From the sequence record MK250029.1: 64,000 bases of DNA. One strand, written 5' to 3'. The position numbers were made by a program, and so were the translations under genes. The notes under the pieces are model-generated. The model ran no database searches. It was given only the letters and a program-made list of their open reading frames with translations, and was not told the origin of the DNA. This document shows positions 1 to 64,000 of the stretch, piece after piece. Numbering within the stretch: the first letter of the stretch is position 1; every line of letters starts with the position of its first letter.

Positions 1-60
1 TAAATCTTTAAAAGGAATAAAACCATTTTCTGTCATTACTTCAGTATTTCCATCAAAACA
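1..60 (-). mobile_element. Intein N-terminal splicing block inserted in ClpX
   Basis: Directly after IVFLDE the frame reads [20 protein letters not shown], a typical intein block A (C1-x-x-G-x-T-x-V-x-T-x-x-G), instead of the expected IDK. Confidence 0.85.
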
Positions 61-633
61 TTCATCTAAAAAGACTATGCCATGTTCTGCTTTCTTAACA
101 TCATAATCACATGCTTGAAGAAGTCTTGTAATAGAAGTTTCTACATCATCACCTACGTAACCTGCTTCTGTAATTGAATTGCAATCTACTATACTAATAG
201 GCACATCTAACATTTTAGCTATAGACTTAACCAATAACGTTTTTCCAACGCCAGTTTCTCCACAAAGTATGCAATTTGACTTCTCAATTTCAACATCATC
301 AAATCCTTTTTGCTTTATTCGTTTATAATGGTTATAAACTGCAACTGCTAATCTTTGTTTTGCTTTATCTTGTCCAATAACATATTGATCTAGAAATTCT
401 TTAATCTCTGTAGGTTTCTTTACATCATCTTTATGAAATTCATCTTCTGGTATAAAATTTGTATTATGATTAATTATACTAAGATTCATATTGTATATTT
501 GATCACAACACTCATTACATATACTACCAAATTCACCATTAAATAATAATGCAACATCTTTTTTTGTTTTACCACAAAATGAACATTTGTTTTCTTTATT
601 TGTATCTTTATTTTTATCTTTCTTAACTGCCAT
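1..633 (-). CDS. clpX: ATP-dependent Clp protease ATPase ClpX, N-terminal part; runs off the window edge and is interrupted by an intein
   Basis: Translation from ATG at 633: C4 zinc finger CSFCG...[31 protein letters not shown], Walker [24 protein letters not shown], Walker B GIVFLDE. Confidence 0.95.
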
Positions 634-750
634 AATTAAAAACTAAAACTTAAATAACTATAATAACAACATATATTATATATTATGTAATAAATAAAGT
701 TTAAAAATAATACAAATAAATAACTAAGAACAAATTTATTAAAAAAAAGA

Positions 751-2133
751 ATGTAGACCATAAAAATTAAATATACAATAAACGATAATGATAAATTATT
801 GCTTAATGATTATATTAGACAGTATAATCATGTATATCGTGTTGCATTTAATAATTTATAGTCACATAAGAAAAATAAATTATCCGAATTAACAAATTTA
901 AACAATATAGATTTATTAGATAGTTGATTTATATAGTCTGCTAATTATGAAGTGAAAACTTTATATAAATTAGTTGGTGATAAAAAAGTTATATTTGGTG
1001 GAAGAAAAAACTTTATAAAAAGATGTTAGAATAAAATTTCATATGATGAATTTAATTCATATAGATTTCAACCATTATGTAGTTATGGTGAAAAGAAATC
1101 AGGTACGAAATCTGTTCATGGAAATAGAAAATTTAAATTATCAGATGACCTAATATTTATAACATTAAAATTAAAAGAAAGAAAAATTAAAATTAATCTA
1201 CCAAAATATTTACATTCAAATATCAAATATATACTTAAAAATGTATATGTACACCAAATATTAGATGATACACCTATTACATATAAAATAGATTATAATT
1301 ATGTATATATTCAGTTTGATGAATCTGTAATTTTAAATAAAAATAATAATTTAGATAAAATATAGAATCGCGTATTATCATTAGATTTAAATCCTAATTA
1401 TATAGGTTGGTCTATAGTTGATTGGAAGTCAGAGAATGAATTCAATGTTATCAAATCAGGTGTTTATTCTATAAAGAATTTAAATGATAAAGTTTTTAAT
1501 TTAAAAAATAAAGGTTACTCATCAGATTCTAGTGAAAGAAAATATATTTCAGATAAGCGTAATTTTGAGACAATATAGATAGTAAAGAATATAGTTAATA
1601 AATCTATATATTATAAATGTCAACTTATTTCTATAGAGGATTTAAATATTAAATCTTCAGATTTGAATAAAGGTAAGCGACTCAATAAGTTAATTAATAA
1701 TTCATGGTGTAGAAATACATTTGTAAATAATTTAACTAAAAGATGTAATATTCATAATATGAAATTATTAAAGGTTAAACCAGAATATTCAAGTTTTATT
1801 GGTAATTTCTTATATCGTTCATTAAATTTACCGGATATGATATTGGCTTCAATAGAAATAGGAAGACGAGGATATGAATTTTATAATCAATATATAAGTA
1901 AAGTAAAAGAAATTAAAAAGAATATAATAAAACCAGATCTAAATATGTTTAATAGATTGTATCTTAAGTCGTTGGAAGAATTTAAGTTACAACCAATATA
2001 CAAAGATTTGATTGAATTATATTACTTCTTCAAAAAGTCTAAAATGATGTATAGACTTTCTATAGATTAGTTTAATCTATAGTTTTCTAGCTTATTTTCG
2101 AATACTTCATATATAGGGTATTTTTGTTTTTAA
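751..2133 (+). pseudogene. tnpB: TnpB/Cas12f-like RuvC nuclease, about 460 codons with TAG=Gln, interrupted by one in-frame TGA at 925-927
   Basis: One frame from ATG 751 to TAA 2133; RuvC-I RVLSLDLNPNYIGWSIVDW, RuvC-II ISIEDLNI, VKPEYSSFIGN and RuvC-III LPDMILASIEI; no CxxC zinc finger before RuvC-III; no tnpA in the window. Confidence 0.8.
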
Positions 2134-2248
2134 AATTATACATAATGATATAGTTTATTAAAAAACATTATAAAATAAGTACATTATAGTCAAAAATTTG
2201 TTAATTGTTTATTCTATAAATAATAAAAATAAGCTAATAATTAAATAT

Positions 2249-2446
2249 ATGAAAAATAATAAAAAGTCTCCTATTAAAAATAAAAATATAAAAGGAAAAA
2301 TAGGTTCTGAAGGCGGTTATTATATTGATAACTGTCCTGTTTTAATTCCTAAAGAAAATATTAAATTTTTTACTGCAATGCAAAAAGCATGTTCAGTCAA
2401 TCCATATGGAAATTATGGAAATGCATATAATAAGAAATTATTGTAA
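2249..2446 (+). CDS. Small hypothetical protein (65 aa)
   Basis: ATG after an AT-rich leader, TAA stop, followed by a terminator hairpin. Confidence 0.55.
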   Translation: MKNNKKSPIKNKNIKGKIGSEGGYYIDNCPVLIPKENIKFFTAMQKACSVNPYGNYGNAYNKKLL

Positions 2447-2448
2447 TA

Positions 2449-2495
2449 AAAAAGAAGATATAAGTTTTTCAAAATTAACTTATATCTTCTTTTTA
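2449..2495. terminator. Bidirectional intrinsic terminator
   Basis: AAAAGAAGATATAAGTT...AACTTATATCTTCTTTT inverted repeat between convergent genes. Confidence 0.8.
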
Positions 2496-2518
2496 TTTTA
2501 TATTATATTAATTTATAA

Positions 2519-3067
2519 TTAAAATTTTAAACCATTCATCATTTCAAAAACCTTAATCTTATTATTAATTCCATAAATAATATTATCAATAGTTGAAATA
2601 GTATCTTTCATATATTTACAAAAATTATCTAATAAATCTACTGATTCTTTTTCTGCAGACAACTGAGATTCTATTTGTAAATTAATAGCACTTTCATTTG
2701 TATAACGAATACCAGAAGATCCTGATTTCAAAGCTAAATATATACTTGATGCTTTTGTTTTATAATCTCTTGTTTGTTTACTTAAAATTTTTGCTGTTCC
2801 ATAAAATAAATCTATTGCTTCTTGTCTTTTCAAATAAACTTCATTCATTAATCCATCTATAGATTTAAGATCTTTCATACGTTCATTAAGAGACTTTATA
2901 ATATCAGTCCATTTATCCTGTAAATTTGTTAATGAATTTTCCAAAGAATTCTGCTGTTGTGTATTTGTTTGTACAGATGTATTATTAACACCAGAATTAT
3001 TTTGAATTGAATTATTATCTATATTATTTATTGTATTATTATCTTGCTGTGTATTTTCTTCATTCAT
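2519..3067 (-). CDS. Helical protein, possibly a UvsY-like recombination mediator
   Basis: 182-aa ORF with a low-complexity N/Q-rich N-terminus and a coiled C-terminus (LDNFCKYMKDTISTIDNIIYGINNKI) reminiscent of T4 UvsY; recognition only. Confidence 0.45.
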   Translation of the reverse strand: MNEENTQQDNNTINNIDNNSIQNNSGVNNTSVQTNTQQQNSLENSLTNLQDKWTDIIKSLNERMKDLKSIDGLMNEVYLKRQEAIDLFYGTAKILSKQTRDYKTKASSIYLALKSGSSGIRYTNESAINLQIESQLSAEKESVDLLDNFCKYMKDTISTIDNIIYGINNKIKVFEMMNGLKF

Positions 3068-3327
3068 ATAATTAAAGAACTATTCTTTATACATTATATA
3101 TATAATAAAAAATAAAGTCTTAAATGAATAATTTAATTAAAATCATATTTTAAAAATAATTTCAATCTCTAAAAGGAAATACCTTCTGAAAAAGAAAGAA
3201 TNNNNNNNNNNNNNNNNNNNNNNNNNNNNNNNNNNNNNNNNNNNNNNNNNNNNNTTTAAATAAAATCTTTATTTAATTTTTAAATATCTATCATTACCTT
3301 AATATCTTAATATTAATTATACTTGAG

Positions 3328-3705
3328 TTTTGTGAAAAAGTCTACATTTTTGTGAAAAAAGTTTAATAAAAATTAAAAATAATTTATAACTAATTAATAA
3401 TCAATAATATTTATATGATAATTTATACAAATTCTAAATAATATAATAAAAAATACTTACATTTCCGAAAGACTTACCTTACTAAATTCTATTAAATTAA
3501 ATAAATAGAATAAAAATTAAATTAAAATTATAAATTTATAAATTAAATTTTTTCATATATTATATATAGATCTATCACAANNNNNNNNNNNNNNNNNNNN
3601 NNNNNNNNGGGCTTTTGAGAAAAAGTCTACATTTTTGAGAAATATTTTTAATAAATTCTAAAAATAATTTATAAGTAATTGAAAATCAAATAATTTAGAT
3701 ATATG
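3328..3705 (+). repeat. Pair of imperfect direct repeats of about 90 nt (3328-3418 and 3613-3705) in an AT-rich intergenic region with two assembly gaps
   Basis: TTTTG(T/A)GAAAAAGTCTACATTTTTG(T/A)GAAA followed by TAAAAATAATTTATAA(C/G)TAATT..AATCA in both copies; N runs at 3202-3254 and 3581-3608. Confidence 0.75.
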
Positions 3706-4473
3706 AGCATTAGCAAAAATAATACAAAACAAGTAAAAACAGGTGTAGTTGAATCAATAGATGATCCTACATGTTCTGGACGTGTGAAAGTGAGAGTTGC
3801 TGGATTACATGATAACATAGCAACAGAGAATTTACCATGGTGTAATTATGCTGGTTCTGGTATGTTTTCAGGATCAGGTGGCGGTTAGATTTCAATACCA
3901 CGTGTAGGAACAAAAGTAAGAGTAAGATTTGCATAGGATGATGTTAATGCAATGGAATGGTATGGTACAAATTCAATAGATAGAAAATTATCAGAAGAAA
4001 TTGCTTCGGATTATGAAGGTTCATAGGTTCTTCTTTATGATTCTGAATATGATTTGTCTATCAAGTTTCAACCTGGTTCTGGATTGGCATTTTATTATAA
4101 AGGTTCATATATGCAAATGACACCTGATAATACTATAACTATTCATTATGGACCTGATGAAACAACAGGTGTTTAGATTTAGTTAACAGATGGAAAAGTT
4201 TATATATAGGCACCATAGCAGATTAATATAACATCTGGAAATGAAGTTAATATTGAAGGGAAGATTATAACTTTAAATGGAACATCTGCAGTTCGTATAA
4301 AAGGAACAACACCGAATACATGTGCTGTCAATGCGACACAACTTATGACATTGTTACAGACAATGGCGACAAACATAGATACAAAATTAGGATAGTCAAA
4401 ATCTGGTATTTGCGCTGCTACTGTTTCCGGTTCTAAAGAGAAAATAATGAATCAACATATCCTTTATATTTAA
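3703..4473 (+). CDS. Baseplate hub/spike protein, T4 gp5-like OB-fold (256 aa, TAG=Gln)
   Basis: GVVESIDDPTCSGRVKVRVAGLH...LPW...IPRVGTKVRVRF matches the gp5/VgrG OB-fold pattern; the frame continues through several TAGs to TAA 4473. Confidence 0.85.
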
Positions 4474-4649
4474 TAATGTACACGTACATTATATAGTATT
4501 AGAATGAGATATTTTCATTGTTACAGTATACTTATACTGGATCAAGAAAAACATTAAAAAATTGAGAGATTTCTTATGTTTTTCTTATGTTTTTGAAGAA
4601 AAAATATAAGTTTTTTGAGATATTATTTTTTATTATGGAAAAATATGTG

Positions 4650-4657
4650 TATCTTTG
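4650..4657 (+). promoter_or_regulatory. Bacteroidota sigma-A-type -7 promoter box (TAnnTTTG)
   Basis: TGTGTATCTTTG upstream of the ORF at 4705; the same box recurs at 20721, 23132, 27745, 28347 and on the minus strand at 63384-63391. Confidence 0.75.
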
Positions 4658-4704
4658 TATTGTGATTAAAAAATAAAAGATATAACAATTAAAAAATAAA
4701 AAAT

Positions 4705-5355
4705 ATGAGTACAATTAAAGATATTTTCGTTGGTAAGAAAACTCGTAATTCAATCTATACAGCAGATGCTATTAAAAATCTGCTTGTGAAGATTGCATGT
4801 GGTAAGACAAAGTATAATCTTACTACAAAGACTGGTAAGAAGTGCTTCTACAATGAAGTTTATCATGCAATGGGCAAGTATTTCATGTTGGATATTGTGA
4901 ATAAGAATCTGAAAGAATTCGGTATTGGTTCTGAAGAATCACTTGCAACAGCATTTATTGATAATAAAGAATTTCTTATTAATGAATGTAAGTTGAATCT
5001 TTCAGGTTTGGTTATTGAATCAAAATTTGAAAAGAAGGCAAAGGCATACATTAAGAAGTATGGAAATGGAATTGTACCGCCAACTGATGATAATGAATCT
5101 AAACTTTCAGATTTGGAACGTTGTGTTGTTGTACGAACAAAGTATGGTACACATGACCCGTTGATGTATACTATTAAAGGTGCATTAACAACAGATATTG
5201 CAGATAGTGTGAAAGCTATGTATGCATATGAATCAGGTTGTAATTATTATGAGGCTCGACCAATTCTTTATACTACATGGATTAATCTTCCAGATGAATA
5301 TAAAAATGCATCTCGTCCATGTGAAGAGGATGATTTGAAGAACGTAAATGAGTAA
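4705..5355 (+). CDS. Hypothetical protein (216 aa, no TAG), probably early
   Basis: Intact ORF behind a host-type promoter, followed by a terminator at 5364-5406. Confidence 0.85.
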   Translation: MSTIKDIFVGKKTRNSIYTADAIKNLLVKIACGKTKYNLTTKTGKKCFYNEVYHAMGKYFMLDIVNKNLKEFGIGSEESLATAFIDNKEFLINECKLNLSGLVIESKFEKKAKAYIKKYGNGIVPPTDDNESKLSDLERCVVVRTKYGTHDPLMYTIKGALTTDIADSVKAMYAYESGCNYYEARPILYTTWINLPDEYKNASRPCEEDDLKNVNE

Positions 5356-5363
5356 TATAAAAC

Positions 5364-5408
5364 AAAAAGAAATGTTTAGAATATAAATATCTAAACATTT
5401 CTTTTTTT
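5364..5408 (+). terminator. Intrinsic terminator
   Basis: AAAAAGAAATGTTTAGA...TCTAAACATTTCTTTTTTT. Confidence 0.8.
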
Positions 5409-5414
5409 ATTAAT

Positions 5415-5945
5415 ATGACAGATAGAAAGTATATTAAATATGTAATTGATGAAGTTGTATTCAGAGAATTTCCAGATGAAGTTACATTGGCATTAAATAT
5501 ATCAGGTTGTCCTAATCATTGTCCTGGTTGTCATTCATCATATTTAGCAAATGATATAGGTACTGAATTAACAGAAGATGTATTGGATAAACTAATTAAT
5601 GATAATAAAGGTATTACCTGTATAGGTTTTATGGGTGGTGATAATAACCCTAAAGAAGTTGTAAGATTATCTATGTATGTTAAAGAGAAATATCCAAATT
5701 TACATACAGGTTGGTATTCTGGTAGAGAAGTATTTCCATTACATCATGGTACTTTTGATTATATTAAATTAGGACCATGGAAAGAAGAATGTGGACCGTT
5801 AACATCAAAGACTACAAATCAGGTTATGTATATGAAGGTAGATGGTGGTATAGATAATCCAATATTTGTTGATATTACAAAGAAAGCATTTCAGTCAGCA
5901 AAACCATGGGAAACTGATTATTTGGAGAATAATGACAATGTGTAA
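5415..5945 (+). CDS. nrdG: Anaerobic ribonucleotide reductase activating protein (radical SAM)
   Basis: EFPDEVTLALNISGCPNHCPGCHS (CxxxCxxC), ITCIGFMGGD, FDYIKLGPW, TTNQVMY. Confidence 0.92.
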   Translation: MTDRKYIKYVIDEVVFREFPDEVTLALNISGCPNHCPGCHSSYLANDIGTELTEDVLDKLINDNKGITCIGFMGGDNNPKEVVRLSMYVKEKYPNLHTGWYSGREVFPLHHGTFDYIKLGPWKEECGPLTSKTTNQVMYMKVDGGIDNPIFVDITKKAFQSAKPWETDYLENNDNV

Positions 5946-6189
5946 AAATGAAAGGTAAATGTTACAAATTACATATAGTTTTGAGTAAATTAACAGATCT
6001 AGATCAGAAAATGATCCATTTTTATGCTGAAAAGCATGTTTTTTGAAAACAATTAGATAAATAAAATGTAAGATAGTTAAAGAATTTGATTATAGATAGT
6101 TATTAAAATAAATTACAAATATATAAAGAAATTAAAAAACGGTTTTCACAAACAGTTTTCTAAAATTAAAAATAAATTAAATTTACGTT

Positions 6190-6294
6190 ATGAGAACAAT
6201 TATGAACGCAGTTAAGAATGCTTGGACAGCATACTGTAATGGTAATTACGAAATGAATAAGGCAGTTTATGAAGCAGGACTTATTCTTATGTAA
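6190..6294 (+). CDS. Small protein, 34 aa (MRTIMNAVKNAWTAYCNGNYEMNKAVYEAGLILM)
   Basis: ATG preceded by AAATTAAATTTACGTT, a leader shared with the next small ORF; shares an AxxAYC motif with it. Confidence 0.65.
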   Translation: MRTIMNAVKNAWTAYCNGNYEMNKAVYEAGLILM

Positions 6295-6361
6295 TTTAAA
6301 AAATTGATAGTTAAAAAAGATAGTTAGAAAAATTTTAAAATTAAATTTACGTTAGTTGATT

Positions 6362-6508
6362 ATGAAAAGAATTTTTAGTTTATTGAAGCGTGCTGGTAAA
6401 GCATACTGCAAAGCATATACAGAAGCTAATACTATTAAATTAGGTAATGGTGAAGTTGCATATTTAGCAGGTGGTTGCGGTAATATGAGCATTGTATATG
6501 TAGCTTAA
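6362..6508 (+). CDS. Small protein, 48 aa (MKRIFSLLKRAGKAYCKAYTEANTIKLGNGEVAYLAGGCGNMSIVYVA)
   Basis: Same upstream AAATTAAATTTACGTTA leader; amphipathic basic N-terminus. Confidence 0.65.
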   Translation: MKRIFSLLKRAGKAYCKAYTEANTIKLGNGEVAYLAGGCGNMSIVYVA

Positions 6509-6518
6509 TTTTTTAAGC

Positions 6519-6639
6519 AAAGATGAAGTATTTTTATTGACACACATTCAAATGAGCAATACGGCTCATTTGATTCGGTTATGGTTGGATTCCATATAAA
6601 TAGTAAAATTATTTAGTGTTTTGCGATGTATTCATCTTT
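6519..6639 (+). ncRNA. Candidate structured RNA downstream of the small ORFs
   Basis: Closing pair AAAGATGAA/TTCATCTTT, 10-bp hairpin TCAAATGAGC/GCTCATTTGA, and a T-arm-like hairpin TATGG-TTGGATT-CCATA. Confidence 0.45.
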
Positions 6640-6754
6640 ATTTTTAGAAAGTTATTTAATCCTTAATGGATATTCATATAATATATAAATTATAATATTT
6701 TACAATTTATATATTTTTTATAAAATTCCTAATTTTATAAATTATTTAGATAAA

Positions 6755-6960
6755 TAATAAAAGAATATAGTGAGACTAAATTTAAATACGTTTTTACAAG
6801 TTATATCTTAAGTCGTTGGAAGAATTTAAGTTACAACTTATGTATATTAAATTTAGTTTGATTTATATTTATAAAAAAGATAAGATTTAGATAATTATCT
6901 TTCTATATATTTGATATATAGTTTTCTCAGGTTAACTTCACATATATTATGAAAGTTATA
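6755..6960 (+). ncRNA. Orphan copy of the tnpB 3' region (candidate omega-RNA scaffold or non-autonomous element end)
   Basis: 34-nt exact match (6804-6837 = 1960-1993) plus a covarying hairpin (6903-6921 versus 2060-2082) in the same TTT[hairpin]TTTTCT context. Confidence 0.7.
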
Positions 6961-7005
6961 TATGTTATTAAGTTAAATATCTTATAATCATATCAATAGT
7001 AATAT

Positions 7006-7050
7006 AAAAGAGGAAATAGTTTAATGTTAAAAAACTATTTCCTCTTTTTT
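7006..7050. terminator. Intrinsic terminator
   Basis: AAAAGAGGAAATAGTTT...AAACTATTTCCTCTTTTTT. Confidence 0.75.
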
Positions 7051-7092
7051 TAATATAATAAACATAATAAAAAGTAATAGATTACTTAAATA

Positions 7093-8211
7093 ATGACAAC
7101 AACAAAAAATATAATTTAGATTAAAGCAAGTAAATGTATTTTTCTTGCTGATATTCATTTAGGTGTAAGATCTGCATCAGAAGAATGGCAAGAAAATATT
7201 TCATCATATTTTTATAATTGGTTTATTCCATATATAAAATCATTAGTGGAAAAAGATCCTACTTATTTTTTAGCAATTTTAGGTGATGTATATGATGATA
7301 GAAAATCTATTGATATTAATGTAAATGATTTAGCAATAGATATATTTGAAATTTTAGGATCTATATTACCAGTTTATATTATAAACGGAAATCATGATCT
7401 ATCTAAAAGAACAAACAAAGGAAATACATCATTAAGAAATTTAGATAATATTCCAAATGTTACAGTTATAAAAGAACCGACATTAATTAAGATTAAGCCG
7501 TCAACTAAGATATTATCAAATATTATAGCAATACCATATTTGGGTTCACATGAAGAAGAAAATAAAGTATTACTTGAATATTCTGGTAAAGCAAATTATG
7601 CATGGATGCATACAGATATTTCGCAAATGAAATTTGATAATGGTATGACTATTATCGGTGCAGTTGATTCAAAAATATTTAAAGGAAAAATATTATCAGG
7701 ACATATTCATAAACGGCAGGAATTAGGTAATGTTATTTATGTAGGTTCTCCATATCAATTAAGAAGATCAGATATAGGAAATACAAAAGGAGTTTATACA
7801 GTAAATTTTACTAATAACGAATTATTATTTGAAGAAAATAATTATAGTCCAATATTTCATAAAATAAAGGTAGAAGATTTTCTGAAACTAAGTGTTAAAG
7901 AAAGAGATGAATTTCTTAATAATAATTATAATGATATTCTTATAGAAGAATCTGATTTGAGAAAATATAAATCAGGAACAATATATGATATGGCAAATCT
8001 TTCTAATGCAAAGAGAGTGCAAATTATTGTTAATAAATCTCATCATGATTTGGATAATATAGATAATGAAGAATATAAAGAATTATCTATAGAAGAACTT
8101 ATCAATGAATCAATTTCACAATTAGATGTTGATGATGAAACAAAAGACAGATTAAAGAATATCAGTAGAGACAGATTAAAACAAGCAGAAAATGAATTAA
8201 ATGAAGTTTAA
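7093..8211 (+). CDS. Metallophosphoesterase nuclease, T4 gp47/SbcD/Mre11-like (single TAG at codon 9)
   Basis: ADIHLG, GDVYD, GNHD, HTD, SGHIH, YVGSP motifs; the DxH motif lies upstream of the ORF-track start and needs ATG 7093. Confidence 0.92.
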
Positions 8212-8272
8212 TTATAAATAAATTATCACAAATTATTAAGTTTGTGTTAAAATTAATTAAACTAATTTTTAA

Positions 8273-8488
8273 ATGGATACTATAACATTTATAACAATAT
8301 ATTTTTTAATAGGATTAATAACATATATATACTTTATTACTTTAGTTAATAAAGCTGAATTAACTTTAGAATGTAAAATAAAGATATTCTTAATTTCAAT
8401 TTTGGCAAGTCCATTAGTTATTCTATTAGAATTGTTTGTTTTAATTTTAAATAGAACACGTAATTTAAATGAAGATAGAGAAGATTGA
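8273..8488 (+). CDS. Small protein with two predicted transmembrane segments (71 aa)
   Basis: Two hydrophobic stretches; lies between gp47 and gp46 and overlaps the gp46 start; TGA stop. Confidence 0.55.
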   Translation: MDTITFITIYFLIGLITYIYFITLVNKAELTLECKIKIFLISILASPLVILLELFVLILNRTRNLNEDRED

Positions 8489-10145
8489 ATTTCGTAATTT
8501 ATTTTCATATGGTGAATAGGTATAGGAAATAAATTATGATGATACGGGAAAACTTATACTTTTAAAAGGTTAGAGTGGTGCAGGTAAATCTGCAATTCTT
8601 TCATTACCATGTTTATTATTATATGGAAAAATAGAAAAAGTTCCAAAAACTTCTATTGCAAATAGAATTAATAAAAATGGTTGGATGAGAGGAACAATTA
8701 AACAGGGGTAGCATACATATGTAATAGAAAGAAAGTTTTCTCCAAATGGTGTAACAGTATTTAAAGATAATGAAAATATTGAAAATTATGGAACAAAAGA
8801 TGCATAGTCATTTATTGATTCAGAAATTATAGATATTCCATAGGCAACATATTCAAACATGATTTCAATTTCAATGAAGTCATTTAAATCATTTCTTAAA
8901 ATGTCACCAGCAGATAGAAAACAGATTATAGACAGAGTTTTTGATTTGGAAATTATCAATGTTGTTTTTGAAAATCTTAAAAAAGATATGAGAGAATTAG
9001 GTTCTTCCATAAATGCAGATAATTCTACCATATTTTCTTTAAACCAAACTATATAGAATGCAAATAATGAATTAATTCAAATTCAGCAGAAAATATAGTC
9101 GAAAGAAAGTAAAGATAAGATTGAAGAAAATAATAATAAAATTTAGGAAGATAATCAGAAACTTAAAACATTAAATGATGGTTATAATCAATATGTATAG
9201 AAACAGCAAGAAATAACAAATCAATTTAATTCTATTAAAAATTAGCAGATTGAAAATTCTGTTAATATACGATAGATTCAAGAAAAGATTAATCTTTTTA
9301 AATAGGAAAAATGCCCTACATGCGGATGTTCTTTTTCATCTGAACAATTTAATGAATTAAGAGAAAATCTTAATAAGTTAATGCAAGATAAAATGAATAT
9401 TGATACATAGTTACAAGGTTAGATGAAAACACTTACAGATAATAGTAAAATTGTATCAGATTATCTTAATAAAATCGCGTCTGCTGTAACGAAAATCAAT
9501 TAGAGTATAAATGCATTAAATTCAGAAAATCTTGTGATACAGGAGAAATTAAAGTCTAATTCTGAATATAAAGCTGTACAAAATATTATTGAAAAAACTA
9601 CTGATTAGTTAAATGTAATTAAAAAGAATATTGAAGATAAAAATCAATAGATGTTAGATTTACAGAATTTGTCTTTAGTATATTCAATAGACGGTGTAAA
9701 ACAAAAAGTTATTAATAATTATTTACCTTTATTAAATAAAGAAATTGAGGATAATTTAATATAGTTGAATATTCCATATGGATTGGAATTTGACAGTAAA
9801 TTTGATCCGCATCTTAAAGATTTAGGTAATGAATTAGATCCAGTTACATTAAGTGATGGAGAAATGACAAGAGTTGATATAGTTGTTTTATGTAGTTTAT
9901 TTAAATTACTTAAAAGACGATACCCATCAATTAATACATTTACATTAGATGAAGTTATTTCTACATTGGACAATTCAAATTCAGGAGCAGTATTGGAATT
10001 TTTAAAGAATTTTGCAAAAGATAATAAATTGAATTGTTTTGTAGTATCACATACAGATTTATACTTGGAAAATTTTGATGAAATAATAGAAGTTGAAAAA
10101 CATAACGGATTTTCAAGATTTACTGTTATGTTAACATCACAATAA
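8469..10145 (+). CDS. SMC/Rad50-like ATPase, T4 gp46/SbcC-like (558 aa, TAG=Gln)
   Basis: MKIEKIEFRNLFSYG, Walker A G-Q(TAG)-SGAGKS, CPTCG zinc hook, LSDGE signature, Walker B FTLDE, H-loop VVSH. Confidence 0.93.
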
Positions 10146-10222
10146 TTTAAAGGATACTAATTCATTTAGTATCCTTTTTGCTTATTAATAAAACTTTATA
10201 TATTTTACATTATATAAACTAT

Positions 10223-11353
10223 ATGGATAACAGTAATAATATATTTGACACATCATCATTAACGATTAAAAAAATGTCGGATGATGATTTTTACATGGAA
10301 ACTACATCAAAGTTACAGGAAATTCTTCAACATGAATTTAGAGGAATTCCTTATAAGCAACAAATAAAGAAAACTATTGATGGACTTAATTTCGCATGTC
10401 CGTTTTGTGGTGATTCTGCAACAGATATACGAAAAAAACGAGCACATTTTATACTTAAAGGAAATTGGGCAGGAAATTTTAAATGTTTTAATTGCGGAAA
10501 ATTTATGAAAATTCATAATTTCTTTAAGTCATTCGATGTGCCTATGTCATTATCTGCCATTACTTATGTAAATGAACATGTAACTAATATACCATCATAT
10601 AATGCAAATTCAACTGAAATTACATCAGAAGTATTAGATAAAACATCTGTTATTCAATATTCTGTTAAAAAAGATTATATAAAAAAATATTTAAATCTTT
10701 TAGAAATTAATGATGTTAATGCAAAACCAGGGTATCTTTATTTAGTAAATAGATGTCAATTTAATTTTGATAATTTTTTGTATGATCCAAAAGGACAATA
10801 TATTGTTATTTTAAATTTAGTTGATAATGATAAGGTATTCGGTATTCAGATTAGAGATATAACAGGTAAGAAAAAAGCTAAATATCTTACAATGTCATTA
10901 TCAAAAATTCATCATAAAATATTAAAAGATAATATAGAAATACCAGTAAATGTAGAAGCATTATCAACTGTATTTAATATATTTAATATTGATATTTACA
11001 GACCTGTATTAGTAACAGAAGGACCGTTTGATGCATTCCTTCTGCCTAATTGTATCGCAACATCAGGTGCATCTAAATCTATTGGTATTGATTTACCATT
11101 TTGGTTTGTATATGATTCAGATAAGACAGGAAATGAACATGCGATGAAAATGTTACAGGAAGGATATAATGTTTTTATGTGGGAAAAACTAAAGAAAGAT
11201 TTAGGATTACCAGATAAAAATCCATATTCATCAAATAAATTAAAATGGGATATTAATGATGTAATTAAATGGTGTAGAGATAATAATTATAAACAAACTA
11301 TATATTGGTCTAAATATTTTTCTAATGATATGTTAGATGGATTAGACATTTAA
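10223..11353 (+). CDS. DNA primase, T4 gp61-like (no TAG)
   Basis: Zinc finger CPFCGD...CFNC, TOPRIM VTEGPFDA, YDSD, KWDIND. Confidence 0.9.
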   Translation: MDNSNNIFDTSSLTIKKMSDDDFYMETTSKLQEILQHEFRGIPYKQQIKKTIDGLNFACPFCGDSATDIRKKRAHFILKGNWAGNFKCFNCGKFMKIHNFFKSFDVPMSLSAITYVNEHVTNIPSYNANSTEITSEVLDKTSVIQYSVKKDYIKKYLNLLEINDVNAKPGYLYLVNRCQFNFDNFLYDPKGQYIVILNLVDNDKVFGIQIRDITGKKKAKYLTMSLSKIHHKILKDNIEIPVNVEALSTVFNIFNIDIYRPVLVTEGPFDAFLLPNCIATSGASKSIGIDLPFWFVYDSDKTGNEHAMKMLQEGYNVFMWEKLKKDLGLPDKNPYSSNKLKWDINDVIKWCRDNNYKQTIYWSKYFSNDMLDGLDI

Positions 11354-11398
11354 TAGAATGTGTTATATAAAGTATATAATAATATTAATTTAAAAGTT

Positions 11399-12337
11399 AT
11401 GGCAAAAATGAAGCAAAATCTTTCTGATATTTTTTCAGGAGTTAATAAAGAATTATTGAATTCTACAAAGGATAAGTTTAACAAATTGTCAAGTGTAGAA
11501 AAGAAGAAAGTACTTGATAATACAAATAAACTTATGGAGACATTCTGTGATATTTGTGGTGTTGAAAATAAGTATCATTTGACAGAGGAAATGTTTGATG
11601 ATGCAAAAGAAAAGTGTAAGGAAACTACAAAAAATATCAAAGATTCTATTAAGGAATCAAAGGATAATCTTGCAGAAATTGCGCGTGATACATTGAATAA
11701 ATTGGGTATTTCTGATGAGTTTATTAAGTCATGTAAGGTTGATAATGATAAGATTTATATTGATGTTCAAATGCCAGTAGATTCAGATATTGATAATATT
11801 GATTTGGATATTAATAATGATGGTGTATCATATGATCATCAGGCAGAGGAACCACATAATGTACCAAAGTTTACTAGAAAGAATAAAGTAAAGAATAAGA
11901 AAGTTCGTCTTAGTAATAAGATTAAATTTAGAGATAATCATCCTGTTGTTGAGACAGAACAGATTGCAGATGATACTACACATATTCTTAATAGACTTAA
12001 GGCAGAAGCAAAAGAGAATGAAGTAAATGAATCAAAGATTAATTTGGATGATATTAAGCAGATTCTTATTGATAAGATTGAAGCTATTCTTGAAGATGAA
12101 AATACACATGCTTATACAGTTTATCCACGTGAAGGTGATGTACCAGCATCTGTACAGGTAACACTTGATGATGTATGTGGTTGCGTACGAGAACATCTTA
12201 ATATTCTTACAGATGTTGCAGATGCAATTAAGGATAAGTATGGTTTTCCAGAAGTATATGTACATATGATGGAAAACGATGATACTTATAATGATAATAC
12301 AGTTTCTGTAGGAATTATATGTATGTTGGAAGATTAA
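11399..12337 (+). CDS. Hypothetical acidic protein
   Basis: Long intact ORF followed by a terminator hairpin near 12375-12410. Confidence 0.8.
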   Translation: MAKMKQNLSDIFSGVNKELLNSTKDKFNKLSSVEKKKVLDNTNKLMETFCDICGVENKYHLTEEMFDDAKEKCKETTKNIKDSIKESKDNLAEIARDTLNKLGISDEFIKSCKVDNDKIYIDVQMPVDSDIDNIDLDINNDGVSYDHQAEEPHNVPKFTRKNKVKNKKVRLSNKIKFRDNHPVVETEQIADDTTHILNRLKAEAKENEVNESKINLDDIKQILIDKIEAILEDENTHAYTVYPREGDVPASVQVTLDDVCGCVREHLNILTDVADAIKDKYGFPEVYVHMMENDDTYNDNTVSVGIICMLED

Positions 12338-12425
12338 TTATTTTCATAATTATATTTTTAATTTTGTATTTTAATGCTAATCTATTATTGCTAATAGATT
12401 AGCATTTTTTATTTATGTTTTTGAT

Positions 12426-12433
12426 TATAAATA
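12426..12433 (+). promoter_or_regulatory. T4-type late promoter box (TATAAATA)
   Basis: Exact TATAAATA upstream of the sheath gene; related (A/G)ATAAATAT boxes at 29955, 30783, 35484, 37244, 48470 and on the minus strand at 48438 and 52239 all precede structural genes. Confidence 0.6.
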
Positions 12434-12521
12434 TAAAAAATAATTTTTATCTAAATCAAAATTATATGTAATTATTGATAAGATAAATAATAAAAAGAAA
12501 ATTTATTTAATAAAACATAAT

Positions 12522-15500
12522 ATGGGAAAAATTTCTATTGACTTATCTACTATAAAATCAGCAGGTATTTATACTATAGAAATCGATAGCTCACAACGTG
12601 AGGTAACAAATCCTACTTCACTTCGTTTGTTACCTGGTTTTAATAATAAAGGTCCTTTCAACCGTCCAGTATTTATGCAGTATGAATCTGAACGTCAGAA
12701 GATCTTTGGAGATATTGATAGTAAGCTTGAGTAGAAAGGTTGTTTCTTTAATAGAATGGCATAGACAATGCTTAAGAACGGTCCTATATTGGCTCTTAAT
12801 TTGTTAAAAGTTGATGATTCAATTGATGGTCCAGACCAGGTAAATTATGCTACAATGTCATTAGATTCATGTAAGCCAAATCCTAAAGTTACAAGTGCAG
12901 GAAAAACTTATGGTGAATATGATTATCAGGCAGCAACAATTAATAATAAGTTATATGGTTCAAAATAGGATGATGTAATTCCTTATGTAGGTAAAACACC
13001 ATATGCAAGTTTATTTGATCGTGCACGTTTCTGGATTCCTTCTAAGAATAATCTTCAGGCTGTTGCAGCAAATGGTTTATTGAGTAATGATCAGGGCTCA
13101 TATGAACATACTAATTTACTTAATTTTGCTAATACAGGTACTGATGAAATTTCAATTCTTGTTTATAAACCAGAGAATATTACAGGTTATAATGTAACTG
13201 CAAAAGAATGGTGGGGTGGTGATGAAAACATTCCTTATGGATGGATTCGTCCATCTGATTATATTTCAGATTACTTTATTCGTGTTGTAGCAATTAAAGG
13301 TAATTGGACAAATTATCCTGGACTTGCAAGTGATCCTATTTGGAGTAAGTATTTCGATAAAAATGGTGTAATTAAAAATAAAGTTTCATCATTATGTTCA
13401 GCAGAAGGTGTAACATTTATCGGTTCTTGGACAGGTTCAATTATTCCTGACTTTGTTGATAAACAAGGTAATTATATGTATATTGAATCTAAGGTAAATG
13501 CAAATACAGAACGTACAGGTCTTTTGATGTCTGTAAATGAAGATGCTCTTCAGGTTATTTCATATGACAAGAATGGTGTTGATATTGAAACAGGTAATGA
13601 AAATGGTACAGGTACATGGGTATTTGATTTTGATGGAAATAAACAAGCAGAATCAGAACTCGGCGAAAGTTCAATTAATGAATCAGGCTATCTTGTTGAT
13701 ATGGTTGGACATAATTTACAAAATGGTATTTATGCAAATAATTATTATTTAAATCTTGCACTCTCATTAGATAATACTAATATAGACGAGTCAACTTTAT
13801 GTTATACATATTATTTCCAGAAAACACAGGCTAGTTGTACAAAAGATTTAAATGCATGGTGTATGTCATTTAATGGTAGAGATACAGTGTCCAAAGAAGA
13901 TAATGTAGAACCTAAAGCAAAAATAAGGGTGCTTTATTGTAAAAATAAATCAGCAGATACAAAGACAAAGAAATTTGTAAAGGCATATTCATTATATAAT
14001 GCAGATACAAATCAACCTGTTAGCACAAATAATTCTAAATATGGTGCAAACTTTTATATCATTGAAGAATATGATGTTGTTGGAAAAGAATCATTATTAG
14101 ATAAAGAAATTTAGAAATGTTTAACAACATCTCTTACTGATTTAAATAATGAATCAGATAAGGGAACATTAAAAGCTATAACTGAAAAACTTAAAGCATT
14201 GACTGTATATGCTCAACCTAATTTAAAAGTATCATATAATATAAAGGATGTTGTACATAAACTTGATAATAAACAACAAGCAGCAACAGTTGCAGATGTA
14301 ATTTCAAATGATACAAAATATCTTTATATTAAAGAAGTATCAGTAAAAGCAGACACAAATGATAACTATGTATATGAGGACAAGCTAATGCATTATGGTA
14401 TATATGCAATTCCTACAATATCAGATAATACTGCAGATGCTACAGCAGAAGTTAAATTATTTTCTGTAATAGCAGGAACTAAAGCACATTCATATGCAAT
14501 TATTCGTGATTTTGGAACAATTACTACTGCACCTAATAAGTTGATTCCTATTGAAATTACAAATTATAAGGAACAAAAAAATACCGGTTTTGGTGCAAAA
14601 GCTAATGGCTTTAAATTCAGTTATGGTGGAGATGATTACTTTATCAGAAGAATCTCTGATAAAACTATAGATCAAGTTTATACACCTATGTATAAACTTG
14701 TTAATTCTGATACCCCAACGTATTTCGGCGTAAACTTCTTGTCTTATAATTATATTACAGAACATGTAAATGAAGTTATTACAAACGTATATAATGCATA
14801 TTACTTTAATGGATATAAGAATACTTCAAGTGTTTCTGAATCAGTTAAATTACAATCTACTGATTTATATGATGAAGGTACATGTCCAGTAGCAGATACA
14901 AATTTAAATTTATTTATTATTACTAATGAGGCAGAAGCTAGTAATATATCTGTAGGTGATTATGTAAATAATATTTCATTCTATAATAATGTTGGTGAAG
15001 CATAGAAACATAATTTGATTCCAGGTATTACACGAGTTATTACAAAGGTATTCATTAATGTTGATGCTCGTAATGAATTCTATTATAAGGGTTCTAAATA
15101 TCATATTAATATTGGCGCACTTGGTGACAGTAATTTAATTGAAACAACTGCAGGTAAGAGAGGATTCTATTTGTTTACTACATTAGATCCTGTTTATATC
15201 AGCAATACTCATTATGTTGTTCGTCAGAAACCAATTACAGATGATAGTATTTCACATAATTTGAAGTTTATCCCCCTTAAAGGTTTGCATATTTCAGCAA
15301 AACACCGTCCAGGATTTGATGAATATGGAAAACTTGATATTGAAGGTGGTATTGAAAAGATTTACTCAATGCTTCAGGATGATGGAATTCATAGAGGTCT
15401 TTGTAATCCTAATATGGTTGATTACCGTTATATCGTTGACTCAATGTCATATGGTTTAACAAATGAAATGGGAGGTAAGAAATATCTTTCTATTCTTGCA

Positions 15501-16328
15501 AAGGATCGTATGAAAACAACTGCGTTACTTAATCTTCCATCTAAGAGACAGTTTGAACTTTCAGTTGATCCATGTTTCTGTGAAACATATGATCAAGGTG
15601 TTTATACAAAACCTTCATTCGATACTAAATATATACCACAAGGTGGTAATACAGATATGTGCTCTACTACAATATTTAGTTTACCAACTGAAGATGATGG
15701 TTCTAAGTTTGCTGCTGCATTCTGGCCTCACTTAGTATATAATGTAAATGGACGTAAGATAAATGTACCACCAGCAGCTGATGTTTGTGATGTTCTTATT
15801 CGCAAATTTAATGGTGGCGACCCTTATGTAATTGCAGCTAATAGAAACGGTATTATCAAAAACTCTGATGTTGTTGGTATTGAATTCAATGCAGATACAA
15901 CAGATAGAGATTATCTTGAACCATTCGGTGTTAATACTATTATTCAGGAAGGTAATAATATCCTTATTTATGGTAATCAAACATGTTATCAGAATACCAA
16001 GAGTGACTTCAATAAGTTACATGTTCGTGAGAACCTTAATACTCTTGAAATTGCATGTGAAGATGTACTTAAGAGATATAACTTCTTATATAATACACCA
16101 GCTGTTCGTGCTTCAGTTGTTACTGCACTCACACCAATTCTCGAAACAATGAAATTGTCTAACGCAATTGAAAGTTATGAGATTATTTGTGATGAGTCAA
16201 ACAACACACCGGACATCATAGCTGAAGATTATGGAATAGTCGACATCAGCGTGATAGTATCTCACGGAATGGAGAAGATAGTGCAACGTATTACGTTGAA
16301 TCGTAGAGATACATTACAAGATAGATAA
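12522..16328 (+). CDS. Contractile tail sheath protein (1268 aa, TAG=Gln)
   Basis: Five ORF-track fragments share one frame; N-terminal SAGIYTIEID and LLPGFNNKGPFNRPV; C-terminal AFWPHL...VPPAADV, LEPFGVNTI, YGNQT, LHVRE, ICDESNNTP typical of gp18-like sheaths. Confidence 0.92.
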
Positions 16329-16451
16329 TTTATAATAATATAATAATTAAATAGGTTAGAATTTTGAATTCTAACCTATTTTTATTTTTTAATATTTTGT
16401 ATAACTTTTTCCATAATTTGTTATATAATATATAAATATTAATTTTTATTA

Positions 16452-18263
16452 ATGAATGATAATTTAATAATACAAAAATTTATAACTGATAAAAATAAAA
16501 TTAATTCCCATTATAAACAAATTATAAATAAGGATCAGGAAATAAAAGAATATTTAGATAATCGTTATAAAGATGGAAATAATGATTATTGTGAAACAAT
16601 ATATAGAATATAGTATAATATAGATAAACATCCAGTATGTCCAAATTGTGGAAAATATGTTAAATTTACTTCAGGATATGGCTTTAGAGATTTTTGTTCT
16701 ACAAGTTGTAGTAAAAATTACATAAAAGAAAGTTATGATAATATTATTACAGATGATTTAATTAAAAATGATTATTTAATAGATAATAAAATAAACACAA
16801 ATAAATTACAAATAAAATATATTAAAGAACATGGATATGAATCGTATTTATTAAATAGATATAATGATTCAGAGAATTTTGGTGAAGTTATTTACAGAAT
16901 ATGTAATAATATTGATAATATACCTAAATGTAAAGAATGTGGTAAATCTGTTAGATTCTTAAATTTAATAAGTGGTTATGATGATGTATGTTCAGATCGT
17001 TGTAAAAGTATTTCATTATTACCAGAAATAACAGATGATTATATTAAATCATTAGATAAGAAAGGTGGATTATTTAAATATACATGGTATGGACATGATA
17101 AAGTTGAGCAATATTTAAAGAATAAATTTAAAGATGAGTATAGATCATATGATGAAGCAATTTATATGATATTAATGAATATGCATAAAATTCCAAGATG
17201 TCCTGTATGTGGCAATTATGTTAAATTTGAAAAGAATAGATATGAACATAAATTTATGAAATACTGTTCTATTGAATGTCAATCAATAGGAAGGCGAACA
17301 AAAACTATTAATAAAATTAAAAAATTAACAGGATTTAATATTGAATTAAAAAATGATAATCAATATAAATTTATTAATGTTTGTGATATTCATAAAGAAT
17401 TTATTTTAACGCATGATTAGTTTCATAACAGATGTTCATCAACACGATATATGTATAGTGTATTATGTCCTATATGTAATCCTGAACGAAATCCTCAAAC
17501 TTCCATAGAAACTATTATGAAGGATATATTAGATAAGTTAAATATTGAATATATACAACATGATAGGAATTTAATTGGTCCTAAAGAATTAGATTTTTAT
17601 TTAAATAATTATAAAATAGCAATAGAATGTAATGGAACATATTGGCATAGTTTATAGAAGAAAGATAAAGATTATCACATTAATAAATTTAATATATGTA
17701 GAGATAAAGAAATACAATTAATATCATTTTGGGAATATGATATTAAACATAATGAAAGTTTTATTACTAATATTTTAAAAATATATTCAAATAATATTGA
17801 ACATAATTATACAGATAATTTTAATTATGAAATTAAATGTATAGACAATAAGGAATATAAAAATTTTATTAATTTATATAGTTTACATAGGAATGATAAA
17901 AGAGTAAATTTAAAATTGGGATTATATATAGAAAATAAGTTAATTTATACATTTGGTTTAAATGAAAATAAAACAAATATTCATATATTAAAAATTGTTT
18001 CAAGATTTAATTATTACATTAAAGATGTAGTAAAATACATTATTGACTATTTAGATACAGATAAAGACATTATTATTGATGTTAATAATGATATAGGTGA
18101 TATTTATAATATAAAGAAATACTGTTGTTATTATAAAAATATAGATTCATATGAAGATTTTGTTATACGAAAAGATGATACAGCTTTAGCAAAAAAGAAT
18201 GATAAATTTGTAGTAAGATGTTATAATTCAGGAATAACTGAATTTAAAGTAAAACTTTTGTGA
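16452..18263 (+). CDS. Free-standing putative homing endonuclease: three Zn-ribbon repeats plus a PD-(D/E)XK (Vsr/DUF559-like) domain (603 aa, TAG=Gln)
   Basis: Repeats IYRI...P-x-CxxCG-x-x-V-x-F...CSxxC (x3); ELDFYLNNYKIAIECNGTYWHS. Confidence 0.8.
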
Positions 18264-18306
18264 TTTAATTATCTATAATAATTAATAATAGATATAAGAT
18301 AGAAAT

Positions 18307-18651
18307 ATGGATAGAGAAAAGGAGTGTAAGGAAATTATATGCAGGTATAGTACAGATATTAACAAGAGTATAAATCATGTTTTGGAAAATATATATAATG
18401 CAGGTTGGCATGATGGCAGACATGCAGAACGTGATAAGTGGAGTAAATGTGAATATCTTATAATTGCACCTGATAAAATGGATAAAATTGCTAAGATATT
18501 GGATAATCCTCCTTGTAAGAATTGTGAGTTTAGTACAACAGAAAGATTAACGGGATGTTTAGCTGTTCCACAGAAGTGTGAAAAATATCAAGAATATTCT
18601 TTATTATGTGAATTAATAAAATATTTTAAAACATGTTCTTATAAATCATAA
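18307..18651 (+). CDS. Hypothetical protein (114 aa) with CxxC
   Basis: Intact ORF from the ORF track. Confidence 0.7.
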   Translation: MDREKECKEIICRYSTDINKSINHVLENIYNAGWHDGRHAERDKWSKCEYLIIAPDKMDKIAKILDNPPCKNCEFSTTERLTGCLAVPQKCEKYQEYSLLCELIKYFKTCSYKS

Positions 18652-18717
18652 GACTTTATTTAGGAATTTGATTATAATATGTAAATAAACTAAAAATATA
18701 CACATAATAACTATCAA

Positions 18718-18870
18718 ATGAAAACAAAAATGAAGCAGATTAATAAGATGGATAATTCCGTGAAGTTACCATGGACTATTTATAAAGGATTTAGTGTAAA
18801 TCCAAGTAAAAATGAAAATAATGCAGTTAACGAGAAGTTAAATGAAAATATACCAGGTATGTGGTATTAA
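18718..18870 (+). CDS. Small hypothetical protein (50 aa)
   Basis: ATG 18718 to TAA 18870, followed by a terminator-like hairpin. Confidence 0.45.
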   Translation: MKTKMKQINKMDNSVKLPWTIYKGFSVNPSKNENNAVNEKLNENIPGMWY

Positions 18871-18968
18871 TATATAAAAAGTCTGAATTATAAGTGTAAT
18901 ATAATTCAGACTTTTTATTTTATTTATTTCGTAAAATAAATATTGTAATAAATTATCTTAATTTAATT

Positions 18969-20588
18969 ATGAGTTAGAACTTATATGAAACATTAATAAG
19001 TGGAATATCATATGCTGTATAGAAATCTATAAATGAGATGGCAAGATTATCAGTATAGAGAACAATCGATAAGAAATTATGGTTAAGTGTTGCATCAACA
19101 TGTTCAAGAAATAAATCAACTGAAGCTGAAAATATTAGACCTATAGGTTCAGATAAAGAAAATTTATTGAATAGGTATGTTGCTGCTCTTATAATTATGC
19201 GAAAGCCGTGTCCAGAAACAGAGGATGATATTGATACATTAAAGACATTTAAATTAGTTGCTAAACGTTATTTACAATTAGGCGGAACATTATAGGAAAT
19301 ATAGGATTTATACAATAAAAACACTGGTAAAACAAGAATTATACCAAAAGGAACAGAAAAGAAACCTATATAGAAAAAAGAAGAATATACTGATAAATCA
19401 GTTTCAACAGATAATATTGTTAAAAATGAACCAGCATAGAAAGATTCATATGGTGGAATGGGATTATTTGACGATGATGACATATTTGGTGATGATACAG
19501 ATGATATATCAAATTCAGAATTAACATAGAAGATTGTTGGTTTAGATATAAATGCAGATTTAACAACTGTTCTTATTCAACAATTAGGAAATAAACCAAG
19601 AGGTTGGAAATTTTATAAACATACAAATGATGAGTATGAAAAATATATGACAGCAGATTGTTCGCCTGATTATGAATGGAGATATAAGAAATATGTAAAA
19701 GACGTAATGAAAGTAATCAAACAAAAGAATTGGACATGTTATTAGGTTACTACACCAACTAATTGGCAAATATCATCATTTAAAATAGAAAATCTTACAG
19801 ATACTTTGGTTCGAGGTTAGATGCAAAAATATTTTGATTTTTATAATAATAAGAAAGAACCAAACAAATAGAAATCGTCAGAAGAGATTACCAAAATGAT
19901 TGATGAACGAATGCAGGTTTATAGATAGTTTGTTAAAGATAGAAAAAGACAGGTTAATGCTATAAATAATGATTATGTAAAGAAATTATTTGAAGAAGAT
20001 GAATCTGTATATAGAGTTTATTTATCACCTGATACAGGCGTAATGTTACTTGTTAAACGAGAAATGGAAGGAATGTCAGAAGATAGTTATAATTATATTT
20101 TAACATTTACAGGTAATGTAAATTATAATAATGATTTAAGAGATAAGGATTATAATAAGAAATTAAAAGAAAGAGCAAAAGTACAAGCAAAGAGAAAGTA
20201 GACATTTTTAAAGATGTTACATAAGTATTGTGGTTTAGGTCCAAGTTTTAGTTATACTGTATTATTTGATGATGACAATTATCCATATATGGTTGAAACA
20301 TGTAGACTAGGTAATGCAGAAGGTGTATATAGAATATTATAGAAACGTTTTTATAATCATGGCGAACGCTTTTCATTATATGTACGGACACCTGAACATA
20401 CAGAACCTGATTCTATTCATGAATTAGTTTAGAATAAAGAACATTATCATGTTGAATTAGTAAGATTTATATATGGTGAAAATAAAGGTAAATATCCGCA
20501 GGTTTTACCGGACGATAATTATTACATAATGTTTAAACCTACTGAATAGGGTAAAGCACGAATAGATTATATGATTAATAATAAGTAA
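18969..20588 (+). CDS. Hypothetical protein (539 aa, many TAG=Gln), missed by the ORF track
   Basis: MSQNLYETLISGISYAVQKSINEMAR...; frame spot-checked at several points and open to TAA 20588. Confidence 0.75.
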
Positions 20589-20765
20589 TTTAAATACATT
20601 AAATTGGTTAGTAATTGGGTGTTACTAACCAATTTTTAATTATATTTTATCTGATAGTGAAATAAATCAAATATATACAAAAATATTTGAAGACATATAG
20701 TAGATTTAAAAATATTTGTGTATCTTTGAACAGACAAATTAAAGGTATTTACATATAAAAACTAT

Positions 20766-21215
20766 ATGGAAAAAAATTATTGTGAATCTGGACATCCATT
20801 TACAACTGATAGATGTATAGAACGACTTATAACAGAATATAAAAAACATAAGAATCTGATTATTGCATTTGATTTTGATAATACTGTATTTGATTATCAT
20901 AAAGAAGGAAATCAATATGAATATGATGATGTTATTGACTTACTTAAATACTGTTATGATTTAGGTATGACACTTGTATTGTATACATGTGAAGAAAATA
21001 TAGATAAGATAAAATGGAAAATAAATTGGTGTAAAGAATATATGGGATTTACACCACATTATGTAAATAAATCACCTGTTTTAAAACAATCTTATAAGAA
21101 TGGTAAAATATATTATAATATTCTTTTGGATGATCGTGCAGGCTTAAATGAAGCATATTCTATATTAATTAATGTTGTTTCTTATATAGAAAAAGATAAA
21201 GGTTTAATTAAATAA
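20766..21215 (+). CDS. HAD-superfamily phosphatase-like protein
   Basis: IIAFDFDNTV (DxDxT motif I), LYTC, ILLDDRAG (motif IV). Confidence 0.75.
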   Translation: MEKNYCESGHPFTTDRCIERLITEYKKHKNLIIAFDFDNTVFDYHKEGNQYEYDDVIDLLKYCYDLGMTLVLYTCEENIDKIKWKINWCKEYMGFTPHYVNKSPVLKQSYKNGKIYYNILLDDRAGLNEAYSILINVVSYIEKDKGLIK

Positions 21216-21227
21216 TTTAGAAAAAGT

Positions 21228-22100
21228 ATGAAAAATATTAATCTTCTTGATAGTTATAATTCAGAAGTGAAGTATGAACTTACTACATTTCCGGATGGTG
21301 AACCACATATTAAGTTCCTTGAAGATATTGATCGAAAGGATTCTTATAATGTAGTATGTAGAATTACAAATCCTACAGAATTGTTTGTAGTTATGCAGGT
21401 TGGACATATTTTGAAGCGACAAGGTGTATTGTTTAATCTCACTATTTTGTATCTTATGTCTATGCGAATGGATAGAGTTATTAATTTCAATGAGGCATTT
21501 ACGTTGGAAATTGTTGCAAATATGATTAACAGTTTCGATGCTGAGCATGTGTACATTTTTGAAGCACATTCTGACCGTACATTTAAATTGATTAAGAATT
21601 CAGAACCTTATTATGCACTTAATATGAATAGTGATTATAATAAGATGCGTGAAGATTTGTATGAATCTGAGAATTCTGTTATTTGTTATCCAGATCATGG
21701 AGCATATGAGCGTTACAGTAAGGATTTTTATCCTACATCTGCATATCTTTGTATGAATAAGGTTCGTGACCTTGATAATAAGGGTGTTATCAAGTCTATG
21801 GAAATTTCTGAAATTCATCTTCCACTTATGACTGAAGATGAAGTAAAGCAGATTACCATTATTGATGATTTGTGTGATGGTGGTGGCACTTTCTGTTGGG
21901 CTGCTAACATTCTTCGTGAACGATTTGGGAAGGATGTAAAGCTTAATATTTTTATTAAGCATCTTGTAAATCCTGTAGGTCTTGAGAAACTTATCAATTC
22001 ATTTGATAATGTTTATATTACTGATTCTTACAAAGATTGGGAATCTAAAGTAATTATTTTAAATGCACAAAAGAAAGTACATATTATTCATTTAACATAA
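21228..22100 (+). CDS. prs: Ribose-phosphate pyrophosphokinase-like protein (PRS family)
   Basis: FPDGE, YLMSMRMDR, EAHS, VICYPDHGA, PRPP-binding loop IIDDLCDGGGTF. Confidence 0.85.
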   Translation: MKNINLLDSYNSEVKYELTTFPDGEPHIKFLEDIDRKDSYNVVCRITNPTELFVVMQVGHILKRQGVLFNLTILYLMSMRMDRVINFNEAFTLEIVANMINSFDAEHVYIFEAHSDRTFKLIKNSEPYYALNMNSDYNKMREDLYESENSVICYPDHGAYERYSKDFYPTSAYLCMNKVRDLDNKGVIKSMEISEIHLPLMTEDEVKQITIIDDLCDGGGTFCWAANILRERFGKDVKLNIFIKHLVNPVGLEKLINSFDNVYITDSYKDWESKVIILNAQKKVHIIHLT

Positions 22101-22199
22101 TTTAAATTTTATTGTCTGAATAATTTTATTATAAAGTTGTTCAGACTTTTTTATTTTTTATTATATAACAATATATATATAACGAAAAAATTATTATAC

Positions 22200-22796
22200 A
22201 TGGAAAAGAATTTTAATAACGAAATTGATGAGATGGATGATGTTTTGAATCCAGATGAAATAATTGATGATACTAGTTCAGATATTAATGAGGACGATAT
22301 TGTCACAGATGAGGATGATAATGAATATGTATCAAAGGAGTATGCAGATAAACTTATTTCAGAATTGAAAACAACAAAAGAAGATGCTGATACATGGAAG
22401 AATAAGTATATGTATGCATTATCTGATTTTGAAACATATAAGAGAAATTCGCAGAAGGATAAGCAGAATATTTTGAAATATGGTAATGAAAAAGTAATTA
22501 AGGATATTCTACCTATTATCGATGATTTTGATAGAGCATTTATGCATATGGATGCCGAAACAAAAGATGGTGTTATGCTTATCTATAAGAATTTTATTTC
22601 TGTATTAGAGAAACATGACGTTACTATTATTCCAGCAGAACCAGGTGATAAATTTAATGAGAATATTCATGAAGCAATTTCTGTGGTTCCTGCTATGGAA
22701 GATGAGCAGAAAGGCACAATTGCAGATTGTGTAACAAAGGGATATATGTTACTTGATAAAGTTATCAGATATTCTAAAGTAATTGTATTTAATTAA
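22200..22796 (+). CDS. grpE: Nucleotide exchange factor GrpE
   Basis: YALSDFETYKR, ILPIIDDFDRA, GDKFNENIHEAI, KGYMLLDKVIRYSKVIV. Confidence 0.93.
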   Translation: MEKNFNNEIDEMDDVLNPDEIIDDTSSDINEDDIVTDEDDNEYVSKEYADKLISELKTTKEDADTWKNKYMYALSDFETYKRNSQKDKQNILKYGNEKVIKDILPIIDDFDRAFMHMDAETKDGVMLIYKNFISVLEKHDVTIIPAEPGDKFNENIHEAISVVPAMEDEQKGTIADCVTKGYMLLDKVIRYSKVIVFN

Positions 22797-23041
22797 AATA
22801 GAATATCATAATTATAGTTATATGAAGTATTAAATATATCATCAATATTTAATTGTTGAAATTGCTTCTACTATATACTCATATCAAAATCAAATCTATT
22901 TTCAGATTTATTATATTTTGCTATTGTTTTATCAAAATCAAATTGATTATCAGTATCAAATATTGATCTGAGTGTATAGTTTTTACCATTATGACGTAAA
23001 GTTTTAACAAATTCTCTATTAGTTGGATATTTTCTATTCAT
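22793..23041 (-). CDS. Small hypothetical protein (82 aa, TAG=Gln)
   Basis: MNRKYPTNREFVKTLRH...; stop overlaps the grpE stop. Confidence 0.45.
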
Positions 23042-23176
23042 ATTAATTATATATTAATTATAATATATTTATTTTAATGTTAATGAATATTAAAATATAT
23101 ATGATTATTTTTATTATTGAAAATATATATGTATCTTTGTATCATAATTAATAAAATAGAATTAAAATATATAATT

Positions 23177-23707
23177 ATGGCAGAAATTACAGTAAAGACA
23201 ATTAATTGGTTTGATATTAAGGATGATGTAAAAATCATTAAGGAAAATAAAGCATCAAATCGTATTAATAACCGTAAAGTGTTAATGCATCATAAGAATA
23301 ATATTAATACACTAGATGGTTCTATTAATGTAAATCATGCAATTTGCAAGAAGGTTACTGCAAAGAATATTGAACCATTTGAAGGTATACTTGTATATAA
23401 TCCAAATGATAGAGTAAAATATCATTGTGATGGCGGACTTTTTAATGGTAAGACTATTTGTGTAAAGTGTCGTTCTGATGCATATAATTTTGGAGGTAAT
23501 TTTACATTTACAGAAGATGATTTATCTGCAGATATGATTGCTGTATATTACTATGATCCAGATACTAATCTTGGTCATTGGTTCCTTTGTGATAGAAGTC
23601 GTTTGAGAAAGAATAAGATGAGGAAGTCACAAAGTATTTATATTTGTCATCAGGATTATATTAAGGATCATGCTTGGTGTGAATATACAGTAACGTTTGA
23701 TAGATAA
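23177..23707 (+). CDS. Hypothetical protein
   Basis: Intact ORF behind the TATCTTTG box at 23132. Confidence 0.8.
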   Translation: MAEITVKTINWFDIKDDVKIIKENKASNRINNRKVLMHHKNNINTLDGSINVNHAICKKVTAKNIEPFEGILVYNPNDRVKYHCDGGLFNGKTICVKCRSDAYNFGGNFTFTEDDLSADMIAVYYYDPDTNLGHWFLCDRSRLRKNKMRKSQSIYICHQDYIKDHAWCEYTVTFDR

Positions 23708-23803
23708 TTTAAATTTTTTGAAAAAAAGTTCTCAAAATTACAGACTTTTGAAAAAAATTTAGATATATATAATATATAGTAAAATAAAATAAGTAAAGAG
23801 ATT

Positions 23804-23932
23804 ATGAAAACTTTAAATATGACATATGGTATGCATCCTGTTTGTGGTATGGTTCACATGTTCCCATGTGGAGGTGGTCGACCTATGTCTATACTTGAGT
23901 GTTTAAAGTTTTCTTGTATGTTGCAATCATAA
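23804..23932 (+). CDS. Short leader-like peptide (42 aa, Met/Cys/Gly-rich)
   Basis: MKTLNMTYGMHPVCGMVHMFPCGGGRPMSILECLKFSCMLQS, followed by a terminator and then the tRNA cluster. Confidence 0.45.
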   Translation: MKTLNMTYGMHPVCGMVHMFPCGGGRPMSILECLKFSCMLQS

Positions 23933-23960
23933 CCGGTTAACTCAACATATATACAAATTT

Positions 23961-24009
23961 AACCTCAAGTAGAATTTTGATCAATTTTCTACTTGAGGTT
24001 TTTCTTTTT
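23961..24009 (+). terminator. Intrinsic terminator immediately upstream of tRNA-His
   Basis: AACCTCAAGTAGAA/TTCTACTTGAGGTT 14-bp stem plus T tract. Confidence 0.8.
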
Positions 24010-24011
24010 AT

Positions 24012-24086
24012 GGTCCGTCTGGTGTAATTGGTAACATGGCAGATTGTGGTTCTGCAGTACAGGGTTCGAGCCCCTAACGTGACCCA
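24012..24086 (+). tRNA. tRNA-His(GTG), imperfect acceptor stem
   Basis: Anticodon arm GCAGA-TTGTGGT-TCTGC, D-loop AATTGGTAA, T-loop TTCGAGC. Confidence 0.85.
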
Positions 24087-24153
24087 ATTTAATTTTTAAG
24101 TAAACTATTAATATAGTTCTTAATATAATTATAAGAATATTTTATATTAATAT

Positions 24154-25154
24154 ATGGAAATTAAATAGTTTACAGATGATGCATTAAAACATGTATTTGA
24201 AATATGTACATCAACAATGAATATATTGGAATTATTAGGTTATGAACCATATAAAATAAGAGGATAGAAATGTAAAGAAATATTAAAAATATATGCTAAT
24301 TAGATTGGTGTCAATATAGAAGATTATAAATCAAATAATATAAAATTTAGGATATATAATGAATTACATCCTGTATGTAAAACATGTGGTAAGGACTTAA
24401 CATATTTTCAATATAAGCAAAAATAGGAATTTTGTTGTTCATCATGTGCAGCAACTTATAATAATAAACATAGGATATTATCAAAAAATATACTTAAAAA
24501 ATTTTCATAGGAACAAAACATAGAAGAACTATAGTCCAGAAAACGAAATTATGTATTAAATACAGAGTTAATTAAACAAGGTAAAATCTTAAATGATAAA
24601 AATATTACATATAAAGAACATTATATAGATATAACCAAACTTGGCGTACATATATGTCAAGTATGCGGAAATACATTTATACCTTCAATTACAGTAAAGG
24701 GAAATATATCTAAGTCTACTACATGTTCTGATATATGTCATAAATAGTTAGTAAGTGAAAAATCAAAATAGGCACTTTAGAAACTTATTAATGACGGTCG
24801 GCATAAAGGCTGGATGTCTAGAAATATTACAAGTTATCCAGAAAATTTTTGGATTAATGTATTAAATAATAATCATATAGTTTTTACACGTGAATTTAAA
24901 GTAAAAAAACGTTGTGGATATTATTATTTCTTGGATTTTTTATAGAGCATAATGGATATAAAATTGATTTAGAAATAGATGGACAACAACATAAGTATAG
25001 GAAAGAACATGATATTAAGAGAGATGAATATCTTACATCATTAAATTATATCGTTTATAGGATTGAGTGGAATACTATAAATACGGAAAATGGAAAATTA
25101 TTGATGAAAGAAAAAATTGATAATTTTTTAAATTGGTTTAATAATTTAGAGTAA
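24154..25154 (+). CDS. Zn-ribbon plus Vsr/DUF559-like endonuclease inside the tRNA cluster; needs a -1 frameshift at 24936-24942
   Basis: Frame 0 is open (TAG=Gln) to YYYFLDF; the catalytic continuation IEHNGYKIDLEIDGQQH...RDEYL...VYRIEWN lies in the -1 frame. Confidence 0.75.
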
Positions 25155-25170
25155 AATTATTAAATTATAT

Positions 25171-25244
25171 ATGGTAGTAGTTCAATTGGTAGAATGCTAG
25201 TTTTGGGAACTAGTGGTTTGCGGGATCGTGCCCCGCCTACCATA
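25171..25244 (+). tRNA. tRNA-Pro(TGG), atypical T-loop ATCGTGC
   Basis: ATGGTAG/CTACCAT acceptor, CTAGT-TTTGGGA-ACTAG anticodon arm, GCGGG/CCCGC T-stem. Confidence 0.85.
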
Positions 25245-25362
25245 CAGAATCGATAAATCTGATATTATCCTTACGTAATTAATCAGATTTAAAACTTTAG
25301 ATAGTAAGGTATCTATATAATGGAAGTTCACGCCTAAGGGAAGATTTATACATTATAATTTT

Positions 25363-25437
25363 ACTCTGTTAGCTCAATTGGATTAGAGTAATTCGCTACG
25401 AACGAATAGGTTAGGAGTTCGATTCTCTTACAGAGTA
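25363..25437 (+). tRNA. tRNA-Arg(ACG)
   Basis: ACTCTGT/ACAGAGT acceptor, ATTCG-CTACGAA-CGAAT anticodon arm, TTCGATT T-loop. Confidence 0.92.
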
Positions 25438-25446
25438 CAAACATAT

Positions 25447-25519
25447 ATCTCTATAGTTTAAGTGAATAAAATAGGATTTTCCTAAATTCCAGTTACTGGT
25501 TTGATTCCAGTTAGAGATA
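25447..25519 (+). tRNA. tRNA-Arg(CCT)
   Basis: ATCTCTA/TAGAGAT acceptor, GGATT-TTCCTAA-ATTCC anticodon arm with one mismatch, ACTGG/CCAGT T-stem. Confidence 0.8.
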
Positions 25520-25629
25520 CATTAATTATTTTGATAAAAAATAAGAGAAATATATAGACTTTTATTTAATTTCAACATATACATTATGTTAATTGAATGA
25601 ACAGTTAATAATTAATAATAAAAATACTA

Positions 25630-26045
25630 TTAAAATGTGGGGTTTTGAGTGCCCATCATTTAAAGAGTTTCGAGAAGAAGACATTGTATGTAAAAGCATT
25701 AAGTTTCATTTAGCTGATGAAATGTAGTCAAGCGTGATGGTATCGATGTACATGGGTCCATCCGTATAACTTCGGGGAATCATAAGCATTAATCTTGGAG
25801 AGTACAGTTTTTAGTCTGAAATGACGAATTTTCCTACTGGTTGCTCAATATGATATTAAGAGTCGGAGATAATTATTTGTAAGTTCCACAATTACAAGAG
25901 GAAAATGGAATTAAGTTGTCGGAATAACGTGATTATTCTATGTGCGAGTAAGAGAATGAAAGTAGCATTATATGTATGGTGTACGTATGCATATAGAAAC
26001 AAAGCAAATAATAACCCTTAGAGAATTTGCCGAGAAAAGGACATT
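25630..26045 (+). ncRNA. Candidate large structured RNA in the tRNA cluster
   Basis: About 400 nt with raised GC, no long ORF and many local hairpins (TTTCAT/ATGAAA, TTGTAA/TTACAA, GAATAA/TTATTC, TATATGTAT/ATGCATATA). Confidence 0.4.
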
Positions 26046-26062
26046 AATAGTATTTATAATTT

Positions 26063-26221
26063 GCGGGTATAGCACAATGGTTAGTGTGTCGGTCTTCCAT
26101 ACAAGAATAAACTTGTAAAATTAAACTATATGCTAATAATAAATGTGGTATTATAAAATAAGAGTTCGAATCTCTTGCATATAGCAAACCGAAAATGTCG
26201 GTTCGATTCCGATTACCCGCT
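26063..26221 (+). tRNA. tRNA-Gly(TCC) interrupted at 37/38 by an 87-nt insert (26100-26186)
   Basis: Removing the insert gives a perfect cloverleaf: GCGGGTA/TACCCGC, GCAC/GTGT, TCGGT-CTTCCAA-ACCGA, GTCGG-TTCGATT-CCGAT, U73. Confidence 0.9.
26126..26187 (+). ncRNA. Anticodon-less mini-tRNA nested in the tRNA-Gly insert
   Basis: CTATATGC/GCATATAG acceptor-like stem, D-like arm with GG, canonical T-arm AAGAG-TTCGAAT-CTCTT, followed by CAA like neighbouring tRNA 3' ends. Confidence 0.75.
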
Positions 26222-26521
26222 CAAAGATAAAATTAGGTATACATAGTTTTGTATCGAAGCTTTATATTACCATTAGTTGTAATATTCAAATCGTTCGTTG
26301 ACATGGTTATTCCGTGATGTTAGTAGTAAGTTATAATTAATTTATAGCAAACGGAATATTAATAAAAACGTACTCGGCGTTTAAGTTGAATGTACCACGC
26401 TGCCCGTATGGTAGATATTTAATTAAGCATTTAATTAAGTTGAAACATATGTTTAAAAAACTTATGGTACCACGAGTGTTTTCTACGTTGTTTCACTCAT
26501 TTTTTTGATATAATAATATAT

Positions 26522-26578
26522 GAGAGTCATAACAGCAAATTTAGTTCTATTGTTTATTGGGATAACATAAGACTCTTG
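26522..26578 (+). ncRNA. T-armless tRNA-like element, Pro(TGG)-like
   Basis: 7-bp GAGAGTC/GACTCTT stem, ACAGCAAATT motif, TGTTT-ATTGGGA-TAACA arm, 3-nt connector where the variable loop and T-arm should be. Confidence 0.5.
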
Positions 26579-26594
26579 AATCAATTATATTAGG

Positions 26595-26655
26595 GGAGAT
26601 ATTACAGCAAATTATTATTTAGGATCATACTTTTAATATGAAATTCTTGTCTCCT
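26595..26655 (+). ncRNA. T-armless tRNA-like element, Lys(TTT)-like
   Basis: 7-bp GGAGATA/TGTCTCC stem, ACAGCAAATT motif, perfect arm TCATA-CTTTTAA-TATGA, 6-nt AATTCT replacing the variable loop and T-arm. Confidence 0.7.
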
Positions 26656-26663
26656 GTTTATTT

Positions 26664-26743
26664 GGGTAAATGCCTGAGTGGTCGAAGGGAATGATCTGCA
26701 AAATCATTATTATACGTCGTGTGTTCGAATCACACTTTACCCT
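26664..26743 (+). tRNA. tRNA-Cys(GCA) with an extended variable region
   Basis: GGGTAAA/TTTACCC acceptor, ATGAT-CTGCAAA-ATCAT anticodon arm, GTGTG-TTCGAAT-CACAC, U73. Confidence 0.9.
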
Positions 26744-27070
26744 CTAATATAAAATATTTCCGTGGTATACAGCACGTAAAAAGAGGTTGACTTGTATATT
26801 CTATAGACCTACTGTATAATAATATATATGATGTACATGTGAAACACCATGTTCTATTAAGAGTTCATTAACTGAGGTTAATTTTGAATTGCACTGATAT
26901 TAGATGCATAATATATAATGAATATAACGACGGTACTGTGAAATGACTATTATTTTTAGTTGCTTGGAAACGGCGTACGAAGTTTTTATAATAGTGGAAG
27001 TAATGATAAAACAGTTAAATGTAAATCTTTCTGAGACAATGGGGACAACTTGTAGTAAGAGAGTATTTTT

Positions 27071-27174
27071 GTTGATATAGTTTAATGGGAAAACACCCAA
27101 ATCCCAGGGATAAGAGATAATACTTTGAAATAGGTATTAGAAGATTTTAGATGGTTCGATTCCATTTATCAACT
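27071..27174 (+). tRNA. Aberrant or interrupted tRNA, identity undetermined (104 nt)
   Basis: Good acceptor GTTGATA/TATCAAC, D-arm GTTT/AAAC and T-arm GATGG-TTCGATT-CCATT, but about 30 extra nt and no clean anticodon arm. Confidence 0.6.
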
Positions 27175-27183
27175 CAAATTAAT

Positions 27184-27304
27184 GAAGTGTGTAGTTTAAT
27201 TGGTAAAATATCCTTTGAATAGGACTGTGCGCAGATAGAACATAATGTTAGTCATATTAATCGCATTATTGATAATGATGTTGGTTCGATTCCAACGACA
27301 CTTC
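27184..27304 (+). tRNA. Aberrant or interrupted tRNA, identity undetermined (121 nt)
   Basis: GAAGTGT/ACACTTC stem, D-loop AATTGGTA, T-arm GTTGG-TTCGATT-CCAAC, about 45-50 extra nt in the middle. Confidence 0.6.
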
Positions 27305-27590
27305 CTAATAAATAAAAAGATCTCGGTAATTAGATAAAACATTATATGAGTGAAGCAACTCACCATAACTGCAGATAAATGAGTGAGGGACATAAGAGTG
27401 TATGAAGAAAGATGGACTATGGACACCACCATATAATTGCGTTTTCAATAATAGTAAAGTAAACTTTAGTATAAGTTCCATTAACGCTAAAATAGAAACA
27501 TTGTTATTGAAGTCTACTATGCGTGCGATGGTTTAATGAAACCATTGTAGTTCTAAGGCATTGTAAAACGTTTTATTTATTAATTTTTAT

Positions 27591-27664
27591 GGCGAGATAG
27601 CTTAGTTGGTCAGAGCGCAGGATTCATATCCCTGAGGTCGTGTGTTCAAATCACACTTTCGCTA
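27591..27664 (+). tRNA. tRNA-Met(CAT), elongator-like
   Basis: GGCGAGA/TTTCGCT acceptor, CAGGA-TTCATAT-CCCTG arm, GTGTG-TTCAAAT-CACAC. Confidence 0.88.
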
Positions 27665-27779
27665 CTATTATTTTTTGATTGTTTATTTTTATAAGAGGTA
27701 TATCATTTTTTGGTATATCTCTTTTTTATTTAGGAAATAATGTGTATCTTTGAATTGTTATTAATAAAATAGTAATACA

Positions 27780-28259
27780 ATGAAGAAATATAAAGTATAT
27801 CAATTTCGTAGAGAAAACGAAAATATAATTGATGATTATCATGAATCATATGATGCAAGAATGAAAGTTATTGCAGAATATGAGATTTCATCTGATAGAA
27901 ATGATCCTGTTATTATATCAGAAGATATATGGCATATGTGTAATGTTCATTGTTGGGATCATACATGGTCTGATGGACAAGTTGTTAAACGAGATGATAT
28001 TACATTAACACCTACATCTGATTTTGATGGATTTGTTAATAGTGATATTGTAGTTGAAACTTCAGATGGATTATATCTAGCAGAATCATGTGGATTTATG
28101 AAGGTGAATTCATTGAATTATGCTATGCATAGAATTACTGTAAGATTTCCATTTATCTCTTATTATGATATAAGAAATAAAGAGGATTTTAATGAAGATT
28201 TACTTCGTGATATTCGTAATGAAATTCAGAAAGAATATCAGAAGAGAATTGAAGAGTAA
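27780..28259 (+). CDS. Hypothetical protein (early-type, no TAG)
   Basis: Intact ORF behind TATCTTTG at 27745. Confidence 0.8.
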   Translation: MKKYKVYQFRRENENIIDDYHESYDARMKVIAEYEISSDRNDPVIISEDIWHMCNVHCWDHTWSDGQVVKRDDITLTPTSDFDGFVNSDIVVETSDGLYLAESCGFMKVNSLNYAMHRITVRFPFISYYDIRNKEDFNEDLLRDIRNEIQKEYQKRIEE

Positions 28260-28400
28260 TAATAAACAATAGATATTGTTGGCAACATAGAAAATAATTT
28301 TTTGAAATTTTTTCCTAGAATATTTTTTTATTTGGAATAAAACATGTATCTTTGTAATGTAAATAATAAACAAATAATAAACAATTAAAAAATAAAGATT

Positions 28401-28847
28401 ATGAATACAACAGTTAAAATTTCTCCAGCACAGGTTTTCCCAGTAGCTAACAAGATTCGTGCAGCAAAGCACATCTCTATGAAGGAAGCATACGCAGAAG
28501 CAAAGGCACAGCTTATTGCAGAAGCAGAGAATGCAGTGAAGACTGCAGAGACAGTAGTTGAAACACCTACTAATGTAGTTGAGACACCAGCTAATATGAA
28601 GTTGCATACAGAGTTGGTAGAGAAGATGAAGAACGGAAACGTTAAGTTTGTATTCTTCAATAACAAGGGTAAGAAGATTACAACTACAGGTACTCTTGAT
28701 ATGTCAAAGGTTCCTACAAACCGTGAGGTTCAGGGTCGTAAGACTGCGAAGGATGAGAATACTCAGGTATTCTATGATGTTCGACATGGTGTATACCGTT
28801 CTTATCAGAAGGATAAGTTGGTAGAGATTATTTCAAAGAAGAAGTAA
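28401..28847 (+). CDS. SH3 beta-barrel (DUF2693-like) protein
   Basis: VKFVFFNNKGKKITTTGTL...QVFYDVRHGVYRSY resembles the Bacteroidota DUF2693 pattern; host-type promoter at 28347; terminator at about 28866-28913. Confidence 0.6.
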   Translation: MNTTVKISPAQVFPVANKIRAAKHISMKEAYAEAKAQLIAEAENAVKTAETVVETPTNVVETPANMKLHTELVEKMKNGNVKFVFFNNKGKKITTTGTLDMSKVPTNREVQGRKTAKDENTQVFYDVRHGVYRSYQKDKLVEIISKKK

Positions 28848-29252
28848 AATGTCTTATATATGTTAAAGAATAATGGTGAGTTTCTTGTAAGTAGACAATT
28901 CACCATTATTCTTATATAATATATAAATCAATTCGAATAAATATAGAAGTGATTTTATTTAATATGTGAATTGATAATTTGTGAAACATGTGTCTGACGG
29001 AAAGCACATGTATTTTTCGTGCAATGTTCAATTTTAATTAATTTTAATTTTGATAGGTTAAAGGAGTAAACCTATAAGCGCGGAATAATAAAGTCGTATT
29101 GAAAATCAAATTTTGATTCCATAAAAGTTGGAATATGGTTTTTGAAGGCTAAGATGAAGTTATAAAGAATTTAACATATTATATATGTGATATATGTATA
29201 TGTTATTTCTTTTTCATCGAATAATAAAAAATAACATAGAAACAATTAATTT

Positions 29253-29852
29253 ATGAAGAAAAAAGTGATATTAAAGAAAATTTTATTATTTACGCTATTG
29301 TTTTTATTACCTTTCATATCAATAAATGCTGCAACTATTGATAGTAATAATAATGCGTATGGAGAAGTAAATGCAAAGACAACAGTAGTTAAACATACAA
29401 AGTCTAGTATTGAAAATTCGTTAGTTGATGAGGCTAGAACATATATCAAGTCGTTATATCCTGGTTGTCCAGATATAATTCCTAGTTATATTGTAAAAGC
29501 AGGTTTAGCAAATAATATTGATATTTGTTTTATGCTTGCTCAAACACAGTTAGAAACTACCTTTGGCAAGGCAGGTGTAGGAAGAACGTGTTCAAGACGT
29601 TCATTATTTGGTATCGAGAAAAGATACTATAAAACATATAAAGAAGCGATTAATGCGTATGTAGACGTATTGACTTCAAATTATTTAGTAAATGGCCGTA
29701 CAGAACAACATTTATTAAATAATTATGTTAATAAAAACGGTCATCGTTATGCTGGTAATCCTAAGTATGAATATCAACTTAAGAAACATTATAATACAAT
29801 TGCATCTACAACAAAAATAAAGCAATTGCAACGCCAGTACAAGAGATTATAA
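29253..29852 (+). CDS. GH73 glucosaminidase/FlgJ-like peptidoglycan hydrolase with an N-terminal signal or anchor
   Basis: Basic then hydrophobic N-terminus, LAQTQLETTFG (putative catalytic Glu), SLFGI, RYAGNPKY (YATDPxY-like). Confidence 0.75.
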   Translation: MKKKVILKKILLFTLLFLLPFISINAATIDSNNNAYGEVNAKTTVVKHTKSSIENSLVDEARTYIKSLYPGCPDIIPSYIVKAGLANNIDICFMLAQTQLETTFGKAGVGRTCSRRSLFGIEKRYYKTYKEAINAYVDVLTSNYLVNGRTEQHLLNNYVNKNGHRYAGNPKYEYQLKKHYNTIASTTKIKQLQRQYKRL

Positions 29853-29986
29853 TTTCGAGTAATCTCAAATCTTCTCGCAAATCAATTTATATACATATTA
29901 AATATTAGTTATATTATGGGGATCTATGTTATGTTTACATGGATCCCCATTTTTAATAAATATAATAAAGAATTTTTATTAAACAT

Positions 29987-30604
29987 ATGGCTTTATATTT
30001 AAACAATGCACAATATGGATCAAGTAATCAATCTTCTCAAGATACACTAATACATAGTTATAATAAATCATTTTTTTCTGATTATAATCAAGCAAAGTCA
30101 ATATTATTATAGAAAGTTATGAAACCAGGTGAAGTAACATTTGCATATTATTATGATCCAAAAACACCTTATGGATAGAATACTATTTTTGCAGTTGGAC
30201 CATTATCTGCTGCAGGTTGTAATACTATATTTAAAAATGCTGATGAAATTGACAGTGTAAAAGATGTATTAGATGAAACTATTGCAGATATAAATGCAAG
30301 TGTATCTAATATGGAAACTAAAGTTGATGGAATAATTAAAGAAAAGAATCCATTATTAGAAAAAATAGAGAAAAATATTAATGATATGGATCAATTAAAA
30401 GGAAGCGTAAAAGATATAAATACATCTATATCAAATATTATTAAAAATATTGACAATATTAAAGTACAAACTGATACAACTGGAGGAACTATTATATAGA
30501 ACAAATTTGATCAAATAAGTAGTCAACTTTTAAATATAAGTGAGCACTTATTAAAAATAGATTCGTCTATTAATAATATTGAAACTAAAATTGCTGGAAA
30601 TTAA
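29987..30604 (+). CDS. Fibre-family paralog 1 (205 aa, TAG=Gln)
   Basis: N-domain MKPGEVTFAYYYD...TIFAVG shared with the next three genes, then coiled coil. Confidence 0.8.
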
Positions 30605-30814
30605 ACATATCATGATTAATTATTAAATTTATTTCTATATAAAAATTCATTAAGTTAATAATAAAAATTAAAAAATATATTACAGTATGTAATAAAAGTT
30701 AATTATTAAATTAGATAATTTTATCATTTAAATTATATAATTAAGAGAGATACAATTGAGATTTGTATCTCTCTTCTTTTTTAATAAATATAAAAAGAAT
30801 TTTAATGAATATAA

Positions 30815-33800
30815 ATGGATAAGAAATGTTCTCAACTCATTATAGGTCAATCAATAATTCATAGTTTTAACCCTAAACCGTTTAAAAATATGGATACTGC
30901 TATTTATGCTCTTAATAACAAAGAATTAAGAGCCGGAGAAATTGCTATAGCATATTATAATGACCCTACTGAAACAAGAGGAATTGGAGCTATTGTAGCA
31001 ACTGGTAATATTCTACCTGGAGGAAATCAAATATTCAAGAATACAGCATATACAGATAAACTTATAAAAAACGTTAAAGAATTAATCGAATCTAATTCAG
31101 TTGATATAAGTGTAATAGAAGAAAACGTAAATAATAATATTGCAGATATTGCTGTTTTAAAAACATAGTTAAAAAAATTAACAGCAGATACAAATAATAA
31201 TAATTCTTCAATAGATGATAAATTAAAAGAAATCAATATCATTATTGATAATATGAAAAAGGATGTTTCAAATATTATCGATAATATTAATAAAATTGTT
31301 GCTGATGCTTCAAAATCTATTGTTGATACAGCAGCTTCTGTTTCCAAAGATTATTTAGCAGCAGATACTTCATTAAAAAACTATGTTGATAATGAAAACA
31401 TAAAAATTAATCAAAAAATTGATAATATTTCATCAAATTTTTATACAAAAGTCGAGGAAATTAGTACCAAAATAAATTCCAATACAAGTATACTTGAAGA
31501 TATTATTTATGATACATCAAGATTAATTTATAATGATATTTCAACATTAAATAATAAGATAAATGTTTATAATACAAGTTTAAATACATCTTTATCATTT
31601 AATGTTTCTACACTTAATTCTCGTATTGATTATAATAAAAATTATGTTGATACACGTGAATCTCTTATTAGAAAATATGTTGATTCTAAAGATGAACAAA
31701 TAAACTGGAATATTAATGATACATCAAAACATATTCATTATCGTATTGATGAAGAAGTTCATAAACTTAATGATAGAATAACACAGGAACATATTGATAT
31801 GAATAGAGTTATTGCTGATAATAAAACAGAAGCAAAGCGCTATGCAGATCAAATGTTAACAGAAGCAAAATCATATACAGATGAAGTAGAAGAATATACT
31901 AAAGCTTCTATTAAACAAGCAGAACTTGATTCAAAGAAATATACAGATGATGAAATATCAAATTTAGATAATGAATTATCAGAATCTATTCATAATACAA
32001 GTTTATATGCAAAAGAATGTTATGATGATGTAAAAAAACATCTTAAATTACAAAATGCATCATTAATTACATATGTAAATGATGAAATCAGAATGTGTGA
32101 TGAACGAGTTACTGATAGAGTAAATGCAGTAAAAACACAAGTAGATTCTACAAAAACTCAGTTGAATACGTCTATTAATAAAGTATATGAAAATGCATTA
32201 AAATATACTAATGATACTAAGAGTGAGATATTAAAACATATATTAATTAATGATATTAAAGTAAGAGAAGATTTTGCAAAAGCTGATGCTGTATTAGATA
32301 AAAAAATTGATGATACTTCTAAATTATTAGGTGATTATGTTGATAATACTTCAAATGCTATTGTTGACCATATTAAAGATACATCAAAGTTAATATGGAA
32401 TTATGTTGATAATACATCTAATGATATTGTTTCATATATTAATAATACGTCTAATGATATTGTAAAATATATTGATAATACATCTGATGCTATTGTTGCA
32501 TATATAGATAAGCAAGATAATGCATAGAAAGATTATACAGATGCAAAGAAAAAAGAAATAATTAATTTTGTTGAAGACCTTTCTAATAATTTTAAAACTT
32601 ATATTGATACCAGAGATAATGCAACATTAAGTGATGCAAAGATTTATACAAATGGAGAAATTCAAAAAGTTAATAATACAATAACAACACTTGATGAAAA
32701 AGTAGAAGATTATAATAGAAATACACATGAATTAATTACAAATGTTTCAAATGGAATTATCAATGATTATAAAACAGAAATTAAAAATGTAATTGATGAT
32801 GTTTCACGTAATGATACATGGTTATATAATCATATTGAGAAATATAATACAGATCTTTCTGGTACAATTAATACTAATAATCAAACAGTAACAAAATTAC
32901 TCAATGACGTTTCTGATGGTCTTTACCAAAAAATTGAGGATACATCAGATTATTTAGAAGGAGTTATTAATGCATTAGAAACAAAACATAATGATGAAGT
33001 AAAGATAACAAATACTTCTATTATGAATTTTGTTAATTCTTATAATTCAAGTACTGCTACTGCTATTAATGCTCTTAATACAAGTATTAATGATTATTGG
33101 AAAAATATAACAGATACAATTAATACAAATTTAGGAAATGTAAGTACAGGTGTTTTAGGAAAGATTAATACTATATAGAAAGATTTATCTACATATATTT
33201 AGACAGCTGAAAGTACATTAAATTCATTATATAAAAATGCAGATTCCAGCCTTCTTGGATATATAAATAATCAAGATACAAAACTTCAAAATAACATTGA
33301 TGATATTTCTACAAAGATTGTTAATAAGTTTAATACTAAATGTGAAGAATTAAGTAATTTAATTAACACTACCACAACTAATTTAAATTCATCAATTAAT
33401 AGTGTTCATGATACATTATTCCAGAAAATAGAAAATACATCTACAAAGATTGTTGATGCATTAAATATATCAATATCTAATATTAATATTAAATTAGGTT
33501 AGGATAAATCTGAATTAATAACAAAGATTGATGATATTTCTACAAAGATTGTTGATGCATTAAATGTTTCTATTAATAGTATTAATAAGTTACTAAAAGA
33601 AAAAGATGTATAGTTAGATGCAAAGATTGATACTACATACACCAAAATTATTGGAGAGATGAATGCATCTGATGGTATTTTAAATAAACGTATAACCGAT
33701 CTTGAAACAAAACATGTTAATGAATTAAAGCAAAAAGAAGAAGATCTTACAACATTAATTACTAACACAAAAACAGAATTATCTGATCAACATACAAGAG

Positions 33801-35428
33801 ATAGAGATGCTATTATTACAAAGTATGATAAATTAACATCTGATAATACTACTGCAATTAATAATGTTAAAAAAGATTTTGAAACTGCAGATGAAGCAAT
33901 TCATACAAAATATGATAAGTTATGTAAAGATAATAAAGATGAGTTAATAAGAAAAATTGATGATATTTCTATAAAGATTGTTAGTGCATTTAATACATCT
34001 ATTAGTAATGTATATGATGAATTAAAGCAAGCAGATAGTAATATAGATATTAAATATAAAGGAATTACAGATGATATTATTAAAGATTTTAATACATCAA
34101 TTGGTAAAGTATACAAAGAATTAAAACAAGCAGATAGTGATTTATTAAAAAAGATTAATGATGCAAGCAATTTAATTCCAAAAGCATAGGATGGTGCTGT
34201 TACAACATATGAAGCATTGAAATATGTATGGAGTGACGGTAATAATGCTTCTGATAAATGTGTTGTAGGTGCAGGATAGACAAATGTTGTTGTAAAAGAT
34301 AATAAAGTTCAATTTGTTTTAGGTGCATGGAATAATGGAACAACAAAGCTTCGTTATACAGAAATTCCAGAAACAACTACAACAAATAACGGTCTTTTAT
34401 CTATTGATTCTAAATAGAAATATGATAATTATGCAAATGAGATTCAAACTATTAATCAAACTATTACTGAAGTTAAATAGAATTTAAGAACAGAAACAAC
34501 TACACGTTAGACTGAAGATAATAAGTTACAAACTAGTATTAATACGATTAATGACAAAACAATTCCAGAATTGCATACAACTATTACAACAGAAGTTAAC
34601 AATAAATATGATCCTAAAATTAGTGAAATTAAAGGTAAAATAACAAGTGAATCTACTACATTACAAGGTAATATAGATAATCTTAAAACAACATTACAAA
34701 CTGATTATGATACTAAATTAAGTGTATTGAATACTTCTATTAATAATAAAGTATATAAAGCATTAAATGATAAAATTACAGATGAAATAAGTACTGTAAA
34801 TACAAATTATAAAGCAGAAGATAAACGTTTACAAGGTGAAATAGATAAGATTAATAATACTACCATTGATAAAAAAGTTAATGATCTTAAAACGACATTA
34901 GAAGGTAAGTATGATCCAGAAATAAAGGCAATTAAACAAACTATTTCTGATAATCAGTCTGATATTATTGATAAAAAGTTACCAAGTTTAAAGAAGGATA
35001 TTGAAACTGTTTATAATAAGAAAATAAATGATGAAACAAATGCACGTAAAGAAACAGATTCATTGTTAAAAACGGATATTGAACTATTAACGAAGTCTGT
35101 TAATACTATAAATAATCTTATAGGAACAGTAGATAAAGATAATAACAAAAATATTATCGAGATGTTTAAAGATGTAAATCAATCTATTACAGATATTAAA
35201 CAATCTATTGCTTAGTTAGATACTCGTATAACATCACTTGAAGCAACAGGTACAACACATCCTGATATTGAAAATAGGCTTAAAGTTCTCGAATCTAAAT
35301 ATAATTAGATAACAACAATGTCTAGTGATATTACTGATATTAAAGCAAAACTTAATAATATCAATGCTGATCACGAAAACTTATATAATGGTGTAAAAAC
35401 TTATAATGAATCATTAAACTATGATTAA
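30815..35428 (+). CDS. Fibre-family paralog 2 (1537 aa, TAG=Gln)
   Basis: LRAGEIAIAYYND...AIVATG N-domain; ORF-track fragments all in one frame; 11-aa NTS repeats. Confidence 0.85.
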
Positions 35429-35515
35429 ATAAATATAATGGTGATATAGAAATGAAAAGCTATATCACCATTTATTGTTTTTAGATAAATATAAAAAATA
35501 TAGATTTTAATATAT

Positions 35516-37180
35516 ATGAATGTTTATGATTTACCTCCTCGCAGACCAGGAGTAAACACATGTCACCCATGTCCACCTCCACCACCAATGCCTCCACATT
35601 GTGGTCCTCATCATGGTCCATGTCATGATCCATTCCATGATCCTTGTTGTGAACCTCCACATCATTGTCATCCACCATATTAGATAATTAATCATTATAA
35701 TAAAGTATGTTTTAAAAATTATGATGAAGCAGTTAGTAAATTAAAAGTAAAGAATTTACTTCCTGGTGAAATGGCATTTGCTTATTATTTTGATAAAACA
35801 GCAGATTATGGAATTAATGCTATTGCTGCAGTTGGCTCAATTAAATTAGGTGGAACAAATATTATCTATGATAATGCAGATAAAGTTCAACAACTTATGG
35901 ATAAATTATAGGATACAGTTTCTGCAAATAATGAGAAATTTGATTCTATTAAAACCAAATTAGATATGTTGGATGATATTTCTACAAAATTAGATAATAT
36001 CATTAAAAATGATTCATCTAATTCATCTGCTATTACAGGTTCGCTTGATAACATTAAAAAAGATATAGAAAATCTTAAAGATTCTGATACTTCTATATTC
36101 GAAAGACTTGATACTATTGATTCTCAAGTAAACCAGATTGGCGAATATTTAGAAACTCATGAAGAATTTGCACAGGCATTGGATGCATCTGTAAAGAAAC
36201 TTCGTGATGATGTAGATAATCTCGGACTTGATGGAAAACTTAATGAGTTAGATTAGAAGATTGAGCAAACAAAGCAAGACATCCTTACATAGGCTACAGC
36301 AGATCATGCTAAACTTAAATCAGACTTTGAAAAGCAAATCAATGATTTATCTACTAATTACTCAAGTAGTCTTGACGATCTTAAAGTTGCAATCACTGCA
36401 GAAATTGAAGCTGCAACAACTCCTTTAAAAAATGATATTTATGATTTATAGGTAAAAGACGGTGTATTAGATAAGAAAATTGATGATACAAAAGTTGAAG
36501 CTGTTACAGAATCTAAACAATATACAGATCAAAAAATTGAAGCTACAATGCAAGATATTAATACTTCATTAACAAAAATGAAGAATGATATTCATGATTT
36601 ATCAGATCTTATTACAGAATCAAAAACTAATGCAACTACTGCACATCAAGAATTAAAAAATTATATTGATGAAATTAAAGCAAATATTACCAGTGAAAAT
36701 ACAACATTTAAAGGTGAGGTTACTGCAGAACTTAATTCTCAAAAGCAATATTTGAAAGATTCCATAGAAGGATTTAAGAGTGAATATACTGTATCAACAA
36801 ATGATTCTATATAGAGAGAATGTGGAAAAGTATAGGCAAAACTTGAAGAGTTTATTAATACAGCAAATACAAAATATTCTGCAATTGAAGCAAAAATTTC
36901 AACGATTAACCAAAATTTTGATTCATATAAAACAGAAGTAAACGGTCAAGTTGATAATAAGATTGCTAAGTTAAATACAGATATGAGAAACTATCTTGAT
37001 GATGCAATTTCTAAGGATAGAATTCATTATGATGAAATATATGCACGTAAAGATGAAATGCATAAACAAATAAGTGGTGGTAAAGGTATTGTTATTGAAA
37101 ATGGAGTAGCAAACCTTACTATTGATGATAATGGTATTTTAACAATTGGTGGTAAACGTTATCAGTTAACACAGATTTAA
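35516..37180 (+). CDS. Fibre-family paralog 3 (554 aa, TAG=Gln) with a Pro/His/Cys-rich N-terminus
   Basis: LLPGEMAFAYYFD...AIAAVG N-domain after the P/H/C-rich leader; fragments in frame to TAA 37180. Confidence 0.85.
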
Positions 37181-37203
37181 TATTTTATTAAATAAACAAT
37201 TAT

Positions 37204-37240
37204 AAAGAGACTATTTTTCACGAATAGTCTCTTTCTTTTT
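37204..37240 (+). terminator. Intrinsic terminator followed directly by a late-promoter-like box
   Basis: AAAGAGACTATT/AATAGTCTCTTT plus T tract, then AATAAATATAAAAAG. Confidence 0.75.
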
Positions 37241-37279
37241 AATAATAAATATAAAAAGAAATTTTAAACAAATATAAAC

Positions 37280-40200
37280 ATGGCAGGATTTATGGATAAT
37301 AACAAATATGGTCATCATAATGTTCCACCTGTTGGCCTTAATGGATTTAATAAGATATGTTTCACTGATTAGAAAGAAGCAGAAAATATGTTGTTAAATA
37401 AGGCATTGTTACCAGGTTAGCTTACATTTGCATACTATTATGATAATGATTCAGCTAATGGTGTTAATGTCATGGCAGCAGTAGGTACATTAAAAGGTGA
37501 GAAAGACAATCATATTTTTGTTAGTTATGAAACTATAAATTAGTTAATTGACTCTATAGATGATTCTTTGGATGATTATGATACTAGCTTAATATATATT
37601 CGTAAGGAAGTTATGAATAAACTTTCTGTTTTAGAAGATGAATAGACTAAATTATCAAATAAGGTTGATAACATCTTACCAGATATACAACAAAAGTTAG
37701 AATCATTAGAATCAGCAGGAAAAGAATATACAGATACAAAAGTTAATGAATTATCTGAATATATTAATTCTTCTGTGATGGAAAAGATTAATAATTATGA
37801 AGGTACAATGTCTGATATGATATTAGATGCATCTTCTAAATTAGATAACATGCAGAAGGAATTTGAATCAAAAGCAGAGGAAATTCTTAATAGAAGTGAA
37901 GATATATATAATACTCTTGATGTTTCTCTTCGTAATTATGTTGATAATGAAATGTTAGGAATGCAGCAGTTCGTTCATTCTGAAACAACACAAGCAGTTA
38001 TTGACATGAATGCAAAATATGCTGTTTTGAAAAAAGCAGTTGCATCTATAAATGCGTCAGTTAATGATGTAGATATTAAACATAACAAAAAGGAAACAGA
38101 ATTAAATAGAACTATTGTTGAAACAGCAACACAATTAACAGAAGATTTACAGGTTGCTAATGTTTCACTTATTAATTATATTAATCAATAGTCAGAATTA
38201 TTTAATAAAAGAATCGATAAAAAGATTGATGAACTTGAATTTAATGTAAAATCTAAAAATATTGATTTAACAAATACGGTAGAAGAATATCAGCATAATA
38301 TTAAAAACGATATTGCAGTATTCAATACATCTATTAGAACTTTTGTTAAATCAAGTCTTGCCACAGTTTAGACAGATGTAAATTCAAAGTATTCAGAATT
38401 AAAAACATATGTTACATCAAATGATGCATCTTTATTAAATTATGTTAATGCACTTGAAGTTGCATAGAGAACATATATCAATAAGCATGATTCTGAAATT
38501 AAATCTTGGATTGCAACTGCTAATACTTCTTTATTTAATATTGTACGTTCAACTGATAGTAAGTTAAAGGATGATATTGATGCAATAGATTCACGTCATC
38601 AGGCAATGTATCGTTCAGTAGAATCAAGACTCGATAACCTTATTGATGATATTTCAACAGATCTTAATATCCTTGTTAATGAATATAATAAGGAAATTAA
38701 AAACTTTACACGTAAACATGTAAGCGATCTTGAAAATCAACTTAAAGTTCAAAATGTAAGTCTTGTAAATTATATTGACGATAAAGCACAGGAAGGGGTT
38801 AATGAAACTCGTTTACTCAATGCATCTCTTCGCACACAATTAAAGAATACCATTAATTTACTTAATACAAGTATTAATAATTCAATTCAATATACAGACG
38901 ATGAAATTTCTAATTTGAAAACATATGTTGATAATGAAAATTCATCTATTATAACTTATGTTGATAATCAAGATTCAAAAGTTAAGTTATATGCAGAATT
39001 AAAAGATAAAGAAGTAAAAAATTATATTGATGAATTAGAAGAACAACTTAAGAAATATTCTAATGAAGGTGATTCTTCCGTTGTTAATTATATTAAATTA
39101 ACAAAAGAGAATATTGAAGAATTTGTTAAAAAGCAGGATGAAGATACATTAAAGAAAGCATATATTCATGATGATGAAATCAGAAATAATATGATTGCAG
39201 ACTATAATGCATTTGTTCGTAAGCAAAAAGATATTGATGCATCTTTATTAAATTATGTTAAAAATACAGATACTTCATTATTTAATTATATTAAGAATAG
39301 AGATGAACAAATAAAGAGATGGATTGCTATTGGTGATACTTCAATTTATAATTATTTCAAGTCTATTAATACATCATTATTTAATTATGTAACAAAGAAA
39401 GATACAGATTTACAGAATACTATTGTAAATACAGGTACAAAGTTACAAAATGATATGGAAGTATTCAAGACAAATGTTAATTCAAAGATTGATTCTGCGA
39501 ATATTAATCTTGATAATAAGATGAATTCTTATAATACTTCAATGATGTCTTATATACAGTCTAATGATGTTTCTATTATAAGTGCTGTTAACAGTAAAGA
39601 TCATGATCTTGAAACAAAATTGAATAATGAAATTTCTAAAGTAAAAACACAATTAGAAACACAGGATTCATCAATTTTGAATTATGTATTAAATGCTGAT
39701 TCATCTATTAAGAATAATATTGCTATTATTAACGATACAATTAATAATGAACTTAAAATTGATATTAAGAAACTTAATACAAAAGTTGATGTAACAGAAT
39801 CTTCTATTGTTAATTATATCAATACTAATGATCATAAATTAGGTTCTTATATTGATGCAGAAATTACTAAAGCTACAAATAATTGTAAAGCAAATGATTC
39901 TTCTGTTGTTAATTTTATTAAGAAAGAAGATTCATCTATTGTTAATTATGTTAATGGTACAGTTAAGTAGGATTTACTTAATATGATTAATGATACAAAT
40001 ACATCAATTATTAATTATGTTGCTGCGAATTCTTCATTATTTAATTATATAACAAATAATGATACATTACTTAAAGCACTTATTGAAAGTAAAGATGGTT
40101 CTATTCTTAATTCATTAACATCTGCAGATGCTTCAATTATTAATTTAATAGAAAAATACAATACAGAATTAACAAATAAAATTAATTCAAATGATTCTTC

Positions 40201-43200
40201 TATTAATTCAAAAGTTGATAAGTTCAATACTTCTACATTTAGTCATTTTACATTACAAGATGCGAATATTCAAGCTAAATCTGATTTAGCAGATACATCT
40301 ATTGTAAGCTATGTAGACTCACAACTTTCTGGATTTAATACAAGTATTAATCAATCAGTTTCAAATATTAATAATAAGATTGATTCTGTAAAGACTGATC
40401 TTGAAAATACTATAGAAACAAATAATACTTCTATTGTTAATTATGTTAAAGCGCATGATGCTGATATTGAAAACATGATTATAACAAATAAGGAAGTTTA
40501 TAACTATATTAATACACAAGATACATCTATTGTTAATTTTATTAAGAAACAAGAATCAGAACTTGATAATAAAATTGATATTGTAAACAGTAACCTTAAT
40601 AATAAATTAGATACACAGAATGCAGAAATACGTCAGGAAGTTATCGATAAGGCAAATGAGGTTTATTATACATTATCAAATAAGATAACAGATTTAAGTA
40701 ATACTGTACAGGATAATGATACTTCTATTCTTAATTATGTTAAAGCATCTGATACTGATTTAAATAATAACTTATTACAGTTAGATACTAAACTTCATAA
40801 TGAATTAGACAATAATAAGACAGAATTAAATAACACTATTAATTCAGCTATTACAGATTATGAAAATAAGAGAACTGATTTTGAAACTAATGTTAATAAT
40901 GCTATAAGCGAATTTAAAACAGATGTTTCAACAAAATTCTCTTCATTCAATACAAAGCTTCATAACGAAATGAATGAGTTAATATCTAATGTTAATACAA
41001 GTATTAATGTTACAAATTCATCTACTATTAATTATCTTGAAAATGAAATTTCTAAAATTGATAATAAAGTTAATAATTAGAATTCTTCATTATCAGTTGC
41101 ATTTGAAAATTATAAAACAGCAACAGATACAATTCTTAATAATAAATTAGAAACAGTTAAATCAGATCTTGATAATACAATAAAAGATAAATTCACTGAA
41201 GTTGATATTACTCTTGACAAAGCAAAGACTGAATTAATTGCAACTAATGAAATATTTAAGAATGAAATTAATAATAGTATTATTAATTTAAATACAGAAG
41301 TTGACAATAAATTAAATGATTTCAAATCATATGTTGATTCAGAAAATATCAGTCAGGATATTAAAAACGAAACACGTTATAATACTTTAAAGAATGATAT
41401 TTCAACATTAGATAATCAAGTAAATACTCGTATTACTACACATGAAAAATTATGTGCTGCTGATATTGAAAATGCAAAAATTGAAATCAATAATAAGGTT
41501 AATACTGTTAATTCATCATTAGTAAGTTATATTGATAAGAATGATACTGAGATTAAACAGGAATTTGCAAATAGATTAGCTAATTTAACAAATTATGTTA
41601 ATACACAAGATGCTACATTAGATAGAAAGATTGATAAAGTTAATCATGATTTAACTGAAACAATTACAGATGTAGATTTACGTGCAACTACCGGTATTAA
41701 TAATCTTAGAACTGATATGAATTATGAGGTAGATAGATTAGATAATAAGATCGATGCCACAGAAAGAAGTATCAGAACTGATTTTGAAACAGCAGATAAT
41801 GCATTACGAGACGAAATAAAAAAGGTAGATCATGATATTCGTCAAGATATGACAACAAAGGATGATGATTTACAATAGCAAATATCAGACGCTAGTAAAG
41901 ATCTTAAACAATTTGTTATTGATTCATCTAATATGATTACAAAACATATTGCTAATGTTTCTTCTGATATTCATGATGTTATTTCCGATACATCTGCATT
42001 AATTTGGGGTTATATTGATAATACATCTAATGCTATTGTTGATTATGTTAAAATATCTGATACATCACTTAAAAATTATTCTGATATAGAAGATAATAAA
42101 TTAAAATTAAGAATTGAAAATGTTTCTTCTAAATTGATAGATGTAAGTAATGCATTAGATAAACTTATGGGTACTGGTGATGTTACTACAGCTATAGATA
42201 CATTTAAGGAAATTGAAGAATTCTTAAAAGCATACAGTAATAAAGATTCATTATCAGCATTATTAAAAACTAATTCAGATACTGATAAAGCATATGCTGA
42301 TACTATCTTACAACATTTTAAAGAATATATAGAGAATTATATATTAGATGGTTCTACTGATATTATCAATAAGATATATAATACATCAAATGATATTGTT
42401 CATTTTATTTAGGATGTTTCTAATAAATTTAAGTCTTATATTGATATTCAAGACGGAAAATTAGATGGAAAAATTACTACATTAAGAACAGATCTTGATA
42501 CTACAAATAGTAATATTACTGATTTAAAAGAATATGTTGATAATCAGGATGCAGCAATAAACAGAAAGATTACAATTTTATCAAATACAGTAGATCAAAA
42601 TAAGACAGATATTAATCAGAAAGTTGATTTATTGAAAGATTATGTTAATAATGATGTTTCTAATAAGATTGTTGCGTATGTAAATAATGTTTCTAATAAC
42701 ATTGTTAAATATATTGATAATACATCTAATAAAATTGTTGCATATGTAAATAATGCTTCTAATAAGATTGTAACTAAATTTGAAACAGAAGTAGGAAGAT
42801 TAGATACTCGTATTAATAATACTTCTGACTATATTGTTCATTATTTAAATGATACATCAGATGCTATTGTTGAATATATCACAACAAGATCAAATACTCT
42901 TAATACTAAAATTGATGATGTTTCTGATTATATTGTTCACCAATTTAATGATGTTTCAGACGGTTTATATAAGTTAATAACACTTAAGTATAATAATTTA
43001 TCATCTTCTATTGGAGACACGATTAAGAAACATAATGAAGATATATAGAATGTTCAACGATATGTTAATCAATAGATTGCAGATACAACTGATACATTAA
43101 GACAAGAAATTAAAGTTGTATAGGATAATGTAACTGCAGTAGATAGAAAATATAATGAAAAGTTTGTTACTTTATATAATAAAGATCTTAAAGATGTTAA

Positions 43201-45355
43201 TTCTTCTATCAGTAAGTTAAGACAAGATTTCGTTTAGGCTGATTATGATTCTAGTACATAGATTTATAATTATCTTAATGGTGACTTTAAAAATAGCATT
43301 ACTAATAATATAAATGGTATTAATAAAACTTTAACTGATTATATTAGAGATAATAATAAAGCTGTATCAGATCTTCATACTAAAGTTGACAATACTAAGA
43401 CAGAAATAATGACTCATGTTAATGCAAGTTATATTGAAGTTACAGGTAAAATCAATTCTGTTAATACAACATTAACAAAAGATATTAATACAAAATATAC
43501 TACGTTAGATGGTAAAATTAATGGTGTTAATACCACATTATCAGAATCTATTACAACTAAATATAATACATTAAATGATAGAATTACTTCTGTTAACAAT
43601 ACATTAACAAAGAGTATTGAAACAACAAATACTACTTTACAAGGTAATATTGATTCTGTTAATACTAATCTTATTAAACGTATTGATTCATATAATTCAT
43701 CATTAGCAAATTATACTGATGCTGAATCTACTAAATTATCAACTGCAATTAATAATGTAAATTCTACATTAACATAGAAAATAACATCAGAAATTTCTAC
43801 TGTAAATAGTTCTATTAAAGAGCTTAAAACATATGTAGATACTACATATTGGCAAAAGATAACAAACCATGTAGATACAAAAACATCTGCATTATCACAA
43901 CAGATTAAAACATTAGAAACAACTGTTAATAATAAATTAAACAATAATTTTGTAAGTAATGATGCTCTTAACACATTTGAAACAAAAATTAAACATTATG
44001 TAAATGATCAGGATAAGTTATATGATAGTTCTGTAAATGATTTATCAACAAGATTATCAACTACAAATACAAATCTTAAAAATCTTAAGGATCAATTTAC
44101 AGCATTAACATCAGAAAACGTAGACGGTACTATTAATACATACAAGGAAGTAGAAAAATTCTTAAAGAATATTAATGATACAACAACATTAGTTTAGTTA
44201 TTAGCAACTAATAAGCAAGAAGCTATTGATGCTGCTAATCAATATACAAATACAAGTATTAATAACTTTAAGAATAATTATATTACACCATAGTTTAATT
44301 CATATAATAGTAAATTTGATGCTATTGACGGAAGTGTAAATAATATTGAATCTAAAGTTACAAAATTAACATAGCAATCAAATACTTATTTAACTGCTAT
44401 CACTGCTGCAACAACAACAGCATTAGGTGGTATTAAATTAGGTTATGTTGATTCTGAAAAGAATGTAGCCGTAAGACTTTCAGAACAGAAAGCATATGTT
44501 ACTATTACAGATACTGCTATTAAGAAAGCTCTTGGTTTCACACCAGCTGCGCAAAATGCAAATGGTGAAGCATATACATTAACTGTTGCAAGTGATATTA
44601 AATTAGGTGGAATTAAAACCGGATATACACCAACAGGTGCAAATGCAAGTAAGCAATTGCCTGTTTCTGTTGATACAAATGGTGCTGCTTATGTAACACT
44701 TACAAATTCCGCTGTATCTGGAGCTTATACATATACATTACCAACTGCAAATCAATCTGAACTTGGTGGTATTAAAACAGGTTATAGAGATAATGGTAAT
44801 AACATACATGTAAAGGTTGATGGTTCAGGAAATGCATATGTAACACTTACTGAAACAGCAGTTAAAGGTGGATATAGTTATACATTACCAACTGCAGGTA
44901 CTTCTACACTTGGTGGTATTTGTACAGGATTTAGTAATACTGGTTCAAAAGTAAAAGTTGATATGAATAGTAATAATGCTTATGTCGAGATTACAAAAGC
45001 TGCAATTACAAATGCGTTAGGTTATACTCCATCACAACCAGTAACAGATGCAAATGGAAATCCAGTAGCTTATGTATTACCAACTGCAACTGGAAGTGTA
45101 TTAGGTGGTATTAAAACTGGTTATACTTTATCAAAATCAGGTACAACATTAAATATACCAGTTAATGTTGATGCGAAAGGTAATGCATATATAAGTATAA
45201 CATTAGCTGATTTATAGAGTATAGGTACAATAACAACAAATAATATTGCTGGAAATGTTACTACTATAATATAGTCTGATGAAGCATGGGTTACAAAACA
45301 ATAGTATGAAGGATTAGGAGATAAAGGCAGTAAGACTTATTACATTTATGAATAA
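37280..45355 (+). CDS. Giant tail-fibre-like protein, paralog 4 (2691 aa, TAG=Gln)
   Basis: LLPGQLTFAYYYD...VMAAVG N-domain; seven ORF-track fragments in one frame; long coiled coil with DSSIVNY/NTSIINY repeats; C-terminal LPTAxxxxLGGIKTG repeats. Confidence 0.88.
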
Positions 45356-45377
45356 TAATTCATTAATATTAAATAAT

Positions 45378-45415
45378 AAAAGAGGTATAGAAATATGATT
45401 TCTATACCTCTTTAT
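45378..45415. terminator. Bidirectional intrinsic terminator
   Basis: AAAAGAGGTATAGAAAT/ATTTCTATACCTCTTTT between convergent genes. Confidence 0.8.
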
Positions 45416-45417
45416 TT

Positions 45418-45765
45418 TTATTCTGTTTTCTTATTTCTCACTCTTCTTGTTTTCTTTGGTTTATTAATACCAAAGTCTTTTTCTATTTCATCTATAAAAG
45501 AATCTATTGATACTAATGCAGCAGGATCATCAATAAAAGGATCTAATTCCAAAAGAAACTGTGAAAAATCATTTCTATCTCTAAGAAATGCATTTAATCC
45601 TCTTCCTGAATCATAAACAAATTGAATTATAATATATCCATCAGGATCATTAATAAAACTAAAACCAATTGTTTGCTTTATATCAACAAATGTTTGTCCG
45701 ACTCTTATAAATGATTTTAATTTTCTATTTTTAAAAAACTCTTCATTCAATTCCAAATTATCCAT
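45418..45765 (-). CDS. Hypothetical protein (115 aa)
   Basis: Intact ORF directly after the RNase H-like gene. Confidence 0.75.
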   Translation of the reverse strand: MDNLELNEEFFKNRKLKSFIRVGQTFVDIKQTIGFSFINDPDGYIIIQFVYDSGRGLNAFLRDRNDFSQFLLELDPFIDDPAALVSIDSFIDEIEKDFGINKPKKTRRVRNKKTE

Positions 45766-45767
45766 AA

Positions 45768-46967
45768 TTATTCAAATAATGCATTTGCTGTTTTTACTGT
45801 TCCATCTGTATTAATATACTTATCCATTCCTTTAAAAATTTCTGCTTCAATTGCTTTCTTCTTATCATATCCTTCATATTGTGTACCCTTAAGTAATACT
45901 TGTGATTTAAGATTCCAGAAACTTTCAGATGGAATATCACCAATCATATAATCCAATGATTCTTTATAATCTTGTATATATTCAGGGAATAATTTACTAT
46001 TAAGTTCTACTAATACACGTTGACGCATTAATCGCTCACTGAAATCAATATCATTTATATCACGTTTACATACCTTCTCAAATACTGGTTTCAATTTATA
46101 TTCAGAATCTACCAAATCCTGTACAGTATTAATACCGATTATTTCACGGACTTTCTTTTCTTTACCAGGAGTAATTCTTACTTTACGTCCATCTTTATAC
46201 CAGTTATAAAATGAAGGAACACAATCACCATCATCACCACAGAAAATCTTATTAAGAACAACATCATTAGGGTTCTGTACAGATAATTCCATTATTGTAT
46301 TTGCTTGAAGTAATTGTTTAATGTATGTTTTTGACATATCTTCATTTTCAAAGAAAATATCAAAATTTGAATCTGCTGTATTATACCATGTTTCAAATGA
46401 TTCTGGAACATAAATATGTCTTTTACTTCCCTTCCCTTTACCTGTTGTATTATAGACGATACAATATTGATGTGTTATAGGATTAAAATCAATAAGCTAT
46501 CTAATATCAGCATCTGCACTTACTATAATAACATTATAATTTGGATATTTCTCAAAAACAATTTCTTTACACATTGCTGCAATATCATCTGCTTCACAAT
46601 GTTCAACTTTAGCAACATGCATAGAATTTTTTGATAAGATCTTAAGAAGATCATCAGAACACTGAAATATATTATCCCAATTAATTGACTCTGATTTCTT
46701 TCTATTTGATTTATATCCAGGATTTAAATCATCTCCTGGTAATACATCTTTACGCCATGCATGCTGTGAATCTGTTGCGATAATTACGTTTGTTGGTTTA
46801 AATATATTAAGAATTGAACATACATCCGTTGTAAATTTATACATAAATGAACGTACATCTTCAATTCTATTATAACCATTAACCTAACCATACAGACTAT
46901 TCATAAATAATGATCTGAATAAAAGGTTAGACCAATCCAATACCAATAATACTTTTTTACTTTCCAT
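45768..46967 (-). CDS. T4 RNase H-like 5'-3' exonuclease/flap endonuclease (399 aa, TAG=Gln)
   Basis: LLVLDWSNLLFR, IATDSQHAWRK, YKSNR, EADDIAA, VSADADIRQL, KIFCGDDGDCVP. Confidence 0.9.
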
Positions 46968-47050
46968 TTCTCTAAAATACGAAACTCGTTTTATTTTATA
47001 TAATTATTTATTAGTATTGTTTAGCTAAAGTAAATTTATATATACTTATA

Positions 47051-48409
47051 TTATTGTTCAACAATCTTATACCAATATAAATTATATTTTGACTCCTGTT
47101 GTTTAGGTTTATTTGTAAATTTTTTCACTGCTAATGCATAAGAAGCTTTAATAGTCAAATTAAATATTGGTTTTTTATAAGATTCCAAATTAGCTATATT
47201 TTCTGATACTATATTTGTAATATTAGTATCCTAAGTAATTATATCTGTATCACTGCTGTTAGGATCATTTTTTTTACCTTCTATATCACTGTTGTTTGAA
47301 TCATCTTTTTTATCTTCTGTATTATTATATAATATAGGAATATTCTTAGATGAAAAATTATCATAATTTAAACCAGTGACAACATCTATTATTCGCTCTT
47401 TATCTTTATTATTAGAATCTTCTTCATCTTTAACTATTATCTAAACATTATAGAATGGTACTATAAATATAGAATCTGCATATTTTTCTAATTTGACGTC
47501 TTTTTCGTCATATATTCTTGATATAAGTTTCTTAATTTGTTCTTTAAAACTAGACGTTAATTTTATATCAAAAATAGATTCCCATCTAATTAGACAACCT
47601 AATCTCTAATATAACATTATATCACATAATTTTAACGGTTGCTAATCATTTATGACATATTGATCAGTTTTTGATTTTAATTTATCATCATTTATAAACA
47701 ATGTAGGCATATACTTATTATTGAAATAAATCTTTCTACAATAATCCAAATTTCCGCTAGAAATAACGATATATAATTTACCAGATAATAATTCCTAAAC
47801 AGTAGGTACATATGTTCCATCATATTCTACTGTTTCTGTTCTATCTTCTATTTCTTTATTTTTCTGTTCTTTATCATAATTAATATATTCATATCCTATT
47901 GGCATTATAGAATAACTGTTTTCACTACTATTATCAAAAAAATATAATCCTTTATAGTCATCCTATGCTATATATGAATCATTTAACGCCTTTAAATATT
48001 CATATCCATATTCTACAAAAATATCTTCTAATGATGCTTCATTTGCATTGGTTGCGAATACAGGATTAAGTACACACCCAGCAAACTGCATTGCATTATA
48101 TGTTTTATTTGTATTATTAGGGTCTTTATACTCCTGAAAATAATCATATTTATAATAATTGTCATTTAATTTATTATTATCAAAATATGTCTCATTTTCT
48201 TTAACAATATATTCTTCTGCATTTATATCATGTCTATATGTACCATAATTTCTATAAAAGTCATTATTTACTTGATGTTCATCTGATGCAATATCAGCTA
48301 CTTTTTTATTTTCAATATCATATGATAATCTATCATAACGTGAAAAATCAAATATATTAGTATATGTCTTTAATATTTTCTCATATTCATTATTAACAAT
48401 ATCTGCCAT
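47051..48409 (-). CDS. Hypothetical, probably structural protein (452 aa, TAG=Gln)
   Basis: ORF-track fragment extends through TAGs to TAA at 47051; late-promoter-like box upstream. Confidence 0.7.
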
Positions 48410-48507
48410 ATTTATATATACGTATAAATATTTATAATATTTATTAAATGTATATCAACTATTTAAACAAATAAATATTTAAATCAATTTTAATACAATT
48501 TTATTAA

Positions 48508-50319
48508 ATGACAACAACAAAAGATAGTAATAAACTTACAATATATAAAGGTACTGATACAGATTATGCATTTATTCCTTTAGCATTTACACCGGATTCA
48601 TCTTATAACTTTACTAATGGTATTATTTAGAATGACGCATCAGTATATATGAAAAATATACCGCATGATTCTGATCTATATAATCTTATTAATACTAGTA
48701 TCATTGATGTTTCACCAATTAGAGAAAAGGATACTATAAATATAACACCAGGAAAATATAATATAAATGGATATTTAGATAATGATATGTTGACATATAT
48801 CATTAAACTATATTATATTGAAAATTTTAAATATACATTGGATGTGTCACAATATACTATAGAAAATGGTGAAAAGATAGATACATCAACGAGAGGAAAT
48901 ACTTATATGTTTACTATTACACCAAAACTAGAAGATGATTATATTGAAAATATTACTATTGGTTCTTCTCAAATACCTACAGAACCTGGTGGAGGAACTG
49001 GTTCCGGTGGATCTGGTTCCGGTGGAGGTGATACAAGCTCTGGAGAAACAGAAGATCCAAATAAAAAATATGATATTAAATTTAGTGTTGATGGAAATCA
49101 AACATTAACATTAACACGAATTGGGGCAACAAATAATTATAAATTAGGTGGAACTTTAGTTATTAAATATGAGTAGTCTGATAAATCTATTAAAAATGAT
49201 ATAGGAACAATTAGTACTAATAATCCTAATTATTCATTATTAATATTTTTAGGAAATAAAAGCAATACTGTTCAAATACAAAAAATTGACGGATATAATA
49301 AAACAACAGGTTTATGGGAAGGTGAAATTAATATAAATTTAGATAAAATAACACCACAATATATATTAACATCAGGTGAAACTGTTAGCTGTGAATTACA
49401 TATGAAAATATCAAAAGATGTACCAATTTTTTCAAAACATGGTTCACTATTAAATTCATATGTTGTATAGAATAATTAGGATATGGATAATTTAGGTTTA
49501 TATAAATTTAAAATAAATAATATTGATGTTCCAAATTTAAAAGCATATTTCTTATAGCCTATTATAAGATGTTATGGAACATGGCAACAAACAGTATTAA
49601 ATGTAATGAGCATAAATAATTATGTTAGTGGTATTTTTATTATTGTATCAGATAGAATATTACCAAATTCTACAATAGTTTCTAATAAAACTAATACAAT
49701 GATACCAGAGTTTTATCTTAGTAATTTTAAAGTTGGTTCAACATAGAATAACAGTATATTTACTTCTTCACTTAATAATAATAATACCGTTGTATTAGAT
49801 GGACCTCCTATATTTTTATATGATGAAAATGAGAAGCAAACTGAAATACAGTATTATAAATTAGATAGTAGTATATTTAATGAAAAATATTTTAAATATA
49901 ATTCAGGAAATAAATTTCCTGTTCCTGCTAGTACAGAACGTAAAAAAAATATTATTAACTTAAATAACTATAAATATCTTATGTATGAATATGTTAATGA
50001 TAGGTATAACCATTATTGTGGAGCACAATTGTCTAATGCAGATTTAAGTTTATATGCAGATAAAGGGAAAATATTTAATGTAGTATATGAAGTATGGTCG
50101 TATATCACAAGTAATTTATAGCCTTCTATAAATACACCAATAAAAAATCGAGATGGTGAATATATATTAAAAGCAATGAGACCAATAGATAAATTGGATC
50201 CAGATGGTACACCGTCAATTACGACGACATATAGAGAAACTGTAAAATAGTATAATTTATATAGTTTTAAATTATCAACAACAGATTTATCAACAGGTAT
50301 ATATGAATATGTATATTAA
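48508..50319 (+). CDS. Hypothetical beta-rich virion-type protein (603 aa, TAG=Gln) with a Gly/Ser linker
   Basis: ATG 48508 in frame with the track fragment; PGGGTGSGGSGSGGG linker; open to TAA 50319. Confidence 0.75.
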
Positions 50320-50366
50320 ATATAAAAGAGAGATAGAACTTCACAATATTCTATCTCTCTTTATTT

Positions 50367-52214
50367 TTATGAAAATATCATATATTTGATTTTTATAGGA
50401 ATTTCATTAGGATTATATACCAATAAACTCTATAATAAATTTTTAGTTTTTAATTGTTTATCATCATCTTTCCCAATTATCATATATCCGTCACCGATTC
50501 TTAACCATAAATCATTAGATGACAAATATTCCATATACTTATATAATCCTATTACACATTCAACTGATGTATCATCATGTGAATCAACAAATTTTACATT
50601 TGTTTTATTAGGATTATTTTCCCATAAATCATTATCTTCTGAATTTCTATTTGCATCTATATACATATCAGGATCATGATATTTTATAGGCTCATCATCA
50701 AAAACTCTTTTTTCTTGTGTTGCAGGTAATCTATAAAATTCATCATTTATATTCCAATCTGTGTCATATGCAGGTATATATAAATTATCAAAACTATTTG
50801 TGAAACCGTCATTTGATGAAATATCATTTAATGGTAAATTATCATAATCTTCTATATAAGCACGTTTCTCTTCTGGTATAAGTGCATTTATCTATACAGT
50901 AGCTAATGCTTTTTCAAATAGTGTTGCTTTCTTTTTTGATATAATATTACCTTCATAGTAATTACTTAATCTTTCAATTGATACCGGAACACAGACTTCA
51001 AGCTAATCTGCAACATGATTTACCCATAATACATTTGAGTCATATTCTTCATCATTTGGCCAATTAGGAATTAATACAATACCACGCATTGCTCCATTAG
51101 GATATTTTACATTTCCTATACGTCTGTTTAAATCTTCATAACAATTAGATGGTCCAACCGAATTCATCATTTTAAATATAAAATCTTTAATAGCATCTAA
51201 TATTTTAACTATATCATATATATTATACAATGATAAAGGTTTTGTAAAATATTTCTAATAAATCTAAGGATATTTTTGTATTATAATATCATTGAATTTC
51301 TTTGAAAATATTAAAACACCATTCTATTCAAAACATGGTAAGAAAAATCTTTTGATAACATCTATTTCATAAACAAATGTATTAAAATCATCTGTTATAG
51401 TATCACTCAATTTTAAAAACTCTCTGTATATATCACAATTAATTTTATAATTATTAAGTTTAGAATTATCTGTTTTATCACCTACCAATCTAGGTTTATA
51501 TTTTTCCAATAAACTTATAATGAAATCTTTTGTAATAACAGGTTCAACAAATGGAGAATCTTCAAATTCACCAATATCTCCCTTATTATTTTCATCATTT
51601 CTTAATATAGGAATAATCTTAACATTCCTTACTATAAAATCATATCCTTCTTCTGTACTTTGAAAGTTTATATAGTCTATTTGTTTCCTAGAACTCTCTG
51701 TATCGTCATAACTTTTAATAGATATAGAAACAGGTACCTTCAACTTATTTAATTGATTCTGAACCAAATTTACAAATGCTCCGTATGTTTCTCTCACTGT
51801 CTCACTCTCTACATGAACATTACAAACCTTATTATTTTGTTTATATAAAATATCAAATCCTATATTACAATAACTTTCATAATCTTCTATAGATGAAATA
51901 ATATCGCTTATTAAGAAAAACTGTGATTTATATGTTTCTCCGTATTCATTACCTTGTAAAAGATATGCGGAATGTGGTTGAAGTATTTTAGTTTCTACTG
52001 TATACTAAGTTATACCGGCAGCATGTATAGTCGATAAATTAATAGATGCAAGAATATTTCCATTTGAATCTGTTATTTGTCCTTCTGAACCGGATATATC
52101 AAATGATGTATCTTTTTCATTTATTGTTGATGTACATGCATAACCAGAATTTGCTACATTATTATTTTTTGAATATAATTGATAAAATAAATTTTTATTC
52201 TTTGTTGTTGCCAT
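50367..52214 (-). CDS. Hypothetical, probably structural protein (615 aa, TAG=Gln)
   Basis: Four ORF-track fragments share a frame; late-promoter-like box at 52239; stop next to a bidirectional terminator at about 50325-50365. Confidence 0.75.
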
Positions 52215-52305
52215 TTCTGGAATATAATTCACTTTTTATATTTATTAAAAAATGGAATCTATAACAATAATAGATTCCATTTTATTAACTATGTAATTTT
52301 TATAA

Positions 52306-55300
52306 TTAAGCATTTCTGAAGAAACCATCGATTGTAGTATTCTTGAAATAGAAAGTAACTCTACCTTGTGTAGAGGCATTATTTCCATAATAATTATGAT
52401 TTGTCTAACCTGGTCGTAATGGATGTTGAACACCTTTTTTCTATACATTATTATGTTGTTGAGCATTAGCAGGCGTACCAGTATTAGTTGTAATAAGATC
52501 TAATAATTCTCTAATACCATCAAATCTATTGAGAATCGCATTCTCATCAAGTCTATCAAATGAATTCTTCATTCTATCAACTGCTACTGCAATATTATTA
52601 ATCTTATTAGCAAATTGCTATAATGCATTATTACGTGCTTTTTCTTTATTAATAATTTCATCATCTAATGATTTTAATGCTCTACGTGCGGCTTCAAGTT
52701 TAGTTGTATATATTTCAACTTTACTTGTAGTAACTTGTATCTATGCAGTAAATGTTTTTAATCTTGCCGTATATGTACGCATAGAACCAGAAGTAACATT
52801 CATATTTCTATTAATTTCTGGAGATGTTAATCTCTTTATATTATTAATAAACATATTTATATGAATTCCTAACTGTTTCTGGCGTTGCATTTCTCTTGAC
52901 AGATAAATCATTTTCTTTGCAATCTCTAAATAAAGATCCATAAATTGCGCAGTTCTCCTGAAATCAATACGATCAGAAGCTTTTGAAACACCTATCATCT
53001 GTCGTTGCATTTTTGTTAATACATTACCAAAATTAGTAACTGCTGTAATAGGTTTAACTTTAGTATTAAATGATAATTGATTTATTATTTTCCTATATAC
53101 ACCAACAACTTTATATACAGAAACTACAAATTTCTGTGCAATATCAGCAGATGGTTTTGAGGTTTCAAATATTTTACCACTTATACTAAAATATGTAGCT
53201 AACTATGTTAATACAGATGTAAACTTAGATGCAACTTCATTTCCTTGCGATAAAACTTTACCCTTATCATCTGTCATTGCTGTTATTATTCTCTTAAGAT
53301 TATCTACAGATGTTTTAATTGTTTTCATTACAGCATTGACTACTTTAGCGGTTGATTGAATTTTATTATATTTTTCCATATTTTCTTTTTTAGAAAGATT
53401 ATTAGAAATAATAGTAATAAAATCAACAAACGCATTTGCAATGTTTTGAGATATTGTTCTTATAAATTTAGGTTGTAAACATAAATAATCCTTTGACTAT
53501 GCAGTAGTTCCCTTTTTATTAGATGTTAATGATAAGAAAGGTTTTAATGTATTTGAAAACTCTTTTACTGCTTTCATAATAGGATTAATAGTATTCTTTA
53601 TAATATCTGCAATACTTTCCGCTTTCTCTATAAAACCTTCATTTGCAAAACTCTTTACAAGGTAATTTATAAATTCTACAAACATCCTACCTACTTCTCT
53701 TGCAGCGTTAGTAAATGCACCACGTTTTAATTTCTTCATTATCGGTATTAATTTACCATCTTTATCTTTAACATAATGATCTACATATACACCTGTTGCT
53801 AATTTAAGAATTGCATCAACATACTGACCAACTCCTTCCATAACAGGTCCAATAGAACCACCTATTGCATTTAATGCATCTTCCGTTTTATTTCCCCAGA
53901 ATGAACCATGTCGTTCAAATACTGTTACTAATTGATCTACAAAATAAGAAAATGTTGTAGCAACAGAAATTGCTGCCATTATAAAATCAATTGGTGTCAC
54001 TTTAGCAAGATGTGGTACAGTATAATTACCATCTTTATCTTTCATATAATAATCTGTATATGTACCCGTTGCTAATTTCATAATAGCATCAACAAATTTA
54101 CCTACACCTTCCATAATAGGCATAATAGAATCTTTCATTGCATCCATTGCCCATATCATATTAGGTTGTAATTGATTAAAAGATTTTCCTAACTAAACAA
54201 TGAAATCACCAAAACGTTCTGAAACAAATGTTGCAGATGTAGAAAATATAGAAGGATCTACCTATTCATATTCAGGTTTACCATTTTTATCGTAACCTGT
54301 TACTATTTGCATTGTAGAAACTTTAATTACTGCATCAACAAATTTTGAAACTGCATCCATAACAGGTTCCATAACCTATCCTATTGTAGCAATAGCAAAC
54401 ATTGCAGTTGAGCTCATCTTACTAAAACCATTACTTAAATGCTATAAGAATAGGTTAAACTATAATGAAACAGCAGATGCTGCTTTACTAAATTCAGTAG
54501 ATGATATTTTTTTAAATATGGGTTTCTTATTATTATCATAACCAATTATATATGTACCTGTTGCAACTTTCATTACGACATCTACAAATTTACCAACTGT
54601 ATCTATAATAGGATTTAATGCTAATGTTAATACAGATAAGACTACAATTTTCAAAGCATCTAAGCCTTTAAAACCATTACTTAATCCTGTTAAGAATTCT
54701 GTGAATCCTTTTGTAACAGCAGAAGCTGCATCTGCAAATACAGTTGCAGGTAAATGTTCATACATAGGTTTACCATTATCATCATAACCAGCAATATAAT
54801 TCATTGTTGCAATCTTCATAATAATATCAATGTAATCTGATATTGTTGTTAATATAGGACGTAATGCCATTGAAACTATTAATGCCATTGTCTTACCGTC
54901 AAAATCTCCAAATGCTTTAACAATTGCTTGCATTGAACCAAGAACACTATTTGATTTACCTAACATTATTTCTGAGAATGTTTGAATCATCTTTGAATCA
55001 CAAATTTCTGTTATATATTTCATCTACATAACAGTTAATGTCAATACACCAAATACTGCCATAATAATAGGAGCGAATGCGCCAGCTGCAATTGCCTATG
55101 CCATTTGTATAGGGTTCGGTGCAGCAGCTTTTATAACATCATACATTACGTCAAATAAAGTAACAGATGTTTTACCTATTTTCTTAAGTTGTTCTTCATT
55201 ATATGGTAACATTAATTCCAATGCTTTCATAAATAAAATCATTGTACCTGATACTAATGTCATTATACCTGCGATCGCAGTCATAACTACTGCACCAGCA

Positions 55301-58227
55301 GCAATAAAAGGAAGAAGTGGAGTCATTGTACCTAATGCTGTCATTATAACACCCATAACTGCTAATAATGCAACCATTGTTCCTGCACCTAAGAATACTG
55401 CACCGTCTTTATTAAAGTCATCTATCTTTTTACATTCATATGAGAATAATAACATTGTTCCTCCAATAATATCAAGTAATGCACCTATAGCTATCATTAA
55501 TGCTCCGCCTTCTGCAATCTTTTCAGAATATTTTTTAAGTTTACCGACATTATAAAGTATTAAACCCATTAAACCCATCATTATTGTCATAGTTAATGCA
55601 CCTAATACAACTGCACCACCATCATTTAATTGATAAAGTTTTCTGGATTCTATAGCAAATAATAAGCAAGCTGTGCCTGTTATTAACATAACAAGTCCGA
55701 TTTCCATCATTATTTTAGCACCCTATTTAATAGCAATCTTATGTTTTAAATTCATTTTACCAATTGCAAATAAAATTGCACCAAATATTGCAATAATTCC
55801 TAACACAACACCTGCACCATCCTATGCTTCAGGCCCCTTTTTACCTATAGGAATCAATATATCTTTAGTAATTAAAGAAATACCCAATAAAATAAATGCC
55901 ATAGCTGCAGTTGCTAATATAGCGTATCCTGCTTTTTTACCATCAACATTAGATAATATATATGTACCAAATATAAGAGTGATAATAATGAATAATGTTA
56001 TACCCATACCTATACCTGCTTCTTTACCATTCTAACCAATTGGTATTAATAAATCTTTAGTAATCAAAGCAATACCCATATAAATGACAGCTAATACAAC
56101 AGTTGCTGCTAATCCCCATAATGCACGTTTACCGTTTACTTTATTTAATAATTTAACACCAAATACTAATCCCGCAATTATTGTAAGCGTAATAATTGCG
56201 CCGACTATTACATCATCTGCTTGCTTACTCATAGGAATTAATAATGTTAATGATATAATTGAAACTAACGCGAAAATTAATGATATTTTTAATAAATTAG
56301 ATGTTCCTTGCTCTATATCTTTATTTGCTTTAGCTATATATTTAACTGCAAAAATACCTAATGCTATAACTAATGAAACAACAAGTCCACCTGCCATAAC
56401 ATCTCCTAAACTATTACCTATTGGTGCTAATAAAGTTGCAGATACCAAAGCAATTATAGCAAATACTCCTGCAATCTTTAACATTGCATTTGTTGATGCG
56501 TTAAGATTTTTAGAATCTATAGAAGATAATTTATTCACAAGATAAACTGAACCTGCAACAAATAATGTCAATATTCCTAATGATGCTATAATTGTTTTAA
56601 CACTATTATTCTTTACCGTTAATGCTAATAATAATAAAGACACAGACAATGACATTACCATTAAACCAATACCAGTTAATACACCTTGAGCATATTTTAA
56701 ACTTTTATCAAGTTTCTGATCTGATAAATCTTTTATTAAATTCTTAAATCCATTTACAGCAAATCTTAATATTAATAAACTGACTACTACTGTACCAATA
56801 CCAACTAATTTAGTTACTAATGATAATGCTATTAATATACCACCAATAGTTCCTATTGATATTGATAACATTCTTATAATATCACATGAATTTTTTACAT
56901 CTTTTTTACTTAAATCTGTTACTAAATCTGTTACTGTAGTTTTCATGAATTTAATTAAATAACGAACAACAAGTACAGATTCAACTATTGTTTTAAATGA
57001 TGTAACTTTTATAGTTAATGCAATGAATATAACACCTAATAATAATGATCGCATTGCATCATCCCATGCTTTAAAAAAAACAGATATAGCATTAACTTGT
57101 TTTACATCCCATTTTTGAGATAATATAGTATTAAAGAAATCAACCAATTTCTTTGCACGTTTTTCAGTTAATGAACTTACAGTAAATATAAAGTTTAATA
57201 TCTGTACTTTTTTAATATCAAATAACGCGTTTAATATTGCAAGCATACTATTGACTGTATTCTCTACTCGCTTACCGCTTGGTATTTCGTTAATAAATGT
57301 AGAAAAGAAATTTGCAAGTATTTTTGCTGTAAATCCATTTAATGTTTTAGCTAATTTAAAAACAGAGAATTTCTGATCTGGATCTGCAAGTTTTACAAGT
57401 GGATCTAATATACCGCCTAAATACTTTATACTTTCATCTACTTTTAAATCACCTTTAAGATATTTAGAAATTGACTTAATAAACTATCCTAATTGTCTAC
57501 CTAATAACCAGCCTCTAATTGGATTTAAACTGATTTTCATTTTAAATACATTAGAATCAACTAATTTAGATATACCACCCATTAAATCTCCTATAGGTTT
57601 AATAAGCTTTTCTATATCTTTCTATTTAGGATTTGCTTTACTGATAGAATTAATTAATGTGGTAATAAATTTACCCATTCGCTTTGCTGATTTTACGTCT
57701 AATTTGTTTATATTCTTCTATAGTGTAATCATATCTATAGCAACTAATGTAGACATTGTTTCAACAACAGCTTTTATAATACCAACACTTTTACCTACCT
57801 ATTTAGAATTCTATAATGTTAGTCCCTAAATAAAATCAACAATATTCTTTGCACCTTCTGCATTTATTTCAGTCATCTTATTAATAGCTTTCAAGAAACT
57901 ATCAATATTATCAAATGTATCATTATCGACTTTAAGACTTGATAAAACAGTATTTACATTTCCTATAGATGTGGCAACTTTATTTAATACGTCATTATCT
58001 ATTGATTCCATTGCAACTAGTCCTTTTGACAGTTTCTCTAACTATTCTCCGACTGTTGCTGCTGATTCATCTTTAGCTGTCTCAACAATACCCTATAACA
58101 AACTTACTATAGTACTATCAGCTTTCTATTCAAGAGTTTCTTTCTTTTTCTCTTCATGCTGATTTACCATAGTATCAAGAATGTTAAAAATACCATTAAG
58201 TGCTTCTTCAGAAGACATTTGTGCCAT
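52306..58227 (-). CDS. Tape-measure-like protein (1973 aa, TAG=Gln)
   Basis: Seven track fragments in one frame from ATG 58227; long Ala/Ile/Leu/Gly-rich helical repeats with hydrophobic segments. Confidence 0.8.
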
Positions 58228-58723
58228 ATCGTTTTAAATCGTTTAATTTTTATTTAGATGTTGTTTTCTTTTTCTATACAACATATTGGTTATGTTTTAT
58301 CTATTTAACAGTATATATAATACCTGTTGTTTTATCATATAATGTTGAATATTCATATACATTATTATCATCACCATCTTTAATAGGTGTTTTTATCCAT
58401 TTATTATATCCAGGTAATTTATCTGCTTTTGTTAATGAATCTAATTGTAAAATATCTAATGTGTCATTTTTCATTGTTTTTACTGATTTAATAGAAACAG
58501 AATATGTAGAATCATTTGATTTATTGTTTCCTGTATTCTATTTTAAATCACAAGAATTAAATGAAAAAGTAAGGCTTAATAAAGAGCCTAATAAAATATA
58601 CTTCAAACTTTTCATAATTATTTAAATATTATTAGTTAAAATATTTAATATATTTATTAGTTATAAATAGACAATATCAATGTTTATAACTATAATAAAT
58701 TAAGTAAAATTATATATTCATAT

Positions 58724-59230
58724 ATGGGAAGAAAAAAGAAAGACAATAATGAAGATGTTGAAAAAATAAAAACACCTAAAGCTATTGGTCCATATGATAT
58801 TATTTCTATGATGTGTACTAATTTTGAAGGATTCAATAAATTATCTGATACGATATTAGATAAAAATTTCTTTTTAATTAATAGAGTATTTAGTATTAAA
58901 TATCCTTTACAAGGTGCATTATTTAATAAGAATACAATTAATACAGCAGGTGTAATTAAATCATGGGCAATGTTTATATCAAGTAAAGAAGGATATGGAC
59001 GTGTGCCTTATTTTGTTTATACAAAAGGTGCAAAAAAATCTGCTAGCACATCATCAAAGACTGATAAAATAGATAAAGAATTAATTAAGGAATATTGTAA
59101 ACGTTATAAAATTAATCTCAAAGATTTTGAGACATTAAAATCTTTATATTATGATGAACTTATAGCAGATGTTAAACGATATGAAAAATTAATTTCAATT
59201 AAAGAGCAAGAAAAAAATATTTCAAAATAA
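58724..59230 (+). CDS. Possible clamp-loader small subunit (T4 gp62-like)
   Basis: NFFLINRVFS, FVYTKGAKK and ELIKEYCKRY echo the gp62 pattern; recognition only. Confidence 0.5.
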   Translation: MGRKKKDNNEDVEKIKTPKAIGPYDIISMMCTNFEGFNKLSDTILDKNFFLINRVFSIKYPLQGALFNKNTINTAGVIKSWAMFISSKEGYGRVPYFVYTKGAKKSASTSSKTDKIDKELIKEYCKRYKINLKDFETLKSLYYDELIADVKRYEKLISIKEQEKNISK

Positions 59231-59246
59231 ATCATAATAAACAAAA

Positions 59247-59876
59247 ATGATGAAGATATACCCAGAAAAATTAGTGAAGTCAATACAAACAATAATTGAC
59301 TCAGGTAAAGTAGAAATTTCTACATTCAATTCATATGATGAATTTATTCCAGAAATTAATTCATGTGAAATTCATATAAAGTTTACAAAGAATTCAAAAG
59401 GTGATCGTGAACCTATTATTATGGTTAATAATAGTGATATTACATCTCAATTCATCAATAGTTGGCGAACATCTGCTCCAGGTAAATTTATGTGTAAAGA
59501 TTATCGTAAAGATAAAAAAGATTTTATTGGTAATACTTTATATCATGTAGTTAAATTTACATTAGATGGTGTTAAGATGCAAATGATGGTAAGGCTTCTT
59601 ACTGAAATTACAGAAGATTGTACAGAATCTGATAGAAAAGAACTTATTAATGAATATGGTGATTTATCTATCAGTGGTAAGATCTTTTCTATTATTAAGA
59701 TAATGCCTGATGATGGTAGAAATGGATGGAATTGTTGGGATCGTTATAAATCACGTGATAATAATTACATTATTAATCTATATGAAACAAATTCAGCTTA
59801 TATTGATGAAGCAAACGATGACAATGACAATAATGAATGTGATGAAGATTCAAATGAATCTGAACCATTGTTTTAA
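59247..59876 (+). CDS. Hypothetical protein with an acidic tail
   Basis: Intact ORF, closely spaced in an operon. Confidence 0.8.
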   Translation: MMKIYPEKLVKSIQTIIDSGKVEISTFNSYDEFIPEINSCEIHIKFTKNSKGDREPIIMVNNSDITSQFINSWRTSAPGKFMCKDYRKDKKDFIGNTLYHVVKFTLDGVKMQMMVRLLTEITEDCTESDRKELINEYGDLSISGKIFSIIKIMPDDGRNGWNCWDRYKSRDNNYIINLYETNSAYIDEANDDNDNNECDEDSNESEPLF

Positions 59877-59878
59877 TA

Positions 59879-60934
59879 ATGATTAAGGATATAACACAAA
59901 TAGGAAATAAACCTGTTAGTTTTATAAAGGAATTTATTAATAATTGTACAATAGAAGAAAAAATAGATACTCATTATGTCATTGTTGAGATAACATCTAA
60001 ACAAACTATAACAATTAAAAAAGCAACAGGAAAAGTCGTTGATAGAGTTGACATGATACTTAATAATATGTGGAGTCAACTTGTAACTGATTGGAATTTT
60101 ATTAAACTTGCAAATCAAGATTTATTTAAAGAACATGTAGGTTATAATATATCAATGTTTTACTTCCCTAGTAATAAACCTTTATTAACAGAATATCCTA
60201 ATAATATTAAATATCTTATAGATAGAATTACATATAATGATGAAAATATTAATCCTGATTCATTTATTAATAAAATCAGATTAAAAGACAAGTTTAATAT
60301 ATCGATTAAACATAATTTAAAAAAATTATTAACTAATGATAATATAATAAATCTTATTAAAAATATTAATGGTGATACAAAACTTAATTATGATTATAAG
60401 AATTTATTTTATGAGTTAATAGATAAATCTGACATATTAGCAAAAGAGCCAGAAGGATATATATTTAAATGGAAAAAAAATCTTTATCAACTTATATTTA
60501 ATAACAGAGAACGTATAAATCCAGAGAAAACACAATATGAATATTTGTTATGTGATTTTGTTTCTTACTGTAAAAGTATAAAATATCAAGATAAGATTCA
60601 TCATAGTTATGTAAAAACAGTATGTGCATTATTTAATGATTATATAATAAATTGGGAAGAACAGAATCATAATATTGAAAATAATATAGATATAAATAGT
60701 ATTCAATCACCAACATTAGGAACATCATTTGATATGGGATATGAATATATACCTGATATTATAACAATGAATTTATGTAAATCTAATGAATTATATAAAA
60801 GTATATTTAAAGTATTATTAGCAAATCTCAGAAGAGGTAAAGATAATAGTAAATGTATATACATGAATAAGAAGCAAGTTGATGATTGGAATATTATAAT
60901 GAAAAATATTAAGGTAAGAACTTTAACAATTTAA
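59879..60934 (+). CDS. Hypothetical protein with RNA-ligase-like motifs
   Basis: IEEKIDTH (motif I-like KxD) and EPEGYIFK (motif IV-like EGxxxK). Confidence 0.4.
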   Translation: MIKDITQIGNKPVSFIKEFINNCTIEEKIDTHYVIVEITSKQTITIKKATGKVVDRVDMILNNMWSQLVTDWNFIKLANQDLFKEHVGYNISMFYFPSNKPLLTEYPNNIKYLIDRITYNDENINPDSFINKIRLKDKFNISIKHNLKKLLTNDNIINLIKNINGDTKLNYDYKNLFYELIDKSDILAKEPEGYIFKWKKNLYQLIFNNRERINPEKTQYEYLLCDFVSYCKSIKYQDKIHHSYVKTVCALFNDYIINWEEQNHNIENNIDINSIQSPTLGTSFDMGYEYIPDIITMNLCKSNELYKSIFKVLLANLRRGKDNSKCIYMNKKQVDDWNIIMKNIKVRTLTI

Positions 60935-60974
60935 GTATTTAATAAATATATAAAGTTAAATGTTAAATTAGGTT

Positions 60975-61241
60975 ATGACTAAAATTATTTATAATATTAC
61001 AAGTACACATGTAAATCCAGAAATTCCTGGTGACAATATATAGATATGTAATGAAAAACCAGTTAAAGTTGAGAAAATTCCTGGTTGGATGCATATAGAT
61101 CCTATTAATACATAGATAGATTTAGAATCAGTTGCATATCAATTATCTGATTATAAATTTACACCTGGATTTACTGTAACAGTGGATGATTTACTTCATC
61201 CTAAACCATTAGATTATGAAGCAACACCTAAATTTAAATAA
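60975..61241 (+). CDS. Small hypothetical protein (88 aa, TAG=Gln)
   Basis: ATG 60975 to TAA 61241 through two TAGs; terminator at about 61245-61285. Confidence 0.6.
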
Positions 61242-61283
61242 TAAGAAAAGAGGAATAACACCATTTGTTATTCCTCTTTATTT

Positions 61284-61565
61284 TTATAGTGACAAATTAA
61301 TATTCATTAAATCAAATAATTTATTTAATTGATCTGTTGTTTGAACTTCTACTGAAGCAACAGTTTCCATATCATCATTTTGAATAATACAATTCCAATC
61401 TCTACCAATCATATTGGTATGACCATTATTAATTGTTATTGTAAATGTATGATTAATAGGACCTACTGTTTTTGTGAAAACATCCATAGATTCAAAATCA
61501 CCAAATCCACTATCATAATCATATTCAAAATTATGAAAGATTAATAAATCTTTTGTTATATCCAT
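61284..61565 (-). CDS. Hypothetical protein
   Basis: Intact ORF in a minus-strand operon. Confidence 0.75.
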   Translation of the reverse strand: MDITKDLLIFHNFEYDYDSGFGDFESMDVFTKTVGPINHTFTITINNGHTNMIGRDWNCIIQNDDMETVASVEVQTTDQLNKLFDLMNINLSL

Positions 61566-61595
61566 TTTAAAATATATTTTTAATTAAATATCTTC

Positions 61596-62435
61596 TTAAT
61601 ATGTATCATCATCCTCATCATCATGACTTGTTAATTTATCATATGAATCCATAATAGCTTGTAATACTTTTTTCCCTTCTGTAATATATTGTTCATCATA
61701 ATGCCAGGATTGACCAGCATTTCTTGAATTACAAAAAGTTCCATTCAATAACGCTAATGTATTAATAAAAGAACACCACTCTATTGTAGCATCTGCAAAT
61801 ACATCCCAATTTACTACAGAATTATTATAAAATCCCATAGATCTTGGTAATGTAGATAACAAATTCCATGTATACATATTTGGCATATAATCATGATATT
61901 TGTCATCTTGTAAATCTGCTTCAATCTTAACACGATCATTTACATTATAATCAAATATATTATCATATGTACCTATTTTATGAAGAATTTCTTTCATTAT
62001 ATCAATGTCATATGTCATTGCTTTATATATTGAATACTTCTCATATATAACAGTATATTCATTCTGTTCAGTAGGTGCATATCGAGCTTTACTTATTGTA
62101 TCTAATTTTGTAAATAAATCTTTAACTGCATCTGGTTGTTCATCATATTTTTTATACTTATTCCAGTTATATAAAATAATTTCTGTAATTTTGATGAAAT
62201 CCATATTAAGTTTACCTTTAAGTATTCTTGTAGTTTCATCTTCATCGTAATCATCAAATACACCATAATCACCCATAGAACCTATAACAGGAATATGCAT
62301 AGGAATTAATGGACTTTCCAAATAACAAGGAATATTTGAAATATTCTTATTTTTCTTACAAATAATAGCTACAGTTGTTTCACCTCGTTTTATAGGAACT
62401 CGTGAAAAAAATCCGGATACACAAAAATCACCCAT
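61596..62435 (-). CDS. Hypothetical protein
   Basis: Intact 279-aa ORF. Confidence 0.8.
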   Translation of the reverse strand: MGDFCVSGFFSRVPIKRGETTVAIICKKNKNISNIPCYLESPLIPMHIPVIGSMGDYGVFDDYDEDETTRILKGKLNMDFIKITEIILYNWNKYKKYDEQPDAVKDLFTKLDTISKARYAPTEQNEYTVIYEKYSIYKAMTYDIDIMKEILHKIGTYDNIFDYNVNDRVKIEADLQDDKYHDYMPNMYTWNLLSTLPRSMGFYNNSVVNWDVFADATIEWCSFINTLALLNGTFCNSRNAGQSWHYDEQYITEGKKVLQAIMDSYDKLTSHDDEDDDTY

Positions 62436-62436
62436 T

Positions 62437-62931
62437 TTATCCTATGTTTTTAATATAATTATTTAAAATATCAATCCATTTTTCATTATCTGCAATATTA
62501 CAGATATATCGTATTGCGCCAGAAAAACAATTTTCCAATGTATTAAAAGATAAATAAGATTCGCCTTCATTAACATGTTTTTCCCATAGCTGGTTTGCAA
62601 CAGTGCTTACAGGAATAATAACATATGACCATTCCTTATTTTCTTTACTATATGTTGGTTGAATGATAAAACCCATATATTTTTCAAACCAATCAATAAC
62701 TTCAAAAACAGTAGGTGCTGGAATCCAATTTGCAGATGGATAAGTAATACCCCAATCAGAATTATGTGGTTCCAAATCTCCTGTATGCCATACACGTTCA
62801 GCAGTTGGGTTTTTAGGATCTCCTTTAACTGCTTTAATACCTACAGGTGTCTTTAAATATAAATCTTCAGTATATTCATCAAAACCTAAGTTATTAAGAA
62901 TTACTGATAAATTAAAATCAACATGTTTCAT
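62437..62931 (-). CDS. Hypothetical protein
   Basis: Intact 164-aa ORF. Confidence 0.8.
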   Translation of the reverse strand: MKHVDFNLSVILNNLGFDEYTEDLYLKTPVGIKAVKGDPKNPTAERVWHTGDLEPHNSDWGITYPSANWIPAPTVFEVIDWFEKYMGFIIQPTYSKENKEWSYVIIPVSTVANQLWEKHVNEGESYLSFNTLENCFSGAIRYICNIADNEKWIDILNNYIKNIG

Positions 62932-62936
62932 TATCT

Positions 62937-63365
62937 TTATAATTTAATATCATCTGAATTTAATAATGTATTTCTCTTATTATCAACAAGAATAAACCGT
63001 GCATTAATATATAACAGTTCATTCTTTAATTTTTGAACATCTTTTTTAGATGTATTTTCAAATATAATAAATTTATATGACGAAAAATATTCTAATAGTT
63101 CTTCAAAAATATTTCTTAATTGTAACATATCACCAAAACGTTCAAAATTATTATAATAACGTTCATGTGGAATCGGTTTATTATTACAAATATTTTCTAC
63201 CAATTCTATAATTTCATCACATTTTTCAAATAACCTTAATATATCATCTTTTTTATCATTATTATGATATTCTGGTTTCTTTGAATATAAATTCCACATA
63301 TGACTAAATATATAGCGATATATAGAAAATCTATTATTATAAAACGTTAAATCAATTCTTTCCAT
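62937..63365 (-). CDS. Hypothetical protein
   Basis: Intact ORF behind a minus-strand TATCTTTG box at 63384-63391. Confidence 0.75.
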   Translation of the reverse strand: MERIDLTFYNNRFSIYRYIFSHMWNLYSKKPEYHNNDKKDDILRLFEKCDEIIELVENICNNKPIPHERYYNNFERFGDMLQLRNIFEELLEYFSSYKFIIFENTSKKDVQKLKNELLYINARFILVDNKRNTLLNSDDIKL

Positions 63366-63416
63366 TTATATATTTTATTAATACAAAGATACACATTTAT
63401 TTTTAAATATAAAAAT

Positions 63417-63869
63417 TTAACGTGCACGCATTACTTCAAAATATTGTTCAATTAACTTATTAATTAAAAGTTCATATGTAAATCCATAAGGATTACCTGG
63501 TCCGAATACTTTCATATCTGTTGGTGATATAGCATATTGTAATTTCGTATCACCTTTTTTTACTTTATCAATATTATCTTTTGTTAGCAGAACATCACTT
63601 ATATAACTAAATAATCGTATAATATAAGATTTAAATACAGGAGATAAAAAAATCTTCGCATATAGATATGGTGTAGATGGTGAATTTAATTTATATACAT
63701 ACGTTTTGCCTGCCCAGTCATCATATGTAAATAACCATTGTAAAGGATATACATCTTCAAATTCTGGTAATATATCTATATTCGAAACTGATTTGGTTAC
63801 AATTTCTGGATCTAATTTTGGTTTATTATTATTTAATAATTTATTTAATAGTTTATCTAATATTTTCAT
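63417..63869 (-). CDS. Hypothetical protein
   Basis: Intact 150-aa ORF. Confidence 0.75.
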   Translation of the reverse strand: MKILDKLLNKLLNNNKPKLDPEIVTKSVSNIDILPEFEDVYPLQWLFTYDDWAGKTYVYKLNSPSTPYLYAKIFLSPVFKSYIIRLFSYISDVLLTKDNIDKVKKGDTKLQYAISPTDMKVFGPGNPYGFTYELLINKLIEQYFEVMRAR

Positions 63870-63873
63870 ATAA

Positions 63874-64000
63874 TTATTCTATAATTTTTAAATCATCTGG
63901 TATATAACAATCACTACCTAAATATTTGATATATTCTTTAACTGGTTTCTTTACTTTTTTCCAATATGGTAATTTATCATCTTTACTTTGATAATAGATA
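63874..64000 (-). CDS. 3' end of a gene entering from beyond the window
   Basis: Open frame ...LPYWKKVKKPVKEYIKYLGSDCYIPDDLKIIE ending at TAA 63874. Confidence 0.55.
   Translation of the reverse strand, partial: IYYQSKDDKLPYWKKVKKPVKEYIKYLGSDCYIPDDLKIIE

What the first reader, a model, noticed from the sequence alone, without database searches (positions are those of the whole stretch)
1..90. Intein inserted in the Walker B motif of a phage ClpX
Seen: the ClpX frame reads GIVFLDE then [20 protein letters not shown], an intein block A beginning at codon 192. Known: inteins favour conserved nucleotide-binding motifs and need Cys, Ser or Thr as the first C-extein residue, whereas ClpX normally continues DE-I-DK. 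Inference: this is an uncommon intein host, and the phage ClpX must carry C/S/T at that position.
Basis: partly seen in the sequence, partly recalled or inferred. Interest (0 to 1): 0.65.

Follow-up and report, generated by a model that had tools for sequence, protein, structure and literature searches.

The report
Mobile intein splitting a megaphage ClpX
The ClpX unfoldase gene of the gut megaphage Lak-C1 is interrupted, right after its catalytic Walker B glutamate, by a complete 315-residue self-splicing intein with a homing endonuclease; this is a real and apparently undescribed host for an otherwise ordinary phage intein family.

Summary
The window is Prevotella phage Lak-C1 (MK250029.1, 62001-126000). 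Its minus-strand ClpX frame reads ...GIVFLDE, then CFDGNTEV...

Extending leftwards in the public record gives one open 737-codon frame:
- a 191-residue N-extein;
- a 315-residue intein;
- ClpX resuming in frame as CDKIARK.

The intein has Cys1, block B T-x-x-H, two LAGLIDADG motifs, a block F/G ending T-G-N (not H-N) and Cys+1. Pfam's AAA_2 model is split exactly at positions 83|84. The N-extein ends at residue 185 of 424-residue ClpX structures.

An AlphaFold model (pLDDT 94) matches endonuclease-bearing inteins (TliVMA, PI-SceI). All nine Lak-B genomes are intein-free and read DE-I-DK.

About 30 metagenomic ClpX clusters carry the same intein at the same site. One copy is 89% identical in DNA inside exteins that are only 62-63% identical, with dN/dS 0.12. 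This indicates recent homing and purifying selection.

The family also sits in MCM (DE|xDK) and TOPRIM primases (GE|xD). It includes the mycobacteriophage Bethlehem RDF intein, which is shown experimentally to splice with a penultimate Gly.

Verdict: a genuine, probably active, mobile class-1-type intein, and a new member of a known kind. The invariant block F Cys leaves a class-3-like mechanism open.

The parts
61..633 (-). ClpX N-extein (precursor residues 1-191): zinc-finger domain plus the first half of the AAA+ large domain, up to the Walker B Glu
   Evidence: ORF. Pfam zf-C4_ClpX 16-49 and AAA_2 profile 3-83. Aligns to solved ClpX chains, ending at residue 185 of 424.
487..588 (-). ClpX C4 zinc finger (residues 16-49)
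   Evidence: PF06689, E 1.2e-9, above cut-off.
238..261 (-). Walker A / P-loop (GETGVGKT, residues 125-132)
   Evidence: Read directly from the translation. G125, G128, G130, K131 and T132 are nearly invariant in the family alignment.
61..78 (-). Walker B (IVFLDE, residues 186-191). Glu191 is the -1 residue of the intein.
   Evidence: D190 and E191 are invariant in 32 sequences. E191 aligns with the last residue, 185, of GIVYIDE in the 424-residue ClpX chain 8e91_A.
1..60 (-). First 20 codons of the intein (block A, Cys1 = precursor C192). The other 295 codons lie left of the window, at MK250029.1 61116-62000 (= L001 7116-8000). The C-extein (residues 507-737) lies at MK250029.1 60420-61115.
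   Evidence: Intein boundaries are DE|CFDG... and ...VTGN|CDK. NCBIfam intein_Nterm matches residues 1-48 at E 6e-4, below its cut-off.

Best explanation
This is a bona fide, full-length, mobile intein of the canonical (class 1) type. It is inserted between the Walker B catalytic glutamate of a phage-encoded ClpX (the equivalent of ClpX residue 185) and the next residue.

The gene is translated as a 737-residue precursor in which the AAA+ ATPase module is cut in two, so the precursor should not be a working unfoldase.

Inferred splicing chemistry:
1. The HINT domain folds.
2. Cys1 (C192), helped by block B Thr/His (T259, H262), converts the Glu191-Cys192 peptide bond into a thioester.
3. Cys+1 (C507) takes over the N-extein.
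4. The terminal Asn506 cyclises, here without a penultimate His.
5. An S-to-N shift leaves a 422-residue mature ClpX reading DE-C-DK.

The mature ClpX would work with the phage's own ClpP. The released 315-residue intein carries a two-motif LAGLIDADG homing endonuclease. In co-infections it would cut intein-free clpX alleles (Lak-B type, ...GAT GAG ATT GAT AAG...) and be copied in by repair.

Shown here: the anatomy, the fold, the conserved catalytic residues, intein-free alleles, discordant intein/extein divergence and purifying selection. Inferred: the splicing chemistry and the endonuclease activity.
For: - **Frame and boundaries.** There is one open frame with a precise in-frame 315-residue insert. 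Pfam AAA_2 is split at exactly 83|84.
- **Intein-free allele.** Lak-B2 ClpX is 418 aa and reads GIVFLDEIDKIARK. Its exteins are 83-94% identical to Lak-C1's.
- **Fold.** The AlphaFold model has pLDDT 94.1 and pTM 0.91. Foldseek's top hits are endonuclease-associated inteins: TliVMA 7qsu at E 8e-17, then PI-SceI and PI-PfuI. It also hits I-DmoI and the AceL NrdHF mini-intein.
- **Catalytic residues in 48 family members.** Cys1 48/48, Thr B:7 48/48, His B:10 48/48, terminal Asn 47/48, Cys+1 46/48. The LAGLIDADG acidic residues are present in 46/48 and 46/48 (44 Asp + 2 Glu).
- **Same site.** All ClpX members whose C-terminal junction is present read DE|C...TGN|CDK; P0031 is cut short there.
- **Mobility.** The intein of L094 is 88.8% nt identical to Lak-C1's, while the flanking exteins are 62-63% identical.
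- **Selection.** dN/dS is 0.12 overall: 0.09, 0.14 and 0.17 for HINT-N, endonuclease and HINT-C.
- **Experimentally tested relative.** The intein aligns end to end (E 2e-10) with the mycobacteriophage Bethlehem phosphoesterase/RDF intein, which has the same Cys1 / block F Cys / T-G-N signature. That intein splices to completion with its native penultimate Gly, and its endonuclease was toxic in E. coli (PMC5050341).
- **Host protein looks functional.** The GYVG, RKH, LGF-loop, Arg-finger and sensor-2 motifs can be read in the exteins. The phage encodes ClpP.
- **Cys is tolerated at +1.** An intact intein-free phage ClpX reads DE-C-DK (L052).
Against: - Curated intein and endonuclease HMMs hit only below their cut-offs: TIGR01445 at 20.7 vs 24.5 bits, and PF14528 at 18 vs 22.5 bits.
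- The penultimate His is missing (Gly).
- Block F position 4 is Cys instead of the usual Asp, so the exact mechanism is not settled by sequence.
- No protein-level or expression data were examined. Splicing and DNA cleavage are inferred.
Confidence: 0.85

Rival explanations
1. This is the same intein, but it splices by a class-3-like route (or can use either route). The invariant block F Cys (C485) attacks the N-terminal junction and forms a branched thioester before transfer to Cys+1. Cys1 would then be dispensable or secondary.
For: - Cys at F:4 is 48/48, Thr at G:5 is 44/48, and there is no penultimate His in 47/48.
- The Cys-to-terminal-Asn spacing is 21 residues, as in Msm DnaB-1 (118/139), Mle DnaB (124/145) and MP-Be DnaB (320/341).
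- The best sequence match among solved structures is the class 3 AceL NrdHF intein (E 5.9e-7). That intein also lacks Trp B:12 and the penultimate His (PMC7891396).
- Three TOPRIM members have Trp at B:12.
Against: - Cys1 is invariant (48/48). Class 3 is defined by the lack of an N-terminal nucleophile.
- B:12 is Arg in all ClpX members.
- +1 is Cys, not Ser/Thr.
- Class 1 inteins with Cys at F:4 are known and reported to fall outside the class 3 clade (PMC3196547).
- Kelley et al. treat the related Bethlehem RDF intein as class 1.
- Grafting WCT onto a class 1 intein did not give class 3 splicing (PMC7664689).
Confidence: 0.12
2. The insert is a decayed, non-splicing intein remnant. The phage clpX of Lak-A/C is then effectively a pseudogene, and the host's ClpX does the work.
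For: Sub-threshold HMM scores and the missing penultimate His. One related Lak-like copy (P0009) has lost the second LAGLIDADG Asp, so decay does occur in this family.
Against: - The 737-codon frame is intact.
- Every splicing residue is conserved across 39-99% identical copies.
- dN/dS is 0.09-0.17 in all three parts of the intein.
- The fold is predicted with high confidence.
- Extein motifs are intact and 99.5-100% conserved between Lak-A and Lak-C.
- A relative with the same T-G-N end splices fully.
Confidence: 0.03
3. Splicing is conditional. Disulfides among Cys1, Cys+1 and the block F Cys (or another cue) hold the precursor, so the intein acts as a redox or timing switch on phage ClpXP activity.
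For: There are three conserved cysteines at the active site. Disulfide-trapped precursor conformers were seen for a mutant of the related RDF intein. A mycobacterial DnaB intein has been described as an oxidative stress sensor (title and abstract of PMC6195587).
Against: There is no direct evidence here. The wild-type RDF relative spliced completely before time zero. The host is an anaerobe with a reducing cytoplasm. The conserved endonuclease and the homing signature explain persistence without any benefit to the phage.
Confidence: 0.08

Closest known systems
Mycobacteriophage Bethlehem RDF/phosphoesterase intein (gp51 in Kelley et al. 2016; gp52 in AY500153)
   Same: - End-to-end alignment, E 2e-10.
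- Cys1, T-x-x-H, Cys at block F:4 (VWC vs VYC), a T-G-N C-terminus with penultimate Gly, and a LAGLIDADG endonuclease.
- Experimentally splices completely. Changing Gly to His slows splicing.
   Different: Only 21% identical. The host protein is a metallophosphoesterase, not an AAA+ ATPase. +1 is Ser, not Cys. -1 is Asp in a GNHD motif.
Cluster A1 mycobacteriophage TOPRIM-primase inteins (e.g. Switzer gp56, Turj99) and metagenomic TOPRIM/DnaB primase-helicase inteins
   Same: - 28-37% identical over the full length.
- Sister clade of the ClpX inteins in the tree (SH-aLRT 96 and 99; joint node 91).
- Same junction logic...GE|C...TGN|CD.
   Different: Different host fold and active site (TOPRIM acidic motif, not Walker B). 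B:12 is I, M, L or W instead of Arg.
AAA+ inteins at or next to Walker B: cyanobacterial PolIII gamma (DnaX) site a, archaeal MCM sites d/e (Novikova et al. 2016, PMC4760082)
   Same: Insertion immediately after or around the Walker B motif of an AAA+ ATPase. One metagenomic MCM (P0029) carries an intein of the very same lineage at IIDE|...|CDK and falls within the ClpX+MCM intein clade (99; its exact position there rests on forks of 81-83).
   Different: Those hosts are replication proteins of cells. ClpX, a protein unfoldase, is not named among hosts in the main text of that survey. I did not test whether the DnaX and archaeal MCM inteins belong to this sequence family.
AceL NrdHF class 3 split intein (PDB 6ZGQ)
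   Same: Best sequence match among solved structures (E 5.9e-7) and a structural match (TM 0.75 on the target). It has Cys F:4 and Thr G:5, no Trp B:12 and no penultimate His.
   Different: It starts with Ala, is naturally split, has no endonuclease domain, and uses a proven class 3 mechanism. The Lak intein keeps Cys1 and is contiguous.
Chlamydomonas eugametos chloroplast ClpP intein
   Same: The only Clp-system intein mentioned in the surveyed literature.
   Different: It sits in the peptidase subunit, not the ATPase. No sequence relationship was tested or implied.

Membership tests
Intein (HINT splicing domain) | In-frame insert that interrupts a conserved host protein, which resumes exactly where it stopped | tested here: met
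   AAA_2 profile 3-83 before the insert and 84-166 after it. The intein-free Lak-B2 allele is colinear.
Intein (HINT splicing domain) | Nucleophile (Cys/Ser/Thr) at intein position 1 and at +1; C-terminal Asn | tested here: met
   C192, N506 and C507 in the precursor. Family counts: 48/48, 47/48 and 46/48 (+1 Ser in one).
Intein (HINT splicing domain) | Block B T-x-x-H | tested here: met
   TPNH (T259, H262). Both are 48/48 in the family.
Intein (HINT splicing domain) | Penultimate His (block G:6); common but not obligatory | tested here: not met
   Gly505, and Gly in 47/48 family members. Natural and optimal in the related Bethlehem RDF intein.
Intein (HINT splicing domain) | HINT fold | tested here: met
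   Model pLDDT 94. Foldseek probability 1.00 to TliVMA, PI-SceI, PI-PfuI and AceL NrdHF.
Intein (HINT splicing domain) | Score above the curated HMM cut-off (TIGR01445, PF14890) | tested here: not met
   TIGR01445 scores 20.7 bits vs a 24.5 cut-off. There is no PF14890 hit for this copy, only faint hits for some relatives.
Intein (HINT splicing domain) | Actual protein splicing | not testable with these tools
   Needs expression or a metaproteomic junction peptide.
LAGLIDADG homing endonuclease (intein-borne, two-motif) | Two LAGLIDADG helices, each ending in a catalytic acidic residue | tested here: met
   ..FAADG.. (D320) and ..YWDG.. (D408). Family counts: 46/48, and 44/48 + 2 Glu.
LAGLIDADG homing endonuclease (intein-borne, two-motif) | Fold and curated HMM | tested here: inconclusive
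   The fold matches I-DmoI and PI-SceI. PF14528 scores only 18 bits vs a 22.5 cut-off.
LAGLIDADG homing endonuclease (intein-borne, two-motif) | Site-specific cleavage of the intein-free allele | not testable with these tools
   Indirect support only: intein 88.8% nt identical vs exteins 62-63%, and dN/dS 0.14 in the endonuclease part.
Class 3 inteins | No Cys/Ser/Thr at position 1 | tested here: not met
   Cys1 in 48/48.
Class 3 inteins | Trp at B:12 | tested here: not met
   Arg264. All ClpX and MCM members have Arg. Trp occurs in only 3 TOPRIM members.
Class 3 inteins | Cys at F:4 and Thr at G:5 | tested here: met
   C485 (48/48) and T504 (44/48). The F:4 assignment rests on the VY-C-VTV motif, the strand topology of the model and the 21-residue spacing to Asn. 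I had no coordinates to measure distances.
ClpX (AAA+ unfoldase) | C4 zinc finger + AAA_2 + D2-small domains | tested here: met
   PF06689, PF07724 and PF10431 are all above cut-off. Solved ClpX chains match the N-extein at E down to 8e-50 and a family profile at E 1e-120.
ClpX (AAA+ unfoldase) | Partner peptidase present | tested here: met
   PF00574 ClpP at 238 bits at MK250029.1 126598-127140.

The most novel reading that the evidence does not exclude
The ClpX / MCM / TOPRIM / RDF phage intein family keeps Cys1 but also has an invariant block F:4 Cys, Thr G:5 and no penultimate His. It could be a living mechanistic intermediate between class 1 and class 3 inteins: it may use, or be able to fall back on, a block F branched thioester. 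That would be the phage progenitor state that Tori and Perler postulated for class 3.
Probability: 0.12. Interest if true: 0.6.

Novelty: new member of a known kind. Interest (0 to 1): 0.4.

Why it matters
- **New host protein.** It adds a protein-quality-control ATPase (ClpX) to the list of intein hosts, which is dominated by replication, repair and packaging enzymes. The intein sits directly after the catalytic Walker B glutamate, so the phage's ClpXP can only become active after splicing.
- **Natural population system.** Lak-A/C carry the intein, Lak-B lacks it, and a second intein lineage occupies the same site in other Lak-like phages. This offers a natural system for studying intein homing among uncultivated megaphages.
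- **Site hopping.** One intein lineage occupies look-alike acidic motifs in unrelated enzymes: DE|xDK in ClpX and MCM, and GE|xD in TOPRIM. That is consistent with ectopic homing guided by local sequence.
- **Annotation.** The Lak records carry no annotation, and this 737-codon gene would otherwise look like an odd oversized ClpX.

Tried and rejected
- No whole genome is held for the window. I extended leftwards through the public record instead.
- A single-sequence search of the intein against PDB sequences found nothing.
- A profile of the last 55 residues also found nothing, so block F:4 could not be anchored residue by residue on a solved class 3 intein.
- A profile from whole proteins (A2) was swamped by ClpX columns.
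- The two genome-contig scans, for close relatives and for the junction pattern, found none. This is weak evidence that the ClpX intein is absent from cellular genomes, because only four to six short patterns were used.
- Tori and Perler 2011 (PMC3133030) is not held, and the supplements of Novikova et al. are not held. I therefore cannot exclude that a ClpX intein sits in some supplementary list or in InBase.
- I considered a class 3 assignment and rejected it, because Cys1 is invariant and B:12 is Arg.
- I considered a pseudogene or decayed insert and rejected it on conservation and dN/dS.
- The idea that L052 (DE-C-DK without an intein) is a fresh intein-loss footprint of the P0027 lineage is not supported. 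Its exteins are only 58-67% identical to P0027's. It shows only that Cys is tolerated at that position.

Full report
**Identity of the window and check of the observation**

The window is 100% identical to Prevotella phage Lak-C1, MK250029.1, positions 62001-126000. This is a 540-kb circular megaphage genome from human faeces, deposited without annotation.

The minus strand of window 633..1 is an open frame that runs off the left end. It starts MAVKK and carries a ClpX C4 zinc finger and the first half of an AAA+ module. The Cys is codon 192. Walker B is window 78..61, and the first 20 intein codons are window 60..1.

**Extension to the left**

No whole genome is held for the window, so I read the same public record upstream (L001 = MK250029.1 54001-63000). 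The frame continues unbroken for 737 codons (L001 8633..6420, minus strand). It contains no TAG codon, so it is open under table 11 as well as under the TAG=Gln code that Lak phages use.

The insert is 315 residues long (precursor 192-506). Its ends are DE|CFDGNTEV and ...FVTVTGN|CDKIARK. After it, ClpX continues with the pore loops, the LGF loop, the Arg finger and sensor 2.

Pfam's AAA_2 model matches profile positions 3-83 before the insert and 84-166 directly after it. The N-extein aligns with solved ClpX chains and stops at residue 185 of the 424-residue chain, at the end of GIVYIDE. From general knowledge, that is the Walker B catalytic Glu (E185) of E. coli ClpX.

**Is the insert an intein?**

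Curated HMMs see it only faintly:
- intein_Nterm: E 6e-4, 20.7 bits against a cut-off of 24.5;
- LAGLIDADG_3: E 3e-3, 18 bits against a cut-off of 22.5.

A single-sequence search of PDB sequences found nothing. Homologues settle the question.

A word-indexed search of 5.8 billion proteins with the intein region returned about 30 ClpX clusters with a related intein (39-99% identity). It also returned related inteins in an MCM, many TOPRIM primase-helicases, a PolA and a terminase-like protein. tblastn against GenBank phages found 211 records. The hosts are annotated as primase, DNA polymerase, NAMPT, RNR beta, RNA ligase and DnaB-like helicase.

With these sequences as the alignment, AlphaFold2 gave a model with mean pLDDT 94.1 and pTM 0.91. 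Foldseek matched it to:
- endonuclease-bearing inteins (TliVMA 7qsu at E 8e-17, PI-SceI, PI-PfuI);
- the LAGLIDADG enzyme I-DmoI;
- the AceL NrdHF mini-intein.

Conservation at catalytic positions in 48 family members:

| Position | Residue | Count |
|---|---|---|
| Intein 1 | Cys | 48/48 |
| B:7 | Thr | 48/48 |
| B:10 | His | 48/48 |
| F:4 | Cys | 48/48 |
| G:5 | Thr | 44/48 |
| G:6 | Gly | 47/48 |
| G:7 | Asn | 47/48 |
| +1 | Cys | 46/48 |
| -1 | Glu | 45/48 |
| LAGLIDADG motif 1 | Asp | 46/48 |
| LAGLIDADG motif 2 | Asp (Glu) | 44 (+2)/48 |

The one difference is that the intein ends Gly-Asn rather than His-Asn.

**Intein-free alleles and mobility**

Lak-B2 encodes a colinear 418-residue ClpX that reads GIVFLDEIDKIARK. 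At the DNA level, the site is GAT GAG ATT GAT AAG in Lak-B2 and GAT GAA [intein] TGT GAT AAG in Lak-C1.

Of the 15 deposited Lak genomes, the five Lak-A records and Lak-C1 carry the intein (98.7-100% identical). The nine Lak-B records do not. The best 80 IMG/VR phage ClpX loci are all intein-free by length. At the +1 position they have Ile 70, Phe 5, Gly 2, Val 2 and Cys 1.

Intein and extein histories disagree:
- The copy in contig L094 (protein P0003) is 88% aa and 88.8% nt identical to Lak-C1's intein. Its exteins are 33-48% aa and 62-63% nt identical.
- A Lak-like megaphage ClpX (P0009, on contigs up to 533 kb, with similar neighbouring genes) has exteins 72-74% identical but an intein only 55% identical. 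That intein has lost the second LAGLIDADG Asp.

Between Lak-C1 and L094 the intein has dN/dS 0.12. By part, this is 0.09 for the N-terminal HINT part, 0.14 for the endonuclease part and 0.17 for the C-terminal part.

The combination of sporadic presence, discordant divergence and purifying selection on both the splicing and the endonuclease parts is the expected signature of an active homing intein.

**Family relations**

In a maximum-likelihood tree of 56 inteins:
- The ClpX inteins plus the single MCM intein form one clade (SH-aLRT 99).
- The TOPRIM inteins, including mycobacteriophage Switzer's, form the sister clade (SH-aLRT 96; joint node 91).
- Lak-C1's intein pairs with P0003 (99). It is separated from the P0009 intein, so two lineages of the intein occupy the same site among Lak-like phages.

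Junction contexts are alike across hosts:
- ClpX: (I/L/V)DE|C...TGN|CDK
- MCM: IIDE|C...TGN|CDK
- TOPRIM: EGE|C...TGN|CD

I infer that the lineage moved between unrelated enzymes through look-alike acidic motifs. The direction of these moves is not resolved.

**An experimentally characterised relative**

The phosphoesterase gene of mycobacteriophage Bethlehem carries an intein beginning CSWTN. It has T-A-N-H, a VWC block F, and ends LTGN|S. It aligns end to end with the Lak intein (E 2e-10).

Its length (317 residues) and penultimate Gly at position 316 fit the 'Bethlehem gp51 RDF intein' of Kelley et al. 2016, which:
- spliced completely in a reporter;
- was slowed by G316H;
- had an endonuclease toxic enough that only an inactivating mutant could be cloned (PMC5050341).

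This removes the missing His as an argument against activity.

**Mechanism**

I commit to the class 1 pathway: Cys1 thioester, transfer to Cys+1, Asn cyclisation, then an S-N shift. This is inferred from the invariant Cys1, T-x-x-H, Asn and Cys+1, and from the class 1 treatment of the RDF relative.

A class-3-like route is not excluded. The family has:
- an invariant Cys at block F:4 and Thr at G:5;
- no penultimate His;
- the same 21-residue Cys-to-Asn spacing as proven class 3 inteins;
- as its best sequence match among solved structures, the class 3 AceL NrdHF intein, which itself lacks Trp B:12 and the penultimate His.

Against membership in class 3: Cys1 is invariant, B:12 is Arg, and +1 is Cys. 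Class 1 inteins with Cys at F:4 are known and were reported to lie outside the class 3 clade.

**Consequence for the phage**

The precursor has Walker A and Walker B on one side of a 315-residue insert. The rest of the AAA+ large domain and the whole small domain lie on the other side. I infer that it is inactive until spliced.

The mature protein would be 422 residues and read DE-C-DK. Lak-C1 also encodes a ClpP just beyond the right end of the window (MK250029.1 126598-127140, 238 bits). The phage therefore appears to bring its own ClpXP.

**Novelty**

No paper in the library holds 'inteins', 'ClpX' and 'homing endonuclease' together. The hits for 'ClpX' plus 'intein' look like engineering uses. 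Two Lak phage papers mention neither inteins nor Clp.

The large survey of Novikova et al. names MCM, PolIII gamma, RFC, LonB and chloroplast ClpP as hosts, but not ClpX, in its main text. Its supplements are not held.

The intein itself is an ordinary member of a widespread phage family. What is new is the host protein and site, and the population picture in Lak megaphages. I rate it a new member of a known kind, with interest about 0.4.

Noticed in passing
window 952-2133 (+): A 393-codon ORF that is open only if five in-frame TAG codons are read as Gln (code 15). It has motifs reminiscent of RuvC-type nucleases (..LSLDLN....ISIEDLN..), so it may be a TnpB/Cas12-like protein. That resemblance is from memory only. 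There are no Pfam or PHROG hits.
   Followed up: partly
L001 854-3640 (-) = MK250029.1 54854-57640, left of the window; ortholog L002 8747-11536: A 928-residue ORF with nine in-frame TAG codons (five in the Lak-B2 ortholog) and a Walker A/B ATPase core. It shows that the genome reads TAG as sense, whereas the ClpX-intein gene has no TAG at all.
   Followed up: no
window 24012-27665 (+): A cluster of six tRNA genes: His-GTG, Pro-TGG, Arg-ACG, Arg-CCT, Cys-GCA and Met-CAT. There is no TAG suppressor tRNA inside this window.
   Followed up: no
MK250029.1 126598-127140 (-) and 163886-164296 (-), right of the window: A strong ClpP (238 bits) about 0.6 kb beyond the window's right end, and a second, weaker ClpP-like stretch with one in-frame TAA.
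   Followed up: no
MK250029.1 361062-361403, 391517-393354, 423782-424078 (outside the window): Further Intein_splicing (PF14890) matches elsewhere in the Lak-C1 genome, two of them above the cut-off. Some lie in stretches full of stops, so they may be split or fractured genes. There are also LAGLIDADG-like matches at 167494-167865. The ClpX intein is thus one of several in this phage.
   Followed up: no
L095 3565-4509 (protein P0009, Lak-like megaphage contigs up to 533 kb): The same ClpX site is occupied by a divergent intein (55% identical) whose second LAGLIDADG motif reads YWGG instead of YWDG. The endonuclease has probably decayed while the splicing residues are kept.
   Followed up: partly
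L052 3001-4194 (IMGVR_UViG_3300032007_000091): An intein-free phage ClpX that reads DE-C-DK, the only Cys among 80 loci. It is either an old intein-loss footprint or an independent substitution. Its exteins are only 58-67% identical to the nearest intein-bearing ClpX compared.
   Followed up: partly
proteins P0032 and P0035 (metagenomic primase-helicases): Each carries two inserts. One is an intein of this family in the TOPRIM motif (EGE|C...TGN|CD). The second is an intein in the helicase P-loop (..GING|C...ITGN|SGKS). In P0035 the second one looks shortened in its endonuclease region.
   Followed up: no

Follow-up and report, generated by a model that had tools for sequence, protein, structure and literature searches.

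According to the account that PMC10691335 gives of Altae-Tran et al. (2021), stand-alone mobilised omega-RNAs act in trans with compatible effectors, and PATEs often encode omega-RNAs as well, for which TnpB from other elements must act in trans (Meers et al., 10.1101/2023.03.14.532601). Elements of the IS607 family transpose by a core-dinucleotide mechanism that leaves seamless junctions, and in the Clostridium botulinum IStron a mini-IS without both genes was mobilisable in trans (10.1101/2023.11.20.567912). Here we analysed a 64-kb stretch of DNA (the window) from the Prevotella megaphage Lak-C1 (MK250029.1), whose first 9 kb match positions 62001-71000 of this genome at 99.7%, and in which an orphan copy of a TnpB-type RNA scaffold lies at some distance from a TnpB gene. 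The orphan at 6679-6981 is a copy of a ~300-bp miniature IS607-type TnpB transposon, with its ends and the whole omega-RNA gene and without the nuclease gene.

In being a mobilised scaffold copy without nuclease or transposase gene, with effector loci in the same genome, the orphan resembles the stand-alone omega-RNA loci of OMEGA systems, and by analogy it is predicted to be trans-acting and to provide one more target site. In contrast to those bacterial loci, it is carried by a TAG-recoded megaphage and is of IS607 type, and our scans turned up no full-length element that carries exactly its version of the scaffold. PATEs, which are minimal IS200/IS605 elements, are likewise protein-less, keep left and right ends, often hold an omega-RNA and use TnpA and TnpB from other copies, but they are moved by a Y1 (HUH) TnpA via single-stranded DNA hairpins, whereas five Lak genomes have no Y1 match over the cut-off and the junctions look serine-recombinase-like with a shared TA. 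The C. botulinum IStron (10.1101/2023.11.20.567912) has a serine recombinase beside TnpB, no inverted repeats and a core dinucleotide in its ends and target, as the Lak elements appear to have, and in both cases right end and target are one inner base apart (TGGG versus TCGG in the IStron; ATATA in the target versus ATCTA in the right end in Lak). Its mobilisation of a mini-IS in trans is what we propose for the Lak miniature elements (minis). However, the IStron core is GG and the element contains a group I intron, whereas the apparent core in Lak is TA and there is no group I intron; moreover, Lak TnpB is without zinc-finger cysteines, and some Lak junctions carry flank duplications or deletions. 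Among annotated proteins, the closest to the Lak TnpB is that of ISCaje4 in Campylobacter phage CP220, with 43% identical residues across 95% of the length; it is also phage-borne but is annotated as IS200/IS605. Our literature search found no paper linking Lak phages with TnpB.

The shared core and the extent of the orphan element

The window has a GC content of 25.6%, and ORFs of up to 2,695 aa emerge in it only with TAG as a sense codon, in agreement with the use of code 15 described in Lak phages (PMC7824862). TGA remains a stop codon, with the ORFs of three TnpB paralogues ending at this codon. Reading TGA as Trp in the tnpB of the window was used only to read through its break in searches; since paralogous TnpB ORFs terminate at TGA, this reading disagrees with the genome and is unsupported, and the TGA at 925-927 is a true stop. 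In-frame TAG codons, 5-14 in each gene, were observed in the IS607 transposase (Lak-C1 17474-18076, equal to L059:844-1449) and in all TnpB paralogues, and these transposons are therefore adapted to the phage recoding and untranslatable in an uninfected host with the standard code. For comparison we used the GenBank Lak records (Lak-A1, A2, B3, B8 and C1) and IMG/VR contigs (including G001, L113 and L090). Three further observations concern other parts of the window. A ~100-nt intergenic sequence at 4600-4725, directly preceding the ORF at 4705-5355, may be a dispersed regulatory or promoter repeat, since contig G001 (416 kb) contains over 25 sequences related to it, in either orientation. Another dispersed repeat, at ~3256-3460, is present in three copies in G001 at 66-86% identity and adjoins runs of N at 3202-3254 and 3581-3608. 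Within a cluster of six tRNA genes, Rfam matched tRNAs at 26063-26221 and 27071-27174 that ARAGORN missed, and inserts or introns are probable in both because of their lengths of 159 and 104 nt.

An earlier note on this DNA had drawn attention to a 34-nt identity between 1960-1993 and 6804-6837. The identity is real: within the window the 34-mer TATCTTAAGTCGTTGGAAGAATTTAAGTTACAAC is present at these two places and nowhere else, while none is expected, 100 shuffles yielding 0 such repeats. In the predicted RNA these 34 nt form an apical hairpin, CUUAAG...UUUAAG, with the loop GUCGUUGGAAGAA. The hairpins with compensated stems at 2060-2082 (CTATAGATTA/TAATCTATAG) and 6903-6921 (CTATATAT/ATATATAG) were also found exactly where they had been described, in the same TTTCT...GTTTTCT context. 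The homology is wider than had been noted and begins at ~1916 and ~6760 with AAAAGAATATA. At its other side both copies do contain the CTTCA(C)ATATAT hairpin that had been taken as their common end, but they run past it to right ends of their own, at 2188 and 6981; the likeness of the two copies, which is more structural than sequence-level, goes on up to these two different right ends. The orphan was thereby given too short an extent, 6755-6960 instead of 6679-6981.

A covariance model built from 14 miniature copies and scanned over the 64-kb window recovered only 6759-6981 (193 bits) and 1916-2096 (86 bits). In the alignment of all copies the columns of the 34-nt core are nearly invariant in 26 of 26 sequences, and instead of linking the two loci in a special way the core is common to the whole family. 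Nor is the orphan a copy of the scaffold of the neighbouring gene, as the note had taken it to be: it belongs to a separate miniature subfamily, whose ends and 3' domain match those of TnpB elements of another subfamily (family b) elsewhere in the genome.

The boundaries of the orphan (6679-6981, on the plus strand, as are the other parts of the two elements and the features just past the orphan) were placed by empty orthologous sites and are common to other minis. Its left-end segment (6679-6769) ends in TTTAGATAAATAATAAAAGAATATA and was recognised by matches to the region upstream of a full-length element and to the left end that precedes tnpA_S, the transposase gene: the first 85 nt are 81% identical to the region upstream of a full-length TnpB at Lak-C1 256085-256170, and 28 nt match the left end upstream of tnpA_S in Lak-B8 at 93%. 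The rest of the orphan aligns with the last ~70 codons of tnpB and the right end. The predicted omega-RNA scaffold occupies 6759-6981 and consists of a long 5' stem with the invariant core hairpin on top, two short hairpins and a 3' nested stem. No ORF of at least 50 aa was found in 6679-6981 with TAG read as Gln, and tblastn leaves only an 18-residue trace of TnpB (residues 400-417). As the orphan is outside any nuclease gene, any activity would have to be in trans.

At least 16 distinct minis were found in the Lak genomes and IMG/VR, in each of which a left and a right end frame a structured RNA region of ~220 nt, and a TnpB ORF was present in 0 of these 16 copies and was not found upstream of them either. 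The left boundary, at which NATA is followed directly by TAAT(A/T), is common to ten or eleven minis at other places, and the right-end motif AAGTTAAATATC (or TGTTATTAAGTTAAATATC), usually followed by TAA, closes 15 of the 16; the remaining one ends with its locus. Lak-C1 has four minis of 210-300 bp, at 68685 (the orphan), 173632, 336005 and 384252, which are 82-90% alike, while Lak-A1 has one, Lak-B3 and Lak-B8 three each and Lak-A2 none.

Conservation of the RNA structure and the TnpB paralogues

RNAalifold on the 14 minis returned a long imperfect 5' stem capped by the core hairpin, and after it two short hairpins and a 3' nested stem. In the alignment of the minis alone, which was not fitted to the covariance model, 96.7% of the cells pair, compared to 29-50% in slid controls, and nine pairs are changed on both sides, a number reached by 2 of 500 shuffles. 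In the joint alignment of all copies 95.1% of the cells are paired (86.9% in shuffles and 23-48% in slid controls) and 36 of the 67 pairs show two-sided changes, although this alignment leans towards structure because it was fitted to the model. The model built from minis recovers every full-length copy at 71-111 bits, with 108-111 bits for four of the five family-b copies, 90 for the copy at Lak-C1 254722, 93-98 for family c and the above 86 for the family-a copy of the window. Three pairs are swapped between the hairpin AAAGUCUA/UAGACUUU of full-length copies and AAAGAUAA/UUAUCUUU of the minis; the 3' closing stem covaries between UUCACUU/AAGUGAA in family b and UUAACUU/AAGUUAA in the minis, and in Lak-C1 516340 as well as the Lak-B minis the stem of the core hairpin is changed in a compensatory way. 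On its own, the sequence of 6759-6981 folds with z = -2.8. The claim that scaffold structure is kept without coding capacity is thus borne out by compensatory changes both in the minis alone and across all copies. The 3' 170 nt of the minis are almost invariant and hence uninformative on pairing; this invariant half could reflect recency or binding sites of the transposase.

No Rfam family fits the scaffold, and the only Rfam matches were sub-threshold miRNA models on the hairpin at 7006-7048, which we take as chance. A terminator-like hairpin, GAGGAAATAG...CTATTTCCTC with a T run, can be read directly from the sequence at 7010-7051 and is present in empty alleles too. A simple terminator scan called none, and missed this hairpin because its loop exceeds 8 nt; a promoter scan gave sites not above chance level. 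Sampled words of the region 6600-7100 were recovered from public runs, up to 87% of them in several wastewater and pig-gut DNA runs and 7-18% in six RNA runs.

The neighbouring TnpB gene belongs to a full-length, TnpB-only element of family a at 681-2188, a separate insertion that is present in Lak-A1 and missing from Lak-A2, G001 and Lak-B; its empty site reads ACATATATTATA joined directly to GTCAAAAAT. By ORF and homologue comparison and by fold matches to TnpB and Cas12f, the ORF at 751-2133 (TAG as Gln) is TnpB-like, and it is interrupted by TGA at 925-927, codon 59. This TGG to TGA change is specific to Lak-C1, with Trp in the Lak-A1 orthologue and in six paralogues, and the protein is probably dead. 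The omega-RNA region of the element (1916-2188) has the same 5' architecture as that of the orphan and a different 3' domain, with a right end in AAGTACATTATA, and the covariance model covers only its part up to 2096. Because it is of a different subfamily and has the premature TGA, the TnpB of the window is unlikely to be the partner of the orphan.

Lak-C1 encodes five TnpB paralogues with three scaffold subfamilies. Family b is the only TnpB subfamily present in all five Lak genomes, and its TnpB is the sole full-length one in Lak-B3, which has three minis. Two scans of viral contigs revealed no full-length parent with the exact scaffold and hairpin of the minis. Against curated HMMs, TnpB scored 20.8 bits with TIGR01765 and 18 bits with TIGR01766, both under the cut-off, and sequence searches gave no match in PDB or PHROGs; more than 2,600 metagenomic homologues exist, almost none of them labelled by Pfam. 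The top 35 Foldseek matches of an AlphaFold model of modest quality (pLDDT 59.7) are all Cas12f, TnpB, Cas12k, Cas12g or Fanzor2, with E-values down to 1e-8 and TM-scores of 0.2-0.35. D212, E296 and D362 are invariant in 20 of 20 TnpB homologues and were assigned by their sequence context to a putative RuvC D-E-D triad, whereas the stretch from the second to the third RuvC motif has no CxxC pairs, the zinc-finger cysteines being absent. The Lak TnpB proteins appear to form a divergent clade with a predicted nuclease role.

Transposase, insertion polymorphism and junctions

Neither of the two elements in the window encodes a transposase. Outside it, a 201-aa ORF upstream of the TnpB gene at Lak-C1 18131 is a TnpA_S, matching the NCBI IS607 transposase model NF033518 at 168.7 bits (cut-off 110); it occupies Lak-C1 17474-18076 and combines a MerR-like HTH with a resolvase domain. 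TnpA_S is present in Lak-C1, A1 and B8 and missing from A2 and B3, and Lak-A2 is thus without both TnpA_S and minis. For the Y1 transposase (NF033573) no match over the cut-off was found in the five Lak genomes, while control genomes were positive. Judged by its sequence, the mini-element is IS607-like, since TnpA_S adjoins one of the five TnpB paralogues and its left end resembles that of the orphan, and the shared-TA junctions in Lak match the mechanism described for IS607 elements (10.1101/2023.11.20.567912). When the right end of the TnpA_S-TnpB element was compared between Lak-A2/C1 (L025/L059) and Lak-A1 (L029), the sequences diverged completely right after AAAAGTATTTAA, and Lak-A1 was therefore rearranged or deleted from exactly the right end of this element.

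The site of the orphan is empty, with a clean gap at ~6685-6978, in Lak-A1, A2, B3 and B8 as well as in the IMG/VR contigs G001 and L113. For the other three minis of Lak-C1 the corresponding sites are empty in A1, A2 and B3, as they are for two of the three in G001; the full-length copies at 47787 and 516340 are Lak-C1-specific as well. From these lineage-specific insertions it follows that the family has made at least six moves after Lak-C1 diverged from relatives of 94-99% identity. The orphan and the other minis of Lak-C1 are recent insertions and not decaying remnants. Within orthologous pairs of minis, conservation was no higher in the element than in the flanks, similarity being equal.

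Four pairs of filled and empty junctions are seamless and share TA. At the left junction of the orphan ~30 nt of target are gone, and the dinucleotide after its right end is TT instead of TA; the loss on the left could be explained by a secondary deletion between ATATAATAT repeats. At Lak-C1 47787 ~24 nt of target are gone. The mini at Lak-C1 384252 (L026) is flanked by 22-nt direct repeats of target DNA, a sequence that is single copy in the empty allele, and L090 (IMG/VR) by 14-nt repeats; such repeats are outside the simple IS607 model, and IS605 transposition should not make them either. A target-site-duplication model was rejected, because overlap lengths range between 2 and 24 nt from copy to copy. 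On the downstream side of the mini at 173632-173868, at ~173.5 kb of Lak-C1 (L021), the last 19 nt of the right end and 49 nt of flank are tandemly duplicated, which gives two consecutive units of repeat and guide with nearly identical guides, superficially like a two-unit array; the empty allele of Lak-A2 has this flank once.

The putative guide and a proposed explanation of the locus

In the TnpB systems studied so far, the sequence that directly follows the right end provides the guide. By analogy, the putative guide of the orphan would be the 20 nt at 6982-7001, TTATAATCATATCAATAGTA, and the hairpin at 7010-7051, which begins 9 nt after it, would end the transcript shortly after the guide. 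These 20 nt are identical to the empty alleles of Lak-A1, A2, G001 and L113, where they are preceded by GGAATA, which fits the NATA found left of minis. In IMG/VR the 20 nt match only the element's own empty allele, and a guide directed against an unrelated target would not be arranged in this way. Such a guide is predicted by the retention or homing model, in which the element-free allele is cut (10.1101/2023.03.14.532601), and its arrangement appears more in keeping with selfish retention or homing than with a programmable, CRISPR-like weapon of several guides. Since the orphan is a complete and recently inserted mobile element, its 'second guide' is a by-product of transposition.

We consider it likely that 6679-6981 is a non-autonomous, internally deleted transposon of the IS607 TnpB family, which is moved in trans and provides an RNA with which an intact TnpB paralogue cuts the empty allele. 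The nuclease gene would have been lost by deletion between two copies of AAAAGAATATA(A/G)T, one situated ~29 nt upstream of the tnpB start and the other at the 5' foot of the omega-RNA, and the deletion would have fused the left end directly to a complete guide-RNA gene and right end. In family-b full-length copies AAAAGAATATAAT indeed occurs twice, ~29 nt (-28/-30) before the tnpB ATG and at +1138, and joining these repeats by a deletion would yield the junction AATAATAAAAGAATATAGTGAG of the minis; as the breakpoint is placed at the base of the long stem, none of the RNA is lost from them. The mini would then have been moved in trans by the phage-borne TnpA_S (Lak-C1 17474-18076) and have integrated between ATA and TA of its target, apparently seamlessly apart from the shared TA. 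Its transcript would most likely be an omega-RNA taken up by an intact TnpB paralogue, for which family b (Lak-C1 47787 or 254722) is the most plausible source rather than the broken neighbour, and this RNA would direct cleavage of the element-free allele (NATA followed by TTATAATCATATC...). The element could subsequently be restored or copied by recombination, also into co-infecting relatives without it. Transcription of the orphan, its TnpB partner, the TAM, cleavage and homing are what we infer from the comparisons above.

The earlier note had proposed that the orphan is a stand-alone omega-RNA from which the phage nuclease obtains a second guide, a minimal multi-guide system. In this reading the neighbouring TnpB (751-2133) would be directed at DNA of the host or of competitors, in defence or attack. 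Part of this stands: the orphan is a non-coding scaffold of TnpB type with compensated structure, it lies outside a nuclease gene, and stand-alone omega-RNAs are known to act in trans (PMC10691335). The two loci are also only 4.8 kb apart and have the invariant core in common. However, what was seen as an accessory of the neighbour is a separate selfish mobile element with its own left end, transposed recently, whose guide matches only its own empty allele among the viral contigs; the neighbour has a premature stop, its scaffold is among the most distant (86 bits, compared to 108-111 for most of family b) with another 3' domain and right end, and Lak-A1 has this TnpB without the orphan. We therefore regard the supply of a second guide to the neighbour, and with it the multi-guide system, as quite improbable. 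Still harder to uphold is the reading that another full-length TnpB gene formerly stood at the orphan site and has decayed to its 3' part, a pseudogene fragment to which the likeness to the last ~70 tnpB codons and downstream sequence and the short tblastn match at residues 400-417 might point. The site is empty in relatives of 96-99% identity and in the distant Lak-B lineage, the fragment has a left end, and there are at least 16 distinct copies in the 210-300-bp format at unrelated sites; these empty alleles and the many copies of the same format elsewhere refute the remnant, which we hold to be scarcely credible.

The orphan might also be a mobile DNA parasite and nothing else, with hairpins that are needed at the DNA level, as TnpA_S sites or recombination ends, or that are simply young, and with an RNA that has no function. 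The almost invariant 3' 170 nt of the minis, the equal conservation of orthologous copies and flanks and the recency of the insertions are in line with this, and the TT at the right end and the deleted left flank of the orphan hint at a crippled copy. On the other hand, IS607 recombinases use double-stranded ends without palindromes (10.1101/2023.11.20.567912), whereas the minis have kept a 67-pair fold over ~220 nt, compensated between subfamilies and within their own 5' stem, and the deletion breakpoint coincides exactly with the base of the long stem, leaving the RNA entire. A functionless RNA thus seems unlikely to us, and we favour the trans-moved transposon whose RNA serves an intact TnpB paralogue.

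As an extension of this reading, the minis may serve for gene drive or for exclusion when megaphages infect the same cell, with guides that match the empty alleles of rivals and lead to the rival genome being cut, converted or destroyed. Element-free Lak strains come from the same kind of sample, but we put this forward as a speculation with a small chance of being right; if true, it would be an RNA-guided counterpart of the marker exclusion by homing endonucleases in T-even phages.

Stand-alone omega-RNAs are already known, and the locus reveals no new principle. The novelty lies in the setting, which combines a TAG-recoded megaphage, a TnpB clade of IS607 type without zinc finger and a recent burst of six insertions. 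The filled and empty alleles, the three scaffold subfamilies and the covariance model form a natural data set for this clade, which could help to define the TAM, the guide boundary and possibly a compact editor. The division of labour between one transposase, few nucleases and many cheap guide-RNA elements is a known one and is now found in a phage genome too, and the six lineage-specific insertions by which Lak-C1 differs from relatives of 96-99% identity indicate that RNA-guided transposons are active in this 540-kb phage and not mere passengers.

What the first reader, a model, noticed from the sequence alone, without database searches (positions are those of the whole stretch)
26063..26224. 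tRNA within a tRNA: tRNA-Gly split at 37/38 by an insert that folds as an anticodon-less mini-tRNA
Seen: both halves form a flawless tRNA-Gly(UCC). The 87-nt insert holds a small hairpin (TACAAG/CTTGTA) and then an 8-bp acceptor-like stem, a D-like arm with GG, a perfect TTCGAAT T-arm and a CAA end, but no anticodon arm. Known: 37/38 is the canonical archaeal and eukaryotic intron position; bacterial tRNA introns are group I ribozymes, far longer than 87 nt; RNase P and RNase Z recognise the acceptor/T-arm. Inference: the insert may be cut out by tRNA-processing enzymes and the halves joined by a ligase, an unusual splicing route that also releases a tRNA mimic. It could also shield the anticodon loop from host anticodon nucleases until it is needed.
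Basis: partly seen in the sequence, partly recalled or inferred. Interest (0 to 1): 0.88.

Follow-up and report, generated by a model that had tools for sequence, protein, structure and literature searches.

The report
Lak megaphage tRNA-Gly intron with tRNA mimic
The tRNA-Gly gene of the gut megaphage Lak-C1 really is split by an 87-base insert that folds like a small tRNA without an anticodon arm; this was published in 2019 as an "enigmatic intron", how it is removed is still unknown, and the sequence now points to a testable route.

Summary
Window 26063-26221 is a tRNA-Gly(UCC) gene (Rfam 54.3 bits) split by an 87-nt insert. The insert folds, as its minimum-energy structure, into a 6-bp hairpin plus an acceptor/D-like/T-arm tRNA mimic (z -3.6).

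It is not new. The window is Prevotella phage Lak-C1, and Devoto et al. 2019 list this exact intron in their Table S6. They also note that a sister Lak intron "may encode a tRNA".

New here:
- The Gly, Phe, Thr and so-called Tyr introns form one structural family, with covariation in three helices. It occurs only inside tRNA anticodon loops, 2-4 copies per Lak genome.
- Intron-less alleles fix the junctions at 36/37 (Thr, Phe) and 35/36, not the canonical 37/38. Gly is ambiguous; the family rule gives 36/37.
- The published "Tyr(GTA)" host gene is really tRNA-Asn(GUU).
- Every intron ends with a C directly after a 13-bp acceptor+T stack. The resulting C|(A/U)A junction matches the 3' trailer of 24 of 25 ordinary Lak-C1 tRNA genes.
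- The phage has no EndA, RtcB, RNase Z or RNase P RNA, but has Rnl2-like ligases and a CCA-adding enzyme.

The best reading is a mobile intron whose 3' cut is made by the tRNA 3'-end nuclease. The 5' cut is unexplained, and no spliced RNA was seen.

The parts
26063..26098 (+). Exon 1 of tRNA-Gly(UCC): acceptor 5' strand, D arm, anticodon-stem 5' strand, loop C32-C36 (ends CTTCC)
   Evidence: Rfam RF00005 at 54.3 bits. The in-silico spliced gene is called tRNA-Gly(tcc) by ARAGORN. Letters checked. The boundary follows the family rule; boundaries 1 nt to the left or right also fit the Lak-A1 empty site.
26099..26185 (+). 87-nt intron, a member of the Lak tRNA-intron family. Devoto et al. give 26100-26186 for the same element, drawn as 37/38.
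   Evidence: Exactly absent from the Lak-A1 ortholog. Listed in Devoto Table S6 as record positions 88100-88186. CM R2 scores it 95.2 bits, E 1e-15.
26100..26117 (+). P1: 5' hairpin TACAAG / loop AATAAA / CTTGTA, one nucleotide after the 5' junction
   Evidence: Present in the MFE and centroid folds. In the family, 3 of its 6 pairs show changes on both sides.
26118..26125 (+). Single-stranded linker AAATTAAA. Its sequence is conserved across the family (AAATYAAW).
   Evidence: Columns A20 A21 A22 T23 A25 A26 are invariant among nine family sequences.
26126..26133 (+). Acceptor-like stem, 5' strand (CTATATGC), followed by TA (26134-26135) where a tRNA has U8-A9
   Evidence: The helix is 100% paired in the family, with 4 of 8 pairs changed on both sides.
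26136..26154 (+). D-like hairpin (6 bp, loop AATGTGG carrying GG). The least conserved module.
   Evidence: An IMG/VR variant (L017) shortens the stem to 5 bp but keeps it paired.
26160..26176 (+). T arm: AAGAG / TTCGAAT / CTCTT
   Evidence: The helix is 100% paired in the family, with 3 of 5 pairs changed on both sides.
26177..26185 (+). Acceptor-like stem 3' strand (GCATATAG) plus the terminal C. This completes a 13-nt strand after the T loop followed by C, as in every family member.
   Evidence: The C is the last intron nucleotide at all three unambiguous empty sites.
26186..26221 (+). Exon 2: A37 A38, anticodon-stem 3' strand, variable loop, T arm, acceptor 3' strand, discriminator T
26222..26224 (+). 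3' trailer CAA of the host tRNA. No CCA is encoded. C-A/T-A is the trailer signature of Lak-C1 tRNA genes.
   Evidence: Position 74 is C in 24 of 25 tRNA genes, position 75 is A or T in 23, and position 76 is A in 19.

Best explanation
What it is (shown): an intact tRNA-Gly(UCC) gene of Prevotella megaphage Lak-C1, interrupted in its anticodon loop by an ORF-less 87-nt intron.

The intron belongs to a small Lak-specific family found in the Gly, Phe, Thr and Asn genes. Every member has the same build:
- one nucleotide, then UA(A)CA opening a 4-6 bp hairpin
- a conserved A-rich linker
- a tRNA mimic: a 13-bp acceptor+T stack, a D-like loop with GG and a UUCGWWU T loop
- one final C

The family behaves as a mobile element. 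Each intron is present or exactly absent among near-identical genomes, and one intron occupies different Asn paralogs in different clades.

How it most likely works (inferred): the intron's own structure sets the cuts, not a ruler on the host tRNA.
1. The host tRNA 3'-end endonuclease (RNase Z type) treats the mimic as a pre-tRNA and cuts after its final C. This leaves 5'-phosphate on A37 of exon 2. It is the same C|(A/U)A site that this phage's ordinary tRNA genes carry at their 3' ends.
2. RNase P can then free the mimic from hairpin and linker, and the phage CCA-adding enzyme can finish its end.
3. An unidentified endonuclease cuts one nucleotide before the conserved UA(A)CA hairpin and leaves 3'-OH on exon 1.
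4. A phage Rnl2-family ligase seals the 3'-OH/5'-P nick in the anticodon loop.

DNA-level spread is probably driven in trans by the free-standing HNH or Endo VII nucleases scattered through the tRNA clusters.
For: Identity and prior record.

Family and structure:
- The fold equals the predicted structure, z -3.64.
- A CM built from Gly alone finds the Asn and Phe introns end to end.
- Genome-wide there are only 2-4 hits per Lak genome, all inside tRNA genes.
- 97.7% of cells are paired, and 10 of 19 pairs change on both sides. With the partners slid by 1-3 columns, pairing falls to 20-49%.

Junctions from empty sites:
- Thr: CTTGT|T...C|AATGAGC.
- Phe: CTGAA|T...C|AATCC.
- Asn: CTGT|A...C|TAATC.
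- The position on the tRNA therefore varies (35/36 or 36/37), while the position on the intron structure is constant.

3' site resembles a tRNA end: 24 of 25 Lak-C1 tRNA genes have N73-C-(A/T)-A and only one encodes CCA. The intron/exon 2 junctions read C|AAA, C|AAT, C|AAT and C|TAA.

Enzymes:
- Lak-C1 has no EndA, RtcB, PF12706 or RNase P RNA. In the same searches the Bacteroidales control genome carries an RNase Z-family protein, RNase P RNA and RtcB.
- Lak-C1 has Rnl2-like ligases of 281 and 227 aa, and rnlB and cca are annotated in Lak-A1.
- A CCA-adding enzyme is present in Lak-C1.

Interrupted genes stay functional:
- Between Lak-A1 and Lak-B1, Phe exons are 93% identical, the intron 80% and the flanks about 57%. 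Both the exon T stem and the intron T stem show compensatory changes.
- Intron-bearing Asn alleles keep cloverleaves with three different acceptor stems.

Mobility:
- The intron is 97-99% identical where the host exons are 64-80% identical.
- Presence or absence occurs with identical exons.
- HNH and Endo VII genes lie beside tRNA genes.
Against: - No spliced RNA was observed. In four RNA libraries only contigs spanning the unspliced gene were found, with no joints. Contigs hide rare or short forms and DNA carry-over is possible, so this is inconclusive.
- The 5' cut has no candidate enzyme. The hairpin would block simple exonuclease trimming.
- The mimic has a 13-bp rather than a 12-bp stack. 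The cut is therefore either one nucleotide beyond the classical RNase Z site (after C74) or after a discriminator on an 8+5 stack. I could not test which.
- T4 Rnl2-type ligases prefer nicks in duplex RNA, not in loops. The Lak ligases are distant: Pfam and PHROG matches only, no PDB sequence hit.
- The strong sequence conservation of the single-stranded linker and hairpin loop is more than a passive RNase P leader needs. It would also fit a ribozyme or a dedicated protein site.
- The covariation alignment was fitted to the model, and the family has only four independent lineages.
Confidence: 0.4

Rival explanations
1. A new small ribozyme. The conserved hairpin, A-rich linker and tRNA-like core cleave one or both junctions themselves, leaving cyclic phosphate and 5'-OH ends. 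Host RtcB then joins the exons, or the RNA self-splices by transesterification.
For: - Single-stranded parts are strongly conserved in sequence: UA(A)CA, loop ARUAAA, linker AAAUYAAW.
- No phage nuclease is assigned to the 5' junction.
- RtcB is present in the Bacteroidales control genome.
- Both cuts are set by the intron's own structure.
Against: - No Rfam ribozyme family matches even at E 10.
- The smallest member is 79 nt and most of it is a plain tRNA-like fold.
- The 3' junction copies the ordinary tRNA trailer signature, which a ribozyme would not need.
- No conserved pseudoknot could be found; the candidate linker/T-loop pairing is not in a constant register.
Confidence: 0.15
2. A selfish insertion that is never removed from the RNA. 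The interrupted tRNA genes are dead or dispensable because the host supplies the tRNAs, and the element spreads and is lost only at the DNA level.
For: - No spliced form was found in RNA-library contigs, while the unspliced gene is abundant (contig depths 1611 and 4036).
- Every intron is dispensable: an intron-less allele exists for each.
- Homing-type HNH genes are abundant in the tRNA clusters.
Against: - All insertions hit the same few bases of the anticodon loop in four different tRNAs. An element that cannot be removed would not be expected to do this and still persist.
- The Phe gene has kept the intron since the split of the A/C and B clades, with exons at 93% identity against flanks at about 57% and a compensatory exon T-stem change.
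- Intron-bearing Gly and Asn alleles keep perfect stems despite many substitutions.
Confidence: 0.15
3. An archaeal or eukaryal-type tRNA intron: a bulge-helix-bulge motif cut by a splicing endonuclease and joined by RtcB.
For: It is short, has no ORF and lies in the anticodon loop. tRNAscan-SE in eukaryotic mode draws it at 37/38.
Against: - Lak-C1 has no EndA domain, and none is found in the Bacteroidales control genome. The phage has no RtcB.
- Unambiguous family junctions are at 35/36 and 36/37.
- The 3' junction abuts a continuous 13-bp helix and the 5' junction lies 1-3 nt before a hairpin. No 4-bp helix flanked by two 3-nt bulges can form.
Confidence: 0.03
4. A degenerate group I intron, the usual kind in bacterial tRNA genes.
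For: The context is bacterial or phage. The insertion lies within or next to the anticodon, as for known bacterial tRNA group I introns (from memory). It is mobile.
Against: - It is 79-141 nt long, with no RF00028 hit.
- The last intron base is C, not G.
- The last exon base is C, U or A, not a conserved U.
- The fold is a tRNA mimic, not a P3-P8 core.
Confidence: 0.02

Closest known systems
Lak megaphage 'enigmatic' tRNA introns (Devoto et al. 2019, Nat Microbiol, PMC6784885)
   Same: This is the same object. Their Table S6 lists this C1 tRNA-Gly(TCC) intron letter for letter, as well as the Phe, Thr and 'Tyr' introns. The main text says the Thr intron 'itself may encode a tRNA' and that the introns are identical across cohorts.
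   Different: - The paper treats the Gly, Phe and 'Tyr' introns as having 'no hit in rfam' and proposes no mechanism.
- It does not describe the shared hairpin-linker-mimic architecture.
- It counts 2 introns in C1; I find 3, including Phe.
- It labels as Tyr(GTA) a host gene whose intron-less alleles read Asn(GUU).
Archaeal and eukaryal tRNA introns (BHB motif, EndA/Sen endonuclease, RtcB or Trl1 ligase)
   Same: A short ORF-less intron in the anticodon loop, presumably removed by proteins and followed by ligation.
   Different: There is no BHB motif and no EndA. The position is 35/36 or 36/37 rather than 37/38. The intron carries a tRNA mimic. The expected end chemistry is 3'-OH/5'-P rather than cyclic phosphate/5'-OH.
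Group I introns in bacterial and phage genes (cyanobacterial tRNA-Leu; Azoarcus tRNA-Ile and Agrobacterium tRNA-Arg, from memory)
   Same: Bacterial-world tRNA genes interrupted in or beside the anticodon. They are mobile, and some lack their own endonuclease and are moved in trans by a free-standing one.
   Different: About a third of the size, with no group I core, no terminal G and no Rfam match.
tRNA-like processing signals: plant mitochondrial t-elements; MALAT1 mascRNA (established knowledge)
   Same: An acceptor/T-arm mimic without a working anticodon arm, placed inside a longer transcript so that RNase P and RNase Z cut there. This is the closest analogue for how the 3' junction would be made.
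   Different: Those signals define RNA ends and nothing is religated. Here the flanks must be rejoined to give a tRNA, and an extra 5' hairpin and a second cut are involved.
Phage T4 tRNA repair (PrrC damage healed by Pnkp and sealed by Rnl1) and T4 Rnl2
   Same: A phage-encoded ATP-dependent RNA ligase acting on a break in a tRNA anticodon loop. CCA-less phage tRNAs depend on host RNase BN/Z and a CCA-adding enzyme.
   Different: That is repair of host-inflicted damage, not splicing. Lak has Rnl2-like ligases but no Rnl1 match, and the PF09511 control search was silent, so its absence is not shown.
Bacterial Y RNA (YrlA) tRNA-like domain (from memory)
   Same: A small RNA with acceptor, D and T arms forming a tRNA elbow but no anticodon arm.
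   Different: It is a free-standing gene that binds Ro protein, not an intron. There was no Rfam hit for the Lak insert.

Membership tests
tRNA gene (Rfam RF00005), host gene | Full cloverleaf scoring above the gathering threshold, with a readable anticodon | tested here: met
   54.3 bits against a threshold of 29, model positions 1-71, with the insert skipped. The spliced form is called tRNA-Gly(tcc) by ARAGORN.
tRNA (Rfam RF00005), the insert itself | A match to the tRNA covariance model | tested here: not met
   No RF00005 match at E up to 10 when the insert is scanned alone. The sister Thr intron does pass at 30.4 bits. The Gly insert is a mimic with acceptor, D-like and T arms but no anticodon arm.
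Lak tRNA-intron family (defined here by CM R2) | N-UA(A)CA hairpin, AAAUYAAW linker, 13-bp acceptor+T stack with a UUCGWWU loop, a terminal C, and a location inside a tRNA anticodon loop | tested here: met
   95.2 bits, E 1e-15. All features were read from the sequence. Covariation was counted.
Archaeal/eukaryal BHB tRNA intron | A bulge-helix-bulge motif that presents both splice sites | tested here: not met
   The folds place the 3' site at the end of a 13-bp helix and the 5' site before a hairpin. There is no 3-4-3 motif.
Archaeal/eukaryal BHB tRNA intron | EndA/Sen splicing endonuclease available | tested here: not met
   PF01974 is absent from Lak-C1 and from the Bacteroides control genome; it is found only in the four archaeal controls. 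The actual Prevotella host was not searched.
Archaeal/eukaryal BHB tRNA intron | Canonical position 37/38 | tested here: inconclusive
   The Gly junction is ambiguous because CA is repeated. Family members with empty sites are at 36/37 and 35/36.
Group I intron | Conserved catalytic core (RF00028), a terminal G, and a U at the end of the 5' exon | tested here: not met
   No Rfam hit. The intron ends in C, and the exon ends in C, U or A across the family.
RNase Z / RNase P substrate (tRNA-like processing signal) | A coaxial acceptor+T stack of about 12 bp with a T loop and an unpaired base before the cut | tested here: met
   A 13-bp perfect stack, a T loop with a G-C closing pair, GG in the D-like loop and one unpaired C, in all members.
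RNase Z / RNase P substrate (tRNA-like processing signal) | Actual cleavage by the enzymes at those sites | not testable with these tools
   This needs in-vitro cleavage or end-mapped RNA. The only indirect support is the shared C|(A/T)A signature with 24 of 25 ordinary tRNA genes.
Mobile intron (homing) | Presence or absence at an identical site in otherwise near-identical alleles, with the intron more conserved than its host exons | tested here: met
   The same intron sits in two different Asn paralogs.
Mobile intron (homing) | An endonuclease that cuts the intron-less allele | not tested
   Free-standing HNH and Endo VII genes lie among the tRNA genes. Their targets are unknown.

The most novel reading that the evidence does not exclude
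This would be a third route of tRNA splicing, distinct from group I self-splicing and from BHB/EndA splicing. The intron carries its own tRNA mimic, so the cell's ordinary tRNA end-processing nucleases make the cuts: RNase Z at the 3' junction and RNase P inside the intron. A phage Rnl2-type ligase then reseals the anticodon loop. The by-product would be a CCA-tagged mini-tRNA. Because the cuts are measured from the intron's own structure, the element can sit at different positions in any anticodon loop, which would explain its spread across four tRNA species.
Probability: 0.3. Interest if true: 0.85.

Novelty: already known. Interest (0 to 1): 0.58.

Why it matters
Short, protein-spliced tRNA introns are regarded as a hallmark of archaea and eukaryotes, and bacterial ones are group I ribozymes. 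The Lak introns fit neither class and have stood as "enigmatic" since 2019.

The analysis here turns that puzzle into a concrete biochemical hypothesis with exact predicted cut sites, end chemistries and enzymes.

It also corrects two points in the published record:
- The host of the so-called Tyr intron is tRNA-Asn(GUU).
- The introns are not at 37/38.

If the route is confirmed, it would show how a selfish element can make itself harmless by borrowing universal tRNA-processing enzymes. It would also offer a compact, portable RNA cassette for enzyme-guided excision.

Tried and rejected
- RNA evidence: I laid contigs of four RNA libraries on 25950-26350. Only unspliced contigs and no joints were found. 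A 191-nt contig that follows exon 1 with a different 3' half is another organism's tRNA-Gly, not a spliced product.
I worked through the GenBank records by handle instead.
After requiring the acceptor complement, only Lak-like contigs remained. No intron-less copy of the C1-type Gly allele exists in IMG/VR.
- Weak CM hits outside tRNA genes look like chance: window 25589-25657, window 40161-40243, Lak-A1 141650-141732 and G002 11618-11714.
- Enzymes: RtcB, EndA, PF12706 and RNase P RNA are all absent from Lak-C1. The Rnl1 search (PF09511) found nothing, but its control was silent, so it says nothing. The two ligase-like proteins have no PDB sequence match.
- Exon-binding idea: I considered pairing between loop bases 32-34 and the 5' strand of P1. 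It is only 3 bp, the register is inconsistent and there are only four lineages, so I dropped it.
- Linker/T-loop pseudoknot: the register is not constant, so I dropped it.
- IS200/IS605-type insertion: rejected, because there is no conserved target tetranucleotide upstream.
- Co-conversion of flanking exon sequence: differences cluster at the insertion site only in Gly (7 of 19 differences within 25 nt), not in Thr, Phe or Asn. It is therefore not a general feature.
- Later literature: papers on Lak and on recoded phages give no mechanism for these introns.
Full report
**Where the window comes from.** Window 25900-26400 is 100% identical to Prevotella phage Lak-C1 (MK250029.1, positions 87900-88400), so window coordinate = record coordinate minus 62000. 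Lak-A2 is 99.6% identical there. Lak-A1 and the baboon Lak-B genomes match only in two pieces. Lak phages are the ~540-kb gut "megaphages" that read TAG as glutamine (Devoto et al. 2019, PMC6784885).

- Rfam's tRNA model matches 26063-26221 over all 71 model positions at 54.3 bits, skipping 89 nt in the anticodon loop.
- ARAGORN does not see the gene as it stands. It calls a 72-nt tRNA-Gly(UCC) once the insert is taken out.
- Folded alone, its minimum-energy and centroid structures are that architecture: -16.6 kcal/mol, z -3.64, and none of 200 shuffles as stable.

**It is already published.**
- The abstract of Devoto et al. mentions "enigmatic introns".
- The main text says a tRNA-Thr(TGT) intron "itself may encode a tRNA".
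- The supplement states that identical introns occur in tRNA-Gly(TCC) of A2, C1 and pig fragments.
- Table S6 prints this C1 intron (record 88100-88186), marked "no hit in rfam" in the A2 entry that prints the identical sequence.
- Later papers on Lak or on recoded phages add nothing on mechanism.

**One structural family.** I located the published introns in the GenBank records and found two more cases:
- Lak-C1 also carries the Phe intron, with one T-loop change. It is not counted in the paper's Table 1.
- Lak-B1 carries a diverged Phe intron.

All members share the same order of parts:
- one nucleotide, then UA(A)CA opening a 4-6 bp hairpin with an A-rich 6-nt loop
- a linker AAAUYAAW
- a stem starting CU
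- a first inner hairpin with GG in its loop
- sometimes a further hairpin
- a T arm with loop UUCGWWU
- the return strand of the stem, then C

Counted from the T loop, the return strand is always 13 nt, fully Watson-Crick paired, and then comes the C.

Support for the family:
- A covariance model made from the Gly intron alone recovers the others end to end (E 2e-5 to 1e-3).
- On the resulting alignment 97.7% of cells pair and 10 of 19 pairs change on both sides. Sliding the partners by 1-3 columns drops pairing to 20-49%. The caveats are that the alignment was fitted to the model and that there are only four lineages.
- A second model run over five complete Lak genomes finds 2-4 copies per genome, every one inside a tRNA gene, and only chance-level hits elsewhere.
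- Pattern scans of IMG/VR and of metagenome contigs found the family only on Lak-like contigs.

**Where the introns really sit.** Intron-less alleles exist for each intron and define the boundaries.
- **Thr.** Lak-C1 lacks the intron. Its gene equals the Lak-A1 gene with T...C removed, giving CTTGT|AATGAGC, which is 36/37 and unambiguous.
- **Phe.** Two IMG/VR Lak contigs carry the intron-less gene with identical exons, giving CTGAA|AATCC, again 36/37.
- **"Tyr(GTA)".** Intron-less alleles with the same exons read CTGTTAA. The gene is therefore tRNA-Asn(GUU), and the intron lies inside the anticodon at 35/36.
  - This fits its G73 discriminator, its short variable loop and its best similarity to the other Lak Asn(GUU) genes.
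  - The genomes have a separate long-arm tRNA-Tyr.
  - By gene order, Lak-B1 carries the same intron in the other Asn(GUU) paralog, between Arg-UCU and Glu. The Lak-C1 ortholog of that paralog is intron-less.
- **Gly.** CA is repeated at both junctions, so 35/36, 36/37 and 37/38 all fit the intron-less Lak-A1 allele. The family rule (begin one base before UACA, end with the C) gives 36/37.

The position on the host tRNA therefore varies while the position relative to the intron's own structure is fixed. That argues against a ruler on the mature tRNA body and against the canonical 37/38 analogy.

**A clue to the 3' cut.** I tabulated the bases after the discriminator for 25 Lak-C1 tRNA genes.
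- Position 74 is C in 24 genes, in a genome with about 26% G+C.
- Position 75 is A or T in 23, and position 76 is A in 19.
- Only one gene encodes CCA.
- These tRNAs must therefore be cut endonucleolytically near C74 and completed by a CCA-adding enzyme.

The intron/exon 2 junctions read C|AAA (Gly), C|AAT (Thr, Phe) and C|TAA (Asn). After a 12-bp stack plus a thirteenth paired base, this is the same N73-C74|(A/U)-A signature. The 3' splice site thus looks like an ordinary Lak tRNA 3' end.

**Enzymes.**
- Lak-C1 has no match to EndA, RtcB, the RNase Z family PF12706 or bacterial RNase P RNA. In the same searches the Bacteroides control genome has RtcB, PF12706 and RNase P RNA but no EndA.
- The phage has at least two RNA-ligase family proteins. 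One of 281 aa scores 62.5 bits on Pfam PF09414 and one of 227 aa scores 33.7 bits; both match the PHROG "RNA ligase" family.
- It also has a CCA-adding enzyme.
- The Lak-A1 annotation lists rnlB, cca and THG1.
- RNase Z and RNase P leave 3'-OH and 5'-phosphate ends, which is what Rnl-type ligases join. RtcB needs the opposite chemistry (established knowledge).

**Are the interrupted genes alive?**
- Between Lak-A1 and Lak-B1, Phe exons are 93% identical, the intron 80% and the flanks about 57%. A C-G to T-A change in the exon T stem and ATGG/CCAT to TTAG/CTAA in the intron T stem are both compensatory.
- Intron-bearing Asn alleles occur with three different but fully paired acceptor stems.
- The Gly allele with the intron differs from the Lak-A1 allele at three positions on each strand of the anticodon stem and stays paired.
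- This pattern is hard to reconcile with dead genes, so removal at the RNA level is likely. It is not shown. In four RNA libraries the contigs cover the unspliced gene, two at depths of 1611 and 4036, and no joint appears.

**Mobility.**
- The Asn intron is 97-99% identical between genes whose exons are 64-80% identical.
- Each intron is present or exactly absent between genomes with identical exons and nearly identical flanks, without target duplication.
- The tRNA clusters are interspersed with free-standing HNH and Endo VII genes. One lies directly beside the second Asn locus in both clades, and a weak one lies at window 24154-25044.
- Homing in trans is a reasonable inference, but I did not test it.

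**What remains open.** The exon 1/intron cut, one base before UA(A)CA, has no enzyme.
- RNase P would cut after the linker and leave 27 nt on exon 1.
- Exonuclease trimming would be blocked by the hairpin and could not be exact.
- The sequence conservation of the hairpin loop and linker suggests a specific protein site or an RNA tertiary role, so a small ribozyme cannot be excluded.

**Confidence.**

| Claim | Confidence |
|---|---|
| Family, junction positions and mobility | above 0.9 |
| RNase Z-type origin of the 3' junction | about 0.45 |
| The full pathway as stated | about 0.3-0.4 |

**Verdict.** The feature is real and correctly described, but it was published in 2019. The open mechanistic question is still interesting and is now sharply testable.

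Noticed in passing
Lak-C1 record 464888-465051 (L006 10388-10551, minus strand); intron-less alleles at L158 5533-5603 and in L159: The gene published as intron-containing tRNA-Tyr(GTA) is tRNA-Asn(GUU). Intron-less alleles with the same exons read CTGTTAA, so the intron lies inside the anticodon at 35/36. Lak-B1 has the same intron in the other Asn(GUU) paralog.
   Followed up: yes
Lak-C1 record 460477-460630 (L006 5978-6131, minus strand): Lak-C1 carries the Phe(GAA) intron, with T loop TTCGATC instead of TTCGATT. The published table counts only two introns for C1 and says the Phe intron was not found in it.
   Followed up: partly
window 24012-27665 and L006 (25 tRNA genes): Nearly every Lak-C1 tRNA gene is followed by C-(A/T)-A after the discriminator: C at position 74 in 24 of 25, with only one full CCA. 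The base before the 5' end is T in 20 of 25. This suggests an unusual but uniform 3'-end processing site.
   Followed up: partly
window 27071-27174 and about 27185-27305: Two tandem tRNA-like genes have normal acceptor, D and T arms but no recognisable anticodon arm. The first has a conserved ACCCAAATCCCAGGGATAAGAGAT block plus a variable hairpin. The second has a roughly 55-nt region before the T arm. Both are conserved in Lak-A1 and Lak-B1 with compensatory acceptor and T-stem changes. They are not members of the intron family.
   Followed up: partly
window 24154-25044 (+); L006 2199-2849, 3529-4173, 7926-8336; L008 3753-4277, 7927-8583: Free-standing HNH or Endonuclease VII genes, several with many in-frame TAG codons, are scattered between the tRNA genes, as in T4- and T5-like phages. 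One sits directly beside the second Asn locus in both clades.
   Followed up: partly
window 26595-26656 (+): A 62-nt element closed by a GGAGA/TCTCC stem, just upstream of tRNA-Cys, gives a sub-threshold match to Dictyostelium Class I RNA (33.7 bits against 41.5). It is probably a small structured RNA or a processing hairpin.
   Followed up: no
window 25663-26621 compared with Lak-A1 (L010): Of 19 differences between the Lak-C1 and Lak-A1 Gly loci, 7 fall within 25 nt around the intron site. All lie in the D loop and anticodon stem, and pairing is kept. The Thr, Phe and Asn loci show no such cluster.
   Followed up: partly
L018 5802-5919 (minus strand), IMG/VR contig 3300032373_000004, not Lak: A 118-nt tRNA-like gene (Rfam 49.7 bits) in an unrelated 76-kb phage contig has a roughly 45-nt insert with a 7-bp hairpin in the anticodon region. 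It may be another kind of short phage tRNA insert.
   Followed up: no
window 22137-22796, 28401-28847, 29253-29852: The neighbouring genes encode a GrpE homologue (140 bits), a WYL_2-domain protein and a glucosaminidase-domain protein. None is an obvious RNA-processing enzyme.
   Followed up: no
window 25950-26350 in RNA libraries X17 and X27: Contigs covering the ORF-free tRNA region reach depths of 4036 and 1611 in metatranscriptome assemblies. This agrees with the published remark that Lak intergenic regions are highly expressed, although DNA carry-over cannot be excluded.
   Followed up: no

What the first reader, a model, noticed from the sequence alone, without database searches (positions are those of the whole stretch)
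26522..26655. Tandem T-armless tRNA-like elements with a shared ACAGCAAATT motif (Lys-UUU and Pro-UGG-like)
Seen: two units of about 57-61 nt, each with a 7-bp acceptor-like stem, ACAGCAAATT starting 2-3 nt after that stem, an anticodon-like arm (CTTTTAA loop on a perfect 5-bp stem; ATTGGGA loop on a 4-bp stem) and only 3-6 nt where the variable loop and T-arm belong. Known: T-armless tRNAs function in nematode mitochondria with a special EF-Tu, and tRNA-Lys(UUU) is the target of the PrrC and PARIS anticodon nucleases. Inference: a family of phage tRNA mimics, perhaps decoys for anticodon nucleases or synthetases. tRNA scanners would miss them. Together with the anticodon-less insert, they suggest a set of deliberately partial tRNAs.
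Basis: partly seen in the sequence, partly recalled or inferred. Interest (0 to 1): 0.82.

Follow-up and report, generated by a model that had tools for sequence, protein, structure and literature searches.

The report
Phage partner RNAs of a Ro60-like protein
The two small elements are real, but they are not T-armless tRNAs: they belong to a widespread family of about 60-nt phage RNAs, not represented in Rfam, that sit beside genes for a Ro60-like RNA-binding protein and often display a look-alike of a tRNA anticodon arm.

Summary
The window is Prevotella megaphage Lak-C1. Both units are present as described, at 26522-26578 and 26594-26656 on the + strand. Each has a 7-bp terminal stem, a 3-nt spacer, ACAGCAAAUU, a variable interior, the 3' strand and an unpaired G.

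The same architecture occurs 203 times on the gene strand of 80 phage loci that encode a DUF2828/DUF7788 protein, against 7 on the other strand and 6-8 for scrambled motifs. All seven stem pairs covary. A covariance model built only from non-Lak units finds just these two sites in the 64-kb window. It also finds a third Lak unit about 115 nt upstream of the Lak DUF2828 gene.

About a quarter of family units carry a strict anticodon-loop look-alike, most often CUUUUAA (Lys-UUU), which is the loop of unit 2. The loops are not conserved between Lak clades. No tRNA scanner calls the units.

Best reading: these are Y-RNA-like partner RNAs of a phage Ro60-like protein that present anticodon-arm mimics. 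The T-armless tRNA reading is rejected. A decoy role stays open.

The architecture also resembles Dictyostelium Class I RNAs (Rfam 33.7 bits, below the 41.5 threshold).

The parts
26522..26578 (+). Unit 1: small RNA of the DUF2828-associated 'stem + ACAGCAA' family
   Evidence: Sequence. R1 hit 26520-26580, 20.9 bits. Lak-B3 homolog L001 2384-2450, 27.9 bits.
26522..26528 (+). Unit 1, 5' strand of the terminal stem (GAGAGUC); pairs with 26571-26577
   Evidence: The same stem occurs in the third Lak unit next to the DUF2828 gene.
26532..26541 (+). Unit 1, conserved single-stranded motif ACAGCAAAUU
   Evidence: ACAGCAA is invariant in the 89-sequence alignment A2.
26551..26567 (+). Unit 1, weak internal hairpin: UGUU/AACA with the 9-nt loop UAUUGGGAU. 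It resembles the phage's own tRNA-Pro loop UUUGGGA.
   Evidence: UUUGGGN loops recur in the family. The loop is not conserved in Lak-B3.
26571..26578 (+). Unit 1, 3' strand of the stem (GACUCUU) plus the conserved unpaired G
   Evidence: The G is nearly invariant in A2.
26594..26656 (+). Unit 2: second small RNA of the same family
   Evidence: R1 hit 26592-26658, 19.5 bits. Rfam RF01414 hit at 33.7 bits, E 0.0013. Lak-B3 homolog L001 2462-2532, 24.5 bits.
26594..26600 (+). Unit 2, 5' strand of the terminal stem (GGGAGAU); pairs with 26649-26655
   Evidence: Compensatory change in Lak-B3: GGGAGGC/GCCUCCU.
26604..26613 (+). Unit 2, motif ACAGCAAAUU
26625..26641 (+). Unit 2, anticodon-stem-loop look-alike: 5-bp stem with loop CUUUUAA (Lys-UUU type)
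   Evidence: CUUUUAA is the commonest loop in the family, 12 of 179 units. A near-identical arrangement occurs in the unrelated phage contig L233.
26649..26656 (+). Unit 2, 3' strand of the stem (GUCUCCU) plus the conserved unpaired G
26664..26744 (+). tRNA-Cys(GCA), beginning 8 nt after unit 2. It is context for co-transcription and for 3'-end formation by RNase P.
   Evidence: In the family, 28 units end 15 nt or less before a tRNA.

Best explanation
The two units are genes for small (about 57-63 nt) non-coding RNAs. They belong to a large phage RNA family that is the partner of a phage-encoded Ro60-like protein (Pfam DUF2828 + DUF7788; TROVE-type helical ring plus vWA domain).

The defining module is a short helix followed, after two or three nucleotides, by single-stranded ACAGCAA(A/U)UU. 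I infer that this module is the protein-binding site. By analogy with Ro60, the helix would lie on the ring surface and the single strand in or near the central hole.

The variable interior is a display cassette. It often imitates a tRNA anticodon stem-loop: Lys-UUU in unit 2, and weakly Pro-UGG-like in unit 1.

The RNAs are transcribed with the tRNA operon on the + strand and are probably released by tRNA-processing enzymes. The resulting RNP most likely acts in the phage-host conflict over tRNA anticodon loops. It could work as a decoy or sponge for anticodon nucleases or tRNA-binding enzymes, or as a platform for tRNA repair.

Shown: family membership, stem covariation, strand bias, linkage to the gene, the fold of the protein, and enrichment of anticodon-loop look-alikes.
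Inferred: physical binding, maturation, and the biological role.
For: 1. Linkage to the gene. In 80 IMG/VR loci with a DUF2828 homolog, units (ACAGCAA preceded by the 5' strand of a stem of 7 bp or more) number 203 on the gene strand, in 72 of 80 loci. There are 7 on the other strand and 6-8 for three scrambled motifs. Most lie within 250 nt upstream of the gene or just downstream of it.
2. Strand bias. R1 gives 194 hits at E<=0.01, all on the gene strand.
3. Replication. In 80 bacterial-genome loci, R1 gives 52 hits, all on the gene strand.
4. Covariation. All 7 stem pairs change on both sides. Cells paired: 97.6% against 29-50% when the partners are slid. In the replication set: 98.9% against 35-54%.
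5. Lak itself. R1's only window hits are the two units. A third unit with the unit 1 stem lies about 115 nt upstream of the Lak DUF2828 gene, on the same strand: MK250029.1 26981-27057(-) with the gene at 25541-26866(-).
7. Precedent. Canonical Ro60 genes in bacteria and phages have Y-RNA genes next to them, and these mimic tRNA (PMC4201824; PMC12135203).
8. Anticodon mimicry. 43 strict anticodon-loop hairpins against 1.5 expected.
9. The same module as a hairpin. A hairpin followed by AC[AU]GCAA is inserted about 8-11 nt 5' of the anticodon loop of many tRNA genes in these loci: 120 on the gene strand against 6.
10. Context. All 357 tRNAs in these loci are on the gene strand. An ATP-dependent RNA ligase gene is present in 12 of 80 loci.
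11. Expression hint. Metatranscriptome contigs cover the Lak cluster at 116-1083x, against 16-21x for the flanks in run X6.
Against: - No binding experiment exists. Gene adjacency is the main argument for an RNP.
- In Lak, units 1 and 2 lie about 60 kb from the protein gene. Only the third unit is adjacent.
- The units lack the canonical Ro60-binding signature (GNCGAAN0-1G or a bulged helix). They are shorter than Y RNAs, and their stem is only 7 bp.
- Rfam's Y_RNA and YrlA models do not hit them.
- R1 scores for the Lak units are modest (19.5-20.9 bits; whole-genome E 0.07-0.16).
- Only about 30 of the 80 bacterial-genome DUF2828 loci show R1 hits, so the pairing is not universal.
- The read evidence is contig-level only. 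It gives no strand, no ends and no proof of transcription.
- Anticodon look-alikes are present in a minority of units and are not conserved between Lak clades.
Confidence: 0.6

Rival explanations
1. The helix + ACAGCAA module is a processing or splicing signal, not a stable RNP core. On this reading it marks sites where a phage machine (possibly including the DUF2828 protein and an RNA ligase) cuts and rejoins RNA. It would remove the 45-60-nt inserts from tRNA anticodon stems, and the free-standing units would be by-products or regulators of that pathway.
For: - The same module occurs as a hairpin inside many tRNA genes, in the 5' strand of the anticodon stem: 120 on the gene strand against 6.
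- 129 of 357 tRNAs in these loci get an intron call.
- A DRB0094-type ATP-dependent RNA ligase gene is present in 12 of 80 loci.
- The units are packed within a few nucleotides of tRNAs and of each other.
Against: - No spliced junctions were seen, and none could be sought with contig-level data.
- The free-standing units have conserved closed ends and display cassettes enriched for anticodon-loop look-alikes. A mere cleavage signal would not need these.
- Ro60-type proteins are not known nucleases or splicing factors.
Confidence: 0.2
2. The units are stand-alone decoys for anticodon nucleases or other anticodon-reading enzymes. They would act without the DUF2828 protein, whose proximity would reflect only shared residence in tRNA clusters.
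For: - Lys-UUU, the known target of PrrC-type and PARIS-type nucleases (from my own knowledge), is the commonest loop. It is the loop of unit 2.
- Real tRNA-Lys genes are rare in the same loci: 8 of 357.
- Lak units 1 and 2 lie far from the protein gene.
Against: - The invariant part of the family is the stem + ACAGCAA module, not the anticodon-like loop. More than half of the units lack such a loop.
- The position of the units peaks right at the ends of the DUF2828 gene.
- Lak keeps one unit directly upstream of the gene.
Confidence: 0.12
3. The units are functional T-armless, D-arm-less tRNAs that are aminoacylated and decode Pro and Lys codons.
For: A 7-bp end stem, a 2-3-nt linker, an unpaired base after the stem, and a good Lys-UUU anticodon arm in unit 2.
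Against: - No tRNA call by Rfam, by ARAGORN, or by ARAGORN's mitochondrial mode.
- The loops change between Lak clades while the stem and motif stay.
- Most family members have no anticodon arm.
- The conserved ACAGCAA motif has no counterpart in tRNA.
- The phage already has a normal tRNA-Pro(UGG) at 25171-25245.
Confidence: 0.03
4. The units are chance look-alikes or decayed tRNA remnants with no function.
For: Folding energies are not unusual (z -0.5 and -0.8). The DNA is AT-rich.
Against: - Conservation of stem and motif across Lak clades within a region that is about 79% identical overall, with compensatory change.
- An independent covariance model finds exactly these sites.
- Family-wide covariation and strand bias.
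Confidence: 0.02

Closest known systems
Ro60-Y RNA ribonucleoproteins, including bacterial and phage YrlA and the Thermus phage phiLo Ro60 with Yrl1/Yrl2
   Same: - The partner protein has the Ro60 fold (TROVE ring + vWA).
- Small RNAs are encoded right next to the gene on the same strand.
- The 5' and 3' ends pair to close the RNA.
- A second module imitates part of a tRNA.
- There are links to tRNA clusters and RNA ligase genes.
- Phage examples of the canonical system are known (PMC4201824, PMC12135203).
   Different: - The protein is the divergent DUF2828/DUF7788 family, not Pfam TROVE. A profile search reaches solved TROVE chains only at E 2.2.
- The RNA is half the size (about 60 nt against 80-130 nt).
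- Its stem is 7 bp, without the GNCGAAN0-1G or bulged-helix Ro60 site.
- Its signature is single-stranded ACAGCAA(A/U)UU.
- It imitates the anticodon arm, whereas YrlA imitates the T arm, D arm and acceptor stem.
- Rfam's Y_RNA and YrlA models do not match.
Dictyostelium Class I RNAs (Rfam RF01414)
   Same: - Length 42-65 nt, with a short terminal stem where structure rather than sequence is kept.
- An 11-nt motif CCUUACAGCAA directly 3' of the 5' strand of the stem.
- A variable A/U-rich interior.
- A start at AAG and an end at CUGU (PMC7919456).
- The phage consensus is A-AAGACAC-nn-ACAGCAAUUU...GUGUCUU-G-U.
- Lak unit 2 aligns full length to RF01414 at 33.7 bits, E 0.0013.
   Different: - The score is below Rfam's gathering threshold (41.5).
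- Other phage units score only 15-24 bits or are not reported.
- The organism, promoter (DUSE) and polymerase are all different.
- The known direct binder in Dictyostelium is an RRM protein (Rnp1A/CIBP), not a Ro60-like protein.
- Whether Dictyostelium has a DUF2828 protein was not testable here.
T-armless or D-armless mitochondrial tRNAs
   Same: Overall size, a 7-bp end stem, and in unit 2 a canonical-looking anticodon arm.
   Different: - There is no cloverleaf remnant.
- The conserved ACAGCAA replaces the D-arm region.
- The loops are not conserved.
- Scanners built for such tRNAs do not call the units.
Phage-encoded tRNAs that counter anticodon nucleases
   Same: They are found in phage tRNA clusters, and they focus on anticodon loops such as Lys-UUU (from my own knowledge of PrrC and PARIS).
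   Different: Those are complete, decoding tRNAs. The units here are not tRNAs, and they come with their own Ro60-like protein.

Membership tests
DUF2828-associated 'stem + ACAGCAA' phage RNA family (defined here, model R1) | Match to a covariance model built from independent (non-Lak) members | tested here: met
   Window hits are only 26520-26580 (20.9 bits) and 26592-26658 (19.5 bits). With the third unit, they are the top three hits in the whole Lak-C1 genome. The scores are modest.
DUF2828-associated 'stem + ACAGCAA' phage RNA family (defined here, model R1) | 7-bp terminal stem, 2-3-nt spacer, invariant ACAGCAA, and an unpaired G after the 3' strand | tested here: met
   Both units. Alignment A2 consensus.
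DUF2828-associated 'stem + ACAGCAA' phage RNA family (defined here, model R1) | The genome encodes a DUF2828/DUF7788 protein, with a unit beside it on the same strand | tested here: met
   Lak-C1 gene at 25541-26866(-) with a unit at 26981-27057(-) of MK250029.1. Units 1 and 2 themselves lie about 60 kb away, in the tRNA cluster.
Y RNA / YrlA (Ro60 partner RNAs) | The partner protein has the Ro60 fold (TROVE ring + vWA) | tested here: met
Y RNA / YrlA (Ro60 partner RNAs) | A long stem formed by the 5' and 3' ends that carries the Ro60-binding site (GNCGAAN0-1G or bulged helix) | tested here: not met
   The stem is only 7 bp and has no CGAA motif in either unit. Definition taken from PMC4201824.
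Y RNA / YrlA (Ro60 partner RNAs) | Match to the Rfam Y_RNA or YrlA covariance models; length 80-130 nt | tested here: not met
   No hit at E<=10 in 23500-29000. The units are 57 and 63 nt.
Y RNA / YrlA (Ro60 partner RNAs) | Physical binding to the Ro60-type protein | not testable with these tools
   Needs EMSA, RIP or a structure.
Dictyostelium Class I RNA (RF01414) | Rfam gathering score (41.5 bits) | tested here: not met
   Unit 2 scores 33.7 bits (E 0.0013). Unit 1 has no hit.
Dictyostelium Class I RNA (RF01414) | 42-65 nt, a short terminal stem, and the 11-nt motif CCUUACAGCAA next to the 5' strand | tested here: inconclusive
   Size and stem are met. The motif matches 9 of 11 positions in unit 2 (AUUUACAGCAA) and 8 of 11 in unit 1 (CAUAACAGCAA).
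Dictyostelium Class I RNA (RF01414) | DUSE promoter about 60 nt upstream, Pol III terminator, dictyostelid genome | tested here: not met
   The element lies in the genome of a phage of Prevotella.
tRNA (including T-armless forms) | Recognition by tRNA models or scanners | tested here: not met
   Rfam tRNA and ARAGORN bacterial mode. ARAGORN -mt makes 31 calls in the window, none at the units.
tRNA (including T-armless forms) | An anticodon loop kept in homologs (7 nt, U33, purine 37, same anticodon) | tested here: not met
   Lak-B3 unit 1 has the loop GUUUGAAG. Lak-B3 unit 2 has GCU or UUGCUAA. One Lak-A variant has AUUGGAA.
tRNA (including T-armless forms) | CCA addition and aminoacylation | not testable with these tools
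   Needs biochemistry.

The most novel reading that the evidence does not exclude
The phage 'stem + ACAGCAA' RNAs and the Dictyostelium Class I RNAs may be the same kind of molecule: the RNA partner of a DUF2828-type Ro60-like protein. DUF2828 is a protein family shared by phages and eukaryotes. A eukaryote-dominated DUF2828 cluster appears in the ESM Atlas fold search, and plant papers mention DUF2828 genes.

That would give the abundant Class I RNAs a first biochemical context. They have been known for two decades, are reported as unique to dictyostelids, and have no known mechanism.

It would also nominate the uncharacterised pull-down protein DDB_G0281243 (bioRxiv 10.1101/2020.04.05.026054) as a candidate partner. 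I could not look up what DDB_G0281243 is.
Probability: 0.2. Interest if true: 0.9.

Novelty: new variant of a known kind. Interest (0 to 1): 0.78.

Why it matters
- **A function for DUF2828.** This large protein family of unknown function has more than 7,000 clusters at 90% identity in the protein search and matched 325 bacterial-genome stretches. It gains a concrete role as a Ro60-like protein with its own class of partner RNAs.
- **A new RNA family.** It adds a widespread, easily recognised family that is absent from Rfam. The family occurs in gut phages, including the Lak megaphages.
- **Anticodon-arm mimicry.** These RNAs, and many phage tRNA genes carrying the same module as an insert, place a protein-binding site next to an anticodon arm. 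That points to an unexplored layer of the phage-host conflict over tRNA cleavage, repair or modification.
- **A testable bridge.** It offers a direct test of a link to the unexplained Class I RNAs of social amoebae.

Tried and rejected
- **Thermodynamic significance.** The MFE z-scores of the units are unremarkable, so folding energy was dropped as evidence.
- **Motif enrichment in the window.** With one mismatch, ACAGCAAATT is not enriched. Other Lak copies of TWACAGCAAAT lie in coding sequence without stems.
- **Loose collection scan.** ACAGCAAA-N55-85-ACAGCAAA gave mostly chance and coding-repeat matches. It was useful only after a stem filter.
- **Rfam.** No family reaches threshold for the units in Lak or in 13 other loci. 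The YrlA model only grazes two insert-bearing tRNAs, at 25 bits.
- **Sequence search of the protein against solved structures.** A single sequence gave nothing. A profile gave TROVE chains only at E 2.2. The fold comparison was needed.
- **First protein model.** The Lak protein model was poor (pLDDT 64, TM 0.25-0.29 to Ro60). It was replaced by the model of relative P0001.
- **Read evidence.** Only assembled contigs of metatranscriptomes were available. They show no strand, no ends and no splice junctions. An adapter-flanked contig end at 26526 is noted but not relied on.
- **Dictyostelium link.** The Avesson 2011 paper is not held. The supplements of PMC7919456 do not mention DDB_G0281243 or DUF2828. 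No eukaryotic genomes are searchable here.
- **Literature.** I found no paper describing DUF2828 as RNA-binding with partner RNAs.
- **Complex prediction.** Not used, because it does not take RNA.

Full report
**Where the window lies.** The 64-kb window is 100% identical to Prevotella phage Lak-C1 (MK250029.1; window position 25000 = record position 87000). Lak-A genomes are 97-99% identical across this stretch and Lak-B genomes about 79%. The finding sits in a + strand tRNA cluster at 24.0-27.7 kb. ARAGORN calls six tRNAs there. Rfam adds two tRNAs with large inserts, at 26063-26221 and 27071-27174.

**The observation.**
- Unit 1 (26522-26578) reads GAGAGUC-AUA-ACAGCAAAUU-(29 nt)-GACUCUU-G.
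- Unit 2 (26594-26656) reads GGGAGAU-AUU-ACAGCAAAUU-(35 nt)-GUCUCCU-G.
- tRNA-Cys starts 8 nt after unit 2.
- Unit 2 contains a clean 5-bp hairpin with the loop CUUUUAA.
- The exact 10-mer occurs only at these two sites in the window. It is not enriched with one mismatch, and folding energies are ordinary.

**Conservation within Lak.** Lak-B3 has both units at the homologous place (L001 2384-2532).
- The unit 1 stem and motif are unchanged, while the interior is not alignable.
- The unit 2 stem changes from GGGAGAU/GUCUCCU to GGGAGGC/GCCUCCU. That is one A-U to G-C change and one U.G to C-G change.
- The loops differ. Unit 1 has GUUUGAAG. Unit 2 has a GCU triloop on 8 bp, or UUGCUAA on 6 bp.
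- One Lak-A-type contig has AUUGGAA in unit 1.
The anticodons do not.

**The lead.**
- Rfam at a permissive threshold aligned unit 2 full length to Dictyostelium Class I RNA (RF01414): 33.7 bits, gathering score 41.5, E 0.0013. The match rests on a terminal stem plus UUACAGCAA.
- A loose scan of IMG/VR for two ACAGCAAA motifs 55-85 nt apart, filtered for flanking stems, left two convincing tandem arrays, in L092 and L108.
- In both, the array abuts a gene for a protein of about 520 aa. It matches phrog_850 'RNA-binding protein' (E 9e-128) and carries Pfam DUF2828 + DUF7788.

**Association test.**
- I fetched 80 viral loci through the protein. I counted units defined as ACAGCAA preceded within 0-4 nt by the 5' strand of a stem of at least 7 bp with at least 2 G-C pairs.
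- There were 203 on the gene strand, in 72 of 80 loci. There were 7 on the opposite strand, and 6-8 for three scrambled control motifs.
- The units cluster within 250 nt upstream of the gene (62 units) or just after its end. The rest are interleaved with tRNAs. The median length is 61 nt.
- In an 89-sequence alignment ACAGCAA is invariant and the G after the 3' strand is nearly so.
- All seven stem pairs show changes on both sides: 173 cells, 97.6% paired against 29-50% when slid. These units had been pre-selected for pairing.
- Model R1, built from this alignment, gave 194 hits at E<=0.01 in the 80 loci, all on the gene strand.
- In an independent set of 80 bacterial-genome loci, R1 gave 52 hits, again all on the gene strand. 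These loci are mostly gut Clostridia, and also Veillonella, Bacteroidales and Treponema. Covariation there is 7 of 7 pairs, 98.9% paired against 35-54% when slid.
- G.U pairs occur only as read on this strand. This is an RNA-level, strand-specific structure.

**Back to Lak.**
- R1 contains no Lak sequence, yet it finds exactly the two units in the 64-kb window (20.9 and 19.5 bits). It also finds their Lak-B3 homologs (27.9 and 24.5 bits).
- It revealed a third unit with the same GAGAGUC/GACUCUU stem about 115 nt upstream of the Lak DUF2828 gene, on the same strand. This holds in Lak-A-like, Lak-B3 and Lak-C1 genomes. In Lak-C1 the gene is at 25541-26866(-) and the unit at 26981-27057(-), outside the window.
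- In whole-genome scans these three are the top hits in both Lak-C1 and Lak-B3.
- An unrelated 99-kb phage contig (L233) has a three-unit array next to a DUF2828 gene. Its second unit mirrors Lak unit 2: ACAGCAAAUUUUAGGA, then a stem with the loop CUUUUAA, then AAUUCUU and the 3' strand.

**The protein.**
- The Lak homolog aligns over its full length with the others (27-30% identity, many invariant residues). Its own model was poor.
- The model of relative P0001 is good: pLDDT 84.4, pTM 0.83.
- Foldseek's top 13 PDB matches are all Ro60/TROVE proteins: Thermus phage phiLo, Xenopus, human and Deinococcus, with TM up to 0.59. Only isolated vWA domains follow.
- An ESM Atlas cluster of DUF2828 domains carries Pfam TROVE in 16% of its members.
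- So DUF2828/DUF7788 is a divergent Ro60-like ring protein.
- Canonical Ro60 genes in bacteria and phages have Y-RNA genes beside them. These RNAs close through their ends and mimic tRNA (PMC4201824). The phiLo phage Ro60 binds two such RNAs encoded upstream of its gene (PMC12135203).

**What the interior shows.**
- Among 179 unique units, 43 have a hairpin with a stem of 5 bp or more and a Y-U-NNN-R-A loop. Shuffles give 1.5 +/- 1.2, with a maximum of 6.
- The loops are CUUUUAA (12 units), CUUGAAA (7), CUGCAAA (6), CUGUUAA (5), CUCAUAA (4), CUGAUAA (3) and UUUGGGN (7).
- Several of the Lys-type arms read UUGA-CUUUUAA-UCAA. From memory, this is the E. coli tRNA-Lys arm.
- Longer units add a T arm or a whole tRNA-like body.
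The Pro-UGG-like call for unit 1 does so more weakly. The feature is an optional cassette, not the core of the family.

**The same module inside tRNA genes.**
- A hairpin followed after 0-3 nt by AC[AU]GCAA(U/A)UU occurs 120 times on the gene strand, against 6 on the other strand and 7-10 for controls.
- It mostly appears as a 45-60-nt insert in the 5' strand of the anticodon stem of otherwise normal tRNA genes.
- In both the free-standing and the inserted form, the module sits about 8-11 nt 5' of an anticodon arm.
- All 357 tRNAs in the 80 loci are on the gene strand, and 129 get an intron call.
- Neighbouring genes include a DRB0094-type ATP-dependent RNA ligase (12 of 80 loci) and an IscS-like cysteine desulfurase (10 of 80).

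**Expression.** Contigs from four metatranscriptome runs cover the Lak cluster at much higher depth than its flanks. In run X6 the figures are 116-369 against 16-21. One contig starts at 26526 directly after a sequencing adapter. This is compatible with transcription. It gives no strand, no ends and no proof.

**Mechanism.**
- Shown: a conserved, covarying, strand-specific RNA family physically linked to a Ro60-like gene, with enriched anticodon-arm mimicry.
- Inferred: the helix plus ACAGCAA(A/U)UU is the docking site for the ring protein. The RNAs are cut out of tRNA-operon transcripts. The RNP then acts on enzymes that read anticodon loops, as a decoy for nucleases or as a scaffold for repair or modification.
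- The main rival is that the module is a processing or splicing signal for the insert-bearing tRNAs.

**Comparison and novelty.**
- It works like a Ro60-Y RNA system. It fails the RNA membership tests for Y RNA and YrlA: no CGAA-type site, half the length, and no model match.
- It resembles Dictyostelium Class I RNA in size, end-to-end stem, motif position and sequence, and end nucleotides (PMC7919456). It scores below threshold, and most phage units score poorly with that model.
- I found no paper that links DUF2828 to partner RNAs.
- I rate it a new variant of a known kind.

Noticed in passing
window 25590-26050 (+): A stretch of about 440 nt between tRNA-Arg(CCU) and tRNA-Gly(UCC) is about 95% identical between Lak-C1 and Lak-B3, while the surrounding region is about 79% identical. 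It shows a compensatory change (UUUCAU..AUGAAA to UUUCGU..ACGAAA). It carries the deepest metatranscriptome contigs of the region (up to 1083x). It has no Rfam match, no long ORF and an ordinary folding energy (z 0.24). It is probably an abundant, undescribed large non-coding RNA of Lak phages.
   Followed up: partly
window 26063-26221 (+): tRNA-Gly(UCC) has an 89-nt insert after the anticodon. The insert itself holds an acceptor-like stem (CUAUAUGC/GCAUAUAG) and a T arm (AGAGUUCGAAUCUCU). The Lak-B3 homolog (L001 1882-1960) has no insert. One metatranscriptome contig carries a variant with 26 other letters in place of 26082-26195.
   Followed up: partly
window 27071-27174 and about 27190-27301 (+): Further tRNA-like genes with inserts in or near the anticodon arm. 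The first is an Rfam tRNA hit at 38.9 bits with 43 extra nt. The second ends in a T arm (GGUUCGAUUCCAAC) but no tool calls it.
   Followed up: no
L144, L148, L149, L155, L156, L176 and others (e.g. L156 2342-2891; L176 2350-2680): Many phage tRNA genes next to DUF2828 genes carry a 45-60-nt insert in the 5' strand of the anticodon stem. The insert consists of a hairpin followed by AC[AU]GCAA(U/A)UU: 120 on the gene strand against 6. 129 of 357 tRNAs get an intron call. Whether and how these inserts are removed is unknown.
   Followed up: partly
L137-L216 (flanks of DUF2828 genes): Recurrent neighbours are a DRB0094-type ATP-dependent RNA ligase (12 of 80 loci), an IscS-like cysteine desulfurase (10 of 80) and a phrog_200 'lipoprotein' (18 of 80). 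Single loci also hold ROOL RNA (L141), a tmRNA (L140) and a group I intron (L157).
   Followed up: partly
L233 (-) strand, about 2680-3070 of the reverse complement: A three-unit array lies between two terminator-like hairpins. It looks like a self-contained transcription unit. Its first unit carries a T arm (AUGGUUCAAAUCCAU).
   Followed up: no
MK250029.1 42337-42394(-) and 393778-393837(+): Two further weak R1 hits in Lak-C1 (18.4 and 17.9 bits, E 0.3-0.4). They were not inspected and may be chance.
   Followed up: no
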